Positions 1 through 6,051 of a stretch of DNA of 6,051 nt are shown here, one piece after another (the first letter of the stretch is position 1; every line of letters starts with the position of its first letter). The translations under genes and the position numbers were made by a program. The stretch is from sequence record NC_007824.1; one strand, 5' to 3'. The notes below the pieces were generated by a model. That model saw nothing but the letters and a program-made list of their open reading frames with translations. It had not been told where the DNA came from and did no database searches. Source of the stretch: Escherichia phage ID62.

Positions 1-25
1 TTGTTGACATTCCCTAAACCCTTAT

Positions 26-65
26 GAGACTCTTGCTTCAACGAAATGAAGTTGGAGTCTTTTTT
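26..65 (+). terminator. Imperfect 14-bp stem-loop followed by a T6 run, immediately downstream of the H stop; candidate post-H terminator and/or translational control element
   Basis: Pairs 26-32 with 55-61 (GAGACTC/GAGTCTT, one G-U) and 35-40 with 47-52 (GCTTCA/TGAAGT, one G-U), with T33-G54 as a further wobble, T34/T53 mismatch and 6-nt loop 41-46; TTTTTT at 60-65. phiX174 is known to have a weak terminator after H. Stem is AT-rich, so the call is tentative. Confidence 0.35.
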
Positions 66-434
66 ATGAAACCTGCTCACCGCCTTACTCACCCTGTTCT
101 TGGTTCATGGTTGTTTAAGTGCCCCGTCTATGTTCGTTATGAGTCTGTTCACAATGGTCGCCTTATCAAGGTTCGCGCTGTTCGTGATTTGTCTCCTCGC
201 CAGCAACTGATTGCTAACCCTAAAAATTGTTTTGACGTTGTCATTGTTGAGATTGACTTCACTTATTGCTCTGTTACCTATTTTGATTATGAGGCTGAGG
301 AATATGCTGAGTGTGGCCCAGAGACTATGGATAGCATCATTGCTTATATTAACGCTCCTCACTCCCTTCGCTCTGAGGAGGATTTATCCGTTGATGTTGA
401 TGATATGGAATGGCTCTATGAAATTGCGGAGTAA
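66..434 (+). CDS. Hypothetical protein, 122 aa, basic N-terminal half and strongly acidic C-terminal tail (H-A intergenic ORF 1)
   Basis: ATG at 66 preceded by GGAG (54-57) at 8-nt spacing; open to TAA at 432-434; codon third positions strongly T-biased (gtt, cgt, gct, cct, ctt), as in the canonical genes here. The ORF track starts it at ATG 24, which has no SD. No similarity to any phiX174 protein that I recognise. Confidence 0.5.
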   Translation: MKPAHRLTHPVLGSWLFKCPVYVRYESVHNGRLIKVRAVRDLSPRQQLIANPKNCFDVVIVEIDFTYCSVTYFDYEAEEYAECGPETMDSIIAYINAPHSLRSEEDLSVDVDDMEWLYEIAE

Positions 435-437
435 ATC

Positions 438-527
438 ATGGAAACTGTTATCGGAAAATTTATTGCTCTGGCTGTTGTTGCTCTTATGCTGTATGGAATT
501 TCCCGTTTGATTCGGAGGTTCCCGTGA
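438..527 (+). CDS. Small hydrophobic peptide, 29 aa (METVIGKFIALAVVALMLYGISRLIRRFP), predicted single transmembrane helix with basic C-terminus (H-A intergenic ORF 2)
   Basis: ATG at 438 with GGAG (428-431) 6 nt upstream, starting 3 nt after the ORF 1 stop; TGA at 525-527. Hydrophobic core FIALAVVALMLYGI followed by RLIRRFP. Below the length cut-off of the supplied ORF track. Confidence 0.4.
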   Translation: METVIGKFIALAVVALMLYGISRLIRRFP

Positions 528-700
528 AATATTTTAGTTTGGTTGATGAACATTATGCTTATTGCCTTGATACAAGGATTTTGCATATCACTCGCAGTCG
601 TGTTTCTGACCCTCGGTATGAGCGTCGCTTTCTTACTGATGAGGAGCATCTTGCACTTTTGGATTGGTTGAAAAATCGCCCAGCTTACATTAATTCTTGA
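524..700 (+). CDS. Hypothetical protein, 58 aa, GTG start (H-A intergenic ORF 3)
   Basis: GTG at 524-526 overlaps the ORF 2 stop (ccGTGA, 4-nt overlap typical of translational coupling); GGAGG at 514-518 with 5-nt spacing; TGA at 698-700; T-ending codons throughout. Translation MKYFSLVDEHYAYCLDTRILHITRSRVSDPRYERRFLTDEEHLALLDWLKNRPAYINS. Start codon choice is uncertain. Confidence 0.45.
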   Translation: MKYFSLVDEHYAYCLDTRILHITRSRVSDPRYERRFLTDEEHLALLDWLKNRPAYINS

Positions 701-726
701 CAGACCTTTAAAATACCCTCTATATT
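697..726 (+). promoter_or_regulatory. Candidate sigma70 promoter for gene A (pA-like)
   Basis: Consensus -35 TTGACA at 697-702, 18-nt spacer, -10 TATATT at 721-726; about 34 nt upstream of the gene A ATG; phiX174 has a promoter at the equivalent position. Confidence 0.5.
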
Positions 727-759
727 GCTCTCATAGTTTCACTATGAGGGCTTTTTCGC

Positions 760-2244
760 ATGGCTACTGAAATTTTCTCTGATGTTGTAAAGGCTGTTTG
801 GTCGCATGCTACGGCTAAGCACGCTCATCTTCGTATGGCTGTTCAGGTTGATAATCGTAGCCGTCTTCTTTCTGACCTCGTTTATCAGTTGGAAAAACGC
901 CTTTCTGAAGAGACTCATTTGGATGATGAGACTCTTGCCGTTTATGAATTTCAGACTGCCCTTCTGGAAGACCATATGGCACTGGTTCGGAAGTGTGCTG
1001 CTCAACTTGATAATAGTAACACTATAGACCACCGTACCCCTTTGGATGCCGAATGTGTTTTTCTGTTTGAAATGATTTGTCCGGGTGTTCGCTACGGTAA
1101 AACGTTGAATTCTCTTTGGACTAAGTATGTTGTTCAATGGCCTGAGAAGTTAATCCGTCAGGAGTTGGACATGGTCAAGCCTTTATCTTTTAAAGATGAG
1201 GTTGCTAAGTACATGGAGAAAATGCAGGAAAAAACACGCAAAAATCGCATGACTCAGAAGGTGATTAATGAGATGCGTATTGCTCACCAAAAGGGCTGGT
1301 TCTTTGTATTTGATACGTTGACTCTTGCTGATGACCGTTTGCAGGCTTTTAATGAAAACCCTAATGCTCTTCGTGATTATTTTAGGACTGTTGGTCGAGC
1401 TGTTTTGCGCGCTGAAGGTCGTTCGGTTAAGGATTCCTACAACGACTGCTATCGCTATCTTTGTGTGCCGGAGTTTGGAGGCCAGCACGGCCGTCTTCAT
1501 TGGCACGTTGTGCATATGGTGCGGACTCTTCCTTTGGGAAGTCACGACCCTAATTTCGGTCGCAAGGTACGTAATTATCGCCAGATTAACTCGTTCCGCG
1601 GTATGTGGCCTTATGGTTTCACGCAACCGATAGCTGTTCGCTATCAACATGATGCTTATTCTCGTAAAGGTTGGCTTTGGCCTGTTGACAAATTAGGAAA
1701 AGCAATGCAGAGTAAGCCGTATCAGGCGGTCGCATGGTATGTGACCAAGTATGTAGCCAAGCAATCTGACCAACGTCAGAAAGCTATTACTGAGAGACAA
1801 AAAAAATGCAAGAATCCACTCATGGCAATCTGTCTGAAAAAGGAATTCAGAGTTCGCAGCAGCCGGAAGCTCGGAATGGAGCTCCCTTCGATGGCTCACC
1901 TCAGCAACAAGGTTCTTCTGGAACTGAGCCGAATCAGCTTCGATTCCAGTCCTCTGTATCAGATAGTGAAAGAGAACGCCAAAAAGCAATTGACCTTGAA
2001 CATCGGCGCGCTGCCTTTGCACGTCATTTTGGATGTGCGCCCGGAAGTGAGAAGTATGTTGAAAAATATCCGTCGTTTGATGAAAAAGACACCCGAGTTC
2101 AATTGTCAGAGTTCTATCGCTTCAATGACGGTCACCTTAAAAAATGGGGATATTTCTGATGAAGCACGTCGATACATTATTGATGCAGGAATTACGCCTT
2201 TTGATTTGCGAGCTAAAGCGACTCAGACTTTCGGCGGTAAGTGA
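760..2244 (+). CDS. A: Replication initiation protein A (HUH rolling-circle endonuclease), 494 aa
   Basis: ATG 760 with GAGG at 747-750; contains HUH motif LHWHVV (His247/His249) and twin-tyrosine motif WYVTKYVAK (Tyr327/Tyr331); region KGWFFVFDTLTLADDRLQAF matches the phiX174 A/A* sequence from memory; contains the origin 30-mer. Confidence 0.95.
   Translation: MATEIFSDVVKAVWSHATAKHAHLRMAVQVDNRSRLLSDLVYQLEKRLSEETHLDDETLAVYEFQTALLEDHMALVRKCAAQLDNSNTIDHRTPLDAECVFLFEMICPGVRYGKTLNSLWTKYVVQWPEKLIRQELDMVKPLSFKDEVAKYMEKMQEKTRKNRMTQKVINEMRIAHQKGWFFVFDTLTLADDRLQAFNENPNALRDYFRTVGRAVLRAEGRSVKDSYNDCYRYLCVPEFGGQHGRLHWHVVHMVRTLPLGSHDPNFGRKVRNYRQINSFRGMWPYGFTQPIAVRYQHDAYSRKGWLWPVDKLGKAMQSKPYQAVAWYVTKYVAKQSDQRQKAITERQKKCKNPLMAICLKKEFRVRSSRKLGMELPSMAHLSNKVLLELSRISFDSSPLYQIVKENAKKQLTLNIGALPLHVILDVRPEVRSMLKNIRRLMKKTPEFNCQSSIASMTVTLKNGDISDEARRYIIDAGITPFDLRAKATQTFGGK
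1003..1032 (+). other. Viral (+) strand origin of rolling-circle replication, 30-mer recognised by protein A; predicted nick between G1009 and A1010
   Basis: CAACTTGATAATAGTAACACTATAGACCAC versus the phiX174 origin CAACTTGATATTAATAACACTATAGACCAC as I recall it: flanking blocks identical, differences confined to the AT-rich spacer. Confidence 0.8.
1213..2244 (+). CDS. A*: A* protein, in-frame internal initiation within gene A (about 343 aa)
   Basis: In-frame ATGs at 1213 and 1222 (MEKMQEKTRKNRMTQKVINEMRIAHQKGW) align with the phiX174 A* N-terminus (MKSRRGFAIQRLMNAMRQAHADGW) from memory; GAGG at 1198-1201 upstream. Which ATG is used cannot be decided from sequence. Confidence 0.45.
   Translation: MEKMQEKTRKNRMTQKVINEMRIAHQKGWFFVFDTLTLADDRLQAFNENPNALRDYFRTVGRAVLRAEGRSVKDSYNDCYRYLCVPEFGGQHGRLHWHVVHMVRTLPLGSHDPNFGRKVRNYRQINSFRGMWPYGFTQPIAVRYQHDAYSRKGWLWPVDKLGKAMQSKPYQAVAWYVTKYVAKQSDQRQKAITERQKKCKNPLMAICLKKEFRVRSSRKLGMELPSMAHLSNKVLLELSRISFDSSPLYQIVKENAKKQLTLNIGALPLHVILDVRPEVRSMLKNIRRLMKKTPEFNCQSSIASMTVTLKNGDISDEARRYIIDAGITPFDLRAKATQTFGGK
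1806..2159 (+). CDS. B: Internal scaffolding protein B, 117 aa, encoded inside gene A in a different frame
   Basis: C-terminal EFYRFNDGHLKKWGYF matches the phiX174 B C-terminus (AEFYRFHDAEVNTFGYF) from memory; ATG 1806, TGA 2157-2159. Confidence 0.9.
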   Translation: MQESTHGNLSEKGIQSSQQPEARNGAPFDGSPQQQGSSGTEPNQLRFQSSVSDSERERQKAIDLEHRRAAFARHFGCAPGSEKYVEKYPSFDEKDTRVQLSEFYRFNDGHLKKWGYF

Positions 2245-2320
2245 CCCGGATTTTTCTCAGGAGAAGATACATGCTGAGCTCGACTCGTTATTATGCAAGT
2301 TATCGCGCTACTTTGACTAA
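2159..2320 (+). CDS. K: Protein K, 53 aa, third-frame ORF spanning the A/C junction
   Basis: Start ATG overlaps the B stop (cTGATGaag, 2157-2161); translation MKHVDTLLMQELRLLICELKRLRLSAVSDPDFSQEKIHAELDSLLCKLSRYFD resembles phiX174 K (IKQELLLLVYELNRSGLL region); TAA at 2318-2320. An in-frame ATG at 2144 is an alternative start. Confidence 0.75.
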   Translation: MKHVDTLLMQELRLLICELKRLRLSAVSDPDFSQEKIHAELDSLLCKLSRYFD

Positions 2321-2477
2321 GCAGTTGATGTTTTTGACTAAAGCTGACTTTACCAATGATGATGAAAAATGGCTTAATGCCTTTGGTAATTTGCTTCGGC
2401 AGTGGTTTCAGATTGAAGATTGGAAAGGCAATCATAAAAAATTGCTTGACGATTTGAAAAAACGTAATTACATTTGA
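2271..2477 (+). CDS. C: Protein C (DNA maturation/packaging), 68 aa
   Basis: ATG 2271 with AGGAG at 2259-2263 (7-nt spacing); DDEKWLNAFGNLLRQWF resembles the phiX174 C region EEKWLNMLGTFVKDWF. The ORF track's GTG 2241 start overlaps the A stop and is less likely. Confidence 0.85.
   Translation: MLSSTRYYASYRATLTKQLMFLTKADFTNDDEKWLNAFGNLLRQWFQIEDWKGNHKKLLDDLKKRNYI
2446..2474 (+). promoter_or_regulatory. Candidate promoter for the D-E-J-F-G-H late transcript (pD-like)
   Basis: -35 TTGACG at 2446-2451, 17-nt spacer, -10 TACATT at 2469-2474, about 30 nt upstream of the D start; the -10 is a weak match. Confidence 0.3.
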
Positions 2478-2503
2478 GGTGTTTTCACTGAAAGGAGTTT
2501 GTT

Positions 2504-2962
2504 ATGTCTAATCTTGTTGCTACTGATGTTAACTTTGCTACCTCTGTTGCCGCTCTGAAGATGCTTCAGTCTTCTGCTGTTCTGGATATTACCGAGGAGG
2601 ATTTTGATTTTCTGACTGGTGATAAAATTTGGATTGCTACCGACCGCAACCGTGCGCGTCGTTGTGTTGAGGCTTGTGTTTATGGAACGTTGGACTTTGT
2701 GGGATACCCTCGCTTTCCTGCTCCTGTTGAGTTTATTGCTGCCGTCATTGCTTATTATGTTCATCCCGTCAATATTCAGACAGCCTGCCTCATCATGGAG
2801 GGCGCTGAGTTTACGGAAAACATTGTTAATGGCGTCGAGCGTCCGGTTAAAGCCGCTGAACTCTTCGCGTACACCTTGCGTGTTAAAGCCGGACTTAAAG
2901 AAACGGTTTTGAATGCTGAAGAGAATGCTCGCCAGAAACTTCGTGCAAGTGGAGTAATGTAA
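2504..2962 (+). CDS. D: External scaffolding protein D, 152 aa
   Basis: Long stretches match phiX174 D from memory (RARRCVEACVYGTLDFVGYPRFPAPVEFIAAVIAYYVHPVNIQTACLIMEGAEFTEN); GGAG at 2494-2497, ATG 2504. Confidence 0.97.
   Translation: MSNLVATDVNFATSVAALKMLQSSAVLDITEEDFDFLTGDKIWIATDRNRARRCVEACVYGTLDFVGYPRFPAPVEFIAAVIAYYVHPVNIQTACLIMEGAEFTENIVNGVERPVKAAELFAYTLRVKAGLKETVLNAEENARQKLRASGVM
2682..2912 (+). CDS. E: Lysis protein E, 76 aa, overlapping D in another frame
   Basis: MERWTLWDTLAFLLLLSLLLPSLLIMFIPS matches the phiX174 E transmembrane domain, including the proline at position 21; the ORF track's GTG 2619 start is upstream of the homologous Met. Confidence 0.85.
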   Translation: MERWTLWDTLAFLLLLSLLLPSLLIMFIPSIFRQPASSWRALSLRKTLLMASSVRLKPLNSSRTPCVLKPDLKKRF

Positions 2963-2963
2963 T

Positions 2964-3038
2964 ATGAAGAAAATTCGTCGTTCTCCTTCTCGTAAGAAAG
3001 GTGCTCGCCTCTGGTATGTAGGCGGTTCTCAGTTTTAA
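2964..3038 (+). CDS. J: Small basic DNA-binding/packaging protein J, 24 aa
   Basis: MKKIRRSPSRKKGARLWYVGGSQF; the C-terminus matches phiX174 J (KGARLWYVGGQQF); starts 1 nt after the D stop; shorter than the 38-aa phiX174 J. Confidence 0.9.
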   Translation: MKKIRRSPSRKKGARLWYVGGSQF

Positions 3039-3043
3039 TTGAT

Positions 3044-3057
3044 GGGGCTTCGGCCCC
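3044..3057 (+). terminator. GC-rich stem-loop with UUCG tetraloop in the J-F spacer (mRNA-stabilising or weak terminator hairpin)
   Basis: GGGGC-TTCG-GCCCC, a 5-bp G/C stem closing a cUUCGg tetraloop, followed by AAGGA and the F start; no T-run follows. Confidence 0.5.
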
Positions 3058-3072
3058 TATAAGGATTTATAA

Positions 3073-4356
3073 ATGTCTAATGTACAGACTTCCGCTGAAC
3101 GTATTCCCCATGACCTGTCTCATCTGGTTTTTGAAGCAGGTAAAATTGGTCGCTTAAAAGTTGTTTCTTGGACTCCTGTTGTTGCAGGTGATTCTTTTGA
3201 GCTTGATATGGTTGGCGCTATTCGCCTTTCTCCGCTTCGTCGCGGTCTTGCTGTTGACTCTCGCGTTGACCTGTTCACGTTCTATGTCCCTCACCGTCAT
3301 ATTTATGGTGAAGAGTGGATTCAGTTTATGAAAGATGGCGTTAATGCTAAACCTCTTGCACCTGTGACTTGTTCGCGTGGTTGGGATAGTGCTCAGTATT
3401 TAGGTACAATCCCTTCCAGTACCCTTAAGGTGCCTAAATTTCTTCATCAAGGTTATTTGAATATTTATAATAACTACTTCAAAGCTCCGTGGATGGATGA
3501 CCTGACTTACGCTAACCCGTCCAATATGGAAGGTGAAGACGTTCGTTTTGGTGTTCGTGCTTGTAACCTGAAAACTATTTGGACTGCCCCTTTGCCTCCG
3601 GGTACTGAAACTTCTCATTCTATGAAGACTGAGGCTAACTCTATCGATATTATGGGTTTACAAGCCGCTTATGCTCAATTGCATACTGAGCAGGAGCGTG
3701 ATTACTTCATGACTCGTTATCGTGATATTGTTAATGAATTTGGTGGTAGTACTTCTTATGATGCGGATAATCGTCCTTTGCTTGTTATGCATTCTGAGTT
3801 TTGGGCTTCAGGCTATGACGTCGACGGCACCGACCAAAGTTCTCTCGGTCAGTTCTCCGGACGTGTACAGCAGACCTTTAAGCATTCAGTACCGCGATTC
3901 TTCTGTCCTGAACACGGCACTATGTTCACGCTTGCACTGGTCCGCTTCCCGCCAACTCACGAAATGGAGATGCATTACTTAGTTGGTAAAGAGGATTTAA
4001 CTTATACTGATTTGGCTTGTGATCCAGCTCTGATGGCTAACCTTCCTCCTCGTGAGGTTAATATGAAGCAGTTCTTCCACTCTGGCGATGCTAATGCCAA
4101 GTTTAAGATTGCTGAAGGTCAATGGTATCGTATGCAGCCTGACCGTGTTGCGTTGCCGTATAACTATCTTGATGGCTTCCCGTTCTATAGCGCGATTCCG
4201 TCTAGTGATATTAAGCAGCGTGTTTTGGTCAATACTGACAACTACGATGAGGTTTTCCAGTCTATGCAGCTTGCTCATTGGAATATGCAGACTAAGTTCA
4301 ACTGCACGATTTATCGTAATATGCCGACCACTCGCGATTCCATTATGACTTCTTGA
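3073..4356 (+). CDS. F: Major capsid protein F, 427 aa
   Basis: Length and position after J as in phiX174; AAGGA at 3061-3065 with 7-nt spacing; sequence resembles phiX174 F from memory. Confidence 0.97.
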   Translation: MSNVQTSAERIPHDLSHLVFEAGKIGRLKVVSWTPVVAGDSFELDMVGAIRLSPLRRGLAVDSRVDLFTFYVPHRHIYGEEWIQFMKDGVNAKPLAPVTCSRGWDSAQYLGTIPSSTLKVPKFLHQGYLNIYNNYFKAPWMDDLTYANPSNMEGEDVRFGVRACNLKTIWTAPLPPGTETSHSMKTEANSIDIMGLQAAYAQLHTEQERDYFMTRYRDIVNEFGGSTSYDADNRPLLVMHSEFWASGYDVDGTDQSSLGQFSGRVQQTFKHSVPRFFCPEHGTMFTLALVRFPPTHEMEMHYLVGKEDLTYTDLACDPALMANLPPREVNMKQFFHSGDANAKFKIAEGQWYRMQPDRVALPYNYLDGFPFYSAIPSSDIKQRVLVNTDNYDEVFQSMQLAHWNMQTKFNCTIYRNMPTTRDSIMTS

Positions 4357-4362
4357 TTATGT

Positions 4363-4376
4363 GGGGCTTCGGCCCC
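4363..4376 (+). terminator. Second copy of the GGGGC-TTCG-GCCCC stem-loop, in the F-G spacer
   Basis: Identical 14-nt hairpin to 3044-3057, again followed by AAGGATTT and a start codon. Confidence 0.5.
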
Positions 4377-4392
4377 CTTTAAGGATTTGATT

Positions 4393-4938
4393 ATGTTTCA
4401 AGTTTATGTATCTAAGCATGTTGCCCCGTTCACTTCTAAGAACCGTGCCTTTTCTATTTCCCCTGCCGCTAACCCGCAGGTTGTTAACTCTGGTGAGATT
4501 GTTGCAGGTCGCTCCACTTTCCGCGTTGCGTCTTCCATTGGCGCTGCTTCTAATGGTAGTGGTTTTGCGTTTGTTCAGATGATGGACCCCAATTCTCCTG
4601 ATTCTCAGCAGGTTTTCTCTGTTGCTGCTTCGCTGTCCTTTAGTGTTGACTCGAATTACATTCCTTGTGTTGTTCGTTTTGAGAGCACTGCTGCTCAGCC
4701 TACTGGTTTTAATATTGCAACCTCTGATTTCATTCCGGTTGAGGCTTCTGCTCTTTCTCCTCGTGCGCTTAGTGTTCGCGATTGTGTCACTGTTGATGTT
4801 AAGCCTCGTGCTGAAGGCAATAATGTCTTTGTTGGTGTGGTTTTCTTCTCTGCCTCCGCTAATGCTGGTAATGTTACTGGTGTTGTTTCGATGGCTCAGG
4901 TTGACCACGAAGTTACAGCTTTGCAGCCGCTTAAATAA
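4393..4938 (+). CDS. G: Major spike protein G, 181 aa
   Basis: MFQVYVSKH... aligns with the phiX174 G N-terminus (MFQKFISKH) and ends in ATVLQPLK-like TALQPLK; AAGGA at 4381-4385 with 7-nt spacing. The ORF track start at 4387 is TTG. Confidence 0.92.
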   Translation: MFQVYVSKHVAPFTSKNRAFSISPAANPQVVNSGEIVAGRSTFRVASSIGAASNGSGFAFVQMMDPNSPDSQQVFSVAASLSFSVDSNYIPCVVRFESTAAQPTGFNIATSDFIPVEASALSPRALSVRDCVTVDVKPRAEGNNVFVGVVFFSASANAGNVTGVVSMAQVDHEVTALQPLK

Positions 4939-5073
4939 AAGGCCGCCGCACTCCCGGTTAGATGCCTGCCCAGTGTAGGGCGGACCGAGCCTTACGGAGA
5001 TACCCGATAAACTAGGAACGCGGAAGGCGTAAGCCGCCTTCCCTCCTGCTAAGCCCAAAGGAGACTTTCAGCT
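4939..5073 (+). other. Structured G-H intergenic region; candidate primase-dependent complementary (-) strand origin and/or post-G terminator
   Basis: An 8-bp perfect stem GGAAGGCG (5022-5029) / CGCCTTCC (5035-5042) with 5-nt loop, plus a second hairpin CTGCCC (4966-4971) / GGGCGG (4978-4983); 135 nt non-coding, GC-rich relative to the rest of the genome. From memory, alpha3, St-1 and phiK place their negative-strand origin between G and H. Confidence 0.4.
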
Positions 5074-6051
5074 ATGATAGGTGCCGTTGTAGGTGGTATT
5101 GCTTCAGCCTTAGCCAGTGGAGCCGCTTCTAAGCTGTTTGGTGGCAAACCTGCCGCTCAAGCCGCTACTGAGTCCTCTGGCCTTTCCAATGGTCAAGGTG
5201 TTATTGGTATGGATAATGATGCCGGTATCCAGTCAGCTATTCAGGGTTCTAATGTTCCTAATGGTCAGATTCCCGCTCCCACTCAGACTGGAGGTGTTAT
5301 GGCTGATGCCAAGAATATGATTAAGAATGCCGGTAAGGATTTGCTTGATGGTGTCATGACTGCTGGTAGTGACCGAGTCAAGCAAGCGTTAGTTGATAAA
5401 TTGAGTGGTAATAATGCAAAGAAACAAGGACAAGCAACCCGTGATTACTTGGCTGCGGCCTTCCCTGAGCTCAATGCATGGGAACGTGCTGGAGCTGGTG
5501 CTTCCGGCGCCGGACTGGAATCTTCCGGTCAGGACCAACAGAAGGAGTTGATGCGTATGCAGCTGGATACTCAGAAGGATATTGCTAAGATGCAGATGCA
5601 GAATAATTTGCAGATTGCCGGTATTCAGTCCGCTACTTCTCGTCAGAACACAAAGGATTCTGTTTATGCTCAGAATGAGATGCTTCAGTACAATCAACGT
5701 GAGTCACAGGCACGCGTCGAGTCCATCCTCGCCAATACTGACCTTACGGCTAAACAAGCTACCCATGAAATTATGAGAATGGCTCTTACCCGTGCTCAGG
5801 AGACTGGTCAGCATTTGACTAATAGTCAGATTATGGCTTTGGAGAAGAAAGTTTATGCAGAAATCGGAAAAATTCATCAAGATACTCAAAACGCTCGCTA
5901 TGGTAGCTCTCAAGTTACTGCTACGGCGAAAGACGTTTCGAACATGATTACTGATGCCGCCTCAGGTTTTGGTGATTGGGCCTCTCAACAGTGGAATTCC
6001 TTCTTTAAGGATGGCAAGTCCAACGGTATTCCTCTTAACACTAGAAAATAA
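5074..6051 (+). CDS. H: Minor spike / DNA pilot protein H, 325 aa
   Basis: N-terminus MIGAVVGGIASALASGAASKLFGG and internal RDYLAAAFPELNAWERAGA, IAGIQSATSRQNTKD and VYAQNEML match phiX174 H from memory; AGGAG at 5059-5063. Confidence 0.95.
   Translation: MIGAVVGGIASALASGAASKLFGGKPAAQAATESSGLSNGQGVIGMDNDAGIQSAIQGSNVPNGQIPAPTQTGGVMADAKNMIKNAGKDLLDGVMTAGSDRVKQALVDKLSGNNAKKQGQATRDYLAAAFPELNAWERAGAGASGAGLESSGQDQQKELMRMQLDTQKDIAKMQMQNNLQIAGIQSATSRQNTKDSVYAQNEMLQYNQRESQARVESILANTDLTAKQATHEIMRMALTRAQETGQHLTNSQIMALEKKVYAEIGKIHQDTQNARYGSSQVTATAKDVSNMITDAASGFGDWASQQWNSFFKDGKSNGIPLNTRK

Follow-up and report, generated by a model that had tools for sequence, protein, structure and literature searches.

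The enlarged region between genes H and A of Escherichia phage ID62 appears to be a lineage-specific operon in which three small genes encode accessory proteins and which occurs in alpha3-like microviruses only, a reading to which we give a probability of about 60%. The stretch of DNA analysed here (the window, 6051 nt, NC_007824.1) is a complete alpha3-like (Alphatrevirus) genome that shares 85–92% whole-genome identity with Alphatrevirus records, the nearest of them at 92%. A first-pass annotation, made from the letters of the window, had proposed an accessory module unrelated to canonical microvirus proteins. The comparative data (positional conservation, pN/pS, frame-preserving indels and absence of homology) support this proposal. 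Its further claim that the region is a three-gene coding cassette stands for ORF1 and ORF3, which display frame-specific selection, but less firmly for ORF2, whose pN/pS is not separated from that of its +1 frame.

Organization of the H-A region

Gene H ends at position 6051 and gene A starts at position 760, leaving the 759 nt that had been reported. The spacer is 63 nt long in phiX174 (H end 3917, A start 3981), close to the 60 nt given before, and 58 nt in G4. All three consecutive plus-strand ORFs are present (Table 1), and their ribosome-binding sites do lie at the claimed spacing of 5–8 nt. The junctions are operon-like as described, with a 3-nt gap between ORF1 and ORF2 (435–437) and a GTGA overlap between ORF2 and ORF3 (524–527), and the TGA stop codon of ORF3 (698–700) is found inside the -35 hexamer TTGACA (697–702) of the gene A promoter. 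The bias for T-ending codons was also reproduced (0.53 in ORF1, 0.48 in ORF2 and 0.59 in ORF3, compared with 0.45–0.61 in the canonical genes). In the open-reading-frame listing, ORF1 starts at an upstream ATG of the window, ATG24. However, this extension is disrupted by 1-nt indels in relatives, and ATG66 is therefore taken as the conserved start.

Table 1. Features of the H-A region in the window
Feature	Position	Strand	Description
H-ORF1 spacer	1–65	+	Equal in length and layout to the complete H-A region of phiX174/G4 (alignment)
ORF1 ribosome-binding site	54–57	+	GGAG, 8 nt before ATG66
ORF1	66–434	+	122 aa; predicted soluble beta-rich two-lobed protein (conservation, pN/pS, AlphaFold2 prediction)
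Candidate overlapping ORF	418–510	+ (+1 frame)	30 aa, MKLRSKSWKLLSENLLLWLLLLLCCMEFPV; open in 28/28 sequences and in contig L050
ORF2 ribosome-binding site	428–431	+	GGAG, 6 nt before ATG438
ORF2	438–527	+	29 aa, METVIGKFIALAVVALMLYGISRLIRRFP; stop overlaps ORF3 start (GTGA)
ORF3 ribosome-binding site	513–517	+	GGAGG, 6 nt before GTG524
ORF3	524–700	+	58 aa; GTG start (ATG in some relatives); pN/pS 0.10; AlphaFold2 model
Gene A promoter PA	697–726	+	TTGACA-18-TATATT; 11/12 match to sigma-70 consensus; best promoter-like site genome-wide
Hairpin 727–751 and T-run	727–756	+	Between PA -10 and gene A start; flagged terminator-like

Two hairpin-plus-T-run elements flank the three ORFs. The first is located in the spacer before ORF1, which begins with a perfect -35-like hexamer (TTGACA, 4–9) without an acceptable -10. 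Its hairpin (28–59, -15.4 kcal/mol, z = -5.3) is followed by six T residues (60–65) and was flagged as terminator-like; the outer stem is invariant in 27/29 relatives, and the 3' arm contains the ORF1 ribosome-binding site. This spacer harbors indels of 1, 2, 11 and 20 nt, as expected of non-coding sequence.

On the other side of the cassette, the placement of PA with respect to the hairpin and gene A is that seen for PA in phiX174. The second hairpin (-15.6 kcal/mol, z = -3.95) holds the gene A ribosome-binding site GAGGG in its 3' arm, and in 7 sequences both bases of pair 734:744 have changed in a compensatory manner (TA to AT). This hairpin corresponds to T_H of phiX174, and it probably terminates transcripts that read through the cassette. 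Since the 65 nt ahead of ORF1 match the H-A region of phiX174/G4 in full, the cassette looks like an insertion accompanied by a second promoter and a second hairpin for gene A, and this insertion may have taken place at the ancestral start of gene A. A repeat search in 1–800 returned chance-level short repeats and the 727–751 hairpin only.

Conservation and coding potential of the three ORFs

The comparison set consisted of 14 GenBank genomes and about 17 metagenomic contigs, in which the positions and lengths of the ORFs are conserved; all three keep their place in some 30 related genomes. ORF1 is conserved in 13/14 GenBank relatives as well as in metagenomic contigs, and ORF3 is present in all relatives covering it. 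An independent gene caller predicted both on every contig covering them and missed the 29/30-aa ORF2 on four contigs. The pN/pS ratio was 0.27 for ORF1, 0.34 for ORF2 and 0.10 for ORF3, with 0.06–0.60 for the canonical genes; off-frame controls of ORF1 and ORF3 gave 1.0–1.8. A cross-genome comparison of the dN/dS type had been suggested along with the first-pass annotation, and for these two ORFs it came out in favor of coding: changes concentrate at third codon positions (43/34/96 variable sites at positions 1/2/3 of ORF1 and 13/7/30 in ORF3), an excess similar to that in genes A, F and H, and the frames are rarely disrupted by a frameshift or a stop. The indels measure 3 or 6 nt within the ORFs, compared with 1, 2, 11, 20 and 29 nt in the spacers.

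We found three frame exceptions among the covering relatives. ORF1 of St-1 has a 1-nt deletion, ORF3 of phiK has lost its stop codon and reads on to 70 aa, and one further sequence has a 1-nt insertion in ORF3. The only other indel within these two ORFs measures 6 nt. St-1 is a viable laboratory phage, and its frameshift could be a sequencing error of the kind that the older alpha3 record X60322 appears to have.

It is conceivable in principle that the region is a non-coding spacer of regulatory or replication DNA and that its ORFs arose by chance in a T-rich genome. Spurious frames do remain open in microvirus sequence of this composition: the +1 ORF 546–671 inside ORF3 is open in 28/28 genomes, although its pN/pS of about 1 led us to treat it as a shadow frame. 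Most GenBank records, and a 2026 paper on the genome of an alpha3-like phage (PMC13029530), list only the 11 canonical genes. However, when the region was shuffled 2000 times with its dinucleotides preserved, only 0.65% of the shuffles contained a plus-strand ORF of at least 122 aa, and chance would have to account for pN/pS values of 0.10–0.27 in the frames of ORF1 and ORF3 compared with at least 1.0 in their other frames, for a third-position excess like that of A, F and H, for frame-preserving indels and for confident structure predictions. The non-coding explanation thus has next to no probability, and for ORF1 and ORF3 the substitution and indel patterns effectively refute it. By the same patterns, the two are to be regarded as under protein-level purifying selection, and we have hardly any doubt that they are real coding genes.

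Other long frames did not hold up. The minus-strand ORFs 105–362 and 416–649 are broken in many relatives, and so is a long +1 ORF (211–510) that is annotated in MG945254 as 'similar to hypothetical protein'.

ORF2 and an overlapping reading frame

ORF2 gave a divided answer in the third-position comparison: the ORF is intact, but its first positions are more variable than its third (diversity 0.153 / 0.007 / 0.065 by codon position), and the +1 frame accounts for the substitutions as well as ORF2 does, or better. The frame is open and its ATG conserved in all covering relatives (30 sequences and contig L050). Most of the amino acid replacements are conservative (I/V, F/L, A/V, S/A/T). Next to no variation is seen at the second codon position, where 52% of codons carry T. 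Variants of the ORF2/ORF3 junction (+3 nt, GTG to ATG) preserve both frames and the NTGA overlap. The peptide has a GRAVY value of 1.19 and a hydrophobic segment, TVIGKFIALAVVALMLYGI, followed by RLIRRFP, which amounts to a segment of about 19 residues with a charged flank; from these residues, a peptide is predicted that crosses the membrane once and has a basic C-terminus. ORF2 is probably a real coding gene, with less certainty than its two neighbors.

The third positions of ORF2 are unusually quiet. Compared with 24-codon windows of single-coding genes, their diversity ranks among the lowest 4%, and the 15 lowest windows are all within gene A. The least diverse stretch of the whole H-A region is 391–510, and the end of this block coincides with the stop codon of the 418–510 ORF, which covers the last part of ORF1 and the greater part of ORF2. 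This substitution pattern points to an additional, overlapping constraint. RNA structure was considered as the cause of the conservation in 400–530 and rejected (fold z = +1.2, no Rfam match).

One could go further and suppose that 418–510 is conserved mainly for a fourth, overlapping gene in the +1 frame, as sole or joint product, or for a cis-acting nucleic acid element, and not for the ORF2 peptide. When read in the +1 frame, the ORF2 diversities become highest at the third position, and the common (high-frequency) variants are synonymous. The frame stays open in L050 as well, and its product keeps the basic N-terminus there although the C-terminus of ORF1 differs strongly. Microviruses typically have overlapping genes (B, K, E), and the literature (PMC2935103) speaks of five conserved reading frames in the region, not three. 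Against this, the share of T-ending codons in the +1 frame is 0.17, compared with 0.45–0.61 in non-overlapping genes, and radical changes are frequent (S to L in 13 sequences, R to W in 5). ATG418 has no convincing ribosome-binding site and is partly dictated by the invariant Tyr-Glu of ORF1, while the upstream ATGs at 394 and 400 are unconserved. ORF2, on the other hand, possesses a conserved ribosome-binding site and ATG, and the rearrangements at its junction preserve its frame and the ORF3 overlap. We therefore consider it unlikely, at about one chance in four, that something other than the ORF2 peptide is the main object of conservation. The 30-aa candidate product would have a basic N-terminus and a leucine-rich segment.

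Small phage membrane proteins often act in lysis or exclusion, and the microvirus lysis protein E and protein K are themselves small membrane proteins. The ORF2 peptide, possibly together with its neighbors, might accordingly tune lysis timing or block superinfection at the inner membrane. Its 29 residues with a hydrophobic segment and a basic C-terminus, and its extremely conserved sequence, fit such a role. Homology to E, K, holin or exclusion families was not found, however: a blastp comparison with E and K of the window yielded chance-level matches in leucine-rich segments only, and Pfam and PHROG scans gave none. Weak negative evidence comes from an adaptation experiment with St-1, in which lysis timing shifted without a mutation in the H-A region (PMC3324380, Table 3). 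A function in lysis or exclusion is thus improbable, more so than the overlapping gene or element discussed above.

Predicted proteins and homology searches

The AlphaFold2 model of ORF1 is confident (pLDDT 88.9, pTM 0.79). The N-lobe (aa 1–65) is basic, with a pI of 9.8, and highly conserved, whereas the C-lobe (aa 66–122) is acidic (pI 4.05, charge -15.5) and variable; the protein as a whole is acidic. Accordingly, pN/pS is 0.10 in the N-half and 0.45 in the C-half, with a peak of 0.8 at aa 85–99, where a hypervariable helix is predicted. Several classes of C-lobe alleles exist, and they are shuffled with respect to the F/G/H clades. In contig L050, ORF1 is just 36% identical to that of the window, while ORF2 and ORF3 stay near the other genomes. 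Because pN/pS never exceeds 1, relaxed constraint explains the C-lobe as well as diversifying selection does. ORF3 is predicted with a pLDDT of 80.9 as four beta strands followed by a helix, and has a pI of 6.8 and a net charge of zero at pH 7.

Comparing ORF1 with ORF3, we observed 50% identity across 14 aa by blastp and a collinear alignment of ORF1 aa 70–120 with ORF3 aa 1–52 (P = 0.023), along which the predicted secondary structures disagree mid-way. A whole-profile comparison for paralogy (hhalign) gave a probability of about 1%, and these comparisons did not establish that the two are paralogues.

The profile searches and structure prediction that had been recommended for the three products brought no family match and confident models for ORF1 and ORF3. 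As the first-pass annotation had stated, the products do not resemble canonical microvirus proteins, neither the phage's own (blastp) nor any known family. Scans of the three ORFs against Pfam, PHROGs, NCBIfam and PADLOC returned nothing significant, as did NCBIfam and PADLOC scans of the 418–510 ORF, and profile searches of PDB sequences had no matches. An exhaustive hmmsearch with the ORF1 profile in 1.84 billion representative proteins found only 3 clusters, and all that could be placed have the context H-ORF1-ORF2-ORF3-A; a follow-up search on the divergent P0029 ended in a singleton. Significant tblastn matches of ORF1 and ORF3 were confined to alpha3-like phage records (25 records for ORF1), and the contigs with ORF1 and ORF3 matches are all about 6 kb long or are shorter pieces of such genomes. 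Neither plasmids (tblastn with ORF1) nor 5,426 E. coli genomes searched for a donor of the cassette DNA (blastn) gave a match. Taken together, no homologue was found outside the alpha3-like microviruses, in a search that was exhaustive for ORF1 and less so for ORF3.

There was no convincing structural match for the ORF1 and ORF3 models either. A PUR-, Whirly- or PC4-like fold for the four-strand-plus-helix protein scored below significance, with many unrelated beta-meander proteins ranking higher and no sequence signal. Such an arrangement may recall that of PC4, and PC4 is absent among the best 60 structural matches.

Expression and possible role of the cassette

The cassette would be transcribed mainly by read-through of a leaky terminator after H, at the tail of the late D-J-F-G-H messages, and a weak upstream promoter may contribute. 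With its ribosome-binding site buried in a hairpin, ORF1 would be translated at a low level, and ORF2 and ORF3 might be translated by coupling to the preceding gene. This route of read-through and coupled translation is somewhat favored in our view. If the hairpin after H terminates efficiently, expression could be very low, given the buried ORF1 ribosome-binding site.

The products are presumed to be non-structural. ORF2 would insert into the inner membrane; the invariant basic N-lobe of ORF1 might provide a conserved contact while its fast-evolving, recombining acidic C-lobe engages a variable partner; and ORF3 could be a small binding module. The most we would propose, tentatively and at somewhat less than even odds, is a host-directed fitness module that acts in takeover, counter-defence or exclusion. 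For anti-defence and defence families (e.g. DNA mimics of the Ocr/ArdA type), PADLOC, Pfam, NCBIfam and PHROG gave no match, these four libraries not being dedicated to anti-defence. The acidic C-lobe of ORF1 is suggestive of a DNA-mimic-type surface, but it is the sole acidic part and not diagnostic. With low confidence, we regard the cassette as most likely dispensable for the basic lytic cycle, because phiX174-like and G4-like phages lack the region and the viable St-1 carries the ORF1 frameshift.

A different role would lie in phage DNA metabolism, where the proteins would, for example, bind single-stranded or replicative-form DNA or tune gene A expression and packaging. The structural and profile matches that bear on this are all generic and below significance, though; phiX174 and G4 manage both replication and packaging without proteins of this kind; and ORF3 has no net charge while ORF1 is acidic overall. 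We consider this role unlikely, less so than the lysis or exclusion function of ORF2 and clearly behind a host-directed one.

The boldest version would make the region a four-gene microvirus moron, in which a hidden gene at 418–510 explains the suppressed synonymous variation and ORF1, with a new fold, binds a host factor or blocks a defence, its acidic helix being under diversifying selection and recombination. We see little prospect for this version as a whole. Were it true, the cassette would help alpha3-like phages on hosts like E. coli K-12 and B, which are closed to phiX174 and G4.

For the operon of three accessory genes that we prefer, there are consequences for annotation and experiment. 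The Bullavirinae are often taken as fully annotated 11-gene models, but the alpha3-like genus has about 640 nt of extra coding sequence under selection, some 10% of the genome, and the three ORFs should be called in all Alphatrevirus genomes. Assigning a function to the cassette would reveal how accessory genes benefit a minimal single-stranded DNA phage, and the 6-kb genome can be synthesised, which makes this role readily testable.

Comparison with known systems

The cassette resembles the morons of tailed phages in being extra DNA between conserved genes that is absent from sister genera, bracketed by promoter- and terminator-like elements, mosaic in its alleles and apparently dispensable for the core cycle. 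The short H-A spacings of phiX174 and G4 are laid out like positions 1–65 of the window. On the downstream side there is a hairpin with a T-run, and on the upstream side a TTGACA without an acceptable -10 and the terminator-like hairpin before ORF1. The differences are that the host replicon is a 6-kb ssDNA microvirus, that the upstream promoter copy lacks a credible -10 and that no donor was found. The cassette is not a recent import, since it has the same composition and codon bias as the resident genome.

Within the microviruses, K and A* of phiX174 are small accessory products that are dispensable for plaque formation, and K is membrane-associated. The predicted ORF2 peptide would be like K in being small and membrane-associated. 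In contrast to the cassette, which stands alone and has no sequence similarity to them, K and A* lie inside or overlap essential genes.

The ORFs of the cassette are already known and not new. Rokyta et al. 2006 (J Bacteriol 188:1134) are credited with conserved putative genes in the H-A region in PMC2935103 and PMC3324380. The genes are of the same clade and the same extra region as here and are likewise putative without an assigned function. The three ORFs are almost certainly among the five conserved frames of that study; the remaining two may be the overlapping 418–510 and 546–671, which is a guess. Most GenBank records annotate only the 11 canonical genes, as does the 2026 genome paper cited above. 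Lilleven (MK629527), however, carries hypothetical proteins QBZ71502, QBZ71503 and QBZ71504 at 66–434, 438–527 and 524–700 counted from the H stop. These orthologues, which are known by annotation only, are 74.6% (ORF1), 100% (ORF2, identical) and 86.2% (ORF3) identical to those of the window. The cassette of ID62 thus shares the features of the putative Alphatrevirus H-A genes: it lies between H and A, is collinear with QBZ71502-04 and is 75–100% identical to them.

The H-A region of ID62

The window represents the complete genome, circularly permuted, of an alpha3-like microvirus (Bullavirinae, Alphatrevirus); it begins with the base right after the gene H stop codon and contains the full canonical set of genes (A, B, K, C, D, E, J, F, G and H). 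End-to-end alignment gave 90–92% identity with WA45, WA13, NC3, ID32, NC28 and a dog-faeces microvirus, and ~85% with alpha3, St-1 and phiK. Since gene A starts at 760, the H-A spacer measures 759 nt, compared with 63 nt in phiX174 and 58 nt in G4. A second size polymorphism is seen in NC29, whose genome reaches 6259 nt because its C-D intergenic region (L013 2480-2712) is ~190 nt longer than in its relatives.

The first-pass annotation had placed three consecutive genes in the enlarged spacer, and the three ORFs were indeed found at the coordinates it claimed, each preceded by a Shine-Dalgarno (SD) motif. ORF1 and ORF2 are separated by a gap of 3 nt, while ORF2 and ORF3 overlap by the tetranucleotide GTGA, and the -35 hexamer of the gene A promoter (PA) contains the stop codon of ORF3. 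The share of T-ending codons (0.53, 0.48 and 0.59 for ORF1, ORF2 and ORF3) falls within the range of the canonical genes (0.45–0.61). In dinucleotide-preserving shuffles, a plus-strand ORF of at least 122 aa appeared in just 0.65% of cases. ORF1 and ORF2 share one reading frame (66-527) and are set apart by TAA and one codon, so that stop-codon read-through, if any, would join ORF1 to the ORF2 membrane peptide. A 761-nt ENA contig carries an in-frame ORF2-ORF3 fusion (P0022, 78 aa).

Features of the H-A region of ID62 (window positions)
Feature	Position	Strand	Description
H-ORF1 spacer	1-65		TTGACA, hairpin with GGAG in 3' arm, T-run, ATG
Hairpin	28-59		strong fold, -15.4 kcal/mol, z = -5.3, then six T
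ORF1	66-434	+	122 aa; GGAG 8 nt before start
+1-frame ORF MKLRSKSWKLLSENLLLWLLLLLCCMEFPV	418-510	+	30 aa; frame counted from that of ORF2; open in all sequences including contig L050
ORF2	438-527	+	29 aa; GGAG 6 nt before start
ORF3	524-700	+	GGAGG 6 nt before start
Gene A promoter (PA)	697-726		TTGACA-18-TATATT
Second module copy	697-759		PA, hairpin, five T, gene A start
Hairpin	727-751		-15.6 kcal/mol

Conservation and coding capacity of the three ORFs

We compared the region with 13 other GenBank Alphatrevirus genomes and ~17 further non-redundant metagenomic contigs. ORF1-3 were present at equivalent positions in all genomes covering the region, with four exceptions. St-1 (L010, GQ149088) has a 1-nt deletion near window position 231 that shifts the ORF1 frame after residue 55. 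In the older alpha3 record X60322 (1992), ORF1 is matched in two pieces owing to an apparent frameshift, which is absent from the resequenced alpha3 DQ085810 with its intact ORF1. Each of these two frameshifts may have come from a sequencing error or may be a lesion that the laboratory stock tolerated. The remaining exceptions are phiK, which lacks the ORF3 stop, and one contig with a 1-nt insertion in ORF3. In phiK (L011), the equivalent of 697-702 reads TTGGCA instead of TTGACA; this change weakens the PA -35 and removes the stop, extending ORF3 to 70 aa.

Pooled Nei-Gojobori pN/pS ratios were 0.27 for ORF1 (0.10 in its N-terminal half, 0.45 in its C-terminal half), 0.34 for ORF2 and 0.10 for ORF3. 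The canonical genes range from 0.06 (A) to 0.60 (G), and the other two frames of the ORF1 and ORF3 DNA gave 1.0–1.8. Variable sites at codon positions 1/2/3 numbered 43/34/96 in ORF1 and 13/7/30 in ORF3. Indels within the ORFs measured 6 nt (ORF1) and 3 nt (ORF2/ORF3 junction), those in the two flanking spacers 1, 2, 11, 20 and 29 nt. The junction indel, an insertion in NC29, ID32 and several contigs, is accompanied by substitutions; together they replace RLIRRFP at the end of ORF2 by RLI(D/S)RTL(R/K) and give ORF3 an ATG start in place of GTG, with both frames and the NTGA overlap preserved. On every contig that covers them, the database's independent gene caller reported ORF1 (at 122, 154 or 120 aa) and ORF3 (58 aa); it missed the 29/30-aa ORF2 on four contigs. 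On these comparisons, ORF1 and ORF3 code for proteins on which purifying selection acts. The same very probably holds for ORF2, its odd codon-position diversity being the caveat. The initial observation is confirmed, and its reading as a three-gene accessory module is supported.

A predicted two-lobed ORF1 product

The ORF1 protein is confidently predicted to be mostly beta (pLDDT 88.9, pTM 0.79). A basic (pI 9.8), nearly invariant stretch forms its N-terminal 65 residues, and a highly acidic (pI 4.05, net charge -15.5), variable one its C-terminal 57. Sliding-window pN/pS is 0.01–0.14 in the N-lobe, rises to 0.8 at residues 85-99 (a predicted helix) and drops once more at VDVDDM(E/D)WLYEI, a conserved motif at the C-terminus. 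The C-lobe occurs in several allele classes distributed independently of the F/G/H clades; the alpha3 type is found in NC3 and NC35, the ID21 type in phiK. ORF1 of contig L050 is just 36% identical to that of the window, while its ORF2 and ORF3 are close to those of other genomes. Given this allele mixing and the divergent L050 sequence, ORF1 is mosaic and fast-evolving, with a fixed N-lobe.

The L050 allele (820-1209; P0029, Logan SRR20337160) is a highly divergent singleton of 129 aa in an ordinary alpha3-like H/ORF2/ORF3/A context, and its stop abuts the ORF2 ATG (TAAATG). In a variant lineage (L033 2730-3275, L041 2922-3465; P0017, P0018), the canonical ORF1 ATG is lost, ORF1 starts 32 codons upstream with the acidic extension MKPLTSSEIEVINSAICDLDDSIEEVESLVASAS, and the post-H hairpin is replaced by 20- and 11-nt insertions. 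P0019 (211 aa, from a 706-nt ENA contig) combines the ORF1 N-terminus with unrelated sequence, and the contig is probably a chimeric assembly.

ORF1 aa 70-120 and ORF3 aa 1-52 align collinearly (hhalign P = 0.023), with YF..E.YA.C near the start and [DE]WL near the end of both; blastp finds 50% identity across 14 aa. This likeness could stem from an old internal duplication, although the predicted secondary structures disagree mid-alignment.

ORF2 and the low-diversity block

The ORF2 product is hydrophobic with a basic C-terminus and, judged by sequence, would form a single membrane-spanning helix. Positions 391-510 show the lowest diversity of the H-A region (pi 0.06–0.07 versus 0.10–0.44 elsewhere). 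In ORF2, diversity is higher at the first codon position (0.153) than at the third (0.065), and the latter value is among the lowest 4% when 24-codon windows of single-coding genes are ranked. All 15 of the 15 lowest third-position windows fall within gene A, and the sole single-coding windows below ORF2 are those of gene A 1384-1590, which presumably reflect the viral-strand origin and the region where A* starts.

Dual coding with a fourth gene in the +1 frame may explain the block, which stops at the stop codon of the +1 ORF; common polymorphisms of 418-510 are synonymous in that frame. However, T-ending codons make up just 0.17 of this ORF, no good ribosome-binding site precedes it, and some of the frequent changes are radical in its frame. 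The five conserved frames of the literature may include this ORF. A cis-acting element could also conserve the block, but no RNA structure or Rfam family accounts for it. Chance may account for it as well.

Relatives and previous reports

In the first pass, none of the products resembled a known canonical microvirus protein, and profile searches of Pfam, PHROGs, NCBIfam and PADLOC returned nothing significant for the cassette ORFs; PDB sequence profiles likewise gave no significant match. Among 5.8 billion protein clusters, a word-indexed search found ORF1 and ORF3 only on ~6 kb contigs or on shorter fragments of these. Exhaustive HMMER with the ORF1 profile against 1.84 billion representatives yielded three clusters, which correspond to the main family, a chimeric contig and the divergent allele of L050. 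Nothing similar to the ORF1 protein was found among 72,556 plasmids, nor to the cassette DNA among 5,426 complete E. coli genomes. Composition and codon bias of the cassette are those of the resident genome, so any import must have happened long ago.

The cassette is already known. Two later papers (PMC2935103 and PMC3324380) credit Rokyta et al. 2006 with conserved putative genes in this region, and PMC2935103 speaks of five conserved reading frames. In the annotation of Escherichia phage Lilleven, these very three ORFs are listed as hypothetical proteins, and the alpha3 record M25640 from the 1980s annotates four ribosome-binding sites after gene H. The literature searched reports no function for them. 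A 2026 alpha3-like genome paper lists 11 canonical genes only (PMC13029530), and an adaptation experiment with St-1 produced zero mutations within the cassette region (PMC3324380).

Proposed role and origin

The best account is an accessory operon specific to Alphatrevirus, with translational coupling between its genes and weak expression from late transcripts that read through. Its products would be a soluble protein of two lobes, one face of which is acidic and variable, a tiny peptide in the membrane and a small protein built of beta strands plus a helix. The cassette appears dispensable for the basic cycle, because phiX174 and G4 do without it and St-1 apparently tolerates the ORF1 frameshift. 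Its most plausible target is the host (takeover, counter-defence or exclusion), with a probability that we put at about 0.4. Functions in the DNA metabolism of the phage itself, or at the membrane in lysis or exclusion, are live alternatives.

The layout of the flanks, with its duplicated module, suggests how such an operon could have arisen and be expressed. The cassette, together with a second PA/hairpin module, probably entered where gene A started in the ancestor. Its messages would come mainly from read-through of the post-H hairpin and end at the second hairpin. Initiation at ORF1 would be damped by the burial of its ribosome-binding site in the hairpin, with ORF2 and ORF3 translated by coupling after ORF1.

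PA is the best sigma-70 match genome-wide, and the hairpin following it gains support from a compensatory change at one base pair, seen in 7 sequences. NC35 (L015) has a 29-nt deletion at the equivalent of 710-738, losing the PA -10 and the 5' arm of this hairpin; despite this loss, it is the genome of a viable isolate. At the other flank, no acceptable -10 follows TTGACA 4-9. In length and layout, the 65-nt H-ORF1 spacer matches the whole H-A region of phiX174 (3918-3983, L051) and G4 (1-61, L053): in all three, TTGAC(A/T) soon after the H stop is followed by a hairpin whose 3' arm contains GGAG, a T-run and ATG. There are thus two copies of the promoter-hairpin-RBS module, one on each side of the cassette. 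The window sequence TTGGAGTCTTTTTTATG matches phiX174 TTGGAGGCTTTTTTATG (terminator/gene A start) at 16 of 17 positions, with one mismatch, and the phiX174 record places the PA transcription start (3962) within its equivalent hairpin.

Follow-up and report, generated by a model that had tools for sequence, protein, structure and literature searches.

A Conserved RNA Stem-Loop at the Head of the H-A Spacer of Alpha3-like Microviruses Is Predicted to Mask the Ribosome-Binding Site of the First Spacer Gene

The H-A Spacer and Its Three Conserved ORFs

The window, i.e., the whole stretch of DNA that was analyzed (6051 nt), is the complete circular genome of an alpha3-like microvirus (Bullavirinae, Alphatrevirus), linearized directly past gene H's stop codon. 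Gene H spans 5074-6051 with its stop codon at 6049-6051, gene A lies at 760-2244 on the + strand and starts at ATG 760, and genes D, F and G occupy 2504-2962, 3073-4356 and about 4393-4938, respectively. An H-A spacer of roughly 700-760 nt is a trait of the alpha3-like clade, unlike the situation in phiX174 and G4, and most GenBank records leave it without annotation. Our searches of the literature on the alpha3 H-A spacer found no description of the region, nor did they return transcript data (5' or 3' ends) for alpha3-like phages. Across bases 1-760, identities to 25 matching phage records range from 81 to 92%; MG945254 is the best match (92%), and the further ones include WA45, WA13, NC28, alpha3, St-1 and phiK. 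In the records of the relatives, the end of H directly adjoins TTGTTGACA. A set of 24 relatives was gathered from GenBank, IMG/VR, metagenome contigs and Logan/ENA assemblies. The spacer contains three conserved ORFs and, at its head, a control hairpin (26-61). This hairpin had originally been placed directly after H; it is the first one past the gene, but on the circular genome it lies 25 nt 3' of the H stop, which places it where the spacer of ~760 nt begins.

ORF1 (66-434, + strand) encodes a conserved protein of 122 amino acids, annotated as hypothetical in the Lilleven record. Its substitutions are of the coding type, with variable columns by codon position amounting to 46/35/99 of 122. 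ORF2 (438-527, + strand) encodes a hydrophobic, membrane-type peptide of 29 amino acids that is conserved in all relatives, and ORF3 (524-700, + strand; 58 amino acids) has a GTG start overlapping the stop of ORF2, and shows a codon-position pattern of 15/11/32 variable columns of 58. All three are called as genes in the Lilleven record and by gene callers on metagenome contigs, and they are packed as if translationally coupled. A profile search with ORF1 matched only proteins of alpha3-like phages (identity at least 68%), while Pfam and PHROGs searches with ORF1-3 gave no matches. The AlphaFold (AF2) model of ORF1 is confident (pLDDT 88.5; pTM 0.80) and had no significant structural neighbors. 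The reading frame of ORF1 is intact in nearly all relatives, and judged from these sequence comparisons, ORF1 can be taken as a real conserved gene that starts at ATG 66. The frame is shifted in old alpha3 records (X60322, M25640) and in St-1, and it is intact in re-sequenced alpha3 (DQ085810.2). For the old alpha3 records, a sequencing error is the probable cause of the shift; the one in St-1 may be a genuine laboratory loss, which would mean that ORF1 is dispensable in culture. A metagenomic lineage whose hairpin is longer by 16-17 nt and has a different upper stem (L033, 1122-1665; L035, 1120-1665) carries an in-frame insertion of 32 amino acids directly past ORF1 codon 3, resulting in a product of 154 amino acids.

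A Stable Hairpin in + Strand RNA

Positions 26-61 (GAGACTCTTGCTTCAACGAAATGAAGTTGGAGTCTT) fold into a hairpin with a 5' arm at 26-40, a loop at 41-46 and a 3' arm at 47-61, all on the + strand. The structure given by RNAfold joins 26-33 to 54-61 and 35-40 to 47-52 around a T34/T53 mismatch and a loop of six nucleotides. It thereby reproduces the 14 pairs including wobbles of the original prediction, the wobbles being three G.U pairs (26.61, 33.54 and 35.52). The loop varies in both sequence and length among the relatives, with 16-17 nt more in L033 and L035. An ATG at 46-48 had been assigned to the loop, which is incorrect: only A46 is part of it, and many relatives have ACG at this place.

The minimum free energy of 20-70 is -17.6 kcal/mol (z -4.58), far from zero and equaled by none of 200 dinucleotide shuffles, and 26-61 alone reaches -17.1 kcal/mol (z -5.35). 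Among the distinct 40-nt folds of the genome (6051 + strand windows; mean -5.8, sd 3.2), the hairpin ranks fourth in stability. Its energy also exceeds that of the validated T_H hairpins of phiX174 (-12.8 kcal/mol) and G4 (-11.3 kcal/mol), at odds with the earlier view that its stability is modest. The fold is specific to + strand RNA, with -17.6 kcal/mol compared to -12.7 kcal/mol for the - strand and -6.9 kcal/mol for DNA (DNA z -3.0), and it relies on G.U pairs, including the invariant U33.G54. Rfam covariance models, run against the whole window at E-values up to 1, matched no family.

An equivalent hairpin folds in all 24 relatives, at -14.6 to -26.4 kcal/mol. The lower stem, in which GACTCT (28-33) faces GGAGTCT (54-60), is invariant in the alignment, and the upper stem is variable; most relatives carry an A53 that pairs up the T34/T53 mismatch of the window. 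In the ERR1302523 / ERZ17996440 lineage, this lower stem is topped by a different upper stem that is longer by 16-17 nt. By pair counting, 92% of cells are paired, compared to 41-54% when the partners are slid. Changes on both sides occur at three pairs, the covariation lying in the upper stem, and the observed covariation score is matched in 0 of 500 shuffles. Third-codon columns of the adjoining ORF1 offer a neutral yardstick, as 99 of the 122 vary among 16 genomes; given this yardstick, the 13 invariant non-coding columns of the stem are under constraint. What selection clearly maintains across the alignment is the hairpin together with its Shine-Dalgarno (SD) overlap, not a strong U-tract.

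Burial of the ORF1 Shine-Dalgarno Sequence

The fully paired GGAG at 54-57 (+ strand) is the SD sequence of ORF1. Its assignment to ATG 66 in the original prediction is confirmed. In the relatives, the GGAG is invariant (AGGAG in most of them) and is always situated in the 3' arm, 8 nt ahead of ATG 66 (24/24). The same site was annotated as ribosome_binding_site in the alpha3 record M25640 (1253-1257) from the 1980s. For RNA extending from the end of H, the predicted probability that the SD is unpaired is ~0, and the ORF1 SD has the lowest mean accessibility among the eight gene starts examined. The phiX174 precedent discussed below and the status of ORF1 as a real gene point in the same direction. 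It is therefore well supported, by comparison and by modeling, that the hairpin would mask the ribosome-binding site of ORF1, which was the core of the original prediction. The near-invariant TTAT (22-25) can additionally pair with the AUGA at the start of ORF1 (66-69); this pairing is seen in the predicted folds of some relatives, where it extends the hairpin.

Not every intercistronic hairpin of this genome is arranged in this way. The J-F and F-G spacers each contain an identical GGGGCUUCGGCCCC hairpin, and the AAGGA SDs of F and G are located outside that stem. Burial of the SD is a specific feature of ORF1 and gene A, as opposed to the free SDs of F and G. Identical GGGGCTTCGGCCCC hairpins with a UUCG tetraloop are present after genes J and F, at 3044-3057 and 4363-4376.

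Relation to the pA-T_H Module

In the H-A spacer of phiX174, the promoter pA and the terminator T_H stand back to back, with the -35 hexamer of pA (TTGACA) at 3927-3932 (bioRxiv 10.64898/2026.07.25.740675; Logel & Jaschke). The TATG (TRTG) motif of pA (3945-3948) lies one base upstream of a degenerate -10 hexamer, TTTCAT (3950-3955), and A3946G, which turns it into TGTG, is the sole change it tolerates (bioRxiv 10.64898/2026.07.25.740675). The T_H hairpin consists of GCCTCC and GGAGGC; its 3' stem is at the same time the ribosome-binding site of gene A (GGAGG, 3969-3973) and is followed by T6 and the ATG at 3981 (bioRxiv 10.64898/2026.07.25.740675). The annotated start site of phiX174, 3962, is the first base past the six G/C-rich pairs in which the 5' arm of T_H takes part. 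The G4 module comprises TTGACT at +4 to +9 past the H stop, an 18-nt spacer, TAATAT, a hairpin (34-53) with GGAGG, TTTTC and ATG 59. Given the phiX174 and G4 layouts, a terminator hairpin that buries the ribosome-binding site of the next gene is a known microvirus design.

The window contains a counterpart of this module directly ahead of A. The pA ortholog, TTGACA-18-TATATT (697-726, + strand), matches the consensus at 11 of 12 positions and is conserved in the relatives. The T_H ortholog (727-756, + strand) consists of a hairpin at 727-751, whose energy is -15.6 kcal/mol and whose 3' arm contains GAGG(G), the SD of gene A; T5 comes next, ahead of ATG 760 of A. This ortholog is laid out like phiX174 3956-3983 and G4 34-61. 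Conservation of the module (697-759) in the relatives is supported by covariation. In the viable isolate NC35 (L014, about 690-730), a deletion of ~29 nt removes the -10 of pA and the 5' arm of T_H. TTGACA thereby comes to adjoin the 3' arm, and the start of gene A is found at 730, not at 759, which raises the question of which promoter serves A.

The element at 26-65 is thus not the ortholog of the canonical post-H terminator T_H, as that ortholog is located at 697-759 ahead of A. It is better described as a second element of the pA-T_H type, paralogous or analogous, and represents a known design instead of a new mechanism. The likeness to the modules of phiX174 (3927-3983) and G4 (4-61) includes the location in the H-A spacer, a TTGACA/T -35 hexamer soon past the H stop (in G4 at the very offset of the window's 4-9), the SD GGAG(G) of the next gene in the 3' arm and, after it, a U-run and an ATG 5-8 nt past the stem. 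In phiX174, pA uses a TRTG extension and a degenerate -10 beside the stem, to which the candidate motifs at 23-26 and 28-33 would correspond. The element differs from these modules in serving ORF1 and not A, in its longer (14-15 pairs versus 6-8) and AU-richer stem, in a putative -10 that falls inside the 5' arm, and in a far poorer match of this candidate -10. No direct repeat or clear homology was found between 1-68 and 694-762, and the sequence similarity of 1-68 to the pA-T_H modules of phiX174 and G4 is modest (z 2-4.6 against shuffles); therefore, neither an origin by duplication nor common descent is claimed. As regards design, and possibly descent as well, the Bullavirinae pA-T_H composite has its second copy in this stem-loop.

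Hairpins that act as translational operators by sequestering an SD are known from, e.g., the RNA phage MS2 and many bacterial leaders. As in those, a stable local stem located just upstream of the AUG keeps the SD of ORF1 fully paired. The difference is that at 26-61 neither a ligand nor a protein nor a coupling partner is evident, and that opening is proposed to occur via the transcript start.

The Hairpin as a Possible Weak Terminator

A run of six T (60-65, + strand) at the end of the hairpin may form the U-tract of a weak intrinsic terminator. The run exists as originally described, but it does not follow the hairpin in full: T60 and T61 are within the stem and four unpaired T remain. Terminators were scored by hairpin energy and T-tail with modern energy parameters, and calibration on the T_H hairpins of phiX174 and G4 makes the score a relative ranking only. 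The d-score formula reportedly stems from d'Aubenton Carafa et al. 1990. On this scale, phiX174 T_H scores +27.6, the window's 26-65 and 727-756 score +8 and +7.2, respectively, and G4 T_H scores -2.4; a terminator scan of the window also picks up the 26-65 hairpin. The T-run is not conserved. It ranges from T3 to T6 in the relatives, often interrupted (ERR1302523 has TCTCATG), and the terminator score is positive in eight of the 24 and negative in about two thirds.

In phiX174, T_H blocks ~70% of transcription, and T_J, T_F and T_G block 20-40% (Logel & Jaschke). Because the known microvirus terminators are weak, weak termination (at 62-66) or protection of the 3' end is plausible at 26-65 as well, and a role as weak terminator or 3'-end stabilizer is only plausible. 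Like T_J, T_F, T_G and T_H, all weak terminators or mRNA-stabilizing hairpins, the element is an intercistronic + strand stem-loop followed by U residues, and its predicted strength is within their range. It differs from them in a U-tract that is variable or missing in the relatives, and from the J-F and F-G hairpins in burying the next SD, which those leave free. The idea of a post-H terminator thus finds partial support in the stable hairpin, the T6 and a score within the range of the T_H hairpins; the lack of a conserved T-run and of orthology to T_H speaks against it.

A Candidate Promoter Overlapping the Hairpin

Upstream of and within the 5' arm, a series of promoter-like motifs was observed on the + strand. 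A perfect -35-like hexamer, TTGACA, is found at 4-9; TTGAC is invariant (24/24) and the last base is A or T. After a spacer (10-22) in which most columns vary, a candidate extended -10 motif of the TRTG type, TATG, follows at 23-26; TATG or TGTG is present in 23 of the 24 relatives, this A-to-G change being the one that phiX174 pA tolerates, and phiK has TATT. From TTGACA to TRTG, the 24 sequences show no indel, i.e., the spacer has a fixed length. The candidate -10 itself would be the degenerate GACTCT (28-33) within the 5' arm, non-coding and invariant in the 24 relatives. It agrees with the consensus at only two of six positions (the A and the T at positions 2 and 6, respectively), and its distance of 18 nt to the -35 is also that of G4 pA and the pA of the window. 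T33 remains T, although a C would pair better with G54. The composite TTGACW-N13-TRTG occurs once in the window, compared to 0.07 expected. TTGACA alone is not significant, with three occurrences in the genome (all on the + strand) against 3.9 expected. The third of these (1685-1690, + strand) lies inside A, ~120 nt ahead of the B-frame ATG 1806; it was considered as a counterpart of phiX174 pB and rejected, as the positions do not correspond.

Transcription from this promoter would start ~7 nt downstream of the candidate -10, at A40/A41, where the 5' arm reaches its top. For RNA that begins at 40, no structure is predicted (-0.1 kcal/mol). A consensus promoter scan reported no promoter at 4-33; this carries little weight because the scan likewise misses the validated phiX174 pA. 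Since the -10 match is very poor, we regard activity of the overlapping promoter at 4-33, for which the motifs and the analogy with pA argue, as possible but on balance doubtful. Pairing to the invariant SD could by itself account for the invariance of the 5' arm, and the conserved TTAT (22-25), and with it the conservation of the TRTG motif, could instead reflect the pairing with the start-codon AUGA. The original prediction overlooked this possible promoter, and with it, masking of the ribosome-binding site would depend on where the transcript starts.

Interpretation and Alternative Explanations

The explanation that we favor, and hold to be somewhat probable, is that 26-65 is a conserved + strand RNA stem-loop that heads a three-gene accessory unit (ORF1-3, 66-700) occupying the enlarged H-A spacer, masks the ribosome-binding site of its first gene and is opened depending on the transcript start. 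RNA arriving from H would carry both arms, fold at -17.6 kcal/mol and lock the ribosome-binding site of ORF1. At the U-run, some polymerases may stop or the 3' end may be protected, the element acting as a weak terminator or stabilizer. ORF1-3 would most likely be translated from RNA that started inside the hairpin: a weak overlapping promoter (TTGACA 4-9, TATG 23-26, degenerate -10 28-33) would start RNA near A40, and such RNA, being devoid of the 5' arm, would have a free ribosome-binding site. This locally started RNA may end at the 727-756 hairpin, which would result in a self-contained unit of promoter, genes and terminator.

A simpler possibility, about which we have considerable doubts, is that the stem-loop serves only as a translational brake and RNA-stability hairpin without a local promoter. 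ORF1-3 would then be reached only by late read-through transcripts from H and expressed at a very low level, with TTGACA and TTAT serving other roles. Sequestration of the SD and conservation of the hairpin, both solid, are compatible with this explanation, as are the very poor candidate -10 and the negative promoter scan; TTAT (22-25) pairs with AUGA (66-69) in several relatives, and TTGTTGA can pair with the end of H. Nonetheless, a stem of -17 kcal/mol that cannot be opened would leave three ORFs under purifying selection nearly untranslatable, and the H stop, 25 nt upstream, is presumably too far away for a terminating ribosome to melt the stem. Moreover, the -35 position, the 18-nt spacer and the TRTG match those of G4 and phiX174 pA. 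That the element chiefly acts as the late operon's main and efficient terminator past H, its overlap with the ribosome-binding site being incidental, is improbable. It is indeed the first hairpin past H, a T6 is present, and the score of +8 is similar to the +7.2 of the second hairpin. Yet many relatives have a degraded T-run or none, whereas the hairpin and the SD overlap are universal, a better-conserved hairpin with T5 in a pA-T_H layout is located at 727-756, and microvirus terminators are weak even in phiX174.

Two further explanations dispense with a regulatory RNA altogether. The packaged form of the genome is + strand ssDNA, and the sequence can fold in DNA form too (-6.9 kcal/mol, z -3.0); on these grounds, the hairpin might be a viral-strand ssDNA element involved in complementary-strand priming, packaging or protein binding. 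This is very unlikely: the DNA fold is much weaker, and the three G.U wobbles, one of them invariant, stabilize RNA but not DNA. A role of 26-61 as complementary-strand origin was rejected, as the G4-type origin sits in the G-H spacer, where 4938-5062 is 79% identical to the G4 ori (E 4e-25), located in G4 between F and G. The G-H spacer (4930-5080) folds at -46.4 kcal/mol into very stable hairpins. We give even less credence to hidden coding, in which the hairpin would be a by-product of an antisense ORF or of an N-terminal extension of ORF1 from ATG 24. In the window, ATG 24 shares its reading frame with ATG 66 and would yield an ORF of 136 amino acids. It was rejected as the true start of ORF1, since between 24 and 66 the relatives carry frame-breaking indels (-2, -1, +1 and +16/17 nt) and the Lilleven sequence is ATG TGA; in addition, no SD precedes ATG 24, and no - strand ORF of at least 25 amino acids overlaps 1-104.

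Phage morons are autonomous inserts of promoter, gene and terminator that have been described for tailed dsDNA phages. The three-gene unit headed by the stem-loop resembles them as a clade-confined accessory block between two core genes, with a promoter-like site on one flank and a terminator-like hairpin on the other. It differs in that its flanks copy the virus's own pA-T_H design and in that the promoter activity is putative. A bolder extension of the favored explanation, which we put forward only tentatively and consider rather unlikely in its full form, is a moron-like early unit with a promoter at 4-33, ORF1-3 and a terminator at 727-756, in which the ribosome-binding site is gated by the origin of the transcript. 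With the promoter embedded in the terminator hairpin, locally started RNA would be devoid of the 5' arm and translated, late read-through RNA would be both terminated and translationally silent, and gating by transcript origin would be a general, so far unstated rule of the Bullavirinae.

Implications for Alpha3-like Phages and the Bullavirinae

The analysis yields a concrete and testable regulatory model for the alpha3-like H-A spacer, which may matter for quantitative models of expression and for re-designing microvirus model genomes. If gating by transcript origin is true, the same logic would account for the arrangement of pA, T_H and gene A in phiX174 and G4. If the overlapping promoter holds, it would explain why the terminator hairpins of microviruses carry the ribosome-binding site of the next gene: late read-through RNA could then not express the early or accessory genes.

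Follow-up and report, generated by a model that had tools for sequence, protein, structure and literature searches.

A conserved 29-codon reading frame between genes H and A of phage ID62 that probably encodes a single-pass membrane peptide of alpha3-like microviruses

Phage ID62 is an alpha3-like microvirus (Bullavirinae, Alphatrevirus) whose complete genome of 6,051 nt is about 92% identical to those of MG945254, WA45 and WA13 and 85% identical to that of alpha3; this genome, at its full length, is the window analysed here. Its numbering begins straight after the gene H stop codon, as in the GenBank records, and gene A starts at position 760. The H–A "intergenic region" of about 758–759 nt is blank in most of the GenBank records that we compared. 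In ID62 it is occupied by three tandem open reading frames on the plus strand, ORF1 (66–434), ORF2 (438–527) and ORF3 (524–700), which, together with the canonical microvirus genes, make up the gene content of the phage; no muralytic enzyme gene is found among these genes. The features to which we refer below are the following.

26–65, plus strand: terminator-like hairpin and T-run directly 3' of gene H; its 3' arm contains the ORF1 Shine-Dalgarno (SD) sequence
66–434, plus strand: ORF1, a conserved 122-aa protein (pN/pS 0.29)
428–431, plus strand: ORF2 SD sequence GGAG, made by the final sense codons of ORF1 (GCG GAG)
438–527, plus strand: ORF2, a 29-aa peptide METVIGKFIALAVVALMLYGISRLIRRFP (ATG 438–440, TGA 525–527)
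459–503, plus strand: hydrophobic core FIALAVVALMLYGIS, a predicted transmembrane segment (codons 8–22, uncharged)
495–522, plus strand: predicted hairpin in which 495–503 pairs with 514–522 and which would mask the ORF3 SD
504–524, plus strand: basic C-terminal tail RLIRRFP (codons 23–29, net charge +3)
514–518, plus strand: ORF3 SD sequence GGAGG, embedded in ORF2 codons 26–27 (CGG AGG)
524–700, plus strand: ORF3, a conserved 58-aa protein (pN/pS 0.19) with a GTG start (ATG in the class II relatives defined below)
697–726, plus strand: promoter-like TTGACA-18-TATATT, matching sigma-70 at 11 of 12 positions
727–751, plus strand: terminator hairpin with an 11-bp stem and compensatory changes among relatives, followed by a T-run
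2682–2912: lysis protein E, 76 aa, overprinted within gene D

An initial annotation of this DNA had proposed an open reading frame at 438–527 with its own SD, GGAG at 428–431, and both positions are exact. The sequence around the start, GCGGAGTAAATCATG, holds in order the GGAG, the ORF1 stop codon TAA (432–434) and the ORF2 ATG. Pairing of this SD with the anti-SD is calculated at −6.1 kcal/mol with a 6-nt spacer, which lies inside the range of −2.9 to −8.7 kcal/mol spanned by the 10 canonical genes of the genome. Among relatives the SD reads GGAG, GGGG or GGAA; the most divergent of them (L034) has no clear SD ahead of ORF2, and in that genome the ORF1 stop codon directly abuts the ATG.

We compared the H–A regions of 13 distinct GenBank genomes with those of contigs from Logan, ENA and JGI, which were located through their ORF1 and ORF3 homologues, and added pattern scans of IMG/VR and JGI. 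All of the alpha3-like genomes examined contain ORF1, ORF2 and ORF3, save for single-base deletions within ORF1 in the 1992 alpha3 sequence and in St-1; ORF1 is intact in re-sequenced alpha3. ORF2 is an intact frame of 28–30 aa with an invariant ATG in 29 of the 29 distinct complete relatives, so that the start codon, the frame and the first 20 residues pointed out in ID62 are kept throughout the alpha3-like phages compared, and the loss of frame that the initial annotation had named as its refutation is not seen. No variation occurs across the 26 tabulated genomes at residues M1–V4, G6, K7, I9–L11, V14, A15, M17–G20 and I25, and residues 1–20 as a whole are nearly invariant, with conservative replacements only. 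The changes that do occur are distributed as in a translated sequence. Over ORF2 codons 1–25, the variable columns number 10, 2 and 9 of 25 at codon positions 1, 2 and 3, respectively (Fisher test of position 2 against positions 1 and 3 together, p=0.0065). First-position changes are I/V, F/L or synonymous Leu changes, and second-position T-to-C transitions, which would place Thr, Ala, Ser or Pro in the helix, are essentially absent. At least 14 site changes are synonymous and 11 are non-synonymous, where 27–34% synonymous changes would be expected (p=0.002–0.025), and all 7 of the replacements in codons 4–21 stay hydrophobic where about half would be expected to do so (p about 0.004–0.015); those seen in the core are F8L, A12V, V13I, L16F and I21V/A. 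The overall pN/pS of 0.37 is moderately low only and rests on about 25 substitutions. ORF1 of L034 shares only 36% identity, and DNA similarity restarts exactly at the ORF2 ATG; the changes in ORF2 codons 1–21 of this relative are four synonymous and one conservative (V13I).

Each of the five other frames over ORF2 is either interrupted by stop codons, in anything from 1 to all 26 of the genomes, or has a pN/pS of about 0.8 to 8. Two longer overlapping frames were considered as genes and set aside, a minus-strand frame of 77 aa at 416–649 (pN/pS 0.79, with a stop codon in one genome) and a plus-strand frame of 99 aa at 211–510 (pN/pS about 7). That ORF2 is open at all is weak evidence by itself, since just 2.8% of the single-nucleotide changes in it would create a stop codon. 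On these comparisons the pattern of substitution across the relatives, taken together with the gene context, is beyond chance.

Conservation of this kind might also be expected if selection kept the 90 nt as nucleic acid, be it for an ssDNA structure, for mRNA stability or for the initiation region of ORF3, and the open frame were fortuitous. The ORF2 region is indeed the most conserved stretch of the H–A region (mean pairwise identity 0.92–0.97), and its synonymous diversity is low (pS of 0.13, against 0.44 for ORF1 and 0.32 for ORF3), so that constraint on the nucleotide sequence may contribute. Both the openness of ORF2 and its hydrophobicity (see below) are expected by chance, and the RefSeq records give the canonical genes only, as does a description of an alpha3-like phage published in 2026. 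However, the 10/2/9 periodicity and the excess of synonymous changes are hard to explain without translation, the ATG and the SD are conserved, and the stop codon tracks the ORF3 start through indels. The level of nucleotide conservation is itself unexceptional: in a sliding-window comparison gene A and parts of gene H are equally conserved, and we therefore rejected the idea that "exceptional" synonymous conservation marks a hidden element here. Nor does the RNA stand out, since an Rfam scan gave no significant match and positions 400–540 showed no extra folding stability over shuffled sequences (z=+1.08). We consider a purely non-coding element very unlikely. That ORF2 is a real coding gene we hold with more confidence than our interpretation as a whole.

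The three frames are packed closely. Across the relatives the ORF1 stop codon sits 0–3 nt upstream of the ORF2 ATG (3 nt in ID62), and at the other end the stop codon of ORF2 shares bases with the start codon of ORF3, as GTGA or ATGA. The one exception is ID32, where the gap is 2 nt and a 2-nt indel at the junction shifts the ORF3 frame relative to that of ORF2 and leaves both frames intact. The relatives fall into two classes by the end of ORF2, class I with ..RLIRRFP and GTGA and class II with ..RLI[SDN]R[TI]L[KR] and ATGA, which differ through a 3-nt indel and a number of substitutions. The ORF3 SD, GGAGG or TAGGA among relatives, lies in ORF2 codons 26–27, and in ID62 its pairing with the anti-SD (−10.7 kcal/mol) is the strongest in the genome. 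Folding predicts the hairpin that would cover it for most class I relatives (−9 to −14 kcal/mol), and 93% of cells are paired; two-sided covariation is absent, and masking of the SD is for that reason put forward as a hypothesis. Chained junctions and an ORF3 SD inside ORF2 suggest that translation of ORF2 probably hands ribosomes to ORF3, and thus that the two frames are probably translationally coupled. This setting, with ORF2 in the middle of three conserved frames, was not part of the initial annotation.

Coupling could be all that ORF2 is for. The act of translating it would then be what matters, by feeding ribosomes to the ORF3 GTG and melting the hairpin over the SD, and the peptide would be functionless and quickly degraded. 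The stop/start overlap in every relative save one, the position of the ORF3 SD within ORF2, the weak GTG start used by class I ORF3, the predicted sequestering hairpin and the short distance from the ORF1 stop are all features that such a leader would have. A leader peptide should, however, be free to drift, whereas residues 1–20 are almost invariant with second codon positions frozen, the replacements are all from one hydrophobic residue to another, and the charge of the tail (net +2 to +3 in all relatives) is kept while its sequence turns over. The hairpin, moreover, lacks covariation, and the region is no more structured than shuffled sequence. A role in coupling with no function for the peptide is in our view unlikely, and the peptide itself needs to be considered.

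The initial annotation had described a hydrophobic core of roughly 17 residues followed by a basic RLIRRFP tail. Both elements are present, but the uncharged core is 15 residues long, F8–S22. It is preceded by a short N-terminus, METVIGK, of net charge 0, and when 13 peptide variants were scored the charge was distributed asymmetrically in the same way: 0 over the N-terminal seven residues, 0 over the core and +2 to +3 over the tail. Averaged over 19 residues, Kyte-Doolittle hydropathy reaches 2.15, above the classical cut-off of 1.6, although the uncharged core is no longer than 15 residues; on the Hessa scale, summed without regard to position, the 15-mer scores −1.3 kcal/mol and the 19-mer a borderline +0.9 kcal/mol. 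The segment is thus predicted to be membrane-competent but short. Its hydrophobicity is uniform and not amphipathic. Such an architecture had been taken as that of small membrane-inserting peptides; the features are confirmed, but the hydrophobic character is not distinctive: among the 19 off-frame plus-strand ATG frames of at least 25 aa in the ID62 genome, 7 are as hydrophobic as ORF2 or more so. Hydrophobicity alone is therefore not beyond chance in this T-rich genome (32% T in the plus strand). An SD is present before none of those seven. The tail also has to be read with care, since R27 is always encoded by the AGG of the ORF3 SD, whether GGAGG or TAGGA, and the basic character of the tail is to that extent a by-product of the SD.

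With a conserved frame and substitutions of a coding type, a single-pass membrane peptide is the best reading of ORF2. The neutral N-terminus and basic tail would, by the positive-inside rule, give an N-out/C-in topology, in which the N-terminus faces the periplasm and the C-terminus stays cytoplasmic. We think it more probable than not that ORF2 is a genuine single-pass inner-membrane protein of this topology, linked in translation to ORF1 on one side and to ORF3 on the other within an accessory module specific to Alphatrevirus.

ORF2, ORF1 and ORF3 are restricted to the alpha3-like microvirus lineage. A tblastn search with ORF2 of 50,697 phage records returned the 25 alpha3-like records only, with nothing from phiX174-like or G4-like phages, and one of 72,556 plasmids returned nothing. 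Homologues of ORF1 and ORF3 were found on microvirus contigs only (up to about 6 kb in the case of ORF3), and a profile search with ORF1 of 1.84 billion representatives gave microvirus proteins only. A blastn search of 5,426 E. coli genomes with the H–A region found nothing, and hence no host or prophage source for this DNA. None of the three frames gave a significant match in Pfam, PHROG, NCBIfam or PADLOC (the PHROG hits of ORF2 have E values of at least 0.026), and a sequence search of the PDB with ORF2 found no match. The AlphaFold2 models of ORF1 (pLDDT 88.8) and ORF3 (pLDDT 79) have no fold matches, and with neither fold matches nor wider homologues for these neighbours the function of the module is not inferable from them.

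In size and hydrophobicity ORF2 resembles the type I toxins TisB, Hok, Ldr, Ibs, ZorO and DinQ, being under 60 aa, and the initial annotation had drawn this analogy. A 29-aa product with one hydrophobic helix and a basic tail, like TisB or ZorO, might depolarise or permeabilise the inner membrane and so modulate lysis beside protein E, and expression from the late operon would be compatible with a role in lysis. The analogy did not hold up in the comparisons made. In the family searches above ORF2 has no sequence relation to toxin families (Hok, Ldr, TisB, Ibs, Sho, Zor, DinQ and Fst) or to holin or defence families, it is found in phages only, with no copy on E. coli chromosomes or plasmids, and a consensus scan of the minus strand over positions 1–800, which can miss weak promoters, detected nothing resembling a promoter from which an antisense RNA could start. 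Its core is hydrophobic throughout and not amphipathic, and phiX174-like and G4-like phages lyse their hosts without it. Microvirus lysis is brought about by E-mediated inhibition of MraY, and we know of no microvirus endolysin that a holin could release. We rejected ORF2 as a holin, pinholin or antiholin on its length as well (29 aa, against at least about 60 aa) and on the lack of a muralytic enzyme in the genome. Membrane damage by a toxin-like or holin-like ORF2 product is, we conclude, highly improbable.

Protein E of the same phage offers a parallel in one respect, being small and membrane-anchored, as ORF2 is predicted to be, and having a single hydrophobic helix ahead of a basic stretch, as in ORF2. 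It is, however, 76 aa long and lies inside gene D, whereas ORF2 is a stand-alone frame of 29 aa to which it has no similarity. Inhibition of MraY by E depends on a transmembrane domain that contains Pro, whereas the core of ORF2 is Pro-free; with no Pro in residues 1–28 and no match to the Pfam family Microvir_lysis, ORF2 was rejected as an E-type amurin.

Two further groups of small membrane proteins can be compared with ORF2. Genes VII and IX of the Ff phages (M13/f1/fd) encode hydrophobic proteins of 33 and 32 aa. By analogy, these are likewise products of an ssDNA coliphage, of about 30 aa, with one hydrophobic helix and no signal peptide, and they are encoded in a tight polycistronic array with starts that adjoin or overlap the upstream stop (ATGA-type); ORF2 nevertheless has no sequence similarity to them by PHROG, Pfam or PDB search. 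pVII and pIX cap a filamentous virion that is assembled in the membrane, whereas microviruses build their capsid in the cytoplasm, out of F, G, H and J, and a structural role for ORF2 is therefore unlikely. Bacterial inner-membrane proteins of about 30 aa, such as KdpF, PmrR, MgtS and AcrZ, typically bind and modulate a larger membrane protein. They are like ORF2 in size, in their single helix and in a charge bias that fixes topology, and differ in that ORF2 is phage-encoded and has no homology to them in NCBIfam or Pfam. ORF2 would group with the phage micro-membrane proteins, and by analogy with these bacterial proteins its most plausible mode of action would be to bind and modulate a larger membrane protein.

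The module would be expressed late in infection. The promoter and terminator at 697–751 are, by analogy, the counterpart of the combined pA-T_H element of phiX174 (described in bioRxiv 10.1101/2020.03.05.979765), and ORF1, ORF2 and ORF3 lie upstream of it, which places them inside the late transcription unit. The hairpin at 26–65 is conserved, at −17 to −21 kcal/mol in most relatives, and with so strong a terminator-like structure after gene H the amount of message over ORF1–3 may be low. An ATG at position 24, upstream of the ORF1 start, is not conserved. We envisage the ORF1–ORF2–ORF3 module as an insertion that separates gene H from the pA/T_H element and that would as such be transcribed on read-through late mRNAs. 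Its three frames would be chained for translation through their close or overlapping stop/start junctions, and the products of ORF2 and ORF3 would probably be made together. The ORF2 product would then insert into the inner membrane as a single-pass protein and act at the host envelope in an accessory, non-structural capacity, possibly jointly with ORF3.

A bolder form of this interpretation is that a chained three-gene module has been overlooked and that ORF2 is a second membrane-acting effector of the Bullavirinae, beside E. At the inner membrane it could serve as an anchor or regulator of ORF3 and possibly also of ORF1, which evolves fast. We regard this as a tentative and rather doubtful extension of the sequence evidence. 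If it were true, the purpose of the effector might be the exclusion of superinfecting phages, the tuning of lysis or the countering of host defences, and the tolerance by this clade of about 700 extra nt under strong genome-size constraint would be explained. Likewise, an effect of the module on host range, on superinfection exclusion or on the evasion of defences would, if found, account for the main genomic difference between Alphatrevirus and the phiX174 and G4 groups. A synthesisable genome of 6 kb would in any case be a very small and tractable system in which to study a phage micro-protein at the host membrane, and one equally suited to the study of how translational coupling sets the dosage of a micro-protein.

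Phages of the phiX174 type are the textbook case of fully annotated genomes, and the H–A region has been regarded as intergenic for more than 30 years; three conserved, chained genes in it, if shown, would correct the annotation of the alpha3-like phages. In the searchable literature we found no functional study of ORF1–3 and no ribosome profiling, mass spectrometry or genetics for ORF2. ORF2 had been called unannotated, and this is true of most records: its position is without a feature in most of the distinct GenBank genomes compared, including the RefSeq alpha3 and WA45. The peptide itself is nevertheless not strictly new, since the identical peptide is already annotated in phage Lilleven as a hypothetical protein (QBZ71503.1), and the alpha3 record M25640, from the 1980s, marks the GGAG before ORF2 and the GGAGGT before ORF3 as ribosome-binding sites. 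The exact ORF2 peptide occurs on 30 contigs, and gene callers called ORF2 on most of the metagenome contigs that we retrieved.

The first of the three tandem plus-strand ORFs between genes H and A, ORF1 (66-434), is conserved in its N-terminal half (pN/pS 0.10); the C-terminal half is hypervariable, especially at 300-375, with a pN/pS of 0.48 and a nucleotide identity of about 0.6. In the most divergent alpha3-like relative, locus L034, the ORF1 product (820-1209) is only 36% identical, whereas the DNA is about 90% identical from the ATG of ORF2, the 29-residue hydrophobic peptide gene, onwards. This contrast puts a breakpoint of recombination or replacement right at the ORF1/ORF2 junction. 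An AlphaFold2 model of the ORF1 product is confident (pLDDT 88.8) and beta-rich, and a search of known folds with this model gave no match.

Two records carry a disrupted ORF1. The alpha3 reference sequence of 1992 (NC_001330) has a 1-nt deletion at about 190-200 that breaks the frame; since re-sequenced alpha3 (DQ085810.2) has ORF1 intact, this frameshift probably stems from an error in the original sequencing. The St-1 record has another 1-nt deletion in ORF1, at about 228, that differs from the one in alpha3.

The tandem ORFs are flanked by the following elements:

26-65, a strong, conserved hairpin followed by a T-run, directly 3' of the gene H stop codon
697-751, a promoter close to consensus (TTGACA-18-TATATT) with a terminator hairpin immediately downstream

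In most relatives the upstream hairpin has a predicted stability of -17 to -21 kcal/mol. This hairpin, whose 3' arm contains the ORF1 Shine-Dalgarno sequence (GGAG, 53-56), may act as a terminator, as a translational operator of ORF1, or in both ways. Relatives in which ORF1 has a 32-aa N-terminal extension (154 aa; loci L015 and L017) lack this hairpin. The downstream promoter and hairpin have the same arrangement as the combined pA-T_H element of phiX174, and the -35 box overlaps the ORF3 stop codon. The terminator stem shows compensatory changes (CATAG/CTATG versus CAAAG/CTTTG) involving ID32 and loci L032 and L034; in NC35 the -10 box and one half of the stem are lost through a 29-nt deletion.

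The Shine-Dalgarno sequence of ORF3 (524-700) is the strongest in the genome; class I genomes combine it with the weak start codon GTG (GTGA overlap of the ORF2 stop and ORF3 start), and in class II genomes the start is ATG (ATGA overlap). ORF3 residue 15 is Leu in the window (CTT, 566-568); it is Pro (YCPD/YCPE) in nearly every relative examined and Ser in NC3.

Other frames overlapping ORF2 or ORF3 also hold ORFs, which are longer:

416-649, minus strand, 77-aa ORF
211-510, plus strand, 99-aa ORF, very hydrophobic
546-671, plus strand, 41-aa ORF, very hydrophobic

Across the ORF2 region, coding signal was absent in the frames of the 77-aa and 99-aa ORFs (pN/pS 0.8 to 7). These ORFs show how readily spurious membrane-like frames arise in this T-rich genome.

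The highest conservation in the H-to-A comparison (mean pairwise identity 0.99) lies inside gene A, at about 983-1035. This stretch contains CAACTTGATAATAGTAACACTATAGACCACCG, which resembles the viral-strand replication origin, the site recognised by protein A.

Follow-up and report, generated by a model that had tools for sequence, protein, structure and literature searches.

The region between genes H and A of Escherichia phage ID62 holds a short open reading frame, ORF3, which, judged by how its sequence varies among relatives, is almost certainly a real protein-coding gene of the alpha3-like microviruses. The fuller account, which we regard as probable, is that ORF3 is the last gene of a three-gene cassette, is translationally coupled to ORF2, and yields a small soluble accessory protein.

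ORF3 as a gene of the H-A region

The window, that is the whole stretch of DNA analysed (6051 nt), comprises the complete genome of an alpha3-like microvirus (Bullavirinae, Alphatrevirus) and is linearised immediately 3' of gene H. Its open reading frames give the canonical genes in their usual order, and positions 1-759 make up the long H-A "intergenic" region typical of Alphatrevirus. The features on which the analysis turns are the following.

66-434, plus strand: ORF1, the first gene of the cassette, 122 aa, acidic, pI 4.7
438-527, plus strand: ORF2, ATG at 438 and TGA at 525-527, a hydrophobic peptide of 29 aa, METVIGKFIALAVVALMLYGISRLIRRFP, pI 10.9
514-518, plus strand: Shine-Dalgarno sequence GGAGG, inside the ORF2 codons CGG AGG (Arg-Arg), 5 nt (519-523, TTCCC) before the GTG
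524-700, plus strand: ORF3, GTG start and TGA stop at 698-700, 58 codons, 7.1 kDa, pI 6.8
760-2244: gene A
2504-2962: gene D
3073-4356: gene F
about 4393-4938: gene G
5074-6051: gene H

The ORF1 stop lies 3 nt ahead of the ORF2 ATG, and the ORF2 TGA overlaps the ORF3 GTG by four nucleotides, as GTGA at 524-527. The first-pass annotation had pointed to the GTG overlapping the ORF2 stop, to the GGAGG at 5-nt spacing within ORF2, and to a charged central segment of the ORF3 product. All three are present, the last as residues 23-51 (TRSRVSDPRYERRFLTDEEHLALLDWLKN); the product also contains the peptide FLTDEEHLALLDWLK. Taken alone, these features are not beyond chance. The window contains 32 open reading frames of at least 58 aa (20 on the plus and 12 on the minus strand), only 8 of them known genes and 24 unexplained, and at four of its six GGAGG sites a possible start (ATG, GTG or TTG) follows at a distance of 3-10 nt. 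The ORF3 observation rises above this chance level because it is conserved across relatives.

Conservation was followed in 24 distinct sequences, made up of 13 distinct GenBank relatives together with contigs from Logan, ENA, IMG/VR and NCBI; the relatives are 81-95% identical, so that the comparison samples one shallow clade. Disruption of the frame in close relatives had been named in advance as one observation that would speak against the gene. The frame is open in all 24, fused to ORF2 in one of them (L015) and running through its stop in phiK. Variable columns fall on first, second and third codon positions in 12, 7 and 30 cases of 57 (chi-square p = 1.3e-4), and pairwise pN/pS comes to 0.10 for the ORF3 frame vs 1.01 and 1.82 for the other two. 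For codons 1-90 of gene A in the same genomes pN/pS is 0.116, and synonymous divergence is the same in both places (pS 0.303 for the gene A start, 0.309 for ORF3), which indicates that purifying selection on ORF3 is as strong as at the start of this essential gene. T makes up 0.58 of the ORF3 third codon positions, known genes ranging from 0.40 to 0.60. The proposal that a protein is encoded from GTG 524 is thus strongly supported, by the open frame in 24 of 24 sequences, the low pN/pS and a start codon that keeps its position.

It could be argued that ORF3 is untranslated and that the region acts as a cis-acting DNA or RNA element, such as sequence upstream of a promoter, a signal for packaging or replication, or a structured RNA. 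The H-A region is unannotated in most GenBank records, the 3' end of ORF3 overlaps a promoter-like site, and open reading frames of this length are frequent by chance in the ID62 genome. An element of this kind would, however, not be expected to bring with it an equivalent ATG/GTG start or a 3-nt periodicity, whereas the substitutions gather at third codon positions of the ORF3 frame only, with the low in-frame pN/pS set against values of at least 1.0 in the other frames. Furthermore, a search of the window against Rfam gave no match, and the predicted folding of the region does not exceed that of shuffled sequences. We consider this reading very improbable; the three-base periodicity would not be produced by a cis-acting element, and therefore argues for ORF3 being a real gene.

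Homologues of the ORF3 protein have 77-95% identity over 88-100% of the query (E 1e-22 to 1e-29), and by tblastn the gene is found at 86-95% identity in 24 full-length records. The order H, ORF1, ORF2, ORF3, gene A is common to phage Lilleven and to contigs from Logan, ENA and NCBI, in which Microvir_H lies upstream and Phage_GPA downstream; along the related contigs Microvir_H, Phage_GPA, Phage_C, gpD, Phage_F and Phage_G follow each other as in the window. The H-A region as a whole matched 25 phage records at 81-92% identity, all alpha3-like, with no other match even at blastn-distant sensitivity. Neither this search nor tblastn with ORF3 went beyond these 25 alpha3-like records, and no phiX174-like or G4-like record was among them. 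In phiX174 and G4, by contrast, the H-A region is short and lacks such genes. ORF3 showed no homology to any of the 11 canonical Bullavirinae products (A, A*, B, C, D, E, F, G, H, J, K). The ORF3 family thus appears to occur only in alpha3-like microviruses.

The H-A region and the capsid gene differ in the relatives that they match. A megablast search with gene F (3073-4356) recovered 16 alpha3-like records, without alpha3, St-1, phiK and Lilleven, whereas the H-A region (1-760) matches these four at 84.5-86.6% identity. Therefore, either conservation across the genus is higher in the cassette than in the capsid gene, or the genomes are mosaic.

Start codon and proposed coupling to ORF2

Translation of ORF3 very probably starts at codon 524, going by the conservation of this codon across the clade. 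The start stands at the same codon throughout, as GTG in 17 relatives and as ATG in 6 (NC29, ID32 and the L016-L020 group), while later in-frame TTG and GTG codons are not conserved. Directly after it, the residues K2-Y3-F4-S5 persist although their codons change synonymously. The ATG lineages have an in-frame stop 1-4 codons ahead of the start, and therefore the protein can have no earlier start there. An upstream extension was also considered, as the ORF3 frame is open from 422 in GTG-type phages. It was ruled out by the stops in the ATG lineages and by the lack of a coding pattern upstream: read in the ORF3 frame, the ORF2 region has 9, 10 and 2 variable columns at the three codon positions.

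Every junction but one brings the ORF2 stop onto or against the ORF3 start. Among the 24 sequences, GTGA is found in 17, ATGA in five, TGA-A-ATG in one (ID32, with a 1-nt gap), and a fusion in one; an upstream stop that overlaps or abuts the next start is the mark of a stop-start coupled pair. The C-terminal tail of ORF2 varies (RLIRRFP, RLISRTLK, RLIDRTLR, RLISRT), and its stop stays on or beside the ORF3 start. The ribosome-binding sequence varies too. GGAGG, a site annotated as ribosome binding site in the alpha3 record M25640, is kept in the GTG-type relatives except for TGAGG in phiK, and is replaced in the ATG-type lineages by AGGA at about 8-nt spacing, so that loss of GGAGG accompanies the change of start from GTG to ATG. 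A stop-start juxtaposition preserved in three junction sequences is what selection for termination-linked initiation would be expected to look like, which is not proof of it. The three types may represent one or two events only, and the ATG lineages may be a single clade. Moreover, compact microvirus genomes pack their genes anyway, and juxtaposition alone is therefore no proof of coupling. On balance, we consider it slightly more likely than not that coupling to ORF2 contributes to ORF3 translation.

Coupling by stop-start overlap of the AUGA/GUGA type is known from trpB-trpA of E. coli. ORF3 resembles that type in its four-base overlap, in a Shine-Dalgarno sequence inside the upstream coding sequence, and in a juxtaposition that is kept across sequence change; it differs in that the upstream gene is only 29 codons long and that in ID32 the stop and the start do not overlap but are 1 nt apart.

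The main rival to coupling is that ORF3 is real and translated independently of ORF2 through GGAGG, the 4-nt overlap being mere genome compaction. GGAGG with a 5-nt spacer is a near-ideal Shine-Dalgarno sequence, and tiny gaps or overlaps are general among microvirus genes, the 3 nt between ORF1 and ORF2 being an example. On the other hand, NC29, ID32 and L016-L020 lack GGAGG yet keep the juxtaposition, with ATG as the start, and GTG is the weaker initiator. In most relatives, furthermore, the Shine-Dalgarno sequence and the start are predicted to be mostly paired (P(unpaired) 0.17-0.5), although statistical support for a structure that masks the site is lacking. Independent initiation as the whole explanation is a real possibility to which we give somewhat less than even weight.

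The masking structure in question can be placed as follows.

495-522, plus strand: predicted RNA hairpin, 495-503 pairing with 514-522, which would sequester the Shine-Dalgarno sequence

This hairpin is predicted in the window and in several relatives, with a local minimum free energy of -11.5 kcal/mol, and in 10 GTG-type sequences 92% of the cells can pair. No compensatory changes were found in it, its central pair is broken in six of the 10, and shuffled sequences fold as well as the region does (z = 0.23). We take sequestration of the site by this hairpin as a possibility that the folding model weakly suggests.

In the coupled account, ribosomes that end ORF2 at UGA 525-527 would sit on the ORF3 start, with GGAGG 5 nt upstream of it. 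Reinitiation or facilitated initiation would then yield the ORF3 product in step with that of ORF2, and independent initiation driven by the Shine-Dalgarno sequence would probably add to this in the GTG/GGAGG lineages.

The same junction also admits a frameshift. In this scheme, a -1 slip at CCC-G (521-524) with UGA in the A site would produce a membrane-anchored ORF2-ORF3 fusion: tRNA-Pro on CCG 522-524 could re-pair with CCC 521-523, leaving GUG 524 in frame, and the ORF3 frame is open far enough upstream in GTG-type phages. A metagenome contig, L015, even has a deletion giving exactly such a fusion (P0003), yet it was assembled at low coverage and may be in error. The slip site is absent from the ATG-type lineages, which read AAA-TGA or AGA-TGA and in which a stop closes the ORF3 frame shortly before this point. 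To judge by prfB and dnaX, a Shine-Dalgarno sequence 3 nt from the P-site codon favours +1 and not -1 shifts, and the one here lies at only that distance. The variation of the ORF2 region in the ORF3 frame is also of a non-coding pattern. Frameshifting is highly unlikely in our estimate, and was rejected for a slip site that is not conserved and an upstream frame without a coding pattern.

The L015 fusion (298-534 of the ENA contig ERZ13405072 NODE_196078, 761 nt, coverage about 2.2) arises from a 26-nt deletion that removes the Shine-Dalgarno sequence, the GTG and the ORF2 stop, and joins ORF2 residues 1-22 to ORF3 residues 5-58 in a product of 78 aa. It may be a natural variant or an assembly error. 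If real, it would mean that ORF3 tolerates a membrane tether.

Putative transcription signals and the other two genes

The 3' end of ORF3 runs into two elements that stand directly ahead of gene A.

697-726, plus strand: promoter-like element, presumed pA, with TTGACA at 697-702, an 18-nt spacer and TATATT at 721-726
727-756, plus strand: T_H-like hairpin and T-run from the terminator scan (stem 727-751, then TTTTT), directly 3' of the -10

The promoter-like element matches the sigma-70 consensus at 11 of 12 positions, which is the best score in the window, where the scan returned 9 sites vs 9.0 expected from shuffles. The ORF3 TGA lies inside its -35 hexamer. TTGACA is kept in 22 of 24 relatives, and the ORF3 stop is shared with the -35 in 22 of 24, phiK and L033 being the exceptions to this sharing; TATATT is kept in most, but ID32 has it in altered form and NC35 has lost it. 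The ATG of gene A, at 760, follows 4 nt after the T_H-like element. In phiX174, a combined pA-T_H element with net terminating activity has been described, and ID62 likewise has a promoter-like site ahead of gene A, with a hairpin and T-run immediately after it. A conserved -35/-10 pair at 18-nt spacing, then a hairpin and T-run, is the arrangement of a pA-T_H element, and NC35 is an exception to it. The first-pass annotation had the ORF3 stop overlapping the -35 of the gene A promoter. The overlap itself holds in 22 of 24 sequences; that the TTGACA/TATATT pair is a working gene A promoter we infer from consensus, conservation and the analogy with phiX174.

Several relatives deviate at these elements. 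NC35 (L014) has a 29-nt deletion equivalent to 704-732 of the window, by which the -10 and the 5' hairpin arm are lost and TTGACA and the ORF3 stop stay in place; therefore pA is either dispensable or replaced in NC35. ID32 has the T_H-like hairpin arms CAAAG/CTTTG vs CATAG/CTAYG, with pairing kept. In phiK (L011, X60323) TGG stands for TGA at the equivalent of 698-700, which adds 12 residues to ORF3 and changes the -35 to TTGGCA; it may be an error in an old sequence. In L033 (1396-1566; GCA_002120565.1, NFYT01000619.1), a TAA two residues early gives a product of 56 aa, with the stop outside the -35.

At the other end of the cassette, the promoter scan gave no convincing promoter ahead of ORF1, and a further hairpin is found there.

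28-65: terminator-like hairpin and T-run just after gene H (stem 35-58, outer arms GACTC/GAGTC)

The ORF1 Shine-Dalgarno sequence lies in the 3' arm of this hairpin and reads TGGAG in the window vs AGGAG in most relatives; ORF1 starts at 66. With no convincing promoter of the cassette's own and with terminator-like hairpins on its flanks, ORF1-3 are therefore probably expressed on transcripts through gene H. ORF1, ORF2 and ORF3 would then form a compact accessory cassette that fills the space from gene H to the gene A promoter, and that would be read on transcripts running past gene H and ending at the T_H-like hairpin after the promoter.

Both companion genes of ORF3 are kept in the clade. 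ORF1 is conserved in all relatives (pN/pS 0.27; variable columns 44, 34 and 99), and all of its homologues lie on contigs of about 6.1 kb or on shorter fragments, which suggests that it is confined to the alpha3-like clade, as is ORF3. Its AlphaFold model is beta-rich (pLDDT 88.8, pTM 0.80). The acidic C-terminus of ORF1 ends DVDDMEWLYEIAE, and the P0028 and P0029 lineages have an ORF1 of 154 aa with an N-terminal extension of 32-34 residues.

Of the 24 relatives, 23 carry an intact ORF2, 28-30 aa long, and GGAG lies 6 nt ahead of the ORF2 ATG. Its variable columns number 10, 2 and 9 by codon position, with pN/pS 0.39; the conservation of second positions (p = 0.066) is as expected for a membrane segment. 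With its hydrophobic sequence and basic C-terminus, ORF2 is likely a single-pass inner-membrane peptide. The pS of the ORF2 region is unusually low, at 0.14 vs 0.31 for ORF3 and 0.44 for ORF1.

Structured elements were also seen elsewhere in the genome. An identical GGGGCTTCGGCCCC hairpin occurs at 3044-3057, after gene J, and at 4363-4376, after gene F, where no copies are expected by chance; in both places a similar AAGGATTT...ATG leader of the next gene (F and G, respectively) comes after the hairpin. The G-H intergenic region (4939-5073) is GC-rich and looks highly structured. In alpha3, St-1 and phiK, this is the region of the primase-dependent complementary-strand origin.

The ORF3 protein and its significance

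The first-pass annotation had recommended homology searches and structure prediction, which gave orthologues from the clade only and a model of four strands and a helix. AlphaFold2, run on a very shallow family alignment, placed strands at residues 2-6, 9-14, 19-26 and 29-36 and a helix at 39-50 (pLDDT 80.8, pTM 0.60), and the BFVD model of the Lilleven orthologue (A0A4D6DYU6) has the same fold (TM 0.87). Invariant residues gather in beta3-beta4 (R18, I19, L20, H21, T23, R24, S25, R26, D29, P30, R31, Y32, R34, F36, L37) and in the helix (E40, E41, H42, A44, L45, D47, W48, L49). The predicted product would be a small, soluble, cytoplasmic four-stranded beta-meander, with a basic beta3-beta4 hairpin (R24, R26, R31, R34, R35) and an amphipathic acidic C-terminal helix.

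Family searches led no further than the clade. Pfam, PHROGs, NCBIfam and PADLOC returned nothing significant for ORF1, ORF2 or ORF3; the best family-library score was for phrog_638, a 'transcriptional regulator', at E = 0.17, and a PDB sequence profile search with ORF3 gave only a chance-level stretch of a kinase (E = 0.047). An exhaustive HMMER search over 1.84 billion representative proteins found only ORF3's own cluster, and a word-indexed search of 5.8 billion clusters only the alpha3-like clade. Two candidate homologues, P0010 and P0011, were rejected as repeat proteins matching only the helix motif. Fold searches with the ORF3 model gave no significant structural match.

Among the weak, insignificant fold matches, Pur-alpha and the Whirly-like MRP1/2 recur, and ORF3 might accordingly be viewed as a single-repeat PUR/Whirly-like protein that dimerises and binds phage ssDNA or RNA. 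In the ORF3 model, as in PUR and DUF3276 domains (PF04845, PF11680), the order is beta-beta-beta-beta-alpha, with beta3-beta4 basic and the helix acidic and amphipathic, and hhalign sets beta3, beta4 and the helix in register with DUF3276, not significantly. However, the DUF3276 domain is longer and has an invariant GKRTYFFDVK motif that ORF3 lacks, and numerous unrelated folds score equally well or better. The relationship was tested with PurA and DUF3276 sequences validated against Pfam, and with hhalign against 26 fetched DUF3276 members. Since hhalign gave P = 0.26 and a probability of 0.2%, membership of PUR/DUF3276 is not supported; hmmscan showed no PurA or DUF3276 match at E up to 1, and the assignment was rejected. 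We regard a PUR/Whirly-like protein as improbable, and the PUR-like order of strands and helix in the model as an idea about how ORF3 might work.

As to function, a nucleic-acid- or protein-binding accessory factor that acts together with the ORF2 peptide, and that is not a component of the virion or of core replication, is a tentative suggestion that we think unlikely to be correct. More doubtful still is that ORF3 would be a new PUR-like nucleic-acid-binding protein, made in fixed ratio with the ORF2 peptide and having a membrane or anti-defence role. Like the non-essential small Bullavirinae genes K and A*, ORF3 is small and would stand outside the assembly and replication core; it differs from them in overlapping no other gene except for 4 nt of ORF2.

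The gene has gone almost without annotation. Bullavirinae are textbook minimal genomes, usually given as having 11 genes. Lilleven is the only GenBank record that annotates ORF3, and all three open reading frames are hypothetical proteins there. Its orthologue, QBZ71504.1 (MK629527.1, 5855-6031), has 58 aa, is 86-88% identical, and likewise follows a 29-aa open reading frame with the same 4-nt overlap; it bears only the label 'hypothetical protein', and the other 24 records with the gene lack a CDS annotation. The early alpha3 record (M25640) had ribosome binding sites marked at these positions. A 2026 alphatrevirus genome paper annotates only the 11 canonical genes, and these open reading frames are nowhere discussed in the literature that our search covered, Rokyta et al. 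2006 and Kodaira et al. 1992 lying outside it.

The coupling arrangement is in itself ordinary, and the novelty lies in what appears to be a clade-restricted gene family in a group thought to be fully annotated. One whole genus would keep three genes beyond the 11, and most alphatrevirus records would be under-annotated, which raises the question of what an extra 0.7-kb module does in a 6-kb virus. If the PUR-like reading were true, ORF3 could act at the inner membrane, where it would tether or regulate phage ssDNA or mRNA, for example in control of the adjacent pA-T_H element or of gene A expression, or it could counter host defence. Either role, if true, would help to explain the growth of the alphatrevirus clade on hosts beyond E. 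coli C.

Follow-up and report, generated by a model that had tools for sequence, protein, structure and literature searches.

Two similar modules on either side of gene F

The window, by which we mean the whole stretch of 6051 nt that was analyzed, is, as judged from its sequence, a complete alpha3-like microvirus genome (Microviridae, Bullavirinae, Alphatrevirus), and in end-to-end alignment it shares ~92% identity with MG945254, WA45, and WA13, and ~85% with alpha3. All of the annotated genes are encoded on the + strand (Table 1), so the hairpins described here should lie in polycistronic mRNA. The gap between genes J and F (TTGATGGGGCTTCGGCCCCTATAAGGATTTATAA) and the gap between genes F and G (TTATGTGGGGCTTCGGCCCCCTTTAAGGATTTGATT) have a common layout, in which the stop codon of the upstream gene is followed after 5–6 nt by a hairpin with a 5-bp G/C stem, whose UUCG loop sits on a closing C-G pair (C-UUCG-G), and in which the sequence UAAGGA begins 2–3 nt past the hairpin.

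Table 1. Positions in the window of the genes, the two spacers, and the elements within them.
Feature	Position (nt)	Strand	Basis or remark
Gene A	760–2244	+	Homology with annotated relatives
Gene D	2504–2962	+	Homology with annotated relatives
Gene J	2964–3038	+	Homology with WA13 and alpha3 annotations
Gene J stop codon TAA	3036–3038	+	5 nt 5' of hairpin 1
J-F intercistronic spacer, 34 nt	3039–3072	+	Orthologous to phiX174 nt 965–1000
Hairpin 1, GGGGC-UUCG-GCCCC	3044–3057	+	RNA fold, phiX174 identity, stem covariation; stem 3044–3048/3053–3057, loop UUCG 3049–3052
Shine-Dalgarno UAAGGA of gene F	3060–3065	+	7 nt before ATG at 3073; spacing kept in relatives
Gene F, major capsid protein, 427 aa	3073–4356	+	ORF, homology, annotation; one module on each side
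Gene F stop codon TGA	4354–4356	+	Sequence
F-G intercistronic spacer, 36 nt	4357–4392	+	Sequence
Hairpin 2, GGGGC-UUCG-GCCCC	4363–4376	+	RNA fold; Alphatrevirus-specific second copy at the T_F position; stem 4363–4367/4372–4376, loop 4368–4371
Shine-Dalgarno UAAGGA of gene G	4380–4385	+	7 nt before ATG at 4393
Gene G, major spike protein, 181 aa	4393–4938	+	In-frame ORF from ATG 4393, WA13 annotation, protein alignment
Gene H	5074–6051	+	Homology with annotated relatives

A sequence-only reading of this DNA had described the same cUUCGg hairpin on a 5-bp G/C stem in both spacers, with the same ribosome-binding sequence behind it. Both observations are confirmed, the former by the sequence and the RNA fold, and the latter by the placement of TAAGGA 7 nt before the ATG of F and of G. 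The strings that had been quoted as the two spacers are correct in sequence, but they comprise the cores (3043–3068 and 4362–4388) rather than the whole spacers. When these cores are aligned, 25/27 columns are identical, the differences being one 1-nt indel and one A/T mismatch, and an exact 15-nt direct repeat (TGGGGCTTCGGCCCC) occurs in the genome in two copies only (3043–3057 and 4362–4376). With up to two mismatches allowed, GGGGCTTCGGCCCC has matches at two sites only, where 0.01 were expected and where two matches were obtained in 0/200 shuffles. When the J-F module was aligned locally to the remainder of the genome, the F-G copy scored highest, at 22, compared with 10.9 ± 1.3 (maximum 15) for shuffled sequences. 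The two-copy match is well beyond chance.

As RNA, hairpins 1 and 2 have minimum free energies of −10.8 and −10.4 kcal/mol, respectively, with >97% of the ensemble in the fold, and the hairpin has roughly double the stability in RNA that it has in DNA (−10.8 vs. −6.0 kcal/mol). The UAAGGA before F and G is a purine-rich match to the anti-Shine-Dalgarno sequence and lies 7 nt from a real start codon, within the 5–9 nt required of a Shine-Dalgarno sequence, and the genes behind both copies were confirmed as F and G by homology. A search of the whole genome against Rfam, at E-values up to 10, returned nothing at either spacer (and four chance snoRNA/lncRNA hits elsewhere), and neither hairpin is annotated in the public records inspected. 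A literature search on the alpha3, WA13, and phiK spacers, with Kodaira et al. (1992) outside its reach, found nothing relevant.

Several other features of the genome were observed in passing. Genes D and F have a common start, ATGTCTAAT (Met-Ser-Asn), after AAGGA(G/T)TT, and through the segment at 2485–2514, which has 67% identity to 3054–3083, repeat family D1 gains a weak third member. Gene D has no hairpin before it, and its likeness to F is probably that of a common ribosome-binding and start context, and not a third copy of the module. Just 5' of gene A, a near-consensus sigma-70 promoter (TTGACA, 18-nt spacer, TATATT; 11/12 matches) at 697–726 adjoins an 11-bp hairpin followed by TTTTT at 727–751, which is the same overlapping pA-T_H layout as Logel and Jaschke described for phiX174. 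The H-A region (~760 nt) also contains two + strand ORFs, at 24–434 (136 aa) and 524–700 (58 aa), that are kept in alphatreviruses with 75–87% and 88–97% amino-acid identity, respectively; in most relatives the alignment of the 136-aa ORF is full-length, but in alpha3 and St-1 it is partial. Neither ORF has a match in PHROG, and hypothetical proteins are annotated in this region in the Lilleven and MG945254 records. A 233-aa antisense ORF on the minus strand (4357–5058), which runs across gene G and the F-G spacer, was rejected as a gene: it is closed in alpha3, NC3, and MG945254, it has no PHROG match, and its open frame probably results from codon composition.

Distribution of the hairpins among the Bullavirinae

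Hairpin 1 is identical at 14/14 positions to nt 970–983 of phiX174, which lie in the orthologous J-F spacer (GGGGCTTCGGCCCC), and from this identity it appears to be the ortholog of the phiX174 T_J hairpin. The published T_J signal bases are the third and fourth bases past the 970–983 hairpin in the phiX174 sequence, and this location directly 3' of the hairpin ties T_J to it. A hairpin is present at the J-F position in every bullavirus examined, mostly in the cUUCGg form. In three G4-like genomes it is the same as the phiX174 14-mer, while GGGGGC-UACG-GCCCCC occurs in one G4-like genome, GUGGGAC-CGCG-GUCCCAC in G4 itself, and GGGGG-CUUGU-CCCCC in a divergent IMG/VR bullavirus (L041; IMGVR_UViG_3300005306_000004). 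In the J-F spacer of this divergent genome, CAACTTGATAT is found directly before the hairpin, just upstream of locus position 401, and we take it to resemble the core sequence at which gpA cleaves the phiX174 origin.

Within the alphatreviruses, the J-F stem varies (GGGGC/GCCCC, GGGCC/GGCCC, a 6-bp GGGCCC/GGGCCC type, and GAGCCC/GGGCTC in St-1) and the loop is constant, being UUCG at both sites in 18/18 genomes. When 14 distinct hairpins from across the Bullavirinae were aligned, the compensatory changes in the stem comprised a G-C/C-G flip at two pairs and a change from G-C to A-U at one pair (St-1). Pairing is retained in 90.5% of cells, compared with 73.5% after shuffling, and none of 500 shuffles attained the covariation score of 0.423, which is also well above that of all slid registers. 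Taken together, the compensatory changes and these pairing and covariation statistics indicate that the hairpin structure is under selection and that the loop sequence is specifically held. The distance from stop codon to stem is 4–7 nt in most genomes, with as many as 12 nt in the two that diverge most, and the Shine-Dalgarno sequence lies 5–8 nt from the ATG across relatives.

In phiX174, leaky rho-independent terminators (T_J, T_F, T_G, and T_H) are located in the J-F, F-G, G-H, and H-A gaps, and T_J, T_F, and T_G each block 20–40% of transcription (Logel and Jaschke, 10.1101/2020.03.05.979765). According to a statement in PMC3335065 that cites Hayashi et al. (1983), the messages with their end at T_J have the highest stability and decay faster once T_J is disrupted. 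In a set of 16 viable machine-designed phiX174-like genomes, T_J carries no mutations (10.1101/2025.09.12.675911). The element described here resembles phiX174 T_J in its J-F position, its identical GGGGCUUCGGCCCC, its start ~5 nt past the stop codon of J, and the F ribosome-binding site that comes next. It differs in its 3' tail, which is UUACUUGA in phiX174 and UAUAAGGA here, the latter being still less U-rich, and in its ribosome-binding site (GAGGA in phiX174, UAAGGA here). The J-F hairpin is the counterpart of a well-studied phiX174 element, and as such the finding is real but largely ordinary.

The F-G module has a narrower distribution. A cUUCGg hairpin with TAAGGA, in a spacer of 33–37 nt, is present between F and G in 18/18 alphatrevirus genomes examined, of which 10 are WA13-like (the present phage, WA13, WA45, ID21, ID32, NC3, NC28, NC29, NC35, and MG945254) and eight are alpha3-like (alpha3, St-1, phiK, Lilleven, and four metagenomic genomes). 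For this sample, a metagenome scan with a G-protein profile gave two loci, and IMG/VR gave 19 bullavirus loci that are mostly copies of known isolates. The module is absent from the phiX174-like and G4-like genomes, in which the F-G spacers are unrelated and 110–136 nt long; the corresponding spacer of the divergent IMG/VR bullavirus is 85 nt. Relatives with unrelated sequences at these two positions would have counted against the sequence-only reading, and here the two sites differ: at J-F, a hairpin, mostly cUUCGg, is present throughout the Bullavirinae, but at F-G the module is confined to Alphatrevirus.

In G4, the F-G spacer is annotated with the RNA primer and origin of complementary-strand synthesis, and in phiX174 it contains the primosome site (PMC3606162). 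In the present phage, the structured G-H spacer (4939–5073, 135 nt) has 79% identity over 125 nt to G4 3891–4012 and 92.5% identity to the G-H spacer of alpha3. This homology to the G4 origin spacer places the alphatrevirus origin cassette in G-H, one gene further downstream than in G4. The same spacer has an AAGGAG ribosome-binding site of its own for H. The intergenic cassettes of bullaviruses can accordingly be viewed as modular, with the origin in F-G (G4) or in G-H (alphatreviruses), and with the vacated F-G gap of the latter holding a module like that of J-F.

By analogy with phiX174, hairpin 2 may act as the alphatrevirus functional stand-in for T_F, a role suggested by its position and its likeness to the J-F hairpin, and not by orthology to phiX174 T_F, to which it is unrelated in sequence. 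It shares with the phiX174 and G4 F-G regions its location after F and before G and, in common with T_F, a presumed second step in the transcript gradient. The spacers themselves differ, being unrelated sequences of 110 nt (phiX174) and 136 nt (G4), as opposed to a 36-nt near-copy of the J-F module here. For annotation, the gain is that the J-F hairpin of alpha3-like genomes can be labeled as a T_J ortholog and the F-G hairpin as a putative functional stand-in for T_F. The element is of a known kind with a clade-specific second copy, and it opens no new biological question.

Origin of the F-G module

The similarity between the two spacers of one genome is 34/43 in the present phage and 35/39 in phiK. 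In a metagenomic genome of the alpha3 subclade (IMGVR_6142), TAA-TCATGGGCCTTCGGGCCCTTTAAGGA and TAATTCATGGGCCTTCGGGCCCTTTAAGGA are identical at 29/30 columns, with the unconstrained flanks included. This likeness from stop codon to Shine-Dalgarno sequence, along with the restriction to one clade, leads us to favor, on balance, an origin of the F-G module as a duplicate of the J-F module. The sequence-only reading, in which a cassette was reused rather than two spacers having evolved independently, is supported by the clade restriction and by the 35/39 and 29/30 identities, while the occurrence of convergence in unrelated phages weighs against it.

The competing account, which concerns the question of origin only, is that the spacers evolved independently and converged, such that the F-G module is no duplicate of the J-F module; we regard this as the less probable account, although a serious one. 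A 5-bp G/C stem, a cUUCGg loop, and UAAGGA together define a very small optimal sequence space, in which repeated identical solutions are expected, and the exact 14-mer (GGGGCUUCGGCCCC) is found in at least 120 IMG/VR loci. Among 125 IMG/VR sites sampled, a Shine-Dalgarno sequence and start codon come next in 36 (29%) in the UUCG sense and in two on the opposite strand, and at least four T occur in the next 6 nt at 55/125. The 3' arm together with TTTAAGGA is found at 25 IMG/VR loci, 14 of which are non-bullavirus, most of these 14 nevertheless having the full stop-hairpin-TTT-AAGGA-ATG layout; complete modules with this layout are present in unrelated, non-microvirus contigs, and the 3' arm with TTTAAGGA is also matched by more than 120 bacterial contigs, especially of Lachnospiraceae (the matches listed are IMG/VR loci L191–L270 for the 14-mer, and genome_contigs loci L069–L148 for the 3' arm with TTTAAGGA). 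On these sequence matches, the combination of hairpin and Shine-Dalgarno sequence is a generic phage device that has been invented repeatedly, and its recurrence in unrelated phages means that common descent is not proved solely by an identical hairpin and Shine-Dalgarno sequence. Convergence is also compatible with the present phage, where the flanks outside of the hairpin and Shine-Dalgarno sequence are loosely similar (TTGAT vs. TTATGT, and TAT vs. CTTT). It accounts less readily for the alpha3 subclade, in which the identity between spacers reaches into unconstrained flanks (29/30 columns in IMGVR_6142 and 35/39 in phiK), and for the limitation of the F-G module to a single genus whose F-G gap lacks the G4-type origin cassette, a pattern that fits a single replacement event.

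The two stem types of one genome usually agree in the WA13-like phages. Seven WA13-like genomes have stem type A (GGGGC/GCCCC) at both sites, and NC29 has type A at F-G and a 4-bp variant of type A at J-F. NC28 has type B (GGGCC/GGCCC) at both sites, and MG945254 is the only WA13-like genome with mixed A/B stems, while the F-G stem of the alpha3 subclade is always type B. These stem types fit a series from B/B through A/B to A/A, with a new J-F stem acquired first and one base pair of the F-G stem then flipped to conform to it. One reading of this series is that the two modules form a two-copy repeat family kept alike by gene conversion or template switching (concerted evolution) in a 6-kb ssDNA genome, which we consider improbable. 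The chance of a single matching stem flip is roughly one in 12, which is not significant and serves as a hint only, and the matching of stem types is explained equally well by recombination between phages. Trees built from F, G, and D-J conflict with one another among the WA13-like phages, which points to recombination and means that the number of independent stem flips cannot be fixed.

The F protein has 82% identity to that of G4 and 66–67% to that of alpha3, and the G protein has 39% identity to alpha3 G, for which alignment at the DNA level is impossible, whereas the A-C region and the G-H spacer, which flank F and G, are 92–96% identical to alpha3. These sequence comparisons show a mosaic genome. 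As an extension of the concerted-evolution reading, the conserved repeats around F might serve as recombination joints for the swapping of capsid genes between lineages.

Inferred function and its rivals

We consider it likely, on the analogy with phiX174, that both spacers represent one intercistronic punctuation module that acts in the + sense polycistronic mRNA, with the J-F copy being the T_J ortholog and the F-G copy a probable duplicate confined to Alphatrevirus. The module would consist of an extra-stable C(UUCG)G hairpin 5–6 nt past a stop codon and a UAAGGA that is 2–3 nt further on and 7 nt before the next ATG, and it would act in three steps. First, the hairpin would terminate a minority of RNA polymerases, with termination kept weak by the poor U-tract and by the ribosome that terminates 5–6 nt upstream, under which the 5' arm of the stem would be hidden. 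Second, at the 3' ends that arise from termination or processing, the hairpin would block 3'-to-5' exonucleases, so that D-J and D-J-F messages would persist and transcript levels would fall in steps (D/J > F > G > H). Third, read-through transcripts would start F or G from the adjoining strong Shine-Dalgarno sequence, which the hairpin would also prevent from pairing with upstream RNA. The modules had been placed in front of what were called the two most abundant structural genes, which is roughly right for F and G at 60 copies each; J is also present in 60 copies, and the explanation given here is independent of this claim.

The expected activity, carried over from phiX174, is weak and possibly translation-sensitive termination combined with protection of mRNA 3' ends. 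In a statement from PMC4824070, a terminator located a few bp past a gene undergoes nearly complete repression, and repression of terminators close behind genes is presumably caused by the terminating ribosome. The tails are UAUAAGGA after hairpin 1, with two U in 8 nt, and CUUUAAGG after hairpin 2, with three U in 8 nt. Of the features that define an intrinsic terminator, a stable G/C-rich stem-loop is present, but a U-rich tract immediately 3' of the stem is lacking, and a scan for consensus terminators called neither hairpin, the T-tract being too poor. Similar to canonical E. coli rho-independent terminators, the element is a G/C-rich hairpin on the transcribed strand, 3' of a stop codon; it departs from them in its 5-bp stem, in having no U run but two to three U among the first 8 nt past the stem, and in its location 5–6 nt past the stop codon, inside an operon that requires read-through. 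As far as its sequence goes, the element is like a leaky terminator or a stabilizer and not like a canonical intrinsic terminator. The role first proposed for it, mRNA stabilization and translation initiation, fits what has been published for the phiX174 ortholog, but it omitted the other documented activity, partial rho-independent termination, which is that of T_J and, going by position, of T_F.

Conversely, termination may be negligible, and the element may be a stabilizer or an insulator of the ribosome-binding site only. A stricter version of this idea, to which we give a low probability, is that the hairpin is mainly a translation device that insulates the ribosome-binding site of F or G from upstream coding RNA, with both termination and 3'-end protection negligible; in a variant, the hairpin would be a defined 5' structure after RNase E processing, and in either form the device would give high, constant initiation. 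This would suit the poor U-tracts of the present phage, the short distance from hairpin to Shine-Dalgarno sequence in all alphatrevirus spacers, where TAAGGA is at the optimal 6–8 nt from the ATG, and the 29% of GGGGCUUCGGCCCC hairpins sampled in unrelated phage contigs that stand directly before a Shine-Dalgarno sequence and start codon. However, effects on termination and on the stability of mRNA have been measured for the phiX174 ortholog, and 55/125 of the sampled phage-contig sites have a terminator layout (at least four T in 6 nt) in which no ribosome-binding site is needed. The translation role and the terminator or stabilizer role are, moreover, not mutually exclusive.

The strand bias of the 14-mer before ribosome-binding sites (36 vs. 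2) indicates a role that is strand-specific and exerted at the level of RNA. Action of the hairpins in packaged or replicating ssDNA, as SSB-free landmarks, gpA/A* secondary cleavage sites, or packaging or replication signals, is highly improbable, for while the hairpin can form in DNA as well (−6 kcal/mol) and the viral strand is in single-stranded form, the loop is held at UUCG/UACG as stem pairs flip, the phiX174 motif CTTGAGGATAA just past the hairpin is not conserved (TATAAGGATTT here), in other phages' contigs the 14-mer strongly favors the mRNA sense upstream of ribosome-binding sites, and the complementary-strand origin is accounted for in the G-H spacer. The UUCG/UNCG loop family is said, in the work of Tuerk et al. 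from 1988 and that of Antao and Tinoco, to be exceptionally stable in RNA and not in DNA, and such RNA-specific stability agrees with the RNA and DNA energies obtained here (−10.8 vs. −6.0 kcal/mol).

C(UUCG)G tetraloop hairpins of phage intercistronic regions have in common with these modules a C-G-closed UUCG loop, a short G/C stem, and a location between the cistrons of a polycistronic mRNA. They differ in being a class of structural motif and no homologous family, and the likeness to unrelated phages is best read as convergence. Extra-stable hairpins of this kind were reportedly described from phage T4 intercistronic regions by Tuerk et al. in 1988; a T4 review contained nothing on UUCG intercistronic hairpins. 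For the redesign of synthetic microviruses, the punctuation module that we favor would offer a compact part of ~30 nt, in which leaky termination or 3'-end protection is combined with a strong ribosome-binding site.

Three candidates were set aside for the present phage: a gpA/A* cleavage site at the hairpin, as the phiX174 motif is not conserved here; an RNase III site, for which a 5-bp stem is too short; and an outer helix that would sequester the Shine-Dalgarno sequence, which RNA folding does not predict at this F-G spacer. Such an outer helix is predicted in some F-G spacers of the alpha3 subclade, those of alpha3, phiK, St-1, and alpha3-like IMG/VR genomes (e.g., 4359–4391 in L020), where AAUUC, just after the F stop codon, pairs with GGAUU, at the Shine-Dalgarno sequence of G. 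In this modeled fold, the outer helix around cUUCGg could couple translation of G to the termination of F in these phages.

Follow-up and report, generated by a model that had tools for sequence, protein, structure and literature searches.

Genome organization and relatives

The DNA analysed, hereafter the window, is a stretch of 6051 nt whose + strand corresponds to the packaged viral strand and has the same sense as mRNA. The window is 92% identical, over 100% of its length, to the Escherichia phages WA45 and WA13 (Alphatrevirus, Bullavirinae), and about 85% identical to alpha3, St-1 and phiK. Gene coordinates are superimposable on those of the annotated WA13 and alpha3 records, a correspondence by which the window is, on sequence grounds, the complete genome of an alpha3-type (Alphatrevirus, WA13-like) microvirus, linearised after the stop codon of gene H. 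Whole-genome similarity, the A-B-K-C-D-E-J-F-G-H gene order and the long H-A region all assign it to the WA13-like members of the genus. The genes mentioned most often below are located as follows.

760-2244: gene A
2964-3038: gene J
3073-4356, + strand: F, the major capsid gene, with stop codon TGA at 4354-4356, identified by synteny with the annotated F of WA13 and WA45
4393-4938, + strand: G, the major spike gene, with start codon ATG at 4393-4395, encoding a protein 92-93% identical to G of WA13 and NC28
5074-6051: gene H

Comparisons were carried out on 12 alphatreviruses and 7 other Bullavirinae. Querying viral contigs with the F protein yielded hardly any genome beyond the same GenBank set. 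The A protein of the window is 98% identical to that of alpha3 and 47% identical to that of G4. The F protein is 82% identical to its G4 counterpart versus only 67% to that of alpha3, and the G protein is about 36-39% identical to those of alpha3, phiK, G4 and phiX174 alike. Judged by these values, the WA13-like subgroup, the window genome included, is a mosaic, and the pattern is consistent with the horizontal exchange of capsid gene cassettes.

The 759-nt 'intergenic' region between H and A hosts a conserved 122-aa ORF (MKPAHRLTHP...WLYEIAE; window 66-434, + strand), which is intact in 10 of the 12 alphatrevirus records and which several RefSeq records, including those of WA13 and WA45, leave unannotated. 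The ORF is intact also in the resequenced alpha3 record DQ085810.2, and is frameshifted in the older record X60322 and in St-1; because of the intact DQ085810.2 copy, the X60322 frameshifts look like sequencing errors. The dN/dS ratio is about 0.1-0.2 in frame versus above 1.1 in the other two frames. The ORF has no match in Pfam or PHROG and, within the phage collection, is confined to alphatreviruses. Five extra conserved ORFs of unknown function have been described in alpha3- and WA13-like phages (PMC2935103). In the same region, the stretch 697-751 (+ strand) comprises a near-consensus sigma-70 promoter (TTGACA, 18 nt, TATATT; 11/12 matches) and, directly after it, a strong terminator hairpin (727-751, + strand; 11 bp, with TTTTT behind the stem). 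Gene A follows, with its ATG at 760. The organization is that of the overlapping pA/T_H signals of phiX174 (bioRxiv 10.1101/2020.03.05.979765).

The F-G spacer

Genes F and G are separated by a short spacer, in which a hairpin and a Shine-Dalgarno sequence follow each other.

4357-4392, + strand: F-G intergenic spacer, 36 nt, TTATGTGGGGCTTCGGCCCCCTTTAAGGATTTGATT, a stop/hairpin/RBS cassette and paralogue of the J-F spacer
4363-4376, + strand: 14-nt hairpin GGGGC-TTCG-GCCCC, forming a c(UUCG)g tetraloop in mRNA, putative equivalent of T_F
4381-4385, + strand: Shine-Dalgarno sequence AAGGA of gene G, 7 nt before the ATG at 4393, conserved in all relatives

By synteny, the junction corresponds to the one between the annotated genes F and G in WA13, WA45 and alpha3, and the G start codon shares its frame with the ORF that ends at 4938. 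The initial annotation had described the spacer as only 36 nt long and as holding little beyond a 14-nt hairpin and the RBS. Both descriptions are correct, as the stop codon of F and the ATG of G can be read directly, and the two elements occupy the positions given above. An antisense ORF (4357-5058, - strand, 233 aa), which runs across gene G and stops precisely at the F-G spacer, was treated as spurious. In nine relatives the longest antisense ORF over G has a length between 135 and 226 aa, and in NC3, ID21 and NC29 none of the three longest minus-strand ORFs overlaps G. The 233-aa ORF is probably a by-product of codon composition.

The predicted folding energy of the F-G hairpin is -10.4 kcal/mol as RNA versus -5.8 kcal/mol as DNA. 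Folded in isolation, the spacer has unremarkable z-scores (-1.3 to -1.7), and the reality of the hairpin therefore rests on other evidence, namely its rarity in the genome and its conservation. The genome has only two perfect 5-bp hairpins made exclusively of G and C, where shuffled sequences give an expectation of 0.37, and the F-G hairpin is one of them. It is present in 12/12 alphatreviruses, with 100% of the stem cells paired and one compensatory change from G-C to C-G, and the TTCG loop closed by C-G is invariant at this junction in the entire set. The stem is GGGGC/GCCCC in the window versus GGGCC/GGCCC in alpha3, St-1 and phiK. A scan of the whole window against Rfam at E <= 1 gave no match, so that neither this hairpin nor the origin described below is covered by a curated RNA family.

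The length of the spacer is likewise a constant feature, ranging from 33 to 37 nt in all 12 alphatreviruses; it is 110 nt in phiX174 and 136 nt in G4 and ID52. The G-H spacer measures 134-136 nt in the 12 alphatreviruses, 8 nt in phiX174 and 10 nt in G4 and ID52. The F-G spacer is best explained as a minimal expression cassette, made of the stop codon of F, the c(UUCG)g hairpin and the Shine-Dalgarno sequence of G, and devoid of replication elements.

Twin hairpins flank the capsid gene

A second copy of the hairpin is located upstream of F.

3039-3072, + strand: J-F spacer, 34 nt, collinear with the F-G spacer
3044-3057, + strand: twin hairpin GGGGCTTCGGCCCC, the same as at F-G, equivalent of T_J

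The two hairpins are part of an exact 15-nt direct repeat, TGGGGCTTCGGCCCC, found at 3043-3057 (J-F) and 4362-4376 (F-G), which brackets the capsid gene. The two spacers share the same layout, in which the stop codon is followed by 5-7 nt, the hairpin, the sequence (T)TTAAGGA, 7-9 nt and the ATG, and the TTCG loop is closed by C-G also at J-F. The identical 14-mer is found in the J-F spacer of phiX174 (nt 970-983), where it is the T_J terminator hairpin; in phiX174 the first termination signal is directly followed by residues A986 and C987 (PMC3606162). As in the window, a T-tract that is short and poor separates the phiX174 14-mer from an RBS. T_J-type cassettes are found at both J-F and F-G in the window, but only at J-F in phiX174. 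The T_F signal of phiX174 is a different hairpin and overlaps ori(-), whereas the F-G hairpin of the window is a copy of T_J.

Rho-independent termination at the phiX174 signals T_J, T_F and T_G is leaky, and each of them blocks only 20-40% of transcription (bioRxiv 10.1101/2020.03.05.979765), and the disruption of T_J results in faster mRNA decay (PMC3335065). The extra stability of the CUUCGG loop is a property of RNA, partly due to a hydrogen bond of the 2'-OH (PMC4371310). The F-G site has the G/C-rich stem-loop of an intrinsic terminator, placed 6 nt after the F stop codon and identical to the T_J hairpin. Its tail, CTTTAAGG, falls short of a U-tract with at least 5 T in 8 positions, and the site was not reported by the terminator scan. 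Only three U residues follow the hairpin (CUUUAAGG), and the T_J tail of phiX174 is likewise poor (TTACTT). With so short a U-tract, termination at F-G is probably weak, and it may be very weak, with the stabilization of RNA as the main action. By analogy with phiX174, the most probable roles of the F-G hairpin are those of a weak intrinsic terminator and of a stabilizer of mRNA 3' ends.

Comparison with the primosome assembly site of phiX174

The F-G spacer of phiX174 hosts ori(-) with a PriA-binding hairpin, an element that overlaps the terminator T_F and the 5' stem of which corresponds to nt 2308-2326 (bioRxiv 10.64898/2026.07.25.740675; PMC3606162; PMC5778457). The literature is thus in keeping with the initial annotation, in which this spacer was regarded as the phiX174 primosome assembly site (PAS), and the further statement that the window has no site of that type between F and G agrees with the results of BLAST, profile searches and junction alignment, and with the size of the hairpin. 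No match to the phiX174 F-G spacer was found by BLAST in the circularised window (best E = 1.7). An nhmmer profile of phiX174-type F-G spacers, built from four sequences (phiX174 and three ID2-like gequatroviruses carrying the same module), similarly gave no better than E = 18 against the circularised (doubled) window.

In the alignment of the two junctions that had been proposed as a check, the F and G coding flanks line up, and the central module is missing from both the window and alpha3. The two spacers thus occupy the same genomic junction and both end with the RBS of G, but that of phiX174 spans 110 nt and carries a long A/T-looped hairpin bound by PriA, whereas the 36 nt of the window have no homology to it. 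The module shared by phiX174 and ID2-like phages (AACG..GGTAAAAATTTTAATTTTTGCC..GGTTGAxCAAGCGAAGCGCG) has no sequence homologue in the window. The only structure in the 36-nt spacer is the 14-nt hairpin with its 5-bp stem; nothing resembles the long fork-like hairpin of phiX174, and a single 14-nt hairpin cannot replace a PriA hairpin whose 5' stem alone measures 19 nt. A phiX174-type site is not detectable by sequence either at F-G or elsewhere in the genome, a statement to be read in the light of the little sequence consensus that PAS elements have.

A G4-type origin between G and H

The long spacer between G and H has the features of a complementary-strand origin.

4939-5073, + strand: G-H spacer, 135 nt, G4-type primase-dependent complementary-strand origin cassette, identified by homology to the G4 F-G origin
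4941-4947 / 4979-4986, + strand: arms of origin hairpin III, a long-range G/C stem with A4984 bulged
5022-5042, + strand: origin hairpin I (stem 5022-5029 / 5035-5042), an 8-bp stem, GGAAGGCG/CGCCTTCC, with loop TAAGC
5046-5048, + strand: 5'-CTG-3', located 3 nt after hairpin I as in G4, aligned with the G4 CTG at 3996-3998, in invariant columns
5020-5047, - strand: predicted primer template, with 28-nt primer RNA 5'-AGGAGGGAAGGCGGCUUACGCCUUCCGC, by register with G4
5057-5063, + strand: RBS of H, AAAGGAG, within the origin cassette

The G4 F-G origin is 79% identical to window 4938-5062 over 126 nt (BLAST E = 7e-25; profile E = 5e-24). Likeness extends to nearly the whole spacer, downstream RBS included, and concerns the 8-bp hairpin I with its GCGNNAGC loop, hairpin III and the spacing of the CTG. 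The G-H spacer therefore shares homology, structure and register with G4-type origins. The two origins differ in location (F-G in G4, G-H in the window), in one stem pair of hairpin I, swapped from C-G to A-T, and in hairpin II, which is found only in G4. The 3' arm of this last element (CGGAGA/TCTCCG in G4) is absent in 12/12 alpha3-type sequences, and since hairpin II is not conserved the window origin is not structurally identical to that of G4. Hairpin II is also absent from the characterised origins of alpha3, St-1 and phiK, and is therefore not a defining element of the alpha3 subtype.

Hairpin I is 100% paired in 14 sequences, and one of its pairs is changed on both sides between two clades. 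In hairpin III 99% of the cells are paired and two pairs are changed on both sides, from C-G to U-A in four sequences and from G-C to A-U in one. Over the 14 sequences the two hairpins together are 99.5% paired, and both partners have changed in 3 pairs. Their covariation score was reached by 0/500 shuffles, and slid controls all fall to 34-57% paired. The spacer of the window, folded by itself, has a weak z-score (-1.3). A local helix (CTGCCC/GGGCGG) would also agree with the data, but it exhibits only one-sided changes, and hairpin III, with its two two-sided changes, was preferred. The sequence GCGTAAGC in hairpin I (5027-5034) fits the GCGNNAGC mini-hairpin motif, which has been described for hairpin I in three phages, namely G4 (GCGAAAGC), St-1 and alpha3 (both GCGTTAGC) (PMC13037366). 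The loop is TAAGC in the window versus TTAGC in alpha3, St-1 and phiK.

In the G4 record a 28-nt RNA primer is annotated at 3970-3997 and rep_origin at 3998, both in the F-G spacer. From the shared CTG register, the primer of the window is predicted to start opposite T5047. The G-H spacer is 92-95% identical to those of alpha3, St-1 and phiK, the negative-strand origins of which are dnaG (primase)-dependent according to Sims, Capon and Dressler (1979), as cited in PMC13037366. Because of this identity, we infer that initiation at the G-H origin would require primase only.

The initial annotation had supposed that negative-strand initiation is relocated in this genome, as expected for primase-dependent phages of the group. 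The homologue of the G4 primase-dependent origin found at G-H supports the latter expectation. As to relocation, initiation is indeed placed elsewhere, but with respect to phiX174 the mechanism is a different one at a different junction, and the same element has not moved; phiX174 uses the full primosome, whereas primase alone would suffice in the window. With respect to G4, in which the same cassette is found one junction upstream, the relocation is a true one.

Proposed model and alternative explanations

The overall interpretation, which we regard as very probable, is that the F-G spacer is an expression cassette with a T_J-type hairpin, and that complementary-strand synthesis starts in the G-H spacer by the action of DnaG on a G4-type origin. 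In mRNA, the F-G hairpin would stop a fraction of the RNA polymerases after F and would shield the resulting 3' end from exonucleases. Termination and stabilization at this site would contribute to a stepwise fall of transcripts across the capsid genes, as documented in phiX174. On the viral strand coated by SSB, the 135-nt G-H cassette would fold into hairpins I and III, and DnaG primase would recognise it directly, in a process dispensing with PriA, PriB, DnaT, DnaB and DnaC. Priming would begin opposite T5047, within the CTG that follows hairpin I at a distance of 3 nt.

As the viral strand and mRNA have the same sense, the F-G hairpin exists in single-stranded DNA as well (-5.8 kcal/mol), and could act there as a structure that keeps SSB off, as a signal for packaging or condensation, as a secondary site of priming or as a gpA/A* cleavage site outside the origin. 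This is quite unlikely, because the special stability of the TTCG loop closed by C-G, which is kept at F-G in 12/12 sequences and also at J-F, is RNA-dependent (PMC4371310); moreover, the 5-bp DNA stem is weak beside the 8-bp hairpin I of the origin, the origin-like arrangement of a CTG after the hairpin is missing, and the placing of stop codon, hairpin and RBS at two successive junctions suits an expression signal. A role in translational coupling was weighed as well. In the minimum free energy fold of 4345-4400 the tetraloop hairpin is surrounded by a 7-bp outer helix, in which the end of F (UUCUUGA, 4350-4356) pairs with the Shine-Dalgarno region of G (UUAAGGA, 4379-4385), so that the RBS of G might be masked until ribosomes terminate at the F stop codon. 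Both arms are conserved, but, being coding sequence in one case and RBS in the other, they are under constraint in any event, and they feature no covariation; the z-score is -1.26. Masking of the RBS is very unlikely, and was rejected as the main function of the site, since the consensus fold of the 12 sequences retains only the 5-bp hairpin and no equivalent helix is formed at the J-F paralogue.

The twin cassettes may be something other than independent terminators. Their identity may be kept by concerted evolution, and the repeats could serve as microhomology joints for the exchange of F among Bullavirinae. The J-F and F-G hairpins are identical to each other in the window and within 9/12 relatives, and NC28 has the GGGCC variant at both junctions although its F gene is WA13-like. 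The mosaic relationships of F, set against the alpha3-like A protein, fit an exchange of the F cassette through hairpin joints. We hold this reading to be unlikely, though less so than the others discussed here; it rests on perhaps one evolutionary event, and is accordingly weak. If true, the same cassette logic would explain the move of the origin module between F-G and G-H, and the presence of both origin types at F-G in Gequatrovirus. As to replication, a PriA-dependent site unrelated to that of phiX174 could serve as main or alternative complementary-strand origin elsewhere in the genome, for instance in the 759-nt H-A region. Structure, more than sequence, defines PAS elements, so that homology searches may miss one; the H-A region is long, and for the H-A spacer of phiX174 an interaction with host replication factors has been proposed (PMC3606162). 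Against this stand the intact G4-type origin of the window, which is under clear structural constraint, the dnaG (primase) dependence of the type-phage origins stated in the title of Sims et al. 1979 (PMC13037366), and the fact that a protein-coding ORF under purifying selection takes up roughly one half of H-A (nt 66-434 of 759). A site of this sort is highly improbable, and DnaG-dependent initiation at G-H remains the preferred explanation.

Relation to the alpha3 plan and modularity of the origin

Gene order in the window is as in alpha3, St-1 and phiK (records including alpha3 X60322 and phiK X60323), which similarly have a short F-G spacer with a c(TTCG)g hairpin and AAGGA, and a G-H spacer of 134-136 nt with conserved hairpin I, hairpin III and CTG. 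The association of a short F-G spacer with a dnaG-dependent G-H origin has been known for these phages since 1979 (Sims, Capon and Dressler, as cited in PMC13037366). The genome thus follows the classic alpha3/St-1/phiK plan, and the significance of the present data beyond annotation is small. The origin region is unannotated in the GenBank records of the closest relatives, and a precise annotation of the complementary-strand origin is now possible, with hairpin I at 5022-5042 and the predicted primer start opposite T5047.

The F-G junction is modular in the genus Gequatrovirus. G4 and ID52 have there a primase origin, and ID2-like phages a phiX-type module, in spacers of 92-99 nt. In the ID2-like gequatroviruses (L024-L026; F-G spacers at about 2782-2880) a phiX174-type PAS module, GGGTACAAATTTTAATTTGTGCC...CAAGCGAAGCGCG, replaces the G4 primase origin. 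As both types are found at the same junction, the type of negative-strand origin has therefore been swapped within the genus. Expression signals, consisting of a T_J-type hairpin and an RBS, are reused from junction to junction, and the negative-strand origin is in the subfamily an interchangeable intergenic cassette, of either PriA or primase type, located at either F-G or G-H.

Follow-up and report, generated by a model that had tools for sequence, protein, structure and literature searches.

The non-coding spacer between the spike genes G and H of Escherichia phage ID62 very probably (roughly 90%) harbours, at positions 4939–5055, the origin of complementary (minus) strand synthesis, a G4-type origin that would act on the incoming viral (+) single-stranded DNA. 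The evidence was drawn from sequence homology and conservation. On these sequence grounds the element is a G4-type primase-dependent origin of the alpha3/St-1/phiK subtype, as indicated by its G–H position, the lack of a stem-loop II and a stem III of 7 bp. The original prediction, which had named the spacer as the likely DnaG-dependent negative-strand origin by likeness to alpha3, St-1 and phiK, was supported by both homology and conservation. All positions refer to the window, the whole stretch of 6051 nt that was analysed, in which the following features were assigned.

4939–5055, plus strand: the whole conserved origin element, homologue of the G4 oric and of the alpha3, St-1 and phiK negative-strand origins, assigned by homology and conservation and read on the packaged strand.
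4941–4947, plus strand: 5′ arm GGCCGCC of a long-range stem, which we equate with G4 stem-loop III; it pairs with 4979–4983 and 4985–4986.
4966–4983, plus strand: the second hairpin of the original prediction, CTGCCC/GGGCGG; it overlaps stem III in the loop and in the 3′ arm, and selection on it as a structure is not supported.
4979–4986, plus strand: 3′ arm GGCGG-A-CC of the stem III homologue, with A4984 bulged, assigned by covariation and DNA folding.
4987–5021, plus strand: linker between the stems, at the position of G4 stem-loop II, holding the block ACGGAGATACCCG (4994–5006).
5020–5047, plus strand: predicted template of the full-length 28-nt primer 5′-AGGAGGGAAGGCGGCUUACGCCUUCCGC-3′, from homology to the G4 primer; synthesis would run leftwards.
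5022–5042, plus strand: hairpin I, 8 bp with a 5-nt loop, inside the primer template, assigned by folding, shuffles and alignment; it equals G4 stem-loop I.
5027–5034, plus strand: GCGTAAGC, apex of hairpin I; in the alignment of 22 phage homologues it conforms to the mini-hairpin motif GCGNNAGC / GCGNAGC.
5046–5048, plus strand: 5′-CTG-3′, the predicted primase initiation trinucleotide, with T5047 templating the first primer nucleotide (pppA), from alignment to the annotated G4 start.
5060–5063, plus strand: GGAG, the Shine-Dalgarno sequence of gene H, read from the sequence, with the ATG (5074) following after 10 nt; it lies in the 3′ part of the spacer, outside the origin.

Its gene order, which is that of alpha3, and its size identify the window as the full-length genome of an alpha3-like microvirus (Alphatrevirus). 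Its best whole-length matches were MG945254, WA45 and WA13 (~92% identity); alpha3 and St-1 were ~85% identical to it over 81–86% of its length. Gene G ended with the TAA stop codon at 4936–4938 and gene H started with the ATG at 5074, which leaves a spacer at 4939–5073. The non-coding G–H spacer of 135 nt described originally was borne out by these boundaries and by the relatives, in all of which G and H were annotated on either side of a spacer of 134–136 nt. It was also GC-rich, as had been claimed, with a GC content of 0.60 compared to a genome mean of 0.45 (sd 0.047). Among all 135-nt windows of the genome 0.12% were as high, and the maximum fell here. We propose that the last 15–18 nt of the spacer (~5056–5073) serve solely as the ribosome-binding region of gene H; in the alignment this tail was variable among relatives, with GGAG/AGG kept.

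The (+) strand origin, CAACTTGATAATAGTAACACTATAGACCAC, was found at 1003–1032 inside gene A, with two mismatches to the 30-nt phiX174 origin (the gene A recognition sequence). It lies elsewhere than the G–H spacer, so the two strand origins are separate, as in G4. The H–A intergenic region (window 1–759) is long by microvirus standards and includes an ORF of 136 aa (24–434); such a region is typical of the alpha3 group. The same region holds the only perfect 8-bp hairpin of the genome other than hairpin I, the AT-rich CTCATAGT-TTC-ACTATGAG at 730–748, located about 12 nt ahead of the start of the gene A ORF (760).

Homology was assessed with a 166-nt query consisting of the spacer and 14–17 nt of each flanking gene. 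This query was 91–96% identical to every alpha3-like phage. Identity was 92.8% to alpha3 over the full 166 nt, and 95.6% to St-1 and 94.8% to phiK, both over the first 135 nt of the query. The F–G spacers of G4 (79% identity over 125 nt) and ID52 (82% identity over 122 nt) were also homologous to it. The GenBank record of G4 annotates an ‘RNA primer of replication’ at 3970–3997 and an ‘origin of compl. strand synthesis’ at 3998. The annotated G4 stretch reads ATGGACGGCGAAAGCCGCCGTCCCTACTG, and the window aligned to it without gaps as GCGGAAGGCGTAAGCCGCCTTCCCTCCTG. Alignment to the origins of G4, St-1, phiK and alpha3, which had been proposed together with the original prediction, yielded similarity over the full length, including the G4 primer template and start. 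All sequence-level defining features of a G4-type oric that were tested were present in the window, except stem-loop II. The element also lies at the G–H position of an alpha3-like genome and is highly identical to the alpha3/St-1/phiK origins, as expected for a member of that class. Sims, Capon and Dressler reportedly found in 1979 that the origins of St-1, phiK and alpha3 are primed by DnaG with SSB alone, in a rifampicin-resistant manner and with no need of PriA, DnaB or DnaC. The same biochemical behaviour is known for G4 (PMC6783573). At the G4 origin, primase and SSB suffice for priming; it begins at the T of a 5′-CTG-3′ located 3′ of three stem-loops, and the primer can reach 28 nt (PMC6783573). 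Two primase molecules bind in regions that the G4 stem-loops keep free of SSB (PMC6783573).

The CTG at 5046–5048 aligned with the CTG of G4, in which the T is the last base of the annotated primer and the G is the origin feature. It was invariant in 24/24 homologues, plasmids included, and in both the window and G4 the initiating T was the fifth base past the stem of hairpin I. Given the gap-free alignment to the annotated G4 primer and start, the primer is predicted to begin opposite T5047. This predicted primer, which begins AGGAGGGAAGGCGG, was identical to the annotated 28-nt G4 primer (AGUAGGGACGGCGGCUUUCGCCGUCCAU) at 22 of 28 positions. The CTG highlighted originally, in the 5′ arm of the second hairpin, is not the relevant one; the predicted start lies just 3′ of the 8-bp hairpin instead.

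By analogy with G4, host SSB would coat the incoming circle, leaving hairpin I (5022–5042) and the long-range stem (4941–4947/4979–4986) SSB-free. DnaG primase would then bind the SSB-phased structure directly, without a PriA primosome, and begin the RNA primer opposite T5047 of the CTG, a position predicted by homology only. Leftward copying through hairpin I would give pppAGGAGGGAAGGCGG..., up to ~28 nt, and extension of this primer by DNA polymerase III would convert the circle to the replicative form. For ID62, its homologues are the basis on which we infer where priming starts, that primase and SSB are required and that PriA is dispensable.

The perfect 8-bp hairpin that had been described, GGAAGGCG-TAAGC-CGCCTTCC, was recovered exactly at 5022–5029/5035–5042. 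As DNA, hairpin I had a folding energy of −9.2 kcal/mol (z = −3.86), and 0 of 200 shuffles were as stable. Dinucleotide shuffles of the whole genome gave a perfect hairpin with ≥8 bp, ≥6 G–C pairs and a loop of 3–8 nt in only 1% of cases, and hairpin I was one of two perfect 8-bp hairpins with a 3–8 nt loop in the genome. Across 21 distinct phage sequences it was paired throughout (100%), and its fourth pair was A–T in alpha3-like and C–G in G4-like phages, constituting one compensatory pair between the clades.

The apex of hairpin I read GCG-N(1–2)-AGC in 22/22 phage homologues. Variation was confined to N, which was AA, TT, CA, TA or T, and the ‘loop’ bases A, G and C were invariant across the 22 phage copies. 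The mini-hairpin motif alone was not enriched on the plus strand of the genome (1 observed, 1.7 expected). A review of mini-hairpin DNA has defined this motif and located it in hairpin I of G4, St-1 and alpha3; with reference to Sims et al. 1979, it reports the apex sequences GCGAAAGC for G4 and GCGTTAGC for both St-1 and alpha3 (PMC13037366). These literature sequences matched our alignment, in which GCGTTAGC was found in the G–H spacers of alpha3, St-1 and phiK. It has been proposed that the mini-hairpin, and not the long hairpin, excludes SSB and is presented to primase (PMC13037366).

Pairs were counted on an alignment of 22 phage copies, later extended to 24 with two plasmid copies. In the long-range stem 99.4% of the cells were paired, one-sided changes were absent, and 0 of 500 shuffles reached the observed score. 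Pair 4944–4982 was C–G in 16 sequences and T–A in 7, and pair 4945–4981 was G–C in 21 and A–T in 2 (NC28 and Lilleven, with spacers that differ elsewhere); these covarying pairs are less than 40 nt apart and could have spread jointly by recombination, so that the independent events are few and their number uncertain. In WA45, reading the alignment by hand, the 3′ arm has changed from GA to TG, which shifts the bulge and keeps 7 pairs. The long-range stem was the minimum-energy DNA fold of 4939–4990, as was its equivalent in G4. It was weak (7 bp and a bulge, −8.1 kcal/mol) and no better than shuffles (z = 0.07). The local hairpin at 4966–4983 competes with it and becomes the minimum-energy fold in the alpha3 variant. 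Two extra stem III pairs, as in G4, were also considered; they pair in only the 3 G4-like sequences and are not applicable to the window.

This local hairpin, the second structure of the original prediction, did not hold up. It has 6 pairs including one T·G mismatch, and its stability (−4.5 kcal/mol, z = −0.98) was like that of shuffles. No pair showed a two-sided change in 23 distinct homologues, and its covariation equalled that of shuffles (500/500). The T·G mismatch was present in 16 of 23 sequences, and the hairpin was broken in the plasmid homologue pRes13. Setting this z-score against that of hairpin I (−3.86), one of the two structures described originally stands on its own statistics and the other does not. 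An RNAalifold consensus, consisting of the local hairpin and a GGC/GCC closing stem, was rejected; it counts G–U pairs, which are mismatches in DNA, and lacks covariation. RNAalifold favours the local hairpin because RNA rules accept G–U pairs.

In the linker, the block ACGGAGATACCCG was conserved in both phages and plasmids. Stem-loop II was sought by DNA folding of 4988–5021, where no stem was found (−1.5 kcal/mol, z = 0.18; G4: −5.2 kcal/mol, z = −1.86). In the alignment it was not found in any alpha3-like homologue, alpha3, St-1 and phiK included. The missing stem-loop II marks the alpha3 subtype off from G4 and does not remove the window from the family. Three structures are said to phase SSB in G4, stem-loop II among them (PMC6783573). 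Since stem-loop II is without a counterpart in the window, SSB and primase cannot form a complex of exactly the G4 architecture here. The whole spacer was no more stable than shuffles (z = −1.30), and its special status is a matter of homology and conservation, not thermodynamics.

Conservation was measured as the mean pairwise identity of 14 aligned alpha3-like genomes. The core at 4939–5059 had an identity of 0.948, compared to 0.74–0.75 in the adjoining parts of G and H, in which third codon positions had 0.65 and second codon positions 0.80–0.88. Past 5056, where the ribosome-binding region of gene H begins, identity dropped to 0.77. The non-coding core thus evolved more slowly than the surrounding non-synonymous sites, which argues for direct constraint at the nucleotide level.

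A rival reading takes the spacer as chiefly an RNA-level signal, with hairpin I acting in the mRNA as a post-G terminator or 3′-end stabiliser, in parallel to the GC-rich hairpins that come after genes J and F. As RNA, the stretch 5015–5062, which includes hairpin I, folded with −16.5 kcal/mol. Genes J, F, G and H of phiX174 are each followed by a weak terminator. Identical GGGGC-UUCG-GCCCC hairpins were located just ahead of the ribosome-binding sites of F and G (3043–3057 and 4362–4376), so that a hairpin recurs in this genome ahead of each late gene. However, no T/U run follows the stem of hairpin I, the next bases being CTCCTGCTAAGCC. The ~117 nt that are conserved, including the invariant CTG block and the covarying distal stem, also go far beyond the needs of a terminator, and the same element lies at another gene junction (F–G) in G4. 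In plasmids the copies are opposite in strand to all annotated genes, which argues for a signal in the DNA strand and not in mRNA. We consider it unlikely that the spacer is mainly such an RNA signal; a minor RNA-level role is possible. The earlier suggestion that it may hold the post-G terminator was not upheld, as the tail after the hairpin (CTCCTGCT) has no T/U run and a terminator and promoter scan gave no site in 4939–5073. An Rfam search of both strands at a permissive threshold returned no match for the spacer. The hairpins ahead of F and G are two copies of the 15-nt TGGGGCTTCGGCCCC (5-bp GC stem, TTCG loop; hairpin GGGGCTTCGGCCCC), each fitting directly between the stop of J or F and the AAGGATTT ribosome-binding region of the gene that follows (F or G). 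They are probably post-J and post-F terminators or mRNA stabilisers.

An intergenic location and hairpins in a microvirus would likewise suit a phiX174-type primosome assembly site (PriA, n′ site) that needs the full primosome, and origin types have been exchanged within the subfamily, since some G4-like phages, e.g. ID18, have a phiX-type F–G spacer. This is very improbable for ID62: the phiX174 F–G spacer shared only chance 8–9-mers with the window, none of them in the G–H spacer, the window's own F–G spacer is just 36 nt long, and the G–H spacer is homologous along its length to the G4 oric, the paradigm of PriA-independent priming (PMC6783573). We give still less credence to hidden coding as the cause of the conservation, by either an antisense ORF at 4357–5058 (233 aa) or a plus-strand ORF at 4622–4978. 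Both enter the spacer and are present in the list of open reading frames, and several relatives have a long antisense stretch without stops. The length of this stretch nevertheless ranged from 76 to 255 aa among relatives, with interruptions in ID21 and NC29; positions 5059–5073 are covered by neither ORF, and substitutions in the spacer track base-pairing and the loop N positions, not codon positions. Microviruses are not known to transcribe more than one strand. On the minus strand, the antisense ORF runs across gene G and the greater part of the spacer; the T-rich codon usage of the coding strand most likely gave rise to it as a by-product. A G4-type complementary-strand origin is the reading that we retain.

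The distribution of this origin was examined by scanning a degenerate pattern of the priming block against viral, metagenome and genome collections. In these scans the full element was found in microvirus genomes only, including five metagenomic ones. In the metagenome and genome scans, 2 of 38 loci held the element, both on microvirus-sized contigs (L052 and L054). The other 36 loci were dismissed as chance matches in GC-rich DNA without extended similarity. On a soil contig of 6356 nt (Ga0137411_1362210, L044), stretches of 23–24 nt at 4815–4838 (plus strand) and 1541–1563 (minus strand) matched window positions 5032–5055 with ~96% identity, and no further origin similarity was detected on this contig. 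These matches could be due to chance in GC-rich DNA or represent some unrelated sequence repeated in inverted orientation.

Two small E. coli plasmid types carried a near full-length copy of the element (117 of 122 nt). In CP057337 and CP057350 (9.65 kb; CP057337.1, 9653 bp) it had 82% identity, and in NZ_CP062859 and NZ_CP062904 (8.0 kb; NZ_CP062904.1, 8009 bp) 71% identity. Their positions were as follows.

CP057337.1 1083–1201, minus strand: plasmid copy in an unannotated gap (L070 3001–3119).
NZ_CP062904.1 1363–1481, minus strand: plasmid copy in an unannotated gap (L071 3001–3119).

Both plasmid types kept the invariant CTGCTAAGCC block (TCCCTCCTGCTAAGCC) and the stem III arms, and in both the copy was on the strand opposite all annotated genes. 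The perfect 8-bp hairpin I was absent: one plasmid type had an interrupted 7-bp stem and the other no predicted stem, with GCGAAGC kept in both. The 9.65-kb plasmid has genes for a small-terminase-like protein, an AlpA-like HTH regulator and a resolvase, which suggests a phage-satellite-like element. Rfam searches of the plasmids detected no RNAI or other family. We suggest, tentatively and with considerable doubt, that the variation of the apex and the GCGAAGC of the plasmids jointly fit the mini-hairpin proposal and that the origin behaves as a portable module.

The phage ID18 (NC_007856), a Gequatrovirus G4 by classification, had an F–G spacer (L068 138–229) without a G4-type origin. This spacer was homologous to the phiX174 F–G spacer (L073 86–195), with TTTTAATTT and GGTTGA-CAAGCGAAGCGCG-TAG in common. 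The presence of a phiX-type spacer inside a G4 genus indicates that types of complementary-strand origin appear to be swapped within one genus. Sites of the G4-type module were G–H in Alphatrevirus and F–G in some Gequatrovirus, with a phiX-type replacement in ID18, in addition to the plasmid copies at 71–82% identity.

Locating the minus-strand origin and predicting the primer start in a new alpha3-like genome aids annotation and the design of engineered microviruses. The class of element is already known and has been characterised since 1978–79, so no new biology is involved. The comparative gains are modest: covariation backs the distal stem over the local hairpin, the variation seen in nature is compatible with the mini-hairpin model, and the same module is present in small E. 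coli plasmids.

Among known systems, the element is closest to the alpha3, St-1 and phiK origins (Sims, Capon and Dressler 1979, J Biol Chem 254:12615, through its citation in PMC13037366), with which it shares the genus, the G–H position, an identical priming block TCCCTCCTGCTAAGCC, the same hairpin I stem and the stem III homologue. It differs from them in the loop of hairpin I, which has TA (GCGTAAGC) in place of TT, and in the T at 4992 and the C at 5021; the ribosome-binding tail of gene H is of the WA13/ID21 type and not of the alpha3 or St-1 type. With the G4 oric it has in common the full-length homology, a CTG start 5 nt past an 8-bp hairpin I, the GCGNNAGC apex, stem-loop III (a long-range GC stem in which an A is bulged), its place on the packaged strand and a separate (+) origin in gene A. 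In contrast to the window, G4 carries its element at F–G, possesses a stem-loop II (CGGAGA...TCTCCG) and has a stem III of 9 bp instead of 7 bp, and 6 of 28 primer positions differ. The phiX174 complementary-strand origin (PriA / n′ site, F–G spacer) has the same task of converting single-stranded DNA to the replicative form, in the same subfamily and also from an intergenic hairpin region. It is unlike the element in sequence, with no similarity, and in working by primosome assembly rather than direct priming by primase. The G4-type class also occurs among plasmid single-strand initiation (ssi) signals. Like those signals, as represented by the work of Nomura et al. (1991, Gene 108:15) through its citation in PMC6854812, the element would provide primase entry on single-stranded DNA, a putative role that its copies may also have in the two E. 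coli plasmid types.
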